A stretch of DNA of 63,943 nt, filler included, from Folioceros fuciformis (lineage: Eukaryota), in the NCBI GenBank assembly GCA_049999805.1. It is 13 parts of 13 records of this genome, joined end to end, with 100 filler letters (N's around TTAATTAATTAA, not from the genome) between each part and the next. Parts side by side here need not be neighbours in the genome. Positions count along the whole stretch, not along the records: positions 53,653 to 57,573 come from JBNGIO010001405.1; 12 more parts are not named here. One strand, 5' to 3'. The translations under genes and the position numbers were made by a program. This document shows, one piece after another, positions 1 through 63,943 of the stretch (positions within the stretch are counted from its first letter, which is position 1; every line of letters starts with the position of its first letter). The notes beneath the pieces were generated by a model that was given only the letters and a program-made list of their open reading frames with translations, was not told the origin of the DNA and did not search any database.

Positions 1-471
1 CCTGTTTTGTTGGTGCAACTACATTGAGGTTCTGAGGGGGAGGTTGTTGAGCAATTTCTTGCAGGTATGCATCACAGTTGTTGCTGAACCGTGTGACACT
101 TTGGGTAACATCCGAATTACTTCTGCTATCGGTGCCAAGGCTGAACTTGTGGCGTCAGATACTGAAGCTCTGGCTCGCACTCAGTCCCCATCTTCTGCTG
201 TATCTACTCTGACTGGATGGAGTCAACTGAAAGCTAAGGGTTCATACGTGCGTAGTTTTTCCCTGAATTCTGGTATGCGCGTATCAAAGGACCGTTTGCT
301 GAGACAGCAACCGAAATTCACTTATCACAGGAGGATTCGCCGACTGGACAAAAGAGGAAGCTGCAAAGATGGAGCTGGAGCAGAAGAAGGGAGCTTGACA
401 ACGCAGATTGTAGAACACCTGGGTCCAAGGAACTAGAGAGTCAGCATGGAAGCAAGCTACTCCTTGACAGC

Positions 472-959
472 ATGTCAAATTCAGGTGTACTACAACCTGA
501 AGATGAGGTCAGCTCCAGGTTAACGGGGCAGTCCCATTCGGCTTTCCTGCAAGGGCTCGTTAAGGAAGTGGAGAGCAGGTCTAGCAGGTTGGAGACACAT
601 GAGACTCAGCTCCTGAACGTTGCACTGCTTAAAGTGAAGGAAAATGCTTTCATCATAGAGAAGGAAAAGGGTCTCAAATGGAAGTTGCAGGCTGCAGTGC
701 TTGTACTGAAGGCCCTCACTAAGCAAAAGCTGGAGCTCATTGCCGAGGTTTGTGCGCCTTTCTAAAAACCTTGTGACACGTGGTTGGTTGATGTGCACGA
801 CAAAGAGTTACTCACGTAACGTATATACCCATTGCTCTGCAGAATGCGAGGCTTGAAGCACACAACAAATTACTGACTGAGGAGCGTGACCGAGATTTGC
901 AAGTGTTGTTGAGTGAGATGTCACGTCTGAGAACCGAGCTATGGGTGAATCATAATAAG
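472..959 (+). pseudogene. Spliced coiled-coil protein fragment of unknown family, probably degenerate
   Basis: Exon 472-747 (ends IAE|gtttgt) joins through a GT-AG intron 748-842 in frame to exon 843-959 (NARLEAHNKLLTEERDRDLQVLLSEMSRLRTELWVNHNK|gtaat). Heptad-like L/E/K/R composition; the upstream frame is broken by stops. Confidence 0.35.
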
Positions 960-1941
960 GTAATCCTGCAATCAATTACGTTTAGCACCAAAAGTGACAA
1001 CAAGTTCCGATGATATTGGGCACTTAAACCTCTACTTACCCTAGCATGAACATCTAGATTCAGCTAGAGGCACCGACTCCGTCAGCCCGTGGTTTGGATA
1101 CCGCGAAGACATCAGCTACATATCACATGTGCGCAAGCCTCAGAGTGTTTTGTGAGTTCCTGGAGAGACTTGCTTCCATCCTAAGGTCCTGACTTTCTGG
1201 CTGGTGCCTTTACAGGGTCCGAAATTCAGCAACCTTGAGTTCTGAAATGCAGGTGACCATCCATCCTTTCACCGATGCAAGGTTCTTGGCAGATGCGATG
1301 GTGAATGGTATACTAACTATGCGACGTTGGGTTGTTCGTGCAGCAGTCAACAAAAATGCCCACCTTAAGTCGACGATTCCTTCTCCCTTTATCCTTGTTG
1401 CCGGTACCTATCCTTACTGTAGTCTACGTAATATTTGTACACAGAAGACACCAGCGTAAGCATGCGCAGGCAGGTTTGTAGATAGCCTCAGCGGTATCTC
1501 CTTTGCCATCAAGTCTACTTCTGTTCAAATAGGTCTCCTAGATGTAAAAAAGTGAAACAAAATAGTTCGTAAAAACCGCATGTGCTGCAATCGTTACTAG
1601 CTATACGTTGGAACTGGTAGTTGGTAAGCATCGTTCCCTAGAGGTAGTGGTCATAAGCCTCCAATGATGCAGTTCCACGTTCCGTTTGCAAGGAAACCAT
1701 CCGTAGGTTTTGCTAGATAAGCCAAAATTGTGTTAGGGTCTACACTTGTTAAGTAGATATCTATTAATTAAACTTTGCACATAGTAATTAGCTAACTACC
1801 CTACCGTCATTGCACACTTTCTCGTGATTTCTGAACTCCTAGGAGTAAGAGCATAAATTTGAAGTGTTACATAATCCTTCTGCTTTTGCAAATACCTAAT
1901 TGCTTCCGCTCCCATGCTGTGCTGTGCTTGGCTTTGCTTGG

Positions 1942-3585
1942 TCACATGTTGCCTCTTCTCCTCGTCTTGTCTGTGTTGTGGTCTTTGATATGTATGGACT
2001 GAGGAGTGGGAGGAAGGACATCGTCCTCCTCGGGATCCAGATGCAGATACTCAATGTGACGAATGTCTTTGGGCGTGGGCCAGAAACTCCCGATGCACAC
2101 GCATTCTGCAGCTTTTTCCGTGCCCAAACTGGACAAGTAGTCGTCGGGGGGATAGAGCAGTTGGCAGGGTCGTTGGGAATCGTCGAACCCCAATTCCCCG
2201 TGGTTACTCTTCCTGCTGCTCACATAATCCCCATTACAATTCGGGAATACCTGAACATCCCGCCTCCACCCCGACACATAGCACGGCTGGCTGAAGTAGA
2301 CGTCCGCGTCCAGGAACTTGGATCCTTCCTCCTTCCATTCTGGCACCCACTCAAGGGCGACATCGTCCAGCTTCAGATTCCCGAATCTTCTCACGATCCA
2401 CTTGGCAGTCCTGTCCACCTCCCCTGTGTACAGCTCGTCCTCCGTCCACCCGGCCCAGATCTTGAGCGTCTCGCTGTCGTAGTCGAACAGTATGTGGAAC
2501 GTCTCCCACATCGCCTTCCCCAGCTCCGGGTCGTTCCGCCATCCCATGGCCGTGATATGCTGCGCGAACGCCTTCTGCTCCCAGCTGTACATCCACACCT
2601 GCACGAGCCCCCGCTGCTGCCCCGACGGCGGGGTCACGATGGCGATGTACACTATTCTGCCCTTCACGCAGCTGGAGATGAATTGGGCCACGTTTCTGAC
2701 CGCCGGTGGCCTGGAAGGGCCAGGGTCTTGGGCTATCCTGCCGGCTGTGGTCATCTCCGGCCCCGTCACCCACCTCCCCACGCTGATAATGTGCGTTGCA
2801 ACCCTGATGGTCACTGCCCCGGTGCGCGGATTCTCCACAGCCCCGAACTCCAGAATGCGGAAGTCCAGCGTATTTCGCTGGGTGAGCAAGTGCGCGAACA
2901 CGTGCTCCTGGGAGTCGGGCGACTGTAGCTCGGGCTGGCACTGGATCTCCAGCCAGGTCTCCGGCCAGCTAGGGTTGCCCACCAGGTAACAAGACATCAG
3001 CCGGGCCGCGCGCCGAAAGTACACACCCACCATCTGCGAGAAGGAGGTGACAAGCGGCTGCATGCAACGGATGGACGACTGCACCCTCGCCACGGGCACC
3101 CGAAACCAATGCCCGGGGTACTCGGGGTCGTAAACCCACAACCGCGTGGCCTCCTTGGGACACATCAGCTTCCAACGATCCGCCATGCCGGGCTGCACGA
3201 GCACGAAGCACCACGGCTGCTCCACAAAGTTGTCGCTCGAGCACGAATCGGTCTCGTATCCGCTTGTGTACACGCTTCCCTCTCCATCTGACTCATCATC
3301 GCTAGGTTTCCAATCACTCTTGTCTCGAGGCGGAGTCTTCCAATTCAACTTCTCGCCCAGCTGTCTCTCTAGTGCCGCTATCATCTCCTCTGTACATGTG
3401 TTCGCCATGTCGCCCTGCCTCCGATCGACCTGGTCAGGTAGCTGCTGTCGAGGAGGACTCCGGGATACAGCAGGGCTCCGGGGTACAGCAAATTTGTGCA
3501 CTGCATGCTTGGACCTTATGGGAGCAACGGTATTTCGTGGGCCATTCAAATCGGAGTGTGCCGATCGATTTTCCATATTCATCAA
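1942..3585 (-). CDS. Intronless hypothetical protein (up to 547 aa); disordered/acidic N-terminus followed by a Trp-rich, probably beta-rich domain
   Basis: 1644-nt stop-free frame with long antisense shadow ORFs typical of GC3-biased coding DNA. The motif WVYDPEYPGHWFRVP resembles the YDPxxxxW blade of plant F-box/kelch-associated domains. No family confidently recognised; start codon uncertain. Confidence 0.65.
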   Translation of the reverse strand: MMNMENRSAHSDLNGPRNTVAPIRSKHAVHKFAVPRSPAVSRSPPRQQLPDQVDRRQGDMANTCTEEMIAALERQLGEKLNWKTPPRDKSDWKPSDDESDGEGSVYTSGYETDSCSSDNFVEQPWCFVLVQPGMADRWKLMCPKEATRLWVYDPEYPGHWFRVPVARVQSSIRCMQPLVTSFSQMVGVYFRRAARLMSCYLVGNPSWPETWLEIQCQPELQSPDSQEHVFAHLLTQRNTLDFRILEFGAVENPRTGAVTIRVATHIISVGRWVTGPEMTTAGRIAQDPGPSRPPAVRNVAQFISSCVKGRIVYIAIVTPPSGQQRGLVQVWMYSWEQKAFAQHITAMGWRNDPELGKAMWETFHILFDYDSETLKIWAGWTEDELYTGEVDRTAKWIVRRFGNLKLDDVALEWVPEWKEEGSKFLDADVYFSQPCYVSGWRRDVQVFPNCNGDYVSSRKSNHGELGFDDSQRPCQLLYPPDDYLSSLGTEKAAECVCIGSFWPTPKDIRHIEYLHLDPEEDDVLPPTPQSIHIKDHNTDKTRRRGNM

Positions 3586-4807
3586 CTGTGCTGCTTTTGA
3601 GCTGGGAACCCACAGACATCCGGCAAATCACCCAGTCAGGCTGCCGGAGTTTGAATTTCACTCACAGGCGGGAAATCAAACGGCTTTGGGATGAAACGCT
3701 CTACAACTCACCATTGCTTTGCAACCAGGAGGATGAACCAGACAAACTTTTTTCTGCTTCCTAATACAAGGAGAAGCGTTACTGCTCTCCAACTGCAGAG
3801 TTGTAAGAAACCCAATAACTCAAGATCACATTTCATATGATGTTGTGGACGGATAGAAGGCTAGATAATAAACTTTCTATTTAAGCCCATGCCATTAAGG
3901 AAGCTTAAGAGAAACACCGAAGACTAGATGATCAGAAGTTTAAGAGATGGAAGACTGAAGGCCAAAGATCCAGTGGGTCCAAAATTAAAAAATAAATCAC
4001 TAAGGTGAGAATCTCTTGATCGATTGGGTTCTACCAAGTTGTGGAAGGTTGATTTGGGTCGGAAATGATTAGGTTATGCGGATGGCCAGCAATGGGATTA
4101 CTGTACTTGTGCCATGCTGGTATAAGCAGTATCAGCTGTGTGCAACCTATGCTGGAAACTCCAACATTGTTTCCAGGTCTCAAGCTGCAAAACTGTATGC
4201 TTCACTGAAGAAGCGGACGGCTTAGGTGCGAGGTAGACACAGGCATGTTTGTGGTAGACTCCACTTCGAACCAAACTCGACTGTACAGGAGTGTCCAGAC
4301 TAGTACCAGACATCAGGCAAGGGATTTATTGAAATCGTGGAATTAAGACCTTGAACTCCACAGCAAGCACGTATTTAGCTTAACATCTGCATAAGGACTC
4401 GGCGTACGCAACTCTCTTCATTGTAGTGGCCATGATGCGAAGTGGTTGCAGAAGCCGGGGATCTCACCCCCGAGTTATCTTCGTCTTCGTACCTTGGTCG
4501 ATGGAGACTACTCCAAGTCCACATCACGAAGACGGCAGAAGAGGATTCTCCACAGGCTGGTCGCCAATCTGGGTAGTCGTCACCTCGGACTGGTAGCCAG
4601 TGGAGGCCTCGTCTGGACATGGGAACATCGTCGTCACACACACCAGAAGCCGAATGGGAACGGACTTACAGTCTGACTTGTCCTCCACGGGTTCCTCCTT
4701 CAACAAGGAGTAGTGGACGACTCGGATTTCGACGTTTCCCTGCACGGCCCACGGAACTTGCAGATCTTTTCGCCACTGAGATGTATGTCGTGATGAGTCA
4801 CTGGATC

Positions 4808-4907
4808 NNNNNNNNNNNNNNNNNNNNNNNNNNNNNNNNNNNNNNNNNNNNTTAATTAATTAANNNNNNNNNNNNNNNNNNNNNNNNNNNNNNNNNNNNN
4901 NNNNNNN
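4808..4907. other. Artificial contig linker (N44-TTAATTAATTAA-N44); 12 copies in the window
   Basis: Identical 100-bp spacer with stops in all six frames at 4808-4907, 8337-8436, 11331-11430, 18564-18663, 30586-30685, 34889-34988, 44769-44868, 49784-49883, 53553-53652, 57574-57673, 59757-59856 and 61772-61871. Confidence 0.99.
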
Positions 4908-5219
4908 ATATTATTATATTATTATTTAATCATTTAATATTATGTATCTTTAATTAATATTAAACTAATCACCCAACCCTATGGCCTGGTACCGAACCTA
5001 AACCTTCCCAGGTCTGGGACCAAACCTATACCCACTCTTATAACCAAACCAACTATTTCCTAGTCAATTAACCTAATTAGCACAAAGAAAAATAGGAAAA
5101 ATGACCAAAACAATAAGGGAAAATTAGGGAAAATAAGTAGAAAAAGGAAACCAAACCATACCACTATTAACCCTTTTTCAACCAAAACAAACCACTACCC
5201 CAAACTTTGGAGGCTCACA
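4908..5219 (-). mobile_element. Probable LTR end of a second element nested in the copia integrase
   Basis: The copia reading frame (…SKSKPCVFLGC) breaks abruptly into TGTGAGCCTCC… on the - strand (TG-type terminus), followed by AT-rich non-coding sequence up to the contig edge. Confidence 0.5.
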
Positions 5220-5651
5220 ACAGCCTAGAAACACGCAGGGTTTTGATTTGCTCTCAAACTTCTTACGGTCATCCTTGTGCACATGGACATACACAAATGA
5301 ACCAAACACCCGCATGTGGGACAGGTCGGGCTTCTTCCCTGTCTAGAGTTCATAAGGCATCTTGTCTGGTATGGCTGCATGTGAAATTCTATTTTGGATG
5401 TATGTAGCGTAGGCTGTGGCCTCGGCCTAATAACACTTGGGTAACTTAGTGTAGTGTAGCATGCTGGAGGCAGACGTTTCCAGATCCTTATTCTTATGCT
5501 CAGCCACTCCATTCTGTTGAGGAGTGTTGGCATTAGTGAGTTGACGGCCAATACCATGAGCAGTGATGAAGGCCATGAACTCTCCAGAACAATATTCTCC
5601 GCCATTATCAGTGCGAAGATTCTGCAGCTTCAACTCCAATTGAGTCTCTGC

Positions 5652-7376
5652 TCACACCTTGTACTCTTTGAAGCAAAGGAAAGTTTCTGACTTCAGTTTA
5701 ATAAAATAAATAACAGTGAAGCTTGTGTAGTCATCCACGAATGTTAAAAAGTAACACTTGCCATCGATGGATGCAGGGAACGGGCCACATAAATCACTAT
5801 GAACGAGGCCTAGGGGCCGTGTAGCCCTTGTAGCAGTCTTCGTCGAAAATGGCGAACGATGATGTTTGCCAAGTATGCAGGCCTCACAGGCTCCGAAGTT
5901 TGTGAGCTGATCCAACTTCAGGCCATCCACCATCTTTTTCCTCATACATTTTAACAATTTGTTAAAGTTCAAGTGGCCCAGGCGTAGGTGCCACAAGTAT
6001 GTGAGGGATGGTTCATTCATATGTGAAGCAGATGTAGCAGCGAGAGCTGCAGGTGCTGAAGGTTGCTTCACATCCAAGTGGTACAAGTCGTCCTTCCGGA
6101 GGGCCCCCGTAGCCATCAACGTGCCATCAGCAGTTTCCACTATGCACTTTTTGCCTCCAAAACAGATGAAGCATCCAGACTCGTCGATCTTCCTCACTGA
6201 AACCAGATTTTTGGTGAGGCCAGGCACATAGAGCACATCCGGGATTTCCAGGTATTGTGCAGGCTTCAAATTGAGCCGTATAGTGCCTTCTCCTTCAATA
6301 CGGTGAGTAGTGTCATCTCCTAAGCAAACAAATTTCTTCTCTTGTGCTTCTATGAGCTGAGTGAAATAGGCTGCGTGCGGTGTCATATGCTGAGAAGCAC
6401 CGCTGTCAATGTACCATACATGGTCAGCCTGCTGTGCATAGCAAGTGACCACTAATGCTTTGACATGTTCAGGACCTTGAAGGTTGCTGATGGTCGGAGA
6501 GACTGTATGAGTCAAGAATGCCTTGCTGTATTTGTGCATTGAGACGGCGAGGTTCCCGGAGGAGCTGCCACCGCCGTCAGCTGCGAGACGTTTTCTGCAA
6601 ACTTCCCATGTATGATTTGGGATTCCACAATATCCACAAGGTGGCTTCTTGGCAGGGTTGTGAGAAGTGGGATGTGGATGTCTGGTGGATGAGCCACGTC
6701 CTCGACCTCTGCCTCGACCGAAAGGTCGGCCTCTTCCTCTGCCTCTACCACGGTTACTAAGGTAGAGTGCCCTGTCTCCATAGTTGGTCATTGCAACAGT
6801 TGACAGCTTCTTTCGAGACTCCTCCGTAAGCATGGCAGCTATGACCCTGTTTAGGGTTAATGTGGGGACATCCTGCAGGGACTGTACCACATGAGTCCAG
6901 GACTCTGGGAGAGTGGCCAGCATGCATACCGCCACTAGTTCGTCTTCCAACGTAATGCCTACGGAGACCATTTTGGAGGACCACTGTCGGAATGCAAGTA
7001 CATGCTGATCAACGGGAGTATTCTCTGCCATTTTTAACGCCATAAAAGACTTCAATTGGTATGTTTGCAACATGTAATCCTTTCCATCATAGAGTCCTTG
7101 TAGTTGTTTCCAACAAGAGGCAGCAGAGGTGGCTCCTTGAAGTTGAAAAACATGGGAACTCTTAATGCTGTGATTTAGGATTGTTCTTGCTTCCAGATCG
7201 GCTTCTTCCCAAGCATCTCGTTCATCTTGGGGTACAGTAGGCAGAGGCTGTGGTTTAGGTACTGGTGGGTTCCCAACACCACCAACGTACTCCCACAGCT
7301 TCTTAGACATGAAGATGTCTTGCATCCTAAATTTCCAGACATTGTAATTCTCCCCGTCAAACTTGTCCCTTCGCAA
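5652..7376 (-). pseudogene. Copia Gag-Pol polyprotein (gag, zinc knuckle, aspartic protease, GAG-pre-integrase, start of rve integrase)
   Basis: FDGENYNVWKFRM (gag N-terminus), RG-rich tract, CGYCGIPNHTWEVC (CCHC), WYIDSGASQHMT (protease), LWHLRLGH…CEACILGKH (HHCC), LVHSDLCGP, FVDDYT. The same frame continues past a stop into LRTDNGGEY…TPQQNGVAE. Confidence 0.93.
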
Positions 7377-8111
7377 GTGAAAATTGTGACTTGGACCCAG
7401 AGGATTGACTCAAGGCTACTGCTTGTGTGCCTATGGCATGAATGGGCCTACGACTGTTGAACAAGGAAGAAAGTGTAGTCACAAGAGGAGTTAGTGTTGT
7501 TTAGAGTGCCAGAGACCATGATAGAAAAATCTAACCTAGCAGGTTGTGTGAGGTCATACTCAGATTCTATGTGCTGTGCGATTCTTTCAAAATAAGCAAG
7601 AAGTGCAGGGTGTGTATGTGTGCTTATGTTGACATTGAATAGGGTAACCAAGGTATGGAAGAGGAAGTGAAACAGTGAGCACTGTGAGGTTGGGAAGACA
7701 AGGACAGACTTGTGATAGGTAAGGTCTCTCATTTTTACTGGAACAAGTCTGAAATGTCAATGTGTGACCAATCATAACCATCGCATGCCTCAAAATCGTT
7801 GACCAGATTTGTTGCCATAAGCTCAAGAATAATCATGAGCCTAATCAATACTTGCTTTCTGCGATCTCCAGGGGCAAGAGATTCGTAGTGCGCGTCGTGG
7901 CAACTACGATCAATGGCCAAGTTGGCCTCGATTCTCTCAACACGCCATTGCAGCCGTAAGCACCTTTGAAGGCCTGGCATCTCCCAGTTCTTTCATGCGC
8001 CAGCCATTTCTTCTCCTCCTAGATTCGTTCTGATCGCAGTGAGTCACGCCGTACGTTATATCAGGCCGTTGAAGGATGGCAAGTAGGCGAGGTGCCCAAT
8101 GCTCTCCATTG

Positions 8112-8125
8112 TGGCTCTGATACAA
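8112..8125 (-). promoter_or_regulatory. Primer-binding site complementary to initiator tRNA-Met
   Basis: The - strand reads CA|TTGTATCAGAGCCA, one mismatch from the canonical TGGTATCAGAGC, directly after a CA LTR end. Confidence 0.8.
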
Positions 8126-9671
8126 TGAGCAAAAACACGAGTGCAACTTGTGTATAGACGAAAAGGGATCGATTAGCATAGGCGCGCGCAGCGCACGTTG
8201 ATATTCACACGATTGTGTAACTGTCTATCTAGGTTTAGCTTAAAAGACCTAAATAACCTAAGGACTACCTAATTATATAATTTTTATCATCATGGCTGTT
8301 TGGGAGGAGGCCGAGGCCAAGGTGCTTAAGGGGCTGNNNNNNNNNNNNNNNNNNNNNNNNNNNNNNNNNNNNNNNNNNNNTTAATTAATTAANNNNNNNN
8401 NNNNNNNNNNNNNNNNNNNNNNNNNNNNNNNNNNNNTTCTTCCCGCCCGCCAGCGGATGCAACCAAACCCAACACTGCACCGCGCAGCACAGCACAGCAC
8501 AACACCGGCAGCAGAAGCAGCAGCAGCAACCGCACCGGTCTCTCGTTCTCTGATGAGACTCGTGAAGGTTTCAGGCAACACACAACGTCCAGGCAAGCGC
8601 CGCACAAGAAGAGGCGAAGGGCCTGAGAGACGAAGGATGAACACAAACTAGCCACCCCGGGAGCTTTAAAGCGAGGAAGGCTCCGGAAGTGAGGGAATGA
8701 ATCCCGCCACCATCTCCCACCTCGCCTTCTCCTTCCCTCCCCGACGATCGTCGACCCCTGGGCCGACGGCCCGTCCCCCGCGCCCCCCGCCCTATACCAT
8801 CCCTACCTCCTCCTCTCCCCTCGCATGCCGCCAGGGGAAGCGCTACCCTGGGCGCCTCCTCTCTCTACGCGCAGACTCCGATACTGTACCATCAGATCAT
8901 ATACAATGCCCGATGGATCATATACGCTATTTCACCTTTGCCCGTTTCCTTTCCCTTGGCTTTGCTTTACCCTGCCCTGCCCTGCCATTCCCTTTCTTTT
9001 CCTTTTTCTTCCCGGGAGGCTTTCACTTCCCGTATCTACTGTATGTATTTCACTTTGAACCGTGACCGGCGGGGGCCAGTAACGGCGGTAAAGTTCGGAA
9101 ACCACTCCACTTCGACTGCGGGGAACCGGCAACGCCAACTCCGCAACTCACTCACTCCCCAATGCAACAAATGGCTCATTATTATTATTATTATTTTGTC
9201 TACCGGTTACGGATAACAGGGAACGGAGAGAACAGTTGCCGTAGGCGCGAGGGACGGCCGTGGAGTTACGGACGCATGATGACGCCCGTTACGTTGCACG
9301 GTGAGCGGTACCCGTTACGAAGGCGGGTGCGACGCAGCGGGCCTGGCCTGGCCTGGCCCCGTAACGTGGTTCCCATGCAATTACAGTCGCAGTGCAAACG
9401 CAGGGGCCGTACGGCCGAGAGTCCGGCCCCGGACCCGGACCCGGCCCGAATGAGGCCGGGGAGTAAGACGGAGCGGTCGCAGGGGAATTATTGATGCGCC
9501 GGGGGCGGGTAGGCAGGGCATAGGCTGGAGCGGAAAAGGGCGAAGCCGGCGGCGTGGCCCAATCCGGGCGACAGAAGCCAGCACCTAGAGCCGGCAACAT
9601 GCGGCTAAGCTTCCGGGACGGCGTCATAACCGGGAACCAGTCCGGGTTAGATAGAACGGTGCCCAATAATG

Positions 9672-9716
9672 GGGCCGGAGCCGGGGGCGGGGCCGGGGCC
9701 GGGGCCGGGGCCGGGA
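9672..9716 (+). repeat. (GGGGCC)n-like hexamer microsatellite
   Basis: ggggccggagccgggggcggggccggggccggggccggggccggg in non-coding DNA. Confidence 0.8.
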
Positions 9717-10284
9717 CGGCCTCCTCGCAAGTCCGCACTAAGGATTTCAAATTCTCACATGGAATGCAATGCAACGCAGGGTGTGCGGGTGTCAGGACGT
9801 TGTTTGAGCGCCACAGCTCAGGTGAGGTCACAAGGGCGGCCGCTTTGCCGCGCTTGCTTGCTTGCCACATGGCTATTGGCTATGCTGGTCGTGATCGATA
9901 CTACAGGTCTGTAACAGTCTGACTCTGGACTGGGCTGGGCTGCGTTGCGCTGGGCCGGGCCGGGCTGGCTTGGCCTGGCCTGGCTTGCTTGGACACAACG
10001 ATTCAGCGCTGTTGGACCTGATCCACACGCTTGTTCCGGCTTCAAGAATGGGCCAGTTGGGTCGAAGTTATCGCGTACTGCCCTAGTCCTCCTCCGAGTC
10101 CTACTACTCTGCAACTTTCATCATCCACCGTGACGCACTTTAGTTCTTGGAAGCCTAGACCGTACGTGTATGCTTGCAATGTCAATGGTGCGTCGTCTTC
10201 GTGGAAGCGAAGGGAAGCCAGGTTTCATGTATATCCTCTCCTCTCTTACAGCTTGGAGTGGGGGTGTCGGAAGCGATGGGCTTT

Positions 10285-10332
10285 GCTGGGCTGGGCTGGG
10301 CTGGGCTTGGCTTGGCTGGGCTTGGCTGGGCT
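10285..10332 (+). repeat. (CTGGG/CTTGG)n pentamer microsatellite
   Basis: Direct reading; similar tracts occur at ~9928-9990 and ~43679-43740. Confidence 0.8.
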
Positions 10333-12094
10333 CGGCGTCGGTGCATGCGCGTTCAGAAGAAGACTCGGTGGGGTTTCGTGGGTCTTCGCGCGCATATCCA
10401 AACCTCCATGACTGGGGGTGCTGGTCGTACGCATCTACAACACAACATGGGTCATGGCTCTGCAACAACACCATGGATGGCACTTTGGTTGGAACACGGG
10501 GCCCGACGGGGAGGATTTTCGTGAACTGGGGTTTCCACTCCACTGCAGTGCCGCACTGCACGCACCAATCGGCCTCTTGAATGCGCGCTGGAACGGAAAG
10601 CTACAACCGAAGGACACGTTCCACACACCCTTCCGACACGTACCACTTCTCGTCGTGGACGGATGTACTGTGCGTATGTGTGTAGATAACTAGTTGGGCA
10701 AACGGTGGTGCGGGTGTTCCAGGGATTTCACTCCCACGCGGTACGTACTTGTGATGGAAGCGAGAGAGTGAAAGGTCGACAGTAGCCCCGGAGACTCCCG
10801 GGACGCGAGACGGCCGTCGTGCATGATCACAGGAGGTCAAGTCCGAGTCCGCTCCGCTCCGCTAATATGCCGCATCTGAACCGTGGAAAGGTTCAAACGC
10901 GATCACCGCAACTCCACCGTGACGACAGCGAGGAGAGGACAGGAAAGGAGCGGCAAGGAGAGGAGAGCTTGCAGTGACCGTCTTCCGTCTCCACTGGAGT
11001 TCGAGAAAAAGCGGGCCGCGGGACGGAATTCAATGCCGCGCCTCGCAGTCCGCTCCTCCGCTCCGCTCCGCTCTGCTCTGCTCCGCCGCAATCGGAGCGG
11101 ACCAGCTCCAGAACCCAATCCGATCCCTGCTCCGCTGCTGGCGCGCCACCCTAACTAACCTGGCATCCATGACCTGGTCTAATCCGATCAGTCCCGCCGC
11201 CAGATTAGGTGTCCCAGCAGGCAGAGCAGGCAGGATGAGCGATGTCTTAGGAGCCTGTTATGCGGGAAAATGCGTCACCGCCACACATGGCACGCGCGCA
11301 GGCTCTCGGGTGACGCAGCATCGTTTCCGGNNNNNNNNNNNNNNNNNNNNNNNNNNNNNNNNNNNNNNNNNNNNTTAATTAATTAANNNNNNNNNNNNNN
11401 NNNNNNNNNNNNNNNNNNNNNNNNNNNNNNGAGTACAAAACGTATACAAGCTGGTACATGTGAAGTCGGCCACGTGGCGAAAAGGAGTATCCAACCCTAT
11501 CCGTGCCCCACCACTTCGTCAGTTAACATGAGGACTGACCAGTTTTTCGTTGTGCCGCCCTCGTTCCTCATCCGCTCGCTCTGGAGCTTTGCTTCTGTGA
11601 CCTGCCTGTCTACCTCCCCGATACACGCAAAGTTGCGCCATTATGTGGCACTGGCAATGCAGTTGGTGGCTGCTCAGGGTATGGGCCAGCGGTGAGTGAG
11701 TGAGTGAGAGTGATTGAGCTTTCTACTAGTATCTACCTCCTGCCTCCTCTTGGCCATTGTGTGGAGCTGCTAACAGCCTTGCCGCCTGCTCCTTCTTCCT
11801 TGACACAGTCTGTGTGCTCATGAGGTGAATCGAATGCTGGTCTATTTGTAGGGTTTGTTCGGTGGAGCGCAGTGGAGTGGAGTGCGCACTCACACTCTCT
11901 CCTGCACCGGGGGTCGGATGTATTATGACAAACATGCACAGACAATCCAGTGGTGGAAGCAGCTGCAGCCGGAGCAGCAGCAGCAGCAGCGTCTGCCAAT
12001 TTCTGCACCCCTTGCCCATGAGCACCATTCAGAGAGCAGCAGGCTGCTGCTGTTGTGCCGTCAGCTAGCTAGGTAGCTAGGTAGGTCGGTGGCC

Positions 12095-14412
12095 ATGGAG
12101 TCGAGCTGGGTTTCCGTGGATTCTCCGGGCTGCTCTTCTCACCACGTACGTGTGGGCTTTCTGAGGCTCCGCTGGTCCAATCGAGTGTCCAAGCTGATTC
12201 GCTTGACCCAGTGCACCGCATTTGGGGCCTCGGCCGGGGCCTCATGTGGGGACAGCGTCGTGGGCTCCCCACCCATGTTGGCCTCACACCTCCACCATCG
12301 GATGAACACGCAGTCCCTGGATTTCGCAGGATGTGCTGCTACCGCCTCCACCTCCTCCTACCATGTAGATGCTAGGAACAAACACACTGAAGACAGGCTG
12401 ATGTTAGCGAGGATATGTATGCGTGTGTCCGGTGTCAGTCTCCCAACCTCGTCGTCCAGGTCCAGGAGGGGAGCCCAACTGGCGAGGGGGAAATGGAGTG
12501 TCCACTTGGTGAAGAAGGGCGGGAAGCTGCATTCCATGTTAGGGAAGCAACCCAGGATGTTAACTTTGTGCCTAGGCAGTAGCAGTAGTGCTGCAGGGAA
12601 GAGCAAGTGCGACAGTGGGAATCCGCTGTGGAATGCAGCTTCTAAGGAGGAGCTGTACGGAGATAAGGTGTTGCCCAAGGTACTAGCTGAGCTTGTGCCG
12701 GTCGACACGAGTCCCGGAGTCTTCATCACTCCCTCTCTGCAGCGTCACTCTGAGAATGCCCGGGTCTTCACCAGAGATGTTGCTGAGATAGCCTCCCACC
12801 TTGCGGACCTTGGTCTCGATGAACTGGCACGTGATAAGTGCCTAGATCATGTCTCCGATGATGCCACTGCCACTGGTCTTCTCGACTTCTTAGCTACCCT
12901 GCAATCTTTGGGGCTAACACCAGCTGACATAGCCACCTTGCTGACAAAGTTTCCAGCAGGGGTGAAAGTTCGATCGGATCAGTGCAAACTGCTTGTAGCT
13001 TACCTCTCCAACTTGCAGCTTGCCCTCTCTGACATAGGCCAAATATTCTTGAGGTGCCCTTCGCTGTTACTAAGCGATGAGAGGAACATGAGGGAGATCA
13101 CAGATTTCTTCGCGTCTCTAGGTGTTCAGGACATTGCAGCAATCATTCTGGGCAGGCCTCAGGTGCTCAATCACCCAGCTGACAGAATTAAGAACATTCT
13201 GGGCGTTCTTATGGAGGCAGCTGTGCCCAAGGAGGATCTGGAAAGGGTTATTAGGAAGGCCCCCGAGCTATTCTCGGGTACCACCTTGAAAAATCTCAAG
13301 CCCAAGCTGGAGTTTCTGACGGAGGCAGGTCTCAGGGGTGGTGGCCTTGGAAAAGCCATTGCACGGCGGCCTAACATTCTCAATTACAACCTAGAGAAGA
13401 TGCGAAACACTTCTGTATACTTGCAGGGAATGCTAGGAGAGAAGGGTGTGGCAAAGCTCATCAAAAGGTATGCAGAGGTCTTGGTATTGGATCCCAGAAG
13501 AAAGATGCTTCCAGTTGTCAATTATCTTCTACACCTTGGCGTGAAGCCTGATGATTTGGGCAAGGTTATTCTCCGCCGTCCTCAGATTTTGGGGTACACC
13601 TTGAATGGAATGCAGCCCACTGTAGATTACTTTCTGACACTGGGGGTGAAGGAGAAGATGCTGGGAAAGGTGATCACGATTTCTCCCCAGGTATGTGTTT
13701 GCCAAATCTACTTCTTAGCTGCTCGACTTGATCTGGAAGCAAATCAGAGGGTCCCCGGAATGGCTCTCAAGGCTTCCAGTGCTTTTCTTTTCAGGTGCTC
13801 ACCCTGAATGTCGAAGATAAGCTCAAGCCGGTCGTTGAATTTTTCCGCTCAAACGGGTTAAGTGGAGAGAGAGATATGGAGTATGTCCTAACCCGGAATG
13901 CCCAGATATTATGCTGCAGCATCGAGCAAAACCTTCGACCCAAGTTCGAATTTCTCACGTCCTTGGGACTGGAAACGAAAGAGATAGCAAGCATGATAGT
14001 GCTGTTTCCGTCAATGTTGGGCCAGAGTATAGGAGGCTCGTTACAACCAAAGTCTTACTACCTTGTCCACGTGATGAACCGGTCGGTGCACGAGGTTGTT
14101 GATTTCCCTCAGGTAAAGGTTTGCTTGCGAGCTGCTGCTGTGTTCTCCTCCTTCATGGCACTGTGTGTGGATCTTCTACAACACGACACACAGTCGTTTC
14201 TAACTTGTTTGCTTGTGCCACAACAGTACTTTGGGTACAGCCTGGAGAAGCGCATCAAACCAAGGTATGAAAAGTTAGTTGCAAAGGGTGTAAAAGCCAG
14301 TTTAGCATCGATGCTAGCCTGCGTTGATGCCGACTTTGAGATGCGGTATGTGAGGGGAAACCCACCAAAGCGACGCCCCTACAAGTCCCGGAGGAGGGGC
14401 ATACCCCCTTAG
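12095..14412 (+). CDS. mTERF (mitochondrial transcription termination factor) family protein, organelle-targeted; 3 exons
   Basis: Exons 12095-13690, 13795-14112 and 14227-14412 with GT-AG introns. Repeated mTERF motifs (RRPNILNY, RRPQILGY, LKPVVEFF, FPQYFGYSLEKRIKPR) and a long S/R-rich transit-peptide-like N-terminus. Confidence 0.92.
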
Positions 14413-15622
14413 TTGTATTTTCTTCCTCTCCCGGTAGTTGTAACTGATCTTTGCAGTTAGGCTTCGATTCAGGTGGCCGGGAAAACAGTACAACCTTCTT
14501 CCCCACCTACGCCTCTCTGTGAGTACCGCTGTCCGGGAACCTCCGTTCTTCTTCCGTCACCGATAACGCATGCGGTCGCCAGGGGAGGACAGCGGTCCCC
14601 TGACGTGCGGGAAATGTCAGGGTTCCAACCATCTCATGGGTTCCGTTCCGGAAGGGACGGGGGTGGAAGTGAAGCATTGCATCATGATGCAGGAGATCGG
14701 TAACCTTTCAGATGTGCTGGAGGAAGACGCTCTGTGTTCTGCCTTTTCTTCTCGCGAAAGGGGAGAGCAGGATCGGAGCGTCTTCCTTCCACGATGGCAC
14801 AGATCAAGCTGCTGTCACCTGTGTACTTCCAGCGATTCTCGCTGCTCTTCCTCTTCAATGACTTCGTTGCCTGCTTTTTCTCCTACTCCCTCGATGACAC
14901 GAGCGGGTTCCCGCAGCCACAGCCAGGCTTCAGCCCAGGAGGTGAGTCTTTGTCTAACGTGAGAGCAGTACACCCCCTATCACGATCACAGAAGCAGCTA
15001 GGTTTTTTAACAATTCCTCCGGTCATCGGTGACAACAGGACGAGGAGGAGGAGTACAAAAGCAAAGGACTTCTCGGCAGCAGGGAAGGCATGACCACCTA
15101 TAATGTTTCTCTTCGAAGGCCTGGTACATACTCAAATGCCAAGACGCTAACAGACGAGCGACGCGAAATGAATTGACTTGTCTCACATACAAAAGTGTCA
15201 GAGCCCACATCGAACGTGTCAGCGTACTCGTACGTACGGCAAAGCGTCAGCACAGCGCGTAGGTGAATCAAAACTAATGGATGAATTCCCCTCGATGGCG
15301 CGAGGAGAAGACACCACCTGCCTAACTGCTAACCCTAGCTACAATCGTCTTCTCCCCTCAACCGCGCACTTCCCAGCTCACCACGCGGTCATGCCTTCTT
15401 TGAACTTGCGGCACCGTCGTAATTAGAACAGCCCTGTCTCCCACAAGCACAGCCACAACATCACAAATTACAGAAGTCACCAGCAAGAAATGGAAGTGAA
15501 ACCAAACCCTAAAGATCGGGTAGACTTGTACATGACACAGTTAGGGCATCAGCATCACACCGACGGAACAGGCAAGAAGTGCACAACCATCGGTATCTGT
15601 CTGCACGGAAGATGCAACTTAC

Positions 15623-17604
15623 AGAGTCCTGAGCAACTTCAATGTAGTCCCTCTCCAACGCCGCTAGATCCTCACGAGCCTCGGAGAATTCACCCTCCTC
15701 CATCCCTTCACCGACGTACCAGTGGACAAAGGCACGCTTTGACCACATGAGATCGAACTTGTGGTCCATTCGGGAAAAAACTTCGGCAACTGCAGTGTTG
15801 TTACTAATCATGCACACCGCACGCTGAACCTTAGCGAGATCGCCTCCAGGCACAACCGTCGGTGGCTGATAGTTTATTCCACACTTGAAGCCGGTGGGGC
15901 ACCTGGAGAAGCAGAGATGAGATATACGGATGAGGTCACATAATTGGGTTGGGAGGGTACAGGAGGCAACGTACCAGTCCACAAATTGCACTGTTCGCTT
16001 CGTCTTGATTGTTGACACAGCAGCATTCACATCCTTGGGAACTACGTCCCCTCTGTACATGAGGCAGCATGCCATATACTTCCCATTCCGAGGGTCACAT
16101 TTCACCATCATGCTGGACGGCTCAAATACAGAGTTGCTTATCTCCGACACAGACAACTGCTCATGGAAGGATTTTTCTGCTGAGATCACAGGGGCATAAG
16201 AGGAGAGCATGAAATGAATTCTAGGATACGGCACCAAGTTAGTCTGGAACTCCGTTATGTCAACATTCAGAGCTCCGTCAAAACGCAAGGACGTTGTTAG
16301 TGAAGATATTATCTGGGATATCAGTCTGTTCAGATTAGTATAGGTTGGGCGTTCAATATCCAGAGACCTTCTGCAGATATCATAGATGGCTTCATTGTCC
16401 AGGAGCACAGACACGTCGTTGTGCTCGAGAAGAGCGTGAGTCGAGAGAACACTGTTGTATGGCTCAACAACAGCATTGGAAACCTGGCATCCGGGCAACC
16501 CTGTGAGCATCACAAATCCAAGGGCAGCAGCAGGGTAGCCACAACAGGGAATGGTAGTACTTGTGTGTGTACCTGGGGGGAGGGATAGATAGTAAATCCC
16601 AGTTTAGACTTCTTTCCATAGTCTACTGTAAGACGTTCCAGAAGCAGAGATCCCAACCCAGAACCAGTCCCTCCCCCCACCGCACTAAACACAAGAAAAC
16701 CTTGCAGCCCAGTGCAGTTTTCGGCCAACTTCCTTACTCGGTCCAAACAGAGGTCGACTATGTCCTTCCCCACTGCTCACAGCAGGCCAAACGGCCAAAG
16801 CTCAATAGCAGTGGTAAAAAAATAGACAGAGGCAGCCGTATTTCTGATACATGCACATGCTACAGCGACGTGGATTCAGCATATTCATAGGAACAAGGAT
16901 GTCACACGGATTCAACTGCCCATACCTTACCTCATAGCTTGGAAACGAGCTATATGGTGCAGCACGTCCATCAATGTTTGCCGTGCTCTCTAGAATTTCA
17001 AGCACAACATGGATGATGCAGGAAGTGCTGTCCTTTTCGCCGTCAGTCTACAAAGACAACAGACTGCCATTCTGGCATGCAACACGAAACAAAACTTCCG
17101 GTTAAAGTGTGCATAGATTCTCCATCTTCCATACTGCTGCCACAAGGACCAAGAAGCATCCACCTACTAAGTACCTCAACAGCAACGACCTCCCACCCAC
17201 CTGTATAATGCCCCCGGGCGAAGTTGTTGGCCGCATCTTCCTTTCCGGATATAAGCTGTTCTGGATGGAACAGCGCCCTGTAAGTCCCAGACCGGACTTC
17301 GTCCACCACAGTGGGCTCCAAATCCACAAACACCGCTCTGGGCACATGCTTCCCCGTCCCCGTTTCACTAAAGAAGGTGGTGAACGCGTCGTCATTTCCT
17401 ACCGTATCGCTGCACGCTGGACCATTTGGTGAACATGCCATACCTTCTCCCCAAGTAGGAAGCAAACAAAAAATGCAGTCGTTGTACTCACTCAGGGAAT
17501 CTGCCGTCCGGTTGGATCCCATGCTCCAGACAGTAGAGCTCCCAGCATGCATTCCCCACTTGGATTCCTGCCTGCCCGATATGGATGCTCACGATTTCTC
17601 TCAT
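15623..17604 (-). CDS. TUA: Alpha-tubulin (divergent; final tail exon unresolved)
   Basis: Exons 17604-17492, 17409-17201, 16772-16573, 16483-15975 and 15902-15623. [76 protein letters not shown] donor follows …IEVAQDS. Confidence 0.97.
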
Positions 17605-18663
17605 TTCCCACTCCTCCGAGCTCCCAATTGGACTTACGATGCCTAGACTGCTTAACGGCAGCGATTATCCCAACCAAAATCCTCGATCCCAAGAGCAACA
17701 CAGGCACGGATCTGGGGTTCCCGATTCTGCGCTATTGGAGGCCTTACAACCCAACCGATGCAGCGCTTGGGTGGGATGGCATTTCGACCAACTGGGTTCC
17801 AGGGATGTGCTGGGGGTTGCGGTCATTAGTCTACGGTCTGATTTCGCATATCAGGGTTCCATTGTTCTCACGCTCGAATTTGGTGGGAACCAGAACAGTC
17901 GGGGCAGTTCAGACTGGAGTTGTCTCAGCTACGAAGGTACAGATGGGAGAATTTCTACGTGTTGGGGCAACATTTCTTCCTGACGTCACGACCAGCCGCT
18001 TCCAGCTAACCCGGTAGCCAAGATCGGCAAGTCAAACCATTTGTAATTCGATACAAAAGCTTCGTTATTGCACGGACTGGTGGGCACTATGAGATCGGGC
18101 TCCGAGGAAGGGATGTCCGGAGTGTGCAGCATTTTGGGCACCGGGAGGTAAGCGGGCCTCAATGACAGTCATGATGACAAGCAGGTCCAAGAGCCTGGGG
18201 CGGTCGGCCTCGGGCCACCGGCGTCCGCATGCTCGCCGGATGACAATCGAGGAATGGTGGTCCAATTTGGAGTCGTATATGTGAGTTACTACAACTCGGG
18301 AATCCCATCCTGAATTCCAGCTGTTCACACATGCTGCAGACGGATTCATGTGGGAGGTGTGGGCAGGTATATATCGAAGCAAACCGAGATTTTCAATAGC
18401 TTCATGTACACACTGGGACGAAGACATGCGAGGTTCGCTTTGTTGCGTTGCACATTCAACACCATGCGGAGTTCTCGTGAGTGAGGCCACGAAGCTTCAG
18501 ATTTTAATTTCTGTGGTGCTGTTGTGCTGGAGGACAGATTTCTGCAATTATGGTACACTTGTGNNNNNNNNNNNNNNNNNNNNNNNNNNNNNNNNNNNNN
18601 NNNNNNNTTAATTAATTAANNNNNNNNNNNNNNNNNNNNNNNNNNNNNNNNNNNNNNNNNNNN

Positions 18664-21268
18664 AAGGGAGGGAGGGGTCGCGTGAGCCACGCATCGGGGT
18701 GCGGCTGGGGAGAGACGGGAGAATGCGGGCGAAGGTTGTGGGCGGGGCCGGGGCCGGGGCCGGAGCCGGAGCGAGGGGGGTGGTGGATTGGGAGCCCATC
18801 GCCCTGAGGGGGGGGAAGCCGGTGGAGGAGGCGGACCAGGTGCAGTGGCTGGCGCACAGTTTGAACTGCGCTCCCGCGCGGTTGCGGCGGGTTCATCTAT
18901 CCAGGCTCATGCACAGCGCCAGGTTGAAGCTCACGGACGCCAGGCTCCTGGAGCTGGTGCGGATGTTGGCCGAGTTGGGCAATTGGCGCCGCGCGATGCT
19001 GGCGGTGGATTGGGTTTATGCTCGGCAGCATTCTCGCTACTCCAAGAGCAGGTTTGTGGTCCGCCTCTCTGAGCTTTGGTGATGATTTCGTTTCACGGTC
19101 CGATGGATTTGGTTACGCCTGCCAGGTTCGTGCTCACCACGCTGCTGGCCGTGCTCGGGAGGGCGCGGCGGCCCCTGGAAGCTTCCCGAGTCTTCGATGT
19201 CATGCTTGTGCGTAACCCACAATGCTAGCCTCCCCGGTATCCCTGTGGGCTGTGAGCTGAGTGTGGGCTATTTGCTTGATTGGTAGGAGTCGCCCTCTGC
19301 TTACCCGGACATGGCGGCGTACCGTAGCATTGCTGTCACGCTTGGGCAGGCTGGGTGTCTGCGCCAGCTGCTGGCCCTGGTGGAGAGGCTCAGGCAGGGT
19401 GCCGATTCCAGGATTTTGAGGGTTGTTCATTTGGATGACGACGGCCGGCTTCAGCCTGACGTCGTTGTCTACAATGCGGTAGGTTTTTGGAGGCTCTTTT
19501 GGTCCTCTGCAGGTTGTGTGAACTATGTGCGGTTGATCCAGAGATGAGTAAGACTTGCTTCTTCTGTCTGCGCAGTTGCTGAATGCATGTGCTGTGAGAG
19601 GGCAGTGGAAGGGTGCCCAGTGGGTGCTCGACAGGATGAGCAAGGAGGGTGTGAATCCCAATTCTGCTACCTTCGGATTGGCCATTGAGGTATGAGAGCT
19701 GCATGTCCTTCGCGATGCTTCAATGTGAAGGGAATGCCTGGTTTGCGGTGGGCAGCATCTGAGAAAAGATTACTTTGCCCCCTCCAGGTGACAGTGAAGG
19801 GAGAGCAAGTAGAGCTGGCGGTGAACTATTATAACAGAATGGAGAGGGGCGGTTTCCACCCCAACTTCCTGACCATCAAAGGTACTTGTCACCATTGCTT
19901 TGTCTTTGTTTCCAGCGATCGTGTGATTTGATGGAGTTCGCGGGTCGAGGACTTACCAGGACGAACGATGGGCAGCGCTTGTCCAGGCATGTGGTTTATC
20001 CGGGAATGCAGACCTGGCTGTTGAGCTGGTTGAGGACATGAAGTTTCGAGGGATAGTGGCGGGAGCTAGCCTGTACTACACCCTTGCTTGCACCCTTTGC
20101 AGATGCGGTAGATGGCGCGACGCTCTGCTTCAGGTACTTGAGTTTCATGACGCTCTTGAAATTCGCAAGATTGCATACTCGGAGTTGCAGACACTGACTG
20201 TTCCTCTTTGTTCTATGTTCGTTTCCATGGGCCAGATTGAGAAGACAAAGCACCTTGCTTCGAGGAAAGACGATGTCGTCACCTACACGGGGCTCATACG
20301 GGCATGCGGGGAAGCGGGACTTTGGCAGGATGCGGTCGATGTGTTTGATCACATGCGGACCGTGTGCCCCCCCAACATCGGGACCTTCAATGTCATGATA
20401 GGGGTGTACGGGAGGAACAAACTCTTCTCTGCAGCTATGGCCCTGTACGAAGGGATACGGAAGGGGGTGTTCGTCCAATCGAAACTACACAGGAACCACC
20501 CAAGGCTATCTCCTGATGACTTCACCTATGAAGCTGTGCTTGGAGCTTGTGTAAGATCGGCGGAATGGGACGCCTTTGAAGAGATCTACGCAGCGGCAAG
20601 GTTGCATGGCTTTCAGCTGGACAGCCAGAGGCACACTTGGCTTGTCACGTCCATTTCAAGAGCAAATAAGGTAATGGTTATCGTATGCCACAAGTCTGTC
20701 GTCCCTTAGTCGCGGAACACCTCTCTGAACACCTTCGTGGTGCCCACTGCAGGTGGACCTGGTGAAAAGCATCTTCATGCATCTCGAAGAATCCCGACAA
20801 GTCCCGTCTCTGCAGATGTATCAGCAACAGATGTCGGCTTGCTACAGGGCCGGCAAGTTCCGGCAGGTGCTCTTGCTCTTGAATCAAATGTCCAGCCATA
20901 TGATTTCCATGACTCGGTTGGAGTGGAACACAGTTCTTGGGCTTCCAACTGAGCCAATCACGTCTGCCCATATCGAGGACTTCATCCTTCAGCTCTGCAG
21001 TGTGAAGGAGCCCGAAGACCAGACCTTGCTGGACAAAGTCAGGGAATGTATGCGCTCGATTTTCGCAGGACCTGAACCTGAAGAGCGGCCTTCATCGCAG
21101 CAACTAGGCACCAACGGTAAAGCCTCGTTCCCGGATTTGGTCCTTGAGGAAGGACGCCAACTCAGATCTGCTCCTCAGGAACCGGCCAATGGTCTTTGGT
21201 GTGACGAACTGAGCTTGTTTGCCCCGAGGAACTTTACCGATGAGCCTAGCTTTCAACCCTCCGTGTAA
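18664..21268 (+). CDS. P-class pentatricopeptide repeat protein, DELAYED GREENING1/EMB2279-like, 5'-truncated at contig edge
   Basis: Eight exons (<18664-19051, 19126-19207, 19287-19478, 19576-19689, 19788-19881, 19976-20133, 20236-20670, 20753-21268). YPDMAAYRSIAVTLGQAG, PDVVVYNA, SLYYTLACTLCRCGRW and CPPNIGTFNVMIGVYGRN match the DG1 clade as I recall it. Confidence 0.9.
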
Positions 21269-21662
21269 TTAATGTTTAAGAAACGGATAGGTACCGTGTT
21301 AGGATCGTATTGTTTACTGAAGACTGAGCGGAAGAAACGTCTTTTCCCACGCCGAGTCGCGCAGTGTCCGCCGGCGGGAGCAGGGTGGCTCCCTCTCAAT
21401 CTGCTCGTGGGAAGGATTCTTGCGTAGACGGAAAGATTTGAGCAGTTGCAAATGCGCAAGAGGAAGAGGAGGATTCAGCCAGATCTGGTGACGCTGCTGC
21501 GGAACTGAACTTTCACCAGCTGCTTTCGCTTCTTCTGGACTCAAGGGTTTCTGGTATGCTCTCCTTGTCATTAGTTTGCCGACGTCATGGTCGGAGATGG
21601 AGGTCTGAGGACGATGTAAATCCGCAGGACCGTACCTCTCGCAGGGACTAGGAGGGGCAACC

Positions 21663-24600
21663 ATGGAGCCAGATTTATGTGTAGAAAATGGGAGCATGAT
21701 CCGAGTGGCAGTGCTGGCAGTGGGGGACATGCCAGCAGCCTATCTTCGAGATTATCTTGCCATGGTGGTGCGTCACTCTCGGGTTGATTTAACCAGTGTC
21801 AGCTCCTTCTACACCGAACACCAGAAGAGTCCGTTTGCTCAAGAGCCCTGGGATACCGGTAGCCTGTACTTCAAATTCATGGTAGGCGGAGCTGCACGGT
21901 CGCCGTGGGAGGACTTCCAAGCTCAACGCAAGATTCTCGGGGTGATTGGTTTGTGTCATTGCCCGTTGTCTCCGGACATTGGTGCAGCTTACGATCAGTT
22001 CATGGGAGTATGTAGATCTTACCCCAGTGCCCTGGCGAAACGTTGCTTTGCCTTCAATCCAAGTGATGCACAGGTTTTTCTCTAACCTTGATCGGGAACC
22101 ATTTTGTGCAGACGGGGAAAACGGGAGAATTGAGCGTGCATGAATTTGACCAGATGGTATTGATGTGTTTCCCCGGATATCGTTGCCGCAGGTTGAGCAG
22201 GACGATAAGAAGAGGCAGCACCTGATAATGTTCCCTCCTGCCGACCGCCAGATGCTGGAAGTTCACATGCAGACTCTGATGCAGGATTTTGCCGCGTCGT
22301 TGCTGATGGAGTTTGAGAGCTGGGTGCTCCATGCGGAGCCTGTTGGGGCAATACTTACCACACCGCTTGACTCTCAAGCGTCTTTGAATTCCGAGGAGGT
22401 GCGTTGGAATCAGTATGCACTCTGAAGGGGTATATGTAGTGACGTGCTAAAAAATTCGGGTGTTGTCTGTCTCCTCTTGGTGACCTCATGATTGGTCCTG
22501 ATCCCGTCATGCGTGTGCGAGGATGTGTCTATAGACAAGGATGTCCCAGTTTTAAGGTACTGGTAGTTCTTTTGGCCATGCCACCCATTTCTTCACACTG
22601 GACGCACATTTCTCAGGTGAGTAGGGCAAAGAAGCGACGACTTGGGCGTGTTCAGAAGACTATCGGAGACTACTGCCTCCTTGCAGGCTCGCCTGTGGAT
22701 GCAAACGCCCACTATTCCACAGCGATAGAGCTTGCTCGATTGACATCCGATGTTTTCTGGCATGCTGGGGCACTGGAAGGCAGTATCTCTGCTCTTGTGG
22801 TGAGTGGTTTGTGACTCTGCGAGGCTCTTAAAGGGCATCATGCATTAACTCCTACGTAACTCATTTGATGGTTTGAAGTTGTGATATCAGTCTTGGGACT
22901 GCCTCACTTCTCCTGGTGTTTGTCAGTTAGATCGGTCAGGGAAGAGAGATGCCTTGCTGGAGGATGAAGTAAAACTTCGATATGCGGAGGTTATCCAACT
23001 TTATCGAAGGTGAACATGTTGCCCCTTATTTTGTAGAAAGGTCTGATCTGACACTGTGAACACTTCTGCCTAATCGGACGCTGGACACTTCTGCCATTCT
23101 TGTAGGCTATCAGCTGTATCTTTTGAGCTGGAGGCAACTCTGAAGCTTGCTCGATTTCTGGCCAGGTGAAACTCGTGGAGCAGTTTTATATTCTGACGCT
23201 GTTCATCGCATACAGCATGGTTGTTATGCCAGTTTCCCTTCTCCAAGGGGCGGGTTGTCTCTTTGCTCATATCACCATCTACCAATCATGTGGTTTGTAG
23301 GAGGGAGCTGGCTAGGGAAGTTGCCGACCTATTAATGGGAGTGGTTGATGGTTCAAAGAGTCTCATGGATGCAAGTGATCGTTTGGTTGTAAACGTGGAA
23401 GTTGCCCGTATTTATGGATCAGTAGGATATGAGCGTAAAGCTGCCTTCTTTGCCCGGCAAGTTGCCCAGCTCTATCTACAGCAGGACAGTCGATGGGCTG
23501 CAATTAGTGCATTGCAGGTTCTCTTGTTGACGTCCAAACCATTTCGCATTCAGTTGAGATCTGCAAGCTGGAAATCAGAGGTGAGTCAAAACGGAAGTTG
23601 TGTGGTAATTACATATGAGGGAGGGCTTAGGTGCAGGGCATCCTTCTCTGTGTGCATGAGGATGTGATCTTGGGTTGTGCCGCTCAGGATAATCAGCGAA
23701 CCCCACGGGATAACAAGACATTCAATCAACTTACAGTGTCTGGACTAGAAGGCCAGTGGAGCACTCTACAGATGGATGTTCTTGGTGACATGTTATCTGC
23801 TGCTGTTCGAGCAGGTGATCCATTGGCAGCTTGGTCGGCCGCAGCTTGTCTCCTCCGAAATCACTATCCACTGATAACCCCAAGCGCTCAAAGCGGTCTG
23901 GCTACGGCCCTCACAACGTCTGCTGAGCGGCTTCCTGCCGGAACACGTTGCTCTGACCCAGCACTGCCCTTTGTCAGGTTAGATCGTCTAACTCCTGAAC
24001 TACCGCACATGTGGGATTATGGGTTATGGAGGACGTGTTTTAAGATACAGACGTCCCACAGCTGTTGCTGACAGTATGGGGACTGTTTTGATCATTCAGG
24101 CTACACTCACACCCCGCCCGTCCATCTCACATGGATATAGTCAAACGGTCGCCAGGGCAGAAAAACTGGTGGTCAGGGTCCCGCTCATCTGGTCCTTTCA
24201 TCTATTCCCCTTTTGCTGGCAGAGGAGGTGATTCACGCAAATCAGAAGTGGTCTGGATAGTTGGAGAGCCGGTCCAAGTTCTTGTCGAGTTGGCAAACCC
24301 ATGTGCTTTTGAGGTGTTTGTCGACAGTATTTGCCTTTCTGTCGGAACTGGAGAGTTCGAAGCTTTTCCTATTTCTGCCAGTCTCCCTTCTAACACGACA
24401 CAAATATTGACACTATCAGGCATTCCTCTTTCCGTCGGTTCTTTGACTGTTAGAGGATGCTTTGTTCACTGTTTTGGGGTGACGACGGAGCATCTTTTTG
24501 AAGATGTAAGCGACATATTATCTGGAGCGGCAAGAGGTTTGATACTAGTTGATCCCTTTAGAAGTGGCGGAGGACCAAGGGTGCGTCCCCAACCTAACAC

Positions 24601-26367
24601 AGGGATAATGGTAATGCCTCCTTTGCCACTATTGATTGCTCAAGTGGTTGGAGGCGAGGGGGCTGTCGTCCTTTATGAAGGAGAGATTCGTGAGCTTCAA
24701 ATAAGCCTTGGGAATGCTGGTGTTGTCCCTGTGTTGGAGGCAAATATGTCGTTGACTGGCAAGTATAGAGAGCATGTTCTCTCCATAGGACATGATGCAC
24801 TGGAGGCAGCATTACCTTTGCAGCCGGGAGCTACTGTGGTTGTGCCTGTGACCTTGAAAGCTGGCCAGCCAACTCCAGATACTGACAACTCTCCTGGGAA
24901 TGCATGGAGAACTCCAAAGGAAAGCACAAGCCCAATGCTGGTCATTCATTATGCAGGTTAGCCTTCTCTTCTTTTCGTACCACAGGTCCTGGGTGTACGG
25001 TATCCTATTAGCTTCTTCGTGATTTAACCCTTGAGAGATGTTTGATTTTCTGTGTGAATTTTTCTGATTCAGGGCCTGCTGTAGTACCTGGAGAGTATGG
25101 AGATAGTTCCGCAGAGCTTCCCCCAGGTCGAAGATTGGTTCTTCCATTGCATTTAAATGTATTGCAAGGTTTATGTCTGGTTCAGGCGAGGCTGCTGTCC
25201 ATGGAGGTCCCCGCGCAAATAAGCAGATCCCTTCCAGATCCAGCTTCTGCTGCAGTAAGCAAAGATGCCACAGAGGGCTTGGTAAAGATGGATCCGTACC
25301 GCGGCAGTTGGGGATTGCGACTGTTGGAGTTGGAACTGCTCAATGCCACTGACGTCCTATTCGAAATAACTGTTGGGGTCAGACAGCGACCAGACGAAGA
25401 AAAGACTGGGAATGGTTCAGATAGCGAAGTGTTATATCCGAGTACCAGGATAGACAGAGATTATTCTGCAAGAGTACTGGTCCCCCTCGAGAGATTCAAG
25501 TTGCCAGTCTTTGACAAAGCATACTTGGGGAGGACATCATTACGCAAGGACGGCATGACTAAGCAAAATGCAAACTCGACGAGCAATGCAGACAGGCAAA
25601 CGAAAGCAGAGTTGACTGCTACCATAAATGAGCTGAGCTCACGCATATGTGTGAAATGGTGCTCGGGACGAAATAGTTCCGGCGAGCTGCCTATGAAAGA
25701 TGCTATTCGGGAAGCTCTACAATCCTCTGCAATAGAAATTCTGCTTCCAGATCCTCTGACATTTGGATTTCGTCTTGCTAAATCTACAAACTCTACAGGG
25801 AAAGTAAGTGAAACAGTGGTGAGACCTCTGCATACGAGTGGGTCTAGAAAAGGGGACATGGTCACGCTGGAAAGGAGGATGGAAGATTTCATATCGGCGC
25901 GTGAGGTGACAAAGTTTGAAATTCTTGTGCGCAACAACACGAAAGAAGCGGTTGCTATGACCCTGAGTGTCACTTGCCGAGATGTAGCTGGAGCAACTTG
26001 CCTTGGCAGTGGCAGTAAATTCACTGTTTTATGGGCCGGTAAGCTAGTCTGTTTTGATATAACTGAAGTTCTTTTCCGGCAAGTGCAGTAGATATCCGAG
26101 CTTTGCCCATATTTGTATGGCTTGCATGCAGGTGCTTTAAATGGCATTGACGTAGAGGTGGCTCCTTTAAGGGAAGTGGTCCATGCCTTCGCCCTGTGTT
26201 TCTTGGTTCCTGGTGAATATACATTGCTTGGGGCTGCGGTTATACATGATACGGTGGAAGATATTGGACCTGAAGCGAAGTTCACTCAGCCGAACAGTAG
26301 CAATGATCCACCTCCGTTGTGCTATAGTGGACCACCTTTCAAGGTACGGGTTGTGGGGACGAGCTAG
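21663..26367 (+). CDS. TRS120: TRAPP II complex-specific subunit TRS120 (TRAPPC9), multi-exon
   Basis: MEPDLCVENGSMIRVAVL, YTEHQKSPF, SPWEDFQAQRKILGVIG, RRLGRVQKTIGDYCLLAGSPVDANAHY, GPFIYSPF, LVKMDPYRGSWGLRLLELEL, FLVPGEYTL. Consistent short GT-AG introns; stop at 26365-26367. Confidence 0.95.
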
Positions 26368-27548
26368 GAAATCCTACCCTTGAGCCAGGAAGGAGGATGA
26401 TTCTCGGCTGAGGAAGCCAACGTGGCGTCAGGTGTCATACATGTCAAGAGCGCTGCTGGAGCCTGGGAATATACTGAGTGTTGTCCGCAGATATGACGAG
26501 AGCAGACATCCTTTTTACGGTAACAAGCATCACACCTGGGCCATGGTGTCGTGTGCATGGCTGCCACCAGCAAGTGTCTAACAACGTCGTACCAAATGCA
26601 GGATATTGCTCACACCACCCAGGGTGACACTCCACCGCCTTAAATTTCTTGGATGTGTTCTCGACCATAACGATGGATTCCAGAAACGTAGAACAAGGGG
26701 GAGGTGAAGTCTCGCAACTGTTCTTATTGTGGTCCTCATATGAACTGAAGATACGTGGACGAAGTATGATGATATGCCTCAGAGCATCGGGATCCTAGAC
26801 GTAGGGTGAATGTAGGTGCCCATTGTTATCCAGAACGTGTCCTTTAAGAACTCGCTCTCCAAAGTGTCCTGTGTGTGAGGACTCTCTCTTCCATGGACTG
26901 TGCTCCTCCAGTGACCCTGTGAAGTATCTAGGTAAGTGCTTGTCGTGTGGTTCGAAAGCATATAGTGCTATCAAATTAGCGTACGCCGATAGTCTTTCAC
27001 GTTTGACACATTCAAGGAGCCCCTTATTCAGATGCTTTCACGTGTCGAACCGTAACGGGGCCGTGGCACGAGAATGATGTCTTTCTGCGGGCGAGTGTTC
27101 TGCTATAATTGGAATGGGGTCAGTTCTACAATGTGACTCCAACACCATGTTCGAGTACATCTTGCACAAGTGCCAATGCATAAAGACAATGGCGCAAGAG
27201 GCACATCTGGCGTAACTGCCCAAGGTTTCGCCACTGTCCTTCCAGCTACCGTTCTGCCCTAACTGTGAACTCACACGGTCTTATATAACACTCTTCGTTC
27301 GCCATTGCTCGCCCTGCCGCCGCATCCTACCTCCGCTTCAGCCGCGTTCGTCAGGTTGGACCACCGATTCTCCTTTTCTGTAGATCTGTTGCCCTTGCTC
27401 CCTTTTGTGCATCCGCTCGTGTTTTCGTTTTTGCCTTGTTCCGCCTTGTGGCTGCCGCGGCGGAGGTGGAGATGGAGCGGCTGTGGGTGCGAGAGCAGCT
27501 CTGGATGCATGTCTTATTTGTTGCTGTTGGTGTAGTGCATCCACAGCC

Positions 27549-28064
27549 ATGCCGAACCCGCGAGTATTCTTCGACATCACCATCGGTGGCGCTCCCACCG
27601 GGAGAATTGTGATGGAGCTGTACGCCGATACCACTCCCAAGACTGCTGAGAACTTCCGCGCCCTGTGCACCGGCGAGAAGGGGATCGGCAAGTCCGGCAA
27701 GCCGCTCCACTTCAAGAACTCTGGCTTCCACCGCGTCATCCCTGATTTCATGTGCCAAGGTGGAGACTTCACCCGCGGGAACGGGACTGGCGGGGAGTCC
27801 ATCTACGGCGAGAAGTTTGCGGACGAGAACTTTAAGAGGAAGCACACCGGCGCTGGAGTCCTCTCCATGGCTAATGCCGGCCCGAACACTAACGGCTCGC
27901 AGTTTTTCTTGTGCACCGTGGCCACACCGTGGCTCGACGGCAAACACGTCGTGTTTGGCCAGGTCGTGGAAGGCATGCAAGTGGTCAAGGCTATCGAGGC
28001 CGTCGGCAGCAGCAGTGGCAAGTGCAAGAAGCCTGTGGTGATTGCCGACAGTGGCCAACTCTAG
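27549..28064 (+). CDS. Cytosolic cyclophilin peptidyl-prolyl cis-trans isomerase (171 aa, intronless CDS)
   Basis: [14 protein letters not shown]…[16 protein letters not shown]…[16 protein letters not shown]…[15 protein letters not shown]…[13 protein letters not shown] probable 5'-UTR intron (~27356-27535) explains the apparent ORF extension. Confidence 0.98.
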
Positions 28065-28380
28065 AGTGTTTAGTAGCGGACCTCTCGTTTAGTAGGGTGA
28101 ACTGGTGCGGAGGCTATGATACTTTTTTTCCTGAGATGTTTTCCTAGGTGACGCGGTCTGCAGGTTGTTTCTTCTGCTTTCTGCAGCAGCTTGTGTCTGG
28201 ACACCTACTGGCGCTCTCCGCTATTTCGCTGTCTTGTTATCTCTGTATATCTGTCGCATTAATTGCGAGTAGGTGTACATTTTGAAAACTTGTCTTTGTG
28301 CATTCTGCCTCACGCGTTTATCTTTCTTTTGAGATAATGAATTGCACACTACGCAATGTCGGCAAAAGAGGAAGATGAGC

Positions 28381-30585
28381 TTAGAAATCAAAAAGCATAG
28401 CCCAGAAGCCTGCTACAACTGCAAGCAACATGAGTACGGTGCCACCTATCGACAATGAAAGCTGCAGCCGTCGCCGTCTACTTGGCCGCATGTATGGAGC
28501 CAACACCGAAAGTAAAGTTTTTAATATAGCTTGGCCATCTAGGTAAAAGACCTGCACGTACAGAAAGCAATATCTTGATTAATTTTCTTGTCAGCCAGGA
28601 CGCTCGCAAATGAAGCAGACGCAGGTGAGCGGACTTACAGGTATGCTGTTCGCCACAGCAATTCCAGCTGAGTACTGGAGGATGTAAGTCACCAACTTCA
28701 CCAGCATGTATGGGAGCCACAGTGGAGCCGACACAATTACGCTGGCTATGGTTGCCACAGTTCGTGGTCGATAATTGCCAATGGTCAACTCTTCTGCCAA
28801 CCTCTCTGGTGTGCCCACCAAGCTGAAGTGGTCAACACAGGGACGTGAAGTATCTGCAGCATGAGAGGAGGTGGAGACACCTCTGGAATCAAGGGATTTC
28901 GCAGGCTTGTCAGTGCAGTGCTTCGATCGCACAAATGTCAGTGTCAGCAAGGTTTCACCAGTGTTGAGCTCAGGTTGCAGACACTGTTCACCCTGGAGAT
29001 GGAAGCAGTACGGCACAGTGAGTATGCTGGGTCAGAGCAACAGAGTAAATGACAGAACACGCTGGAGAGCATGAATACCACCTTGTTGCAAGAACAGTTG
29101 TCACTGATGGAAGAAGCACCTAGAGGGCGTCCACACTTGGGATTCCGGAGCATAGCTTGTTTGTCGAGGCAGAGTCCATTCACATCCTTTCTCTCATCCA
29201 GATGCACTTCGTTGTGGGCCTCAGTACATCTCACTTCACGGAAGAAATGTCTTCCATCTGGGCAGTTTGACTGATCAGTTTGATTCCACTGGCCCTCCCA
29301 TAACAAGTACTTGCTGGTGATGTTCAGCTGTGTCAAATGTGTCCTGAGGCCCTGTTTTGCTAGAGCCTTCAGGGTTCCATGCATTACCTCCCTCCCTTGC
29401 TTTTCCTGCATAGTCAAGCTACTCTTGATATCACTTGCAGGCACACAAAAGCCTCCCATGGGAAGCAGGTTCTTGTGCATCCGATTCAACTCTAGAAACC
29501 AATCATGAGAGTTCAATATTTTCTGGTCGTTTATATGCAAGATCATGTCACCTGGGCTTATATGCCCTGCAACAGGAGATCCAGATGAAACGGAAAGAAC
29601 CTGCGTGACCGGGAGCATCCCATCATGCATTTAGTGCTGAGCATGGTTGAAGAATTTAGAGAAAAAGAAAGGTAGTCGAAAAGTTGAACCGTACTTACCA
29701 CAGCTCCATTGCCATGAGAGTAGGACGGATACAGAAAGAAGGGCAGTAGCGACAACAGAAGCCAACAGACTGCACAGCACTGAGAAGACATTTATGCACC
29801 AGATATGAGGCTGCATTCCCCGCCTTGTGATGTAACATAACAATTGCTACCAACCAAAACATTCATTTGCACAGAACTTCGGAGCGCAACGTTACAGTGA
29901 GTCAGCTAACACAAGAAGCTAGTGATCCTCAGAATGCCAGTCATCTGGGCGGTTCTCTGCAATGCACGGATTCATGGATGGTTGACAAGAACAAAAGCGA
30001 AGGAGCAAAAACACTGTACCACTGCATTATGCCATATGCCAGCACAGAGGATGCGTAGTGTGCGGAAACTGGACAGTAGTTGGAGGGTTTCACGCTTTAT
30101 TACAACTAGCGCCCCTGGGAATAATACAAAGGCCAGGAATACTTCTAGATGCTCGATAGCAACTCCTTCACTGCACTCCCTCAACAACAAAACTGTAACA
30201 ACTCCATGCTTCAGGTTGTCAAAACACGAGAGTTCAAAAGAGATATGCCTTTCGAACAAAACAACTACAAAGATGCGAACAGTTGCTCGACAGAATGTTG
30301 GCTGTGTGGAGAAATGACCAGCAGCCAGATCAGAAGTTTGTTACTCCACAGGAATGACGACAAAAAACGCCAGCTAATTCAGAAAACAGACCTTGCAGCT
30401 GCTATCCCATGGCCAAATTCATGGATTCCAATCGCTACAGCCAATGAAATTGCGAGGTATCCCACATCAGTCAAAGGCACGTTCACCCCTGGTATCTGTT
30501 ACAACTTCTAGAGTCAGACTGGTCACGACAATTTGAACGCTGGAGAACCATGGCATAAGGCATGAACAACGCACCACAGCCGCTA
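28381..30585 (-). CDS. S2P: Site-2 protease (MBTPS2-like, peptidase M50), 5'-truncated
   Basis: IGIHEFGHG (HExxH) near 30400-30440, FPGALV, ILCAGIWHN, PDZ-like SPVAGHISPGDMI, spliced NSIP|VFYLDG motif and a C-terminal TM segment; stop at 28381-28383. Confidence 0.9.
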
Positions 30586-30777
30586 NNNNNNNNNNNNNNN
30601 NNNNNNNNNNNNNNNNNNNNNNNNNNNNNTTAATTAATTAANNNNNNNNNNNNNNNNNNNNNNNNNNNNNNNNNNNNNNNNNNNNTTGATGAGTTGAGGA
30701 GGGAGGTAGACTTACGGGTATGCAGCTGGGTGCGGCTTTGTTTGCATTCGCTTCTCACGGTGCTGGTGTGATTGCAG

Positions 30778-33700
30778 GCCCTTGCCGAGGAAGGGAAGTC
30801 CAGGTATCAGGACAAAGTGGTTTTTCAAGTGGTTGATTTGGTAAGGAAGGAGCGGGGGAGTACGGACGGTTGAGTCCTGTGTGAATTCTGGATGCGGTGT
30901 AGCGGAGGGGAGATCTTGTCTGTGGTTAAGTGTCGTTCTTTGCCGTGTTCTGTTGCAGGATGACTACGGTACTGATGACGATCACTACAAGGAGAAACTA
31001 GCCAAGGAGTCGCTTGCGCTGTTCATGATTGCCACGTGCGTACAGGCTGATCCTGCGAGTTGTTGGCTGTAAGTCCTCGTTTTATTCTTCCGGGGGATGG
31101 TTCTGATGATGAGTTTCTGCATTGCATTCGCAGCTATGGGGACGGTGAGCCTACCGATAACGCTGCTAGGTTCTTCAAGTGGCTTGAATCCCTGCCTGAG
31201 GTATGTGTGGATTCACTGTGCCGCTGCTCTGGAAACCCCTGCTTCTGTGGTATTGCTGATTTCATTGTCCGGCTGGCAAGGAAACCCTTGCTCCGTGTTG
31301 TTCACACCCCTGTCCTCTTTCTGGTGATTCAGGACGGAGATGAACAACTGCTTTCGGCAATGACATATGGCATCTTTGGCCTTGGCAACCGACAGTATGA
31401 GCATTTCAACAAGGTGAATTCTCTAGTCTGGTGGTGTGCCCCCAGTACCAGTAGCTCAATGCTTGCGTGTTGGGTAAGTCCTCAAGTCCTGTGGGCCACG
31501 TTGGTGACCTATGTGACCAATGTTGTGCAGGTTGCGTTGGTGATGGACAAGAGTTTTGCCTCCCATGGTAAGCACTTGTCGAGCTGTCTGCGACAGTCTT
31601 TTTCCCAGCCACGAAACTCGCTGGTCTGAGACAGGGCCTCGTTTCCCGAGTGCAGGTGGCAATAGATTGATTGAGTGTGGACTTGGCGATGATGATCAGT
31701 GTATTGAGGATGATTTCACCGCATGGTAAGGACTATGCACCCTTGGGAATTTAACGTCATTTATAGGCTACGTGCTTATTTTCACGTCTGTTAGTGTCAA
31801 CCGCCATTGATCGTGTTTCTGTCTGTCGCAGGCGTGAACAGCTGTGGCCTCTTCTTGACCCGCTGCTTAGGGATGAAGATGATGACGGAAATGATGCCAC
31901 CCCCTACACAGCCAGCATTGCCGAGTACAGGACTGTCTTCCACGACAAGGGGACCAAACTGCACGAGGAAGCTTATGCAGTCCATATGAACGGGAAAATT
32001 GGTTACGACGTCCACCATCCTGCCAGGTCTTTCTCGAACTGAGCCAGCAATGTCTTTTCTCCTCGGTCTGCCATGAAACAGCATGGATGCTTACCCATTC
32101 TCCGCGTGTTTTAGGGCAATTGTTGCTGTGCGGAGGGAGCTTCATACTCCACTTTCTGACCGATCATGTATACACTTGGAGTTCGACGTGGGCAAGACTG
32201 GACTGACGTAAGTTGCACTGTGTGAAGGCATTGCGTTGCACCTGCTCCACGGTTGCCATCAGAGGTTTACTTTTTTCTTGGTTCTACAGATATGAAACCG
32301 GTGATCATGTGGGTGTATATGCTGAGAACACTGTTGAGAGCGTGGAGGAGGCTGCGACCCTGCTTGGATATCCGTTGGATACTATTTTCTCCCTGCATGT
32401 AGATGCCGTGAATGGTGAGGCTCTTACAGGGGGCAGTGCTTCTCTCCCGGCTCCTTTCCTTGGACCCTGCACTCTCGAGCATGCGCTTGCCCGGTATGCG
32501 GATCTCACGAACCCTCCGAAGAAGGTATGGCCTCCTTAACTGACAGCTGCATGTGATCTGCATCGTTGTGGGCTTGTCTTTGACCCGTTGTTTCGGAACC
32601 AAAAATTTCTGAGTTTGGAAGGTGATTGCAGGCTGTACTGGCTGTGCTCGCTGCCTACGCTGGTGCTCCTCAGGAGGTCGAGCGGCTTAAACATCTCGCA
32701 TCTCCTGCTGGAAAGGTTGGGCCTGCACATCCTTTCACTGACTGCCTGTGGGGGTGAGAATTGTGCTGGTGAGGTCTGTGCACGTGACGTTGAGCCTTAG
32801 ACGCTTCGACTCGTGTCTCTTGCCAGGATGATTTTGCCCAGTGGGTTGCCGCCGACCAGCGAAGCTTGTTGGAGGTTCTTTCCCATTTCAAGTCTGTCAA
32901 GCTTCCTCTTGGGGTGTTCTTTGCGTCGGTTTCCCCTCGGCTTCAACCCCGCTATTATTCCATTTCTTCTTCCCCACGGTGCGTGACTCTTTCGGAGTAG
33001 GTTGCAGCCATGTGCATTGAACTTTCCTGGTTGCTCTGACATGGCCTTTCTGCCTCTTCTGTTAGATATTCGCCTACAAGGATTCATGTCACCTGCGCTT
33101 TAGTGTATGGGCCAAGTCCAACTGGTCGGATCCACAGGGGTGTTGCCTCTACCTGGATGAAGGTAAGGAGGCTAGTCTCTCACGTCCGAGCGCCCGATAC
33201 TCGCTTGTTTTGGGCTTTTTGAGAGACGACTTCGACTTTGCTTGAACTCTGTGACTGCAGCAATCCATCCCTGCAGCAGAGAGCGACCAGCATGCGTGCA
33301 GTTGGGCTCCTATTTTCGTTAGGCAGTCTAATTTCAGGCTACCTTCAGATCCATCGATCCCAATTGTCATGATCGGACCTGGCACTGGGCTGGCACCTTT
33401 CAGAGGCTTCTTGCAGGTGAGCGTCGTCATTCCAACGTCTCTCTGCCGCCCAGGGTATGCATTCCAAGGGCAGAAGCTAATCTTCATAACGGCTGCTTGC
33501 CTGTCTGCAGGAAAGGGCAGCATTGCAAGACCTCGGGGAGAAGCTTGGTCCTGCAATCCTCTTCTTTGGGTGTCGAACTCGGAAGCAGGCATGTACCTGC
33601 CCGGTTCTCGTTTCCTCACTCTACTCTCACGCCTCATCATCGTCTCTTAAATTGGTAACGCTTTGTGCAGGATTACATTTATGAAGAGGAGCTGAACTCT

Positions 33701-34166
33701 TACCTTCAGAAGGGGACAATCAGTGCCCTGCATGTAGCCTTCTCCCGGGAAAGGACGGCCAAGGAGTACGTCCAACACAAGTTGCAACAAGAGGTATATC
33801 TCTCTCACGCGCCCAGTACCTCATTTCCCTCTGCCGGTTTCAAACATCAGTATTCTGATGTGCTGTGTCTCGAACGCAGGCAAAGAACTTCTGGAGTTTG
33901 ATCGCCGATGGCGGCTACCTCTACGTTTGCGGCGACGCGAAGGGAATGGCAAAGGATGTGCACCGCACCTTGCACACAATCGTGATTGAGCAGGTGCGAA
34001 TTTCTGACTCCCAGAGCTTCCTCTCGACAGACAACAACGTCACAGCTCTTTGCATCACGCGCTGAAATTTGTCATTCTGGTGCAGGAAAACGTGAATTCT
34101 TCTAAGGCCGAGTCCATGGTGAAGAAGCTACAGATGGACGGCCGCTACTTGAGGGATGTGTGGTAA
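30778..34166 (+). CDS. CPR: NADPH-cytochrome P450 reductase, 5'-truncated, many short introns
   Basis: [83 protein letters not shown], terminal GRYLRDVW*. Confidence 0.97.
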
Positions 34167-34611
34167 CAACATAAACGACATAATCGTAGGTGACTCTGAT
34201 CGTAACCTGTAGACAGCACCAGCAGCAGTAGAGTAAGTCTTGGCCCACTTGGCGTTACTCTCAATTTTGGGTCGGGCTTGCACCACCGCATTCAGGTGAC
34301 GTCGGCTGAAAATTCTCGACGCCAATTTTTTTCCCTGGGGGATATGTATCCAATAATATGAGGACCTAGCCACGCGCTACCTACCCCTGGACCTTCCTGT
34401 CTACCGGTAGTAACTTGCTACTGGTACGTTAGACGTCCATAGCCTACTTGCCGTAAAGGGAGCGGATTTGGCCTGGCTCCTGGTAATGTAATGTAACCTT
34501 GATGAGCACCTTCTGGGAGTAAAGCCAGGTTCACTGTGGTTCCATTGGCAAGAAACTTGTCGTCCCGTGTGCATGATATGCATCTGTGTCCGATGGAATG
34601 CGTTGCACGCG

Positions 34612-34888
34612 ATGGCGGCGGCGACGCTGTCTTCCGCGCACAGCGTCTCAGCACAGCGGCAGCTATCCGTCGGGCCGCGGCAGCCATTTGCAATGCAGGG
34701 TCGCGTCTCGGTCGTGAATTGGCGGTGTGATGCGGCTCGGGAAGGGCAGGTGGAGCTGAGCAGGAAGGAGGCGCACCACGCCCGGAAGAAGGAAGAGTGG
34801 AAGAAGGCTCGCAGAATCCGGAAGCGGGAGGAAGTCCGCAAGGCCATCACCGCACAGCTCCAGAAAATCCACCAGGAGCTGCGCTGGA
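34612..34888 (+). CDS. 5' end of an unidentified gene with a transit-peptide-like N-terminus, cut by contig edge
   Basis: MAAATLSSAHSVSAQRQLSV… followed by a basic helical segment; the frame is open to the linker. Confidence 0.4.
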
Positions 34889-35382
34889 NNNNNNNNNNNN
34901 NNNNNNNNNNNNNNNNNNNNNNNNNNNNNNNNTTAATTAATTAANNNNNNNNNNNNNNNNNNNNNNNNNNNNNNNNNNNNNNNNNNNNAAGGCGTGCAAG
35001 CCGACATCCCTGTGCTCCTTCCTCCATCCCCTAGGTACACCAGGGATGTCAACAGGAAGGTGCTGACATGCCGACGCCAGCAAGATCAGATCATATCCTC
35101 GAGAATGAGGCAGGCCTTGTTGGTGAAGCAAGTACGTGCTCTCTGTTTGTCAGGCTGTAGATTGGGTGGTACAAATAGTGACGCAGGATATGGCATGCGT
35201 ATTTTCCGTGTTCTTGGCATGCTGGATTTATGGACTAAACCTTGGGTTGCTTTTTCATGGCAGATGGTGAAAGAGTTGTTTCAGGGTTGACGCCAGTATT
35301 CTGTAGGTCTACAGGAGGGTATGCCTGGCATCTAAGATGATACTGCGCTGAGCTGCTGATAACTTGTTTTGCTGCTTCCATT

Positions 35383-35570
35383 GTGGGCAAGGTCCTCAGC
35401 AGGTTCACCACTTGCAAAATCCCCAAGGTTTTGATGGGTCTGCCGAATCCCAAGAATTGGCAAGAGCTGTTGTATGTGACAGATCTGAAAAGTGGTCGCT
35501 ACATGTCATGTGTCAAGCCACCAGAATATTTGCATCAAACCTCAATCCAAAGATGGCTCAAGTCCGGTTC
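35383..35570 (+). pseudogene. Bystin (ENP1) gene fragment, frameshifted
   Basis: VGKVLSRFTTCKIPKVL…NWQELLYVT, then a frame change to EKWSLHVMCQATRIFASNL, the conserved bystin core. Confidence 0.8.
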
Positions 35571-36661
35571 ACAATCGATTTGCAGAGCTACGTGGTCAAA
35601 TTTGAGCCATCATGTTGCACAAAGAATGGGAAAGATCCATTGGCCTATCCCTACGTGTTCCTCCTCAGACTCCAGCTTCAGAGCGTAGCACCTTAGGTTG
35701 GAGAAGAAGATAATCACGTGGATGCAGTGCCCATTTGCCATTTGCAAGTACAGCCGGAACACGGCATGCAGCTGTGCGTCATGCTGGAGAGTTGACAAGC
35801 ACGATCAGGCACTATGGTGCATCATCGGTAAGGCAGGGCAATGTAGCATTGGCTGTGGAGTACTATGCTCAAGCTGCTGCGGCCATGGGTTGTGGATCTC
35901 GTGGATGGAGTGGACAAGGCAGTGTAGAGCAGCAGAGACAGATGCAAATGATGCCCAAGCCTTTCTAATAGAACTCCTGCTTCGCGAGGGTGGAATTGCC
36001 CCTTCAACTTGGTCCATCAAGCACAGGTTCTGAAGGAGCTCTTCGAAGGTTTCTGCCAACGCAACAAGGCCAACAGAGAGTCTGCCGCTTGATGCAGCTC
36101 GCCAATGTCAAGAGTCCGGCCAGTATGACAAAATACCTTGTTCGGGATTGGTGTAAGACAACTTTCCACGAGGACCTTTCTCGTTTTTCTGCCTTCCATT
36201 TTTCTGCGTGCCTGGTTTCTGAGGACGTTTCCGAGTGTAAGAGAGAAGTGTTCCGCCTCGTCTGGAACTGGCAATGGAACTCCTGAAACGCGTCGGCGCA
36301 TTTGCGATGGCTCTGGATACTGTCAATCCCCGTCTTTCCGAGGCACTTGCCGCACTGGCCAATGCTCGGGCAGTTGGTGAACCAAGAAGAGTCTCTTTAG
36401 TCCTTGCAGGCCGTGACATCCTAGACACTCACAAAAAGAACGTTGGCGCCGGCAGGTCGGTGAACAACTGTTCATGCGTGCTAGTAAGGGTGTTCAGATG
36501 CAGAGTCGTTCAGAGTCGTTGATGCAGCTCACAGGAAAGAGCACATGTTTGAACAGCAGACAGCCTGCCGTGAATTGGGATGAATACTCGACGTGCGCAA
36601 GTATGCCAAAAGTGGTCGGTACAGCGACTCGATTAAGGGGCTCTCAAGGGTTTCGTTTCCT
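35571..36661 (+). pseudogene. Nucleoporin NUP93/NIC96 C-terminal fragment with frameshifts and stops
   Basis: DLQSYVVKFEPSCCTKNGKDPLAYPY, AVEYYAQAAAAMG…WSGQGSVEQQRQ, ELLLREGGI, KRVGAFAMALDTVN, LAGRDILDT, EQQTACRELG*ILDVRKYAK, spread over several frames. Confidence 0.88.
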
Positions 36662-37026
36662 TGAACCCAGACAGCAACTAGATATAGCACGAAAGAGACA
36701 GAAGGAAGCGTGAGATCACTACAGTCCAAGGCACACCACGTGACAGCTACTGCCGTTTCTGTAGGCTTGAAATTTCTGTTAATAGGTGACTTGAGATCTT
36801 GTGATCAGGCATTCCAGCTTGCGCTGTCCGTGAATTAGTTCATCGGGACTTACAACCGAGAGACTGATCAGTTGGAAGGTTAGTAGGAAGGGGTATTTCA
36901 CAGACTAATTGCAAAGGATGAAGCTTGATTCAGCAATGTTCCACCCTTCGCCTAATTGAAGAAACAGTGGAACAAGGCTGAATCAATCTCGTATCACCGC
37001 TGCGTTCTCAAACTTTGCTAGTTGCT

Positions 37027-38778
37027 TCAGGTTTTAGCTTTAGGAGAGATGACCGGTAGACCTCCCATGAAAGGCCTCAACACCTCGGGTATTGTCACAG
37101 AGCCGTCCTCCTGTTGGAAGTTCTCAAAAATGGCTACCATCATCCTTGGGATAGCGCAGGCAGTGGCATTCAGAGTGTGAACAAATTGAGGAGATGGCAG
37201 TTTAGCTTTTGCTGGCGGTTTAGGAGCTGCGGATGACTCGGGTCTGAACCGGATGTTCAACCGTCGGCTCTGATAGTCGGTGCAGTTAGATGCACTGGAG
37301 ATCTCACCATACCGACCAAGCCCAGGCATCCAAGCCTCCACGTCAAATTTTCTGTGGGCAGGAGCGCCTAGGTCCTCAGTAGACATGTCCAAAATCTTGA
37401 AATGCAGGCCCAGAGAGGTGAAGAGTTCTTCTTCGATGGTAATGAGCTCCTCATGAAGAGCATTGCTCTCATCTGGTCTGCAAAGTGCAAACATTTCCAC
37501 CTTGCTGAACTGGTGCACTCTGTAGAGACCCCTAGTGGCAGCACCAGCAGCTCCTGCCTCTGTTCGGAAGCAGTGAGAAAAGGCAACCAGCTTCAAAGGC
37601 AGCGCAGACTCGGGCAGTATCTTGTCCATGTAGAGCCCGCCAAGAGGAACCTCTGCCGTCCCTGTAAGACAAAGATCCATGCCCTCCACAGAGTAAACCT
37701 GAGTGTTAGCACCTCGAGGCTGAAACCCGCATTTTTCAAGCACGCTAGATCTGACGAGGTCAGGTGTTGTCAGGAGCATAAAACCCTTGGCCTGAAGCTG
37801 CGACAGTGTCCAGTTGATGAGTGCCATCTCCAATAACACGGCCTCGTTCTTTAGATAGTAGAATTTGTTGCCACTCACCACCGAGGCAGCTTCAAAGTCG
37901 AACAGATCGAGAGCCAACCCCAAATCCACATGGTCCCGGACTGCAAAGTTGAACTCTCTTGGCGTCCCGACCACCTTCCTCTCAACAGCTACATCCTCCG
38001 ATCCCACAGGCACACTCGGATGCGTCATGTTCGGAATCCGCTGCCCCTCCCGCTGCAAACTATCTTCCAGCACCGCAAGCTCAGATTCCAGGCCGGCCAG
38101 CTGATCCTTCAGCTGCTTCCCTTGCTCAATCAGCTCCTCCCTCTTGGAGGCATCAAGCTTGCCCTTCATCATCTTCGCAACAGCATTCCTCTCCGCCCGC
38201 AGCCTGTCCGCCTCCAGGTTCAAGCTGCAAAACTGCTCGTAAAGCTGCACCACAAGCTCCACGTTCCCCCCGGACTTCCTGTTCCTTATATTCTCCGCAA
38301 TCTCGTCCTGCTTCTCCCGCATCCACCTGAAATCAATGCTGGCACGCCACGAGGGCCTTCCCACACTCCCTGCCTCCTCTTCCGACCCCGAGATCGCTGA
38401 GGAATCTGATTGCTCTGCCACCTGAACATCCTCCTTGTCAGACACCACAGGAAGCAGCTCCGAAGATGCACTGGCACTCCGTATCGCAGCCGAGAAGGAG
38501 CTCTCTGTCAGTATCCCCGAACTGCCTGTCAAATTCCTCTCCCCGTCTATCCTGCTACCGGCACACAAAAGCCCCATCCTGCCATGTCTCGAAAGACAAA
38601 ATCCTGTGCAGAAGCTGTAGGTGAGAGAAGAGGAGGAATTGGCCAGGGCAGATGACGGCAAAGCAGCACACGTCGACAGCACAATGCGGGACCGCAATAC
38701 AGAGGGCTGGATGGCTGATTGCAGAGCTACGGCCATGGCTGTGGATGCGCCTGGGTGCACTCTCGCCAGCGCCTTCAT
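37027..38778 (-). CDS. Seryl-tRNA synthetase, organellar (bacterial-type, OVA7-like), intronless
   Basis: Transit-like N-terminus, coiled-coil arm, [17 protein letters not shown], motif 2 [47 protein letters not shown], motif 3 [12 protein letters not shown]. First ATG at 38778. Confidence 0.97.
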
Positions 38779-39520
38779 TGCTGCAGATGCTGGAACCTCG
38801 CCTACCCTCCGTCCCACGATCACGCATTCCAGATGCAGAATCTACACATGACCGCATTAGCCGCACATGTCACTAGGCTACTGTATTTTCTTTCAAAAGC
38901 TTCTCGTATTAACCACTGTTCGACCTAATCTTTACTCAGGGCTTCCGATATTCCCTGACGACTGTGAGCGATGCATCGCTAGGGCGACAGTGGTTCTCCA
39001 TCTGTGGGGGATTTGTTAGCGTTCGTCGCCCGCAGCCTCCTCGAAGTATGTATATGTCAACAGGATAAGCTTGACGGCCGTAAAGTTTTCTTCTGTATGC
39101 TGCGCGATGCTTTCTGTTGCACTTTCGCGAACACCTAAAATTTTCTGGCTGTTGCAGAGAGCTGGTCACATCTTGCTGTGGTCCTCATCATCGAGGCGTG
39201 AAGGAATTCAAGAATTGCATAGCTGTGATCCCATGCTGCTTAACTCTTAGGTGACGATTTCATTGTATGGTCTTTTGACAGCTTACTCTGATGGTCTACA
39301 AAGGAAGTATCAGTCCTATTACAATCTGTGATGTTGAGTCTGGTACACGTGTTCTCCAGATTCCTGAGTGTTTTAGGCGTCTTAAAAGTGACTGTCGTTC
39401 TCATGGTTTTCCAGGTTGGGTTGACAGTAAGATGCACGATTCGAAGACATACCGTTTTTCTGACGTTAGTTATAGTTTTCGTGGATTCAGGAGGAGTGTA
39501 GTTCACAAGCATCAGCTGCC

Positions 39521-40039
39521 ATGGCAAACAAGGGCGCCAAGAAGAGGAAGGAGGAAAATGAAAAGCACCTTCAAATCCTCCGTTATGTCATCCTCGGATG
39601 TAACCTGGTCTACCTCATCGTGAGGTTGGGCATTTTCTATTCCAGCTTCAGGTGGAAGCACTGGGTTGGGCTGGCGTTTACCTCTGGATTGTACTACTTC
39701 ACCTACAATCAACTGTCAGGCATGGCAAAGCCAGCATTTGGAGAAAATGGAGAGCTTTTAGATGGCGGCTCTGATATGAATCTGGGAGGTCTCACTGGGT
39801 ACCTCCACGATGTTCTGTACATCACCGCTTTAGTGCAGGTGTTGTCCATAGTCTCAGACTATGTGTGGTACATCTACCTTGTCATCCCAGCTTTCGCTCT
39901 GTACAAACTTTGGCAGCTGGTGCTTCATCCCTTCATCTTTCAGGGATCGTCAGAGGCTGGAGAAGAGGATGCCAAGGCAAGAAAGCGGAGAGAGAAGTTG
40001 GAAAAGAAGGCTCAAAGGCCCAAATTTGTTAGAAGATGA
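39521..40039 (+). CDS. TMEM208: TMEM208/SND2 (DUF788) ER membrane protein, 172 aa, intronless
   Basis: MANKGAKKRKEEN, MAKPAFGENGELLDGGSDMN, YLHDVLYIT, IYLVIPAFALYKL, basic tail RKRREKLEKK. Confidence 0.93.
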   Translation: MANKGAKKRKEENEKHLQILRYVILGCNLVYLIVRLGIFYSSFRWKHWVGLAFTSGLYYFTYNQLSGMAKPAFGENGELLDGGSDMNLGGLTGYLHDVLYITALVQVLSIVSDYVWYIYLVIPAFALYKLWQLVLHPFIFQGSSEAGEEDAKARKRREKLEKKAQRPKFVRR

Positions 40040-43000
40040 GTTCGTCATTCACATCAGGGAGAAGTGGAAAAAGAAGGCTTGACATCTCTCTTAAAAGATG
40101 AAGCTCGACGTTTAGAACAGGGATGAGTCATACAGCATGGCCCTTGATGAACACAATTGTCAATGACGATGTGTGGCTCTGTGGTGAGATAAGGGATATC
40201 AACCTGTTTTGAAGGCAGGGAGTGCGGCTTGCGAGGATCAGCCACGGAGGAACTGACGTTCGAGAAATTCCATGTAGACAGGTTTTGGTTAGTTGTCAGG
40301 ACGGGTGGACAGCCTGTTGTCGGCTGGCTGTTACCTCTTGTGTAGTTCATGGCTTTTGTTGTACACCGGGAGGGACGTTTCCCAAGGCTTAGGCGCATCA
40401 TCTACAGAGTTTTTGAATGCACTTAGTAGGCAGTTTTCGGGAACGTTGTCACGTAACCAAGGAGAGGATAGGAGAAACGCCATGTGAGCGAACTATTCTT
40501 CCCATGTTATATCCCATCTGCTCAGCGGACATTAAAGCGTTTGCTGGCTGCTTGCTATGTGTCATTAATGTCCCGGGTACTGGATGGTAATTGGTCGATG
40601 CAATGTCGCAGTCAATGCTGTTAGATGTAATCGTTCGAGGTCTAGGCCATGTGCTGTAGCCATTCATCTGTGGCGCTGACAGTGAGTGCAAGAGGGTTGA
40701 GTCCGGCCCCGGTAACCAGAACCAATTTCGTGAGAGCGACACATGAACAAACTGATTGGAGGCCTGAACAGGCCTTGTGTGTTGAACCTACAACCTGACA
40801 GGTGAAGCCGAGATACTTGAATGCGGCTGGCAGAGCGTCCACTCGATATACACACACATTTAGGTGTGAAGTGGCAGGGTGCAGGGCAGCGGCGGTACAT
40901 CATTCAAGGGGTTGCCATGTCGTCCCGTGGCTGCAGCAGCTGGCTTGGCTGTAAAGGTGTGGCAGCCCAGTTTGTGTAGTACATGATCCATGGAAGTGAG
41001 AGGCGATTCGTACTTACCGAATGTCCAGGCATATATTTCTTGCAGGGCTAGCAGACGGTGGTGGTTGTCTGCAGCAGGGAGCCCCTCGAAGCCCCACCCC
41101 TGGGTGACCTCAAGGTTGCCCTTTTGAGTTGAGTGTAAATGACTGCCGCTCAAGGAGAAACGTGAAGGACGGGCCAAGCTTGCACCTGTTCCGTGCATTG
41201 CTTTTCATGCAATATGTTTGTGTGCTCTCCAGTCGGAAGATGCCATGGGGGAAGAAATCCAGGTACATGGATACATAGATAATCCAGGCCAGCCGGGGAT
41301 CGTCCCGCACTGGGACTCAGGTCTTGTGTATGGTCCTCAGTGGCTACAGTAGATACAAAACCGGTGCAGTGTATATATGGGGCATCAAGGACAAAAAGGT
41401 ACCAGTGGCCGGCCCCGCGTCTTCGGTCCTGCCACCTACCCCCCTAGTTCGCTTCACTGTGGTCGCCATGTCGGAACTACTGTACTGTGTGAAGACTGCT
41501 TTGCTTAGGACCTGGAGGAGACCTGATGGGATACATGATAGACATAACAAGAAACAGATGGGGGGTGTATGACGTGTTTGCAGGGATGGGAGAGGCCAGC
41601 AACATCTCGTCCGCCTCGCCGGCTTGGCACTTCGGATGGGTGAAGATGGCAGCTGTGCTGCGTCACAGTCGCAGACCCATGCACAGTAGGTCAGTACCCA
41701 GTACATACGAAGGGACGGTGAGGGAAAGAGCGAGAGAAGCAACGGGTGCAGTGCAGTGCAGTGGCGGTGGCTGAAATACCGCAGCCCCTGCCGCTGCCCT
41801 GTCAGTGGCATGTGAATGCCTCGGTGACGTCAAAGACGCCAGGTGCGTGAAGGAAGAGAGATTGTGTGAGCAATGAGGAGAGGAGAGATTGTGTGCTTCA
41901 GGAAGCGAGGGTAGCGTTGAGAAGGGGAGGGGAGATTTGATTTGTGTCGAGGAAGGGAGATTTGCGTGAAGGAAGACAAGATTCGTGTGGGAAAGATGAG
42001 GAGAGGAGATCTGTGTGGGAAACTTGAGAACTCGGAACTCGCAAACGAGCACAGTAGTAGATCCCACAGAAGGTGGCAAGTGCAGTGCAAGTGGGCTGGG
42101 ATGACCTAGCGCTGTTGTGGCAGGACCGCATAAGACAGCCCAGCCAGGCCAGCGAGTAGGCATGCCAAGGCCCCGCAGTCACCTCCTGTGGGCTACTCTG
42201 GTCAACCAGTGTCGGTGCGGTCACCTCTAGGGCTTACATGTCTCCACGTCGGGAGCGTGACAACTGGCATTCAAGACGGTAACTTTCTAGGCTTTAGGGT
42301 AGGTACACGTGGGAGGTGTCAGATGCTGCTGTGATGCCCGCAATCATGCATGATGCTTTGGCCCCGCTGCTTCTATCTAATGTCTGCATAACTTGTACTT
42401 CTCAGCTGGGTATGGAGCTCGTACAACAGCAGCAACAAGGAAGGGGAGGAACACCGAGATGTCTATTTTAGTCCACTTGGACGGGATGCTCCATCTCCTG
42501 GCCTTGCCTGCCTTGGCTTGCAGAAGAAAAAGTCTGCAAGCCCTAGAGACGCACATGGACGGAACTTTCCTGCTCTGGGCCTTGTGCAACAACAAAAGTC
42601 AATAATATTATACTGTCGGCACAAGGGAAGGGTGAGTTGTAGGAGATGGAGGCTGTGTGATGGTCTATCTGGACGGAATGTTCCTGTCATGTCACGGAGG
42701 GCTGCTTCTCCATGGCCTGCCTCCACTCCTTCCAAGTCCTTCCTTCCAACCTTTCAAAGTATGAACATAAGAGCGGAGATGGCACAAAGTGCATCCATCC
42801 CTAACCAGAACCTCAGCCTCAGTCTCAAGCTTCCTCCAGGTACAAATGCAAACCCCGAACTTGGATTCACCAGCATCCTGATTCCAGCTTTGCATGGCAT
42901 GTTGCTTTGTCATTGTCCGGGCGCTGGCAACGGCCATGCCCCTGGCGTGGGATCTGACGCCCTAGGTCACCTGAACCCCCATCGTGACAACGTGCCCCTG

Positions 43001-45908
43001 TCCCTGGCCTTCCTCGCTCCCGGCTCCTGGCCCCCGGCCCCTTTTTTGGTACCACCGGATTCTGCCTTTGCCGATCCTGTTCCAGACTGTATGCAGTGTA
43101 ACTCTGTGCTCCTGTTGCTTTTCAGCGTGGCGCGGAGTAGCAGCAGCAAGGCGAGGCCCGTGTTCCGTATCCTGTGCACAGGACAGGCGGCAGAAAAGGC
43201 GAAACGGACGTCCGCCCGTTGCGCTTTCCAACGGACCGGAGCACCCTGTGCTGACAGCCCGGCAACGGGCGATGCCTTCCGAGCTCCTCCACCGTCCGCT
43301 GCCCTGCTCCGGCTCCACCTCTGGAGCTCCACCTTCTCCAGCCAGCCTCCAGGTGTGCTTCACACCCGCGCTCCTTTGGAACCACATACATACATACATA
43401 CATATCTAAATTATTGTACATATATACATGTCCATAAAAACGTGTTAACTCTGGCATTTATGTAGGATCAACATCGGGCCCAATGATTGTGTAGGTCAGG
43501 CGGGGTCCTCGAGGAGGAGCCTGCAGGAGTACTATACGCTTCTCCTAACGAAAGCCTCTCACCAATCGTTATCGTAATTCTCGATGCTCATCTCCAGGTT
43601 TGCATGATTTTGATTTGGAAGGTTGGACACAAATTTCGATTATGTGATTGGAAATTGGAAGCGTGTGGATTTGCTCTGCTGGGCTGGGCTGGGCTGGGCT
43701 GGGATGGGATGGGCTGGCCTGGTCTAGCCTGGTCTGGCCCAGCAGTATTCCATTGGGCTGACCTGGTAACGGGTCAGTGCCGTGCAGATAAGAGGAAGGA
43801 GGTCGGGAAGGGGTCTAACAAGAAACGAGCCAAGATGGGGGGCTGGTGGGCGGTGACTGTGCATGGTCTTGCCCCAAGGCCTGGGGCGTTACAGCCGGTT
43901 GCAAGCCGGTCGCAGGGGAAGTGAAGAGGTTTCAGAGGCAGTTGCTGGTGGTTGATCCTTGGGCTGGCTGGCTTGCTTGCTTGCTTGGCTGGGACCAGGG
44001 CAGTGGGGAGAGGGAAGGGGCCCCAAGATCCATGGGATAGCTGCCCTTGCTGACACAGGAAGGGGGGAAGTTGCAGAGGCCCAACCCGGGCCGTCCATCT
44101 CTCTACTCACGGCCAGTGCAAGAATTGACGGTGGGCACGGCCATGGGCATGGGCATGGGGGGAGAGGAGAGCAAAGAGAGAAGACCCGGCGGAAGGAGAA
44201 GCCGAGGAAGAGGAAGGGGAAGGGGAAGTAGGAGAATGAGCATGAGCATGGGCATGGGCATGGGCATGGGCAGCACCAAATCCTGCCTGGCAGAGGAAGG
44301 TGAAGGGAAGAGGCTAGTAGTGCAGGGGAGGGAGACGGGAGAGTGCAGGCAAAGGAGGGTCTTAGCGGCCTTCGGCAGCCTGCCCGGACCCGCCAGCAGA
44401 GGCAACCAGCCTTGTTCCTTGTCATGAGGTGCGATCTGCTCATGCTGCATCTCGCATCTGCTCCACTGCCACCTCGGCTTCTTCTTCCTCCTCCTCCCGC
44501 TTCTTGCCTGCCTGCCTGCTGCTTCTTGACCCTCCTCGTCACCCAGGGCCCGGGCCTGGACCTGAGTCTGGGCCTGGGCCTGCCACCCTTATAACCCGGA
44601 GCCTTCCTCCCTCGCTCGCAGTGCGCACCGCGCAGTTACCAGAATACTTCTCTCTCTTCTCCGGTCTCTGGAGCCCGCGTCACTCAGATCTGCGCCGGAG
44701 TCCCGCCTCTGCCGGCACCAGCTGCACACTACTGTTGTCTCCCCGCCTGGCCCAGCCCAGCCCGGTCCNNNNNNNNNNNNNNNNNNNNNNNNNNNNNNNN
44801 NNNNNNNNNNNNTTAATTAATTAANNNNNNNNNNNNNNNNNNNNNNNNNNNNNNNNNNNNNNNNNNNNGAGCGAGGCAGCAGACTCCCAGACGAGTGTCA
44901 GGACGGGGCAGGAGCGCAGAGGTGCCGGGAGGAGATCGGGACCAGGAGAGGGGAGGACACGCCAGGGCTGCCATCTGTTCGCCAATGCTGCTGCTGCGCC
45001 ACCGGCCTGTGCCTCCGCCTGCTTCTCCCCCAAAGCCTGCGTCGGGACTCTGTCTCTGCCCCTCTCTCTCTCTTTTCCGGTTGGGAGACGGTCGCAATTT
45101 GGCTCATGTACCCCTGGGATTGGTCGTGTTGTGTCTACCAGCTCCCAGCGGCCCGGATCAGGATCTTGCCGCATTGCACACCGCCTGAAATTCCGCCTCT
45201 TCTGTTTCCCCCCCGCTGCATTGCCGCAATTTCGAGGACCTGTCGCGCGGATGATGTGCAGGTGGCGTAGATTGGTTGACCGTGGAGACCTCCTCAATTC
45301 GGCGATCACCCGCAGCAGCGCAATGCCGAATCCGTCTCCTCTGCGCAGCTGACATCGGGCCTCTCAAAGCCTCGTTGGTTGGCCACATATGGAGGAGAGA
45401 TGGACCGTTTTGGCCTCGGGGACCAGGCGTCGGTTTCTTCCTTCTCGCTGGACTCATGGCTTAGTCCAGCGATTGAGAAAGAGTAGCAGGACCATGGATG
45501 TGGGCGCAGGGATGCCCTGAGCGGGTCGTTTGCGGCCATTTGCGGGAGTTCACAATGCGGCCTTCGGATTCTGTGTTTCGTCCCGGTACATAGATCCGGA
45601 AGGGAGATTGGGAAGCCGCAGCGAGGCGGATCCCAGGTTGAGCGATCCTCCTTGTGACAAGCCAGGCGTGCCTCTAGGGCAGCGGGCAAGGAAAGTCCTC
45701 CTTGCTTGTTTTTTTTTTCTGAGAGTAGATTGTGTCGTCGCGCAGCAGATACTAGTCGTAGAGGAGGTTAGAGGAATGGATTTTCTAGTCGCGATGCACT
45801 GCTGAAGACTTCGGAGCAAAGGAGTAGTGGCCTTCCGCAGAAGGAAAGGAAGGAGTTAAGAAGGCAAGAAAATTCGGACTGCGCTTGAAGACGTTGACGC
45901 TGGGATCG

Positions 45909-48900
45909 ATGGTGGCCATGACTCTTGTGGAAAGGCCCCTCCGCCGGGTCAGTTCCATGCGCGGGGCTATAAGCGATCTCCAGGTGCACCTAGATGTAAA
46001 GAACTCGGTGAATTTGTCTGCCATTCTGAGACAGGACAGCAAGTTCGAGAAGCTAGAGAGACTGTCCGTTCCTGGAGCAGTTGCGTCGCCAGCAGTGGGG
46101 TTAAACAGGAATGAATCCCCGGATGTGGGAGGAGTAGATGCTGGCGCCTCTGGGATGGGGGTACAGAGAAGACTGCATTCGTCAGATCAGGCAGTACGCA
46201 GGTCCCGAGTTTTGGCCACTTGCTGCATCAGTGGTTTGGTCTTTATACTGCTTCTTCTGCAAATTGCGACAGGGGGCTTCGGTGTTCTCATCAATCCTCT
46301 CAAGGTGTGTTCTTGCTGTAATTGTTGTGTGTGTGTGCGTGTGTCGCTCCTCTTTTGCTTGGCTTCTCTTGGAGGCTTTTTCTTCTTGTGTCTGCTCCGA
46401 ACGAACTCCCGGTAGCTCTTCCTCCGACAATATATCAGTTTTAGGAATATAGTTGAATCAACTCTATCTGCATTTGCTGAAGCAAATCGGTCTGAATTCC
46501 CTCTCTTACCTCCAACCTGACCTGGTCCGCAGACTCCTGCCCCTCTGCTGCATAGTGAAAGCGCCCCTGGTCTGTTGAAGCAACCCAGTCCAAGAGTCGC
46601 ATGATTTCAGCTCAGTTTAGCAACATAGCAATTGAGATAGTCATGTATGCCTTTGACTAAAAGCTAATTGACTTCACACGAACACACTCTGATGGACATT
46701 GCAGGTGCAAACGTTGGGACAAATGAAATCAGTTGTCTCGGATATGCAAATAAATGCTTTGAGAGAAGATTCCTTGACAGACTCAGGTGTTTTAGGAGAG
46801 TATTGGAAGGCTCTTCCCACGCCCCTCAAACAAATAGCCAACAATGAAGTCTCCAGGTCGAGAGTTCCCTCCAGGCCGGGGAATGGTCACAGTGTCCACC
46901 AATTATCTTATCATTCACAGAGTGTGGCCCAATCTAGTCAAACTGGACAGGAGCTTACACAGTATCAGGCTAGTGACTCTGGACCACCCATTCCTGTTCT
47001 TGATGAGCAGGTGCGCAGCGACCGTAAGCAATTGAAAAGCTGGTTAACCCAGCCAGTAGACTTAGCGTCTGAGGAAAGAAGCGATTCTGCTTTTTTAGCA
47101 TCTGATGTGGTCAAAAGGGTGGACAATGGAGGCATTTCAAGCGGGGAAACTGCAGGCGTTGACCACGTATGCTTTCTGGACCTTGGCTATGCTTCTTGCT
47201 TTCTGTCTTTCCTGGAAGGGCTTTCCCAATTGCATGACCTGACCTGATCATCTTCAGCATTCCAACTGGGGGGATCTATATCCTTGGGCAAAACCCCTGA
47301 GCTCCGGTAAATTGAAGCAATGTGTGAAGCCTGCGGACCGTTACCAAAGTAAGGCTTCGTCCATCTTGCACGCACATTTTGGTCTTCTCCTTGGGTCGTG
47401 TGTGATTTTAGTGCCTTTGTTTGTTTCTTAACTCTGCCGCACTCTCGGGCAGGAGCTACGGATGCCACCAATGGATACATTCTGATGTTTGCAAATGGAG
47501 GACTCAATCAAATGCGGACTGGGGTACGAGCACGCACATCTGAGACGAGACTTTGAGGATACCTGGAAGTGATCTTTGTTCAACCTTTTTATCTCATTTT
47601 CTGCAGTAACTGTATGTGCCAGATTTGTGACATGGTGGCTGTGGCACGAGTCTTGAATGCCACTCTGGTTATTCCAGAACTTGATCATACTTCTTACTGG
47701 GCGGACCCAAGGTACGAAATAGGGGCAGAGCTTTTTCCAGACAAGGCACTTCACGCTCCTTGCACATGTCAATGAACAGTCGCCGTCTTGCAGTGACTTT
47801 GGAAAGGTCTTTGACGTGGAGCACTTCATCACCTCTCTCCAGGACGATGTCAAAGTGGTCGTGGCCCTTCCTCCGCATTTGCAGAATCGTACAGTGTTTG
47901 AACTTGCTCCTCGTTCTTGGTCTGAGGTTAGGCCGATCTCCCCTTTCTTTTCACAGCTGCAGCTGCCGCCAACGTACTACTGCTGAACAACTCACAGCTA
48001 ACACTCCTTCCTGCCGTCTTGCCGCAGACAAGTTACTATGAGGAAGAGATCCTGCCGCTGCTAAAGGAGCATCACGTAATTCGGTTTGTGCTTACAGACT
48101 CTCGACTTGCGAACAATCGGATAAACCGCGACATCCAGCGTTTGCGTTGCAGGGCAAACTACCGGGCCCTCACATTCCATCCAGCCATCCGAGATCTAGC
48201 CAACAAGATCATCACGAGACTGAACAGCCAAGGCCCATTCATCGCACTGCACTTGAGGTGAGTGACCCACATTGCGTGAAGCGCTGCTGCCTGGTGTCAG
48301 GGTGCTGATGTACTCTGCGTATGGTGCCGCAGGTACGAGAAAGACATGCTTGCCTTCTCCGGATGCACATTCGGGTTGAGTAGACGGGAGTCCCTAGAGC
48401 TGAAAGGGATTCGGTACAATGTGACCCGGTGGAAGGAGAAAGAGATCGACCCTGTGCAGAGGCGAGCAGAAGGCTCGTGCCCACTCACTCCCCGTGAAAT
48501 TGGGCTCATGCTCAAGGCTATGGGGTACCCGGAGACGACCGTCATCTATGTGGCTGCGGGCCAGATCTACGGCGGTGAGCAGCGGATGAAGTCCTTCACA
48601 TCCTTCTTTCCCAACGTGGTTACCAAAGAGACCTTGGCCTCGCCAGAGGAGCTGAGTCCCTTCAAGGATTATCAGAACCGCATGGCAGCCCTGGACTACA
48701 TGGTGGCTGTGGCCAGCGACGTCTTCGTTCCCACCTATGACGGCAACATGGCTCGAGCTGTGCAAGGGCATCGGAGGTTTCTTGGCCACAAGCGCACTCT
48801 GATGCCTGACAGGTGAGACAAACTTATCCCAACCACAGGTGCTTGCTTTTCCAGTGTCGGAGGCAAGCAGGGACACTAACTCTGAAAGGCCTTTGTCGTC

Positions 48901-49134
48901 TGCAGGGTCGAGCTCGTGAAGCTCTTCGATTCCTATATCAGTGGGCATCTAGATTGGATCACACTGAAGAAGCATGTGCAGAGAACGCACAGGAGTAGGC
49001 AAGGATCTCACCATGAACGGAAGCCGTTGTCTCCATCTAGAGTGAAGCAGGAAGAGAATTTCTATGCTAACCCAACTGAATGCTTGTGCCGGGCTCCCTC
49101 TCCTGCCATGCACCGCAAGCTGAGACAACGATAG
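45909..49134 (+). CDS. O-fucosyltransferase family (GT106/DUF246) type II membrane glycosyltransferase, multi-exon
   Basis: N-terminal TM segment, [112 protein letters not shown]. Confidence 0.93.
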
Positions 49135-49883
49135 CCGACTTCTCCCCACCCTGTGTAGGTATTCATTCATTGTTTTAGTCCGATGAAAAAAATTCTTTGA
49201 TCCCTTTCTGAACAACAATTGCAGCGGTGTTCTATCACCAACGGCTGGGATTCACGGCCTAACATTTTCCCATTGCATCTCCTTCCGACACTGTATAGGT
49301 TATTGTTTGCAATAAATCCCGTGAAGGAGAGCCTGGGTGTAGTCCTGCCCATGTGAGCTCCTTCGCACATCCGGCCTCCGGAGGACAAAGAGTCAGAAAA
49401 CTTGATTGAGGCATGCGCCGAAGCCCTGAAGTTCCTTTGATCCACTATGGCTTCCCATGTTGCAGGGGTCGTCTGCCTTCCTGGATGAGCGAGCTTTGTT
49501 CCTCATTCTTTATCTCAAATGAATGCTTAATAAAAGTTTCTCTCATCCTGCAGCAGGACCCAAGTGCTTTCAACAGATTCTGACCATTTTGTGTATTGAG
49601 GCGGTCCCCCTTTCCATTACTACATGCCTGTTTCGTCCTTCTTCTTTATACTTATTAATCAATATTTAATCACCACACACTATATTAAAGTATTTACTTA
49701 TTTTAAAATATATTTGTCCAATACCCAGCATGACAGTGATTTCCGCTTTTATAACCTTATCCTGTTCTTAAGAAATAATATCTNNNNNNNNNNNNNNNNN
49801 NNNNNNNNNNNNNNNNNNNNNNNNNNNTTAATTAATTAANNNNNNNNNNNNNNNNNNNNNNNNNNNNNNNNNNNNNNNNNNNN

Positions 49884-51687
49884 CCGCACGCCATCCACTG
49901 CCATTGCTGGCTCCTTGCAGCTAGCCAACCCGTCTGATCCGGCCAAGACCCCAGCTCGGATTCAGTGCCGGCTTACTATTCATGTAGATCCAACGCCGCT
50001 ACCTCCCACTCGGCTAGCCAGCCCTGTGCAGTGCCCCCTGCAGCTCCTCCACATTCGACCGTCTCATCCCCCTGGCCCGCACAGCCTGATCAGCCCGCCT
50101 GCCTAGCCGCCTAGACCTGGTCACTAGTCGGCTGATCCAGCAACACAACCCGCCTGCTAGCCGACCTCCTGCCTTCCGGGATCCGCCAACCTGACCGGAC
50201 CGTGCCTGGATCCCATCGGCCTCTGGCTGCCCACCTGGTCGGCTAGTGCCTGGGTCTGCTTGCCTGGTTGGCCCAGCCGCGATCCAGCCAGCTGCCAGGA
50301 TGCGCGTCTCTTGCAGCAGCTGGGATCCAGCCTACCAGGTCTGGATCAACCCGCAGCCCGCTAGCCGCCTTGCTGTGATGGGCCAACTACCGGCTGCCTA
50401 CCTGCTTCTCAGCAGCTGGGCCGGTCTGGGCTGCTGCCTAAACTTTTCAGCTGCCCGCCACCCGCCAGGATCCCTCTCGGCCCGTACTCCCCTCAGCTAG
50501 ACGCAGCCGCCAGCCACTCGGTGGCTGTTTGACTGCCTGGCCGGACCCGTCTGCCCGGCCTGCCATCTGCTTGGCCACGATCCATCAAGCCTACTGACCA
50601 CTTGGCTGATCCAATCGCAGGCCAGATCTTGCCAATCCGACATGCTTCCCTGCACTGTCTGCCTTGGTGATTCGGCCAGGCGCCTGCCTACCTGGATCCA
50701 CCTGCAGCCGGCCTTACTGCCGATCAGCCTGGCCGCCTACCCTACCAGTCCGAACCCGGCCAGCCCCAGGTGACTGCCCGGCCTTCGAATCCAACCCTGG
50801 CCAGCCTGCTGGGTCCTCCAGCCACCGGCCCTACCTGATCTATTGGTCACCCACAGACTCCTCAGTCGCTTGGCTGCTGCCCACAGCCGGCCTTTGCAAG
50901 CCAACCGCTGTCTGGCCGAGCAGCCAAGTCGCCTGCCTAGCACCAGCCGACCCGCCTCTACCTGCCATCCATCCAGATCCGTCCCAGCTAGCCACCAGGC
51001 AGCTGCCTGACTGCTTGCTAACGGGTCGGGTTTGTCTTCTGCAACCACCGCTTGGATGCCAACCCACCAACGAACTGCCCGACCAACCCATTTGCACCCA
51101 GCTGTTGCTCCCAACCGTTCCCAGCTGGCTGGCTCTGCATGCATAGCCGACCAACCTTGCGCCGCCCCGACTCCGACTACATCCCGCCAGCCAGGCCCGT
51201 CCTCAGCCCAGGTCAAGTCAGCCGATCAGTGTGGCTAGCCAAACAACCGGCCCATTCCTGATCCGGCTACTCTCCAACCTACTTACCCTAAGTCGACGCT
51301 CCCCCTGGCTTGGCCGTTTGGCTGGCTAGCTTTTCCCGAATATGATGCTCCCACAACCTTAGGCCCTCCCTGCGTGACCGCCTGCTCTCAGACCCTCGGT
51401 CCCAGGCACCGCTATCCCCGTCTCCCGCTTCCACCAGCATCGACCAGAGAGAGCCCCGCTCGCCTTCCATGACGTCCTAGGGTTTACTATTCCTCCGTCA
51501 CCTTACTCCAGGAACCAGAGCCCACGTCCTATCTACCACACAACCTACCTACCTTATCGACTCACCATCAATCTAGCTACTATTCTAACCTAATCTCCCA
51601 ACCTTTCCTCTACAACACTCACTCACAAATCCAAAAAAAAGAAAACCTATCATTTCCCAAGGGTTTGTTTAGCATGTGGAGTCCACA
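49884..51687. mobile_element. LTR-like sequence with an internal C-rich degenerate repeat, ending in TGTGGAGTCCACA
   Basis: The terminal ~110 bp is a diverged version of the right end of the solo LTR at 56123 (shared ctagctacta…ctaacctaatct…agcatgtggagtccaca). 49884-51300 is built from CCAGCC/CCGACC/GATCC-type motifs. Confidence 0.65.
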
Positions 51688-53261
51688 CCAGGCTAAGGCA
51701 GAGATACAGGAGCTGAAGGAGCAACAGGGGTCGCTCCTAGCTCAGGTGAGGGTAGCCCACGAGACTAATCTGGAAATGCAACATTAAATGGCTAAGGCTC
51801 AGGAGCAGGAGATAGCCGCAATGGAACAAGTCCAGAAGCTGGCCGACAGGTACAAATGGGAGCGAGACGAGGTCAGGGAGCAAGTAAAGGGGAAGGGCAA
51901 GGCTGGGCGCAGTAGCCGGACGGCGACGCAAGTAGTCGACGGGGCTACCGGTAGTCGAGTCCCAGTACCGGTAGCCGACAGGGCTACCAGTAGCCGAGCA
52001 ACCGTGCCAGTAGCCGAAGAGGCTACCGCTAGTCAAGTGGCCACACCGGTAGCCCCTTCACTGGTAGTCTTGCGACACCCGAGGTAGCCGAAGGGGCTAC
52101 CGGGAGAGGAGGGACGACGCCGGTAGCTGAAGCCACGACCCCAGTAGCCGAAGAAGTGATGACGGAGGCGCCTGTGCCCAAGAGTTCCAGGAGGGCGACT
52201 TGTGCCAAGAGGACTGAGCCGGGGGAAGCAGCAACAACTGGAGGGATGGATGACCCTCAGGTACCTCAGGAGAGCAAAGGACAGGCAGCCCGAGGTAGCC
52301 CAAGGGAGGAAGGGGTAAGCACCTCCTTTATGACAGAGGGTCAGGTTGTGCTGTAGTATGAGGAGGAGGCCTCTTATGTGCCGGGCCTCTACGTGGAAGG
52401 AGCCCGAGTTTTGAAGTTGTTTTTGTATGTACGCATGGGCACAGGAGGGACACGGGGCTACAGCCTGCAACTGAGGACCCGCAGGGGCCTCTACTACTAC
52501 CGCTGGCGGGTATGGGGACTGCCTCATTGCTATTCCGAGGCAGTCCTGGAAGAATTAACGGAGGAGGAGGCACAACAGTGGGTTGAGCGGGAGCCTGTCC
52601 TTATCCTTAGCAATCGGCGACGGAGGGAGGAGAGGGATTCCCTGTGACAGGACCCACCTGCGCCGCCGCCAGCAAGGACTAGCAATAGCAGTAGTGAGGT
52701 GGAGGTCCTTTGGGAGGACCTACCTGACTAGCGGCGGGGTAGGAGGGCCAGAGGCAGACGAGTGGGGGGAGGAGCACGACGGTCAGGAGGAAGGCGCCAG
52801 CGGCAAAGAGAGGCAATAGTAATTGCAGTCTAGACTAGTTTTTTTTAGATTGTTTTTGCTTGGACCTAAGCCGCTCAGAATTTAAGACTGCTTACTGACC
52901 CCTGACAGACTTTATGGCAGAAGGGACCGCCACTACTATGTACAAGAGGCCAGTTTGGGGCCTTGGAAAAATCAGCAAAAACCAGCCCAACATTCCAACC
53001 TTATGAAAGCCTAGCGATGGCCGTTGTCGATCAGGAGGTCCAGGCAAGCAAGCGCACGTAGTGTTCTGAGGGTGTGGGTGCAGGTGGTGGATGCTCCATG
53101 ACGGGCTCCGGGGACGAGTCAGGAGAAGAGACCTCGCTGAGTGGGAGACGAGCTCCCTAGCTATCCTCGAGATGGTCGCATGGAGTGGTGAGAGTGTCGG
53201 AGGCTGAATCCGTGAGTTCGGAGTGGAAGTGGATACCCCTTCCCTTAGTCTCTGGTGACCC
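51688..53261 (+). mobile_element. Degenerate retroelement-like internal region (GA-rich, decayed coiled-coil/low-complexity ORF)
   Basis: Broken ORFs (MAKAQEQEIAAMEQVQKL…) with repeated GTAGCCGA/GGCTACC units, lying between two LTR ends. Confidence 0.4.
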
Positions 53262-53552
53262 TGTGGACTCCACATCCTGAATAGGTCCTTGGACAATGGT
53301 AGGATTTCTCTTTTTGGGAATCTCTAAGTGAACCCTGTGGTGAAATAGTTAAAAGATTAGGAAAGATTAGTAGCTAGATTCATGGTGAGGTGAGATGTGT
53401 CTTTGAAGGGTTGCTGGAATGATCTGAGAGAAGGGATGGAATGATTTGAGAGAGGAGGGAGAGGGTTGAGAGGCACTGACCATTTTGGTAGTCTTGAGAG
53501 GTTGGTCAATTTTGGTAAGGGCACCCAGTGGTGTCCATGGGACACAACCCCT
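53262..53552. mobile_element. Partial LTR, same family as the solo LTR at 54792-56123, opposite orientation
   Basis: Nearly identical reverse complement of ~55833-56123 (the ORF track shows twin MSHGHHWVPLPK… peptides); begins TGTGGACTCCACA. Confidence 0.88.
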
Positions 53553-53789
53553 NNNNNNNNNNNNNNNNNNNNNNNNNNNNNNNNNNNNNNNNNNNNTTAA
53601 TTAATTAANNNNNNNNNNNNNNNNNNNNNNNNNNNNNNNNNNNNNNNNNNNNAATTGTCGAATGGTGCAACTCTTGAAATCCTGTCAATAGTGGTTGGCT
53701 TATCAAGCTTGACAACATGGACACACAAGGTTCGTATGCCTTATCTACTAGAACCTTGAAGAGCCTACAAGGCTTTGCCCTTAATTCAA

Positions 53790-53853
53790 TCCTAGCTACA
53801 TTGGTGGTGAGTCCTAGCTACATTGGGGTGAGTCCTAGCTACATCGGTGGTGA
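53790..53853 (+). repeat. Three tandem ~21-bp units TCCTAGCTACATTGGTGGTGAG
   Basis: Direct reading. Confidence 0.85.
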
Positions 53854-53949
53854 TGTTCAAATCTCTCGAGGATGCCTTAGCTTCATCACGAGCCATCGAT
53901 CCCTTTGTCACTATTAAAATGGTAGCATCACTTGACCCCTTTGTCACTA

Positions 53950-56880
53950 TTAAAATGGTAGCACCTGTTGTAAGCGCTTCACCTCCTTCTTAGAAGGGGC
54001 CCACAAAAATAGACAGTACCATAAAGAGGCAGTAAGGATATGGTTGATCACCACCAGCCTACCTGCCAAGTTGAGCTCCAGCAATTGTACACTAGCCGCT
54101 TTGCGAATGAACCTGAGGTAGACGTACTTCCCAATCTCCCCATTCTCATCCACCTCTTAGAAAGGAAGCCCCAAATACTTGTGGGTAGAGCCCAGGGTCA
54201 CTCGCCTAATGTGGTTAATACACTGAGGGGGCTCCCCCTCCATGTGAAGACACATCATGCGCGTCTTGTTCCAATTCACCTTACAGCCCGAAAGTTCACC
54301 AAAGACCTTGACTTGTTGGAGCAACAATTTCAATGGGGCCTCCTCTGCCAAGGAAAAGAGGAGAGTATCATCTGCAAATGCAGAGACCCTTAGCTGTGTT
54401 CCATCTGGGTTCCGAATACCCACCACTGCCAGGTCTTGCTTGACTGCTTTGAGAAAGAAGTCAGTGACGATAATAAATAAGAGCAGAGCAAGGGGGCAAC
54501 CCTGGCATACCGACCGAGAGATGCCAAAGCGCACCGTAAAAGATCTATTAACAGACACCTTGGCATCTACGCCTTCACACAAAATGGCTATCCATCTGCA
54601 CAAGTTATTCCCGAACCCGAAACTACGCAGGCATCGCAACAGGAAGTGCCACTCAACTGAATCATATGCCTTGTAAAAGTCAAGGGAAATGAAAACGGCA
54701 GCTTTCTTTTGTACCTGGGTGTTGTACTTAGCTTCCCTTAGGAGTAGGAGGTTGTCCACGATGCACCTATTTTGAATGAACCCTCACTATTTGTGGAGTG
54801 GAACTTGCACCCAAGAACCACCAAGGGGCCACACTTCCCCTTATTATCGTTGCAGTCTTATGATTCGCTCCCAAGGGAGTGAACTAATGTCAAGGTTACC
54901 TACATCTCCCTAATCTCACCTTATCTATCAGCATATACCAAGTGCTACAGCAATAGGTCAGAAGTCTCGGTCGTGTCTTCGGCTCCTACCACAACACCAA
55001 CCCTAGCCTCAACAAAATGAGAACTCCAGCATTGTCTTCAGCCCTCATTTCCAACTCCAAGTATCAATCACTTGAGTGCTAAGAGGAGGCTCCAGCTCCA
55101 AGTCTGGCCTCCAACTCTCAGCACTTAGTGCTAGCTACCTCCGCAGATGAACGAGAACCTCAACTTCAGCTAGCTCCTCACTCCAGCTCCAACACTTCAT
55201 TCCACCACTTCAGCACTTCACTTCAGCACTTCAGTCCTTCACTTCAGCACTTCAGTCCTTCACTTTAGCACTTCACTTCACCCTCCAGCCCCTCACTTCA
55301 GCTCAACTCCTCACTTCAACACTTCCACTTCCAAAATCTGCAACTCAACCCTTCTCTTCTTCAATTTGGAACACAACAGCCTTCCCTCTTGCAGCCTTCC
55401 CATCAAGGCAGAGGTGAGGCCTAGGGCTGGGTAGCCTCCTTGGCTCATGGCCCTGCAACCTCACCTCAACTAGCATGCAAGGTGGTCAACCCTTGCGGAT
55501 CCGGCCACACGAATCTTGGTAGTCTTGGGATCCTCCACGTTCCCCTAGTGGCAAGGGAAATCAAGACCTTGGTTTAGCCTCAACCAGCTCAGCGCCCTAA
55601 GCCAGGAGTTCTGCACCCAAGGTCCAAGGAAATCACACCGTAGACAGCCCCCTCCTCAATGGCAGGTCTAGCCTATTATACTACCTTGGCCCAAACCTCC
55701 ATCTCTATCTATTAGGGTTAGCCTCAGTCAACCACCCGGTAATCTCTCTCTGACCTGAGCCGCCCCTAATTCTGACCTAAACCTAACTCTGACCTAACCC
55801 TAACTTTGACCCAAACCTAGTTCTGACCTAATAGGGGTTGTGTCCCATGGACACCACTGGGTGCCTTTACCAAAATTGACCAACCTCTCAAGACTACCAA
55901 AATGGTCAATGCCTCTCAACCCTCTCCCTCCTCTCTCAAATCATTCCATCCCTTCTCTCAGATCATTCCAGCAACCCTTCAAAGACACGTCTTGCCTCAC
56001 CATTAATCTAGCTACTACTCTAACCTAATCTTTTAACCATTTCACCACAGGGTTCACTTAGAGATTCCCAAAAAGAGAAATCCTACCATTTTTCAAGGAC
56101 CTATTCAGCATGTGGAGTCCACACTTTTCTTTCTTAATCCAATCATCAAGAAATGGAGTAATTCGGTTAGCCAATACCTTAGCAATCACCTTGTGTGTGG
56201 TAGTGAGCAAGGTAATTGGGCACCAATTGGAGATTGATAGACTAGCATCTTGCTTAGGGAGCAGGGAGATAACCCCCATATTGAACCAGCTCCCCATGCT
56301 ACCCTCCTCCCAAAACATACTAACTGCCTCCACGAATAACGGCTGCATAAATTCCCAACCCCAGAGCAGGAACTCAGGAGGGATACCATCATGCCCTAGG
56401 GATTTATCCCTCGGCATCCCCTTCAGGGCCTGGAACACCTCATCAACAGTTATCGGCTTATCCAAAGCCCTGCGTTGGTTCTCGAACACCTTAGCCGAAA
56501 GTGCACCATATGAAGAAGACCAAAGCCGTTCCCACCTTGCCATCTTCCCAACACTAGAGAAAATGCTAACAAAGAAGAGGGTAATAAGAGTTTTTAAACC
56601 TTCAAGCAATTCTTGCACTATGCCACGCGTGTCTGGGAGGGTAGGAATTCGCTTCCTAGGTCGGTTAGAGGCCACCTTGTCGAAGAAGAATTTAGAGGGG
56701 CCATCCCCCTTCCTCACCCACTTAACTTTAGCCTGCTTAAACCAGCCTCTGGCCCTGTCTTCTTCCAACTTGGCCAAGGCGCATTGCACCTCCGTTTTAC
56801 GGGCCTCTTCCGCACTAGTGAAGTCCCGACCCTCGCAGCTCCTTTGGAACCAGCCCAATTCCTCCCTAAAAAAAAACTCT
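53950..56880 (-). mobile_element. L1-type LINE reverse transcriptase (ORF2) remnant, interrupted by a solo LTR
   Basis: KSLGHDGIPPEF, NWCPITLL, KVLANRI (56858-56124), resuming as GFIQNR…SLDFYKAYDSVEW…CQGCPLA…FADD…YLGLP (54783-53950), with a stop and a frameshift. Confidence 0.93.
54792..56123. mobile_element. Solo LTR (1332 bp) inserted in the LINE
   Basis: Termini TGTGGA…TCCACA; 5-bp flanks CTATT (54787-54791) and CTTTT (56124-56128) consistent with a once-mutated TSD; removing it rejoins the RT frame. Internal CACTTCAG and CTGACCTAA minisatellites. Confidence 0.88.
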
Positions 56881-57099
56881 TGCTAATGGTAATTTTATAA
56901 TTTTAAAATTTCATCTTTAAAGTTCATGGTACAACAACTGCATATCGATTATGTGCAATCTTTGTTGCAGATATTGTTTTTGATATTTAAGTGTATTAAG
57001 AATATCATTTTTATGATTTAATATAATCTAATCTAATAAAGAGCCTACATGTCCATCGGCAATGAATAATAGATTATCGAAACAAAACCAACTTCAAGT

Positions 57100-57107
57100 C
57101 TATATAT
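57100..57107 (+). promoter_or_regulatory. Putative TATA box of the secreted DY-repeat gene
   Basis: CTATATAT about 70 nt upstream of ACAATG at 57175. Confidence 0.5.
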
Positions 57108-57174
57108 GTATGCATGGTCTCTACATTCATATCCCCCTTCTTTGGAGAAAGAGGGTCTCATTTCATTGTTTACA

Positions 57175-57573
57175 ATGATTCCAAGTTTGTGCCCATTTAT
57201 GGCGACAGTGATGCTACTTGTGATGTTATCGTTGCTTGGCACCAATCATGTTTCAGCAAGGTCGCTCAGAGGTATGATGATTTCTTGTATGTGTGTCTTG
57301 CATATTTTTATTTTAGCGCTCTTAACAAGGTAGTTTGTGTCGTTGATGTGTTTGTTCAACCATATATTTGTGGTATGATGCAGGCGAACCGAAGGGAACT
57401 CTAGACTACGTGCTTCCTGGTCCAGATCCTTCGAATCCATCCCCGCCATTGCCCCCTTTTTTACCCTCTTCAAATGCTGATTATGTCCTTCCTGGTCCAG
57501 ATCTTCCCAATCCATCCCCCCCATTGCCTCCATTTTTACCATCTGCAAACCTAGATTATGTCCTTCCTGGCCC
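57175..57573 (+). CDS. Secreted Pro-rich precursor with tandem DY-initiated 25-aa repeats (candidate sulfated-peptide precursor), 3'-truncated
   Basis: Exon 1 57175-57271 (signal peptide …MLLVMLSLLGTNHVSA|RSLR), GT-AG intron 57272-57383, exon 2 in frame: GEPKGTL-DYVLPGPDPSNPSPPLPPFLPSSNA-DYVLPGPDLPNPSPPLPPFLPSANL-DYVLPG…. Confidence 0.8.
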
Positions 57574-57673
57574 NNNNNNNNNNNNNNNNNNNNNNNNNNN
57601 NNNNNNNNNNNNNNNNNTTAATTAATTAANNNNNNNNNNNNNNNNNNNNNNNNNNNNNNNNNNNNNNNNNNNN

Positions 57674-57766
57674 CGCACCCATCACCTCAGAAACTTATCT
57701 GTCCGTGATTACTTGGTTGGATGGAGCCAAGAACCAAACTCTTCTGCCACTTGGGAGCTAGAAGAC
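57674..57766 (+). mobile_element. Chromodomain remnant of a Ty3/gypsy chromovirus integrase
   Basis: Translates RTHHLRNLSVRDYLVGWSQEPNSSATWELED (YLVxW…ATWE chromo motif). Confidence 0.7.
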
Positions 57767-60620
57767 GCCTATAGACGGCACCAGATAGGGTACCCACAAA
57801 AATCCCGATTCCCAACTATGACGGTGTGAACCCGAATGGGTATGAGAAAAGGCATGCTAGATAAAGTATACTTAGATGAGCTATTTAGAAGCGTTACTTA
57901 AGCTAGGGTAATTTGAATAATTAGGATAATTACCGATTTACCTCAGGAAGTAGTTAGAGTCCGTTGTTTGGACCTTCTTTCCTGAACCAAGACCAGCCTT
58001 CTTAGGCCCTAGACACTGAACCTAACGACAGCCTATCTAAGACGACTCCTTCATGAATTTTGGATCCGACCCTGGAAATCTAGCTGGGTCTAGGAATCGA
58101 GAGCATGACACTCCCAATTGTGCTAAATTACTTAAATCTCTTGTCCCATATCTTAAAGTTAACTCATTGTTCACGAGATAAGTGCTTACGTAGGCATAAA
58201 TATAAGACAAGATCAAACATATGTATGGCCCACATGCAAAGTGTTAGGCCACATATACAAACTTTTAAAAACAAGCTTTTGTGCAAGCATATATGGTTCT
58301 TCTAGCAACATCTAGTATTTGGGAATAGGATGCTATCATCACAACCAAAAAATTATGCCATGTATGTAAAAATCATCAAAGGTGAAGATTGTAGGCAAAA
58401 AAGAGCAGATATTTAAGTGTTTTTTTCTTGTTTCTAAATGTGCCGTTTTGTATCATTTTCTGGCAATCTCTGAAAGTGGAGAATGGCTCTACTAGTTTCC
58501 AGGTGAGGTACATAGATGACGGCAACAAGGTCGTGCGTACGCAACCTAGTGATGGGCAAAGGTAAAAGTGGCAGGGAGCAGCGAAAATCTTCTTACATGC
58601 CTTGTGGCTATGGAATGCCGGTGATGTTGTGTGCCTCTGGATGATTCACACAATATAAGATGCAAAACAAATGATGCAGAACAAAGGCATCTCAAATTTT
58701 GCATGTCTATTGTAGGCATACCTTACTCATTCTAATGCATGGTTCTCAAAAACCTGAATCGGTCTCTTTCGTAGCAAAATTGGACAATGGGTTCGAAGTT
58801 GGCCAGCAAAGATGGATAGCACAAGGGTCGTTTATGCACAACCTAGCTAAGGGTGATTGGCGCAAGTAGTAGGTAGTAGCCGAAGCCTATCTTTATGCCG
58901 CAAGCATTCTCTACCATTTTTTAATGCTTTCTCCTAGGGTATCTAATAGCATATAGCTCACTATTACCGTGTGATTGAGCCAGGCTTTCACCAAAGCGGA
59001 CACGCCTCCGTTTAGGAAGCACCTAAAGAATGAATTAGCTAGAAGATAGGTCGTAGGGAAGGGGCCGTTGATGACAAATTCAATGCACACCTGTGTGTAA
59101 TCAAAGGATGTAGCTGAGGTTTATGTGTCATCAAAATATCGGACTTTGTAAGCTCCGACCTGCTATGTCAATTTTAGTCTCACGGTGCAAACACTCAAGT
59201 TTACTTTCTATCAAGGCATGGAACTATGCTTCACAGAAACGGCATGGCAGAGGTTCCTCAAGGTGGGCTCCTTATGGGCAAGATACTCTCGAGTTTGCTA
59301 TGCCTTTGAAGCTGGTTTGCGTTTTGGCTTGGTCCACCAGCTCAAGAGAGCTAGCTGATATAATGGAAGCGCGGAGAAGAGTATTTGCATATTGAAATGC
59401 AGGAAGCTTAAAGATATCAAGTTGCATACAGCTTGAACAAGATATAGAACTGGATGAATGAGAAATGCAGCTTCAAACTGTGCTATTGCGCGCCCTGCAC
59501 GCCTCTAGAAAGTGCCTAAGATATTTGTTTCGCTTCTAGGCCATGTTCCCTTTAGCAACAAATTTTTGTTCTAGCACCATTGGAGATAGGTCAAAATGTA
59601 TTGAGGAGAGATCGAAGGGTGAGAGACTCCCTATCCTCTTTGGAATGTGCCATAGTCAACGTTGATAAGGGATACCAATTCCCGAACTACAATCCACCCT
59701 CCCTAAATGTTATCTGTTGGGAGTAGGGCATTGGGTAACATTTAGGGAGGTAACAANNNNNNNNNNNNNNNNNNNNNNNNNNNNNNNNNNNNNNNNNNNN
59801 TTAATTAATTAANNNNNNNNNNNNNNNNNNNNNNNNNNNNNNNNNNNNNNNNNNNNTTATAGCCGCAAATGTACAAAGAGATACATGGAGAAAAAGTAAT
59901 ATAAAAAAATGCAATCCCCTAGCCCCACAGCCGACGATCTACCAGAGCTCTGATACACGGAGAAAAAGTAATTCCTAGAGGTGCTTTCCAACCATAGTCT
60001 GCGCATAGATAGGTACCATACGCGCTTTCCAGCCATATAGATCCCAAAGGCGCTTTGCCGGAAAAATTAGATACGCCAGGGGTGATAGTAGTTTTAAAAT
60101 GTTTTTAAAACACAGATTCATTCAGCTATGGGTTAAATAATAACAAGAAATGAGAATCCGACGCCTATGGCTCAATGGGTCCGACCTGTGACAGGTCCGC
60201 TTATCCTCTCTGATTTGGCGGGACTTTTTATTGATACAGGTACGGTCGTGGGTGCATGATGAGTAACCGCAAAGACGTAGGCAAAAGCAGCCATGGCGTG
60301 ACCGGGCATCCTTCGTGCGCTGTCCAACATAGTCCAGAATGAAAACATTGCTGTAGAAAGCTTGAGGCGAGGCGCGGCGAGGCGACCCATGTATGTGCAC
60401 ACGACGTGAGGACCACACACAGGAGAGAGCCACCAAGTGCAAAGAGCAATATGCAAAAAGGAAAAATGATCTTTTATAAGACGTAGAATACAGAGTGTGC
60501 AGGTACTGCACGGTGTCATGCGGACGCCAAAGCCCAGTGGCCTTGGTGAAGCATGACGATACAATGGTGTCATGTTTCAGGACGTGACTGGTGACGTTGG
60601 TGGTGTAGGTACACAGCATT

Positions 60621-61771
60621 TCAGACAGGGTTTAATTTGTTAATCACAAAAGAATCAATAATCCTCACCTTGAAGTGCTTGTCCCGACTTGATACAGCCG
60701 GACTCCACTGGCTCGGATGCTTCCTCAAATATGACATGAAATCATGAGGTGCGGATCTAGTTTCCGCTTCCCATTCAGGGTCAAGAATCCATTCTTTGGG
60801 GACCTGCAAGGAGTAAACCATGAAATGTGTAAGATCTTGATAAGCAAAAAAAAATTATAGACCAGACTAGACTGTACACTACGCTCAACTGCAAAACTGC
60901 GATGTGCAGCTAACCTTGTCAATAGCGAGCGTGTAAACCTCCAGATCACCGTCAGATGTGATGTGACATCTCGAAAAGGACTTGTAGTTAGCAATTCTTA
61001 AAGAAGAGAAGGCTTCATCAAAATGAAGATGAAACCAGTTGATGCAGATGTACAGATAGCTGCCGAAAACCAAGGATACCACGGGGGTGGAGAAGACCCA
61101 GTAATACAAAAAAATAGATACGTAGTACAGTAATATGGTCCCCCGAGGCAACGACCATAACCCAAGCTTGCAGATCTTGCTTCGTGTGACGGCCATTACC
61201 TGCAGGCTCATGCCCCGAAAGACGAATAAAGAACGATCTGATTGGACCATATGAAACACATCGAATGTCGAAACTCACCTCAGGCACGTCAAAGGCTGCA
61301 ATGAGGTACTTCAGGCAAGCCGGATACAACCCAAACGTCCAATACTCAATCCGCGATCGTAAACCTGTTGGATCTGGAAAATGCTCGTTCTCCTTCGAGC
61401 GGTACCAGTCGTAGAGGGTGTGAAAACCTGCACAATACAACAGCACTCCATCATGTCAGTAGTAGCAAGCTGCAACCTTGCACATACACCAAAGTCTTCT
61501 CCTCTATAGCACAGTTTACGAATTTGTGCCACTGCCCAAGATAAGCACCTGCTGTTCCCAGGAGCTTATGCCGAACACACGTCTCAACACCTAACTCCAG
61601 GAGTAACATCAGCACTAACGCAGAACTGAGATGCGCAGCCGCATGTAGCATGCCAATCGCAAGCCGCCGCTTTTTGGAAACTTTGCTCGGGACAAAGAGG
61701 ACAGCAAATATTAGTAGTCCAAGGGCCCCTGCGGCTGATACATAAGAGTGCTCCAATAGATGTAACACAGC
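60621..61771 (-). CDS. 3' exons of a conserved plant calcineurin-like metallophosphoesterase-family membrane protein, 5'-truncated
   Basis: HTLYDWYRSKENEHFPDPTGLRSRIEYWTFGLYPACLKYL, FDVPE|VMAVTR, FSTPVVSLVFGSYLYICINWFHLHFDEAFSSLRIANYKSF, VPKEWILDPEW; GT-AG introns; stop at 60621. Confidence 0.85.
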
Positions 61772-61871
61772 NNNNNNNNNNNNNNNNNNNNNNNNNNNNN
61801 NNNNNNNNNNNNNNNTTAATTAATTAANNNNNNNNNNNNNNNNNNNNNNNNNNNNNNNNNNNNNNNNNNNN

Positions 61872-62249
61872 GCATCTCTCCCCCGCCCGCCCTCCATGTC
61901 GCCCAAATCCATCCGGGCCACAGCGGCTCGCTACGCGTCGGACTCGAGGACGCTCCACTGCGCTGTGCCGGGGTCAGGCGAGGGAGATTCTGGAGCTGGC
62001 TCGAGTAGCAGGCAGGCAGAGGAATCCGCCGGCGCATCGTGTTCTCATGTATCAGGATCAGAGGAGAAAGAGGAGCGGCAGCCGGAGCCGGAGTACCTGG
62101 ACGAGGACTCCATCTTCGACACGCATAATGTGGTCAAAGGAATGGCGCAGGCGATGCTGCTGGATCACAGCTGCCCGCTTTCCTGCGACGAGGCATGGTG
62201 TGACGACGACGATGAAGACACAGCCTGGGATCCCGGGTTGTGGGATTGA
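61872..62249 (+). CDS. C-terminal half of a DREB-subfamily AP2/ERF transcription factor (AP2 domain lost at contig edge)
   Basis: LPRPPSMSPKSIRATAA is the post-AP2 motif of TINY/DREB proteins; acidic YLDEDSIFD…MAQAMLL and terminal LWD* resemble the CBF/DREB activation domain and LWS motif. Confidence 0.75.
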   Translation, partial: ASLPRPPSMSPKSIRATAARYASDSRTLHCAVPGSGEGDSGAGSSSRQAEESAGASCSHVSGSEEKEERQPEPEYLDEDSIFDTHNVVKGMAQAMLLDHSCPLSCDEAWCDDDDEDTAWDPGLWD

Positions 62250-62730
62250 AATCTTGCTTCACCGATGCTCCTACAATTCTAACTGATTCCTTTGATCTCT
62301 TTACTTCTTTGAGCTCTAGGAACGAGATTCCTGCGCTACGATCCCACCGCAATGCATTTGCAATGCGAGAAAATTCGGCCGATGGGGTGTTCAGCGAAGT
62401 GGGCTGATCGATGTGTGCGCGAGCTTCAGGTTGGTATGGACCAGCAGATAGGAGACACTTGTGTGGCTGGACGAGCCGCTATAAGTACGTCTAGCGTTTC
62501 CCGCATTCTATGTAAGGAAGGAGTTTTTGTAATTTCAAAGGAACTTCCACATATATCAAAAGCTTGGTGTGTCAGACGACAACTTGCGCAATGCAGTACA
62601 GCAGGCACGAAGGCATTGCGAGAGCTGGAAAGCAAAATGTATAGAGCTGTAGCTGCCCAACGTTCCTGCAACCCTGCAAGCACTCGCTCATGTGACATGA
62701 TGACACAAGCGTGATTCTCACAATGCAGTC

Positions 62731-62829
62731 ACCCAGATTTGGAAAGTCTACCCACTCACTGGGAGCACCGCAGAGGCAACCCAGATTTGGAAAGTCTACC
62801 CACTCACTGGGAGCCCCGCAGAGGCAACC
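62731..62829 (+). repeat. 48-bp near-perfect tandem duplication
   Basis: ACCCAGATTTGGAAAGTCTACCCACTCACTGGGAGCMCCGCAGAGGCA at 62731 and 62779. Confidence 0.92.
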
Positions 62830-62999
62830 ACAGCAGAAGCAGAGACAAGGGGACGCTGCATGAAATCGGATATAAGTGTTGACAACCAGACGTACACCAC
62901 GGGCTAGACAAGAGACCAATCAACCCCTGACAGTGGACACCGAACTCGCTGAATACAGCCAAAATAGTATCGTACACAAAAGTACAGCAATCTCCGTAA

Positions 63000-63620
63000 T
63001 TGGAACAGAAACAGCCTTATGACGTCCACATGGAACATTGAGCTGTAAAAGATGGTCCCCTGTTCCGTTACGTCCAGTTGGGACCCAGCTGCTTCACTGT
63101 GCGCTTACCTTGTCAGTCCAACCAGCAACACCTGATGAGCTAAGCCGAAATGGATTACAAACAGCCTCAATAGGTCTAGAACAATTTCAGTGACAAGTCG
63201 ATAGTTTTCTGTTTCGTCATCTCCAGTTCGCGCCTGACTGCGTCCCTGTAAAACTATACTAGTCACTGCACACATGAACCCCCGATAGAGCTATTCAAAA
63301 ATGGATCAGAAACAGCCTCATAAGGTCCACATGAAATTTTCAGTGGAAAGTCGATATTTTTCTGTTTCATCAAGTCCAGTTGGGGCCCCGCTGCTTCACT
63401 ACAAGGACTACACAATCACCCCACACACCATCACCAGGTAGATCTGAGCAGAAATGGTGAACTTCTAGAAGCGGATCAGAAACAGCCTCATGATGTCCAC
63501 AGACCTTGTTCGGTGAAAAGTCGATGTAACTTGTTTCATCACCTCCACTTGCTCTTCACCACTGATACAGCCTAACTTCCCTACGAATACTCTAGAGGAC
63601 AACCGGCATAAAGTAGATCA
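63000..63620. repeat. Degenerate tandem array of about four 150-170 bp units
   Basis: Core GGATCAGAAACAGCCTCAT…GTCCACA…AAGTCGAT…TGTTTCATCA…TCCAGTT recurs at ~63002, 63152, 63303 and 63473. Confidence 0.8.
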
Positions 63621-63943
63621 AAACAAGAAAACCCTAATCAACGCGTCTGAAACACAATAACATCCAATCGCCTTGACGCCAACATAACGCGTACCCATCA
63701 AGCCAGGAATTAGAACGGAAGTAAGGCGGCAAATCAAATTCCTGAATTACTCTGGCTGACTTTCCAGACAACCAGCAGGATAATTCACTACAAGAAACCA
63801 AAATGTTCCCGACGACTCAGGCTCTTGACCATGAAACTCCAAACCACGGTACACAACTCCAACCGTGCTCTTTCAGGTCGCCCGTTGATAGAAGGGTTTC
63901 GTCCATCAAGCACCCTAGCCGCTCGCAGCGGCATGTACACCAG

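Follow-up and report, generated by a model that had tools for sequence, protein, structure and literature searches.

The CIF/TWS1 peptides, tyrosine-sulfated ligands of GSO1/SGN3 and GSO2, are the natural starting point for describing the locus reported here. In the parts of PMC8462819 used for this work, canonical CIFs are 21 residues long and follow the pattern DY-x4-PxPxL-xx-PPFKxIxN; CIF1 is DYGNNSPSPRLERPPFKLIPN, and the C-terminal end is DYNTYDPAPALVKPPFKLIPN in the Amborella member and DYDSYDSSPTLVKPPFKVIQN in the Picea member. CIF3, CIF4, TWS1, and the bryophyte candidates are presented there as much looser, with DY and mostly a [D/N/S]P[S/T]P motif 3-6 residues later (PMC8462819). Each of the 17 precursors in the portion of the supplement covered contains one DY peptide, and the bryophyte CIF candidates published so far appear in the same text as products of loose pattern searches (PMC8462819). 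Orthologues of TPST and of the GSO/RGI receptors are also reported there in bryophytes and across land plants (PMC8462819). As for processing, cleavage of TWS1 by SBT1.8 before DY depends on sulfotyrosine, according to the sections consulted of PMC9169856. Precursors with several copies of a peptide are described for the CLE class, where, in the excerpt available of PMC2254619, rice CLE75 carries six CLE motifs with a usual spacing of 36 residues (32 once), in a single exon.

We looked at a locus situated in a window of 63,943 nt, the window being the whole stretch of DNA that was analysed. This window is a concatenation of 13 small contigs, and the gene lies at the right end of its own contig (53653-57573). 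A TATA-like box (TATATAT, 57101-57107, plus strand), whose function we infer from position only, is found 74 nt 5' of the ATG. As deduced from translation, phase, and the joint, exon 1 (57175-57271, plus strand) runs from the start codon through a signal-like N-terminus and the residues RSLR to the first base of a Gly codon that the intron interrupts; positions 57175-57270 are translated into MIPSLCPFMATVMLLVMLSLLGTNHVSARSLR, and the extra G at 57271 sets phase 1. The start context is ACAATG with an A at -3, and no in-frame ATG is present between the likely transcription start and 57175. A hydropathy scan predicted a signal peptide of 28 residues (57175-57258, plus strand) to be cleaved after VSA. 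Its hydrophobic core covers residues 8-22, with 11-residue Kyte-Doolittle means of 2.2-2.7 over residues 5-22, and the predicted cleavage site VSA/RS has small residues, V at -3 and A at -1, the call being heuristic.

Exon 1 is followed by a predicted GT-AG intron of 112 nt in phase 1 (57272-57383, plus strand), bounded by GAG/GTATGA at the donor side and by TGATGCAG/GC at the acceptor side (TGCAG/GC). This intron is composed of 46% T and 11% C, compared to 37% C in exon 2. A TGA at 57344 closes the exon-2 frame, which also lacks an ATG, so that translation of exon 2 requires splicing. In total, eight GT-AG pairs leave the frame open, among which the proposed 57272-57383 pair combines the best donor and the best acceptor, and the alternative donors at 57287 and 57293 would merely add 5-7 residues. 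Exon 2 (57384-57573, plus strand, from translation), whose 3' end is open, encodes a six-residue linker, EPKGTL, then the repeat array. The 95 visible codons contain neither a stop nor a frameshift, and only about 13 residues separate the predicted signal cleavage site from the array, leaving almost no pro-region. The sequence-only reading had announced a hidden gene from the TATA-like box, ACAATG, the signal-like N-terminus, the phase-1 intron, and the 75-nt repeats, and all of these were found. Translation, the splice-site scan, and hydropathy thus give sequence-level support to its claim of an unannotated, spliced-looking coding gene equipped with a secretion signal. Judging from these features, the gene is spliced-looking, secreted-looking, and coding, and it is probably real.

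Tandem Repeats Finder returned a period of 75, with 2.3 copies, 84% matches, and a score of 240. Together with a comparison of the units, it delimited repeat unit 1 (DYVLPGPDPSNPSPPLPPFLPSSNA, 57404-57478, plus strand) and repeat unit 2 (DYVLPGPDLPNPSPPLPPFLPSANL, 57479-57553, plus strand). Unit 3 is cut by the contig end after its first 20 bases (57554-57573, plus strand), which correspond to DYVLPG (57554-57571) and two further bases, so that the window itself contains 2.27 copies of the unit. Fifteen of the 75 bases are substituted between units 1 and 2, without any indel; read in the DY frame, 10 of these substitutions occupy third codon positions (binomial p=0.0085). The Nei-Gojobori method applied to this frame counted 10 synonymous and 5 non-synonymous differences, giving a dS of 0.79, a dN of 0.10, and a dN/dS of 0.12. 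The remaining five frames gave dN/dS values from 0.68 to 2.9. Because dN/dS is 0.12 in the DY frame against at least 0.68 in the other five, the DY frame is, or formerly was, coding. Although the numbers are small, it has clearly been under purifying selection, in agreement with the earlier claim that the synonymous differences between repeats imply selection on the peptide. A minus-strand ORF of 100 aa (57246-57548) was rejected, its dN/dS being 2.9.

At the protein level, changes are limited to unit positions 9, 10, and 23 and to the spacer position 25, occupied by A or L. DY opens the three visible units, even where the D, Y, and V codons have changed synonymously; more generally, D1, Y2, V3, P14, P17, P18, P21, and N24 are unchanged despite synonymous codon changes. 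Every visible copy keeps DY, PPF, and an Asn ahead of the next DY. A half-unit repeat inside the unit (LPxxxPSN), seen by eye, was also considered and rejected, as 1975 of 2000 shuffles scored as high.

The array is cut at 57573 by the end of the contig, which is an assembly artefact. What follows at 57574-57673 (unstranded) is an assembly linker, N44-TTAATTAATTAA-N44, and not biology: 12 identical linkers are present in the window while none is expected in shuffles, and the DNA from 57674 onward belongs to a separate contig unrelated to the gene. The contig break that had been placed inside the array is therefore real. A DNA contig of 1537 nt from run X1 matches 56897-57571 without mismatch, then continues for 83 nt. 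This tail fits 57422-57504, that is with a 150-nt shift, with 11 mismatches, bringing the array to about 3.35 units and leaving it still open. As X1 possibly comes from the same sample as the window assembly, this contig extends the window and is not an independent confirmation; it nevertheless carries the array beyond the 2.27 copies of the window and bears out the estimate of at least three copies. Among the 11 mismatches of the tail, four were itemised, three of them synonymous (P18, F19, and L20) and one an S>T change at the variable position 23, by our assignment to unit positions. Differences seen in run X3 were not retained as variants: they are only G>A, on a 185-nt contig, and were taken as a property of the library. 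Run X4, a possible RNA run, contributed no sequence over this stretch, which carries no information on expression.

Upstream of the gene, and 290 bp away from it, lies a fragment of a LINE-type retroelement (54157-56882, minus strand) with an RVT_1 match over 54157-54783 (E=2.8e-26); the ORF 56058-56882 within this fragment has no Pfam match. The gene sits on a small unplaced contig, whose CpG ratio is low (0.37), and the DNA contigs of runs X1 and X2 both depart from the window left of 56897. Gene and flank have the same read depth (11.5), consistent with a single-copy locus. When a second copy or the missing 3' end was sought elsewhere in the window by blastn, tblastn, and regular expressions, the hits were confined to the locus and to low-complexity proline noise. 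No Rfam family was found in the window.

Elsewhere in the window, on other contigs, plant-type genes are present, namely mTERF, PPR, tubulin, TRAPPC9, TMEM208, O-fucosyltransferase, and seryl-tRNA synthetase, as well as a copia element. The top named matches of the mTERF ORF are from mosses, Sphagnum fallax (49% identity) and Ceratodon purpureus (45%), each over about half of the query, and its top match overall shows 47% identity across 94% of the query. The early-diverging plant proposed as the source by the sequence-only reading is plausible and no more, being based on these moss matches at 45-49%, which come from a different contig of the concatenation. The similarities would suit a non-seed plant without close kin among the sequenced mosses.

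Relatives of the gene were searched for with the 62-residue exon-2 product, a short and proline-rich query of limited sensitivity. The word-indexed search gave one candidate among proteins of similar length (34-109 residues), with none at E<=1, and 44 candidates among longer proteins (110-2000 residues), with none at E<=0.01. A full phmmer pass over 1.84 billion representatives returned nothing at E<=0.001, and PDB sequences nothing at E<=10. In Pfam, nothing was above threshold, the only hit being Paratox at E=0.092, under its cutoff, and the ESM Atlas gave no usable match. In JGI metagenome contigs, none of 594 protein-pattern matches was confirmed and a degenerate DNA pattern had no match, and no match to the gene was detected in the 5.8 billion clusters of annotation-derived proteins. 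These searches should still have picked up any relative with several units and at least 50% identity. Within the data searched, the gene therefore appears to be an orphan, and it would be lineage-restricted. In the literature, the strings PSPPLPPF, DYVLPGP, and NPSPPLP were absent and PPFLPS occurred in three unrelated papers only. A limited literature search met no multi-copy precursor of sulfated peptides, which is not a claim that none is in print.

The likeliest single mechanism, to which we give a probability of roughly 35%, is that the gene is a lineage-restricted, two-exon precursor of several secreted DY peptides. The tyrosine of each Asp-Tyr would be sulfated by TPST in the Golgi, where some prolines (SPP, PSP) would be hydroxylated. 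A subtilase could then cut before each sulfated DY, as SBT1.8 does on TWS1, and trimming of the single spacer residue (A or L) would expose a C-terminal Asn. One transcript would in this way yield several 24-residue DY...PPFLPSxN peptides, or shorter DY...N 11-mers, which may act as apoplastic ligands of a subfamily XI LRR receptor kinase of the GSO or RGI type. A true CIF ligand of GSO would account for less than half of this reading. Favouring such a polyprotein, each unit keeps its candidate sulfation site, PPF, and the C-terminal Asn, the one spacer position varies, and the unit is long and non-periodic. Against it, the units abut with one spacer residue between them and are conserved in their entirety, a layout closer to that of a repeat protein than to the alternation of peptide and spacer in multi-CLE precursors; the pro-region is scant, and the array is still open at the contig end, where a further C-terminal domain is possible. 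The resemblance was moreover picked after the fact from very many windows, and secreted proline-rich repeat proteins far outnumber peptide polyproteins. When a polyprotein of sulfated ligands was proposed from the sequence, it was on the tandem DY units, the signal-like N-terminus, selection, and a family link. The first three held and the last gained no support, which leaves a reasonable hypothesis that survives the tests applied, on circumstantial evidence.

An unprocessed proline-rich protein, whether it stands alone or is part of a larger protein, has in sum a little under an even chance. In its stand-alone form, the product would be a secreted proline-rich repeat protein kept intact in the wall or matrix, an atypical acidic relative of the hydroxyproline-rich glycoproteins (HRGPs), in which DY and Asn are plain repeat residues and Tyr possibly serves for cross-linking. 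This is the commonest fate of plant genes made of a signal peptide and proline repeats, and HRGPs share with the gene a signal peptide followed by proline-rich tandem repeats. The repeats contain 34% Pro and 48% P+A+S+T directly after the signal peptide, the 75-nt array is perfectly head-to-tail and spacerless with the entire unit conserved, and the sequence gives no tie to any peptide family. However, extensins are defined by SP3-5 with YxY, PRPs by PPVx[KT] or KKPCPP, and AGPs by dense [AST]P, and in the 62 residues scanned we found no SPPP, PPVx[KT], KKPCPP, or YxY and only two [AST]P, one per unit. By contiguity rules, few of the prolines here are in contexts that are usually hydroxylated. 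The unit is also acidic where HRGPs are basic (one basic against six acidic residues in the 62, the repeats themselves having no basic residue), and its 25 residues show no internal periodicity. The unit falls outside these extensin, PRP, and AGP definitions no less clearly than outside the strict CIF pattern. On this balance we consider the stand-alone protein unlikely, yet a serious competitor. Slightly less weight goes to the array as the N-terminal repeat domain of a larger modular protein, secreted or membrane-bound; this could be an 8-Cys hybrid proline-rich protein, a BURP protein, a class I formin, or a receptor kinase whose ectodomain is proline-rich. No stop closes the ORF before 57573, the X1 tail is still within the array about 81 nt beyond, and repeat domains of such proteins evolve fast and lack detectable homologues, which fits the empty searches. 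There is nonetheless no positive evidence for it, the contig 53653-57573 carrying no such domain, and these families are not known for a unit of this kind, long, acidic, and non-periodic, in which DY and Asn are kept.

The last two explanations have less in their favour. A silent or decaying gene, that is a young or relic ORF beside a retroelement and no longer transcribed, would be in line with the small unplaced contig, the nearby LINE fragment, the low CpG ratio, and the empty search of annotation-derived clusters; we nevertheless judge it improbable, given that all 95 codons, the TATA-like box, the ATG context, and the splice sites are intact and that a signature of purifying selection is present. 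Least probable is a RiPP-type precursor, in which repeated Tyr cores would be converted by a BURP-type cyclase or a similar enzyme into cyclic or cross-linked peptides. A signal peptide followed by repeated units is a known architecture of plant RiPP precursors, and each unit here has one invariant Tyr; the visible sequence, however, has neither a BURP domain nor a known core motif, and the proline-rich unit is unlike the cores of lyciumins or cyclopeptide alkaloids.

What the locus could mean depends on which of these readings is right. Little is firmly established about what the ancient GSO and RGI receptor clades bind outside seed plants. If the gene does encode an array of DY peptides, it would provide a concrete, synthesisable ligand for these receptors and a natural test of sulfotyrosine-directed processing, and the multi-copy precursor design would extend from CLE and CEP to sulfated peptides. 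Several stronger consequences are each doubtful. It is unlikely that the gene will prove to be the first case of tyrosine-sulfated plant peptide hormones released from a polyprotein-type precursor. That a non-seed plant makes at least four CIF-like DY...PPFxxxxN ligands per transcript for a GSO-type receptor has a slim chance of being true. The odds are similarly poor that sulfotyrosine-guided cuts before each DY create both ends of adjacent peptides. Finally, it is just as improbable that this is an early-land-plant CIF more convincing than the published candidates derived from patterns. If the product is not processed, the gene would be another orphan proline-rich repeat protein, of modest importance. 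The locus also illustrates how annotation misses short spliced peptide genes when they lie on unplaced contigs.

We compared the unit DYVLPGPDPSNPSPPLPPFLPSSN with known CIFs by eye, using the peptides given in the part of PMC8462819 covered. The CIF1 peptide quoted by the sequence-only reading agrees with Table 1 and with the supplement in that part (PMC8462819). Like CIF/TWS1 precursors, the predicted product has a secretion signal, according to a hydropathy heuristic, and its putative peptide starts with Asp-Tyr, a putative TPST site, at the three unit starts. The landmarks of CIFs occur in the unit in the same order: DY, [D/N]PSP, PxPPL, PPF, and an Asn five residues after PPF (cf. PPFKLIPN). 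Among the peptides of the sections used, NPSP also occurs in CIF4 and PSPPL in the putative Marchantia CIF, while PPF with an Asn five residues on is shared with CIF1 and with the Amborella and Picea members. The DY-x4-PDP spacing equals that of Anthoceros CIF-like 1 as given there, with which 10 of 18 positions aligned by eye are identical, six of them Pro, with one gap. Among 1,000,000 composition-preserving shuffles of unit 1, 83,231 have DY and 34 have DY, PxPxL, PPF within 3 residues, and a terminal Asn, a proportion (34/1,000,000) that overstates significance, the features having been chosen post hoc.

The differences from canonical CIFs are as evident. To align with them, the unit has to take an insertion of five residues and a deletion of two; it lacks the K and I of PPFKxIxN, and the putative peptide has 24 residues instead of 21. 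The published CIF query DYxxxxPxPPLxxPxPF matches neither of the two full units. CIF precursors, of about 70-140 residues, carry a single peptide at or near the C-terminus, in contrast to the tandem units found here, at least about 3.35 of them, near the signal peptide. No sequence homology to CIF members was detected in the protein searches, which is weak evidence because known CIFs are barely alignable among themselves. The likeness to CIF1 claimed by the sequence-only reading thus stands for the order of the DY, PSP, PPF, and Asn landmarks and falls short for the K and I of PPFKxIxN and for the two indels (+5/-2). Membership of the CIF or PSY families, which had also been suggested, was not upheld: the published CIF pattern is not matched, K, I, and His are missing, and the searches link the gene to no family. 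Altogether, the unit seems to resemble DY-type peptide ligands at large, CIFs most of all, CIF membership not being established. This likeness is mostly that of prolines and is not family-specific, as the unit can also be aligned by eye with RGF and PSY.

The PSY consensus has a DY N-terminus followed by an ...N-x-x-H-x-P core. The unit shares DYxxP...NP with PSY1 as given in Table 1 of PMC8462819, but it differs by the conserved His of PSY, His being found nowhere in the repeats. On the RGF/GLV side, DYVLPGPDPSN and DYVLPGPDLPN would form 11-residue peptides that end in Asn and contain DYxxPxxxP as in the putative MpRGF of the source sections used, a by-eye likeness driven by prolines. RGF peptides, by contrast, are given there with 13 residues and a P-[HPx]-x-N end, and sequence searches give no support for kinship with RGF or PSY. 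From the multi-CLE precursors the locus differs in peptide class, with a DY start and no CLE motif, and in proportions: in the excerpt of PMC2254619 used, CLE motifs of 12-13 residues recur in periods of 29-36 residues with conserved flanks, whereas here the putative peptide takes up 24 of 25 residues. In overall architecture, the two are alike. Rice CLE75 and CLE76 and wheat CLE30 and CLE31, for which several ligands are proposed in that excerpt, have a signal peptide and regular, near-identical units in one exon (PMC2254619), and the locus described here presents this multi-copy architecture with a 75-nt period, 84% identity, and the whole visible array in exon 2.

We looked at the region to the left of the DY-proline repeat gene, whose product is predicted to be secreted. 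The window was matched from position 56897 rightwards by the short-read contigs of two sequencing runs, X1 and X2. To the left of this position, the contigs of both runs differed from the window (site 56860-56897), and the same 30-letter consensus was found directly left of 56897 in X1 and X2. On this side of 56897, the window carries a LINE-type reverse transcriptase fragment with an adjoining ORF (54157-56882, minus strand). The reverse transcriptase was detected by a match to RVT_1 (E=2.8e-26), and the adjoining ORF, of 274 codons, had no Pfam match. Since the X1 and X2 contigs diverge from the window left of 56897, this LINE fragment may reflect an insertion that is polymorphic, an assembly branch caused by a repeat or a chimeric join. 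The CpG observed/expected ratio of its contig was 0.37, the lowest among the 13 contigs of the window. When a contig of a third run, X3, which shares its sample with X1 and X2, was compared with the window at 57415-57573, the differences at the listed sites were all G>A (five of five). This pattern looks like the product of a conversion-type library (bisulfite-like) rather than variation between alleles.

The window consists of 13 small contigs of 1.9-11.9 kb each, chained via identical linkers, N44-TTAATTAATTAA-N44, at 12 sites (4808-61871, e.g. 57574-57673), and the adjacency of neighbouring contigs is therefore meaningless. In a copia-type gag-pol ORF (5652-7409, minus strand), Retrotran_gag_2, Pol_BBD and gag_pre-integrs are present together with the beginning of rve. 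On the plus strand, two ORFs that overlap in different reading frames (12077-13807 and 13732-14412, spanning 12077-14412) both match mTERF and may represent a frameshifted or tandem mTERF gene. Seryl-tRNA synthetase is encoded by a single uninterrupted ORF of 604 codons (37027-38841, minus strand) and TMEM208/SND2 by a single ORF of 187 codons (39476-40036, plus strand), and long exons were also found in several further genes of the window, tubulin, TRAPPC9 and mTERF. Together, these uninterrupted ORFs and long exons hint either at a genome with few introns or at retrocopies.
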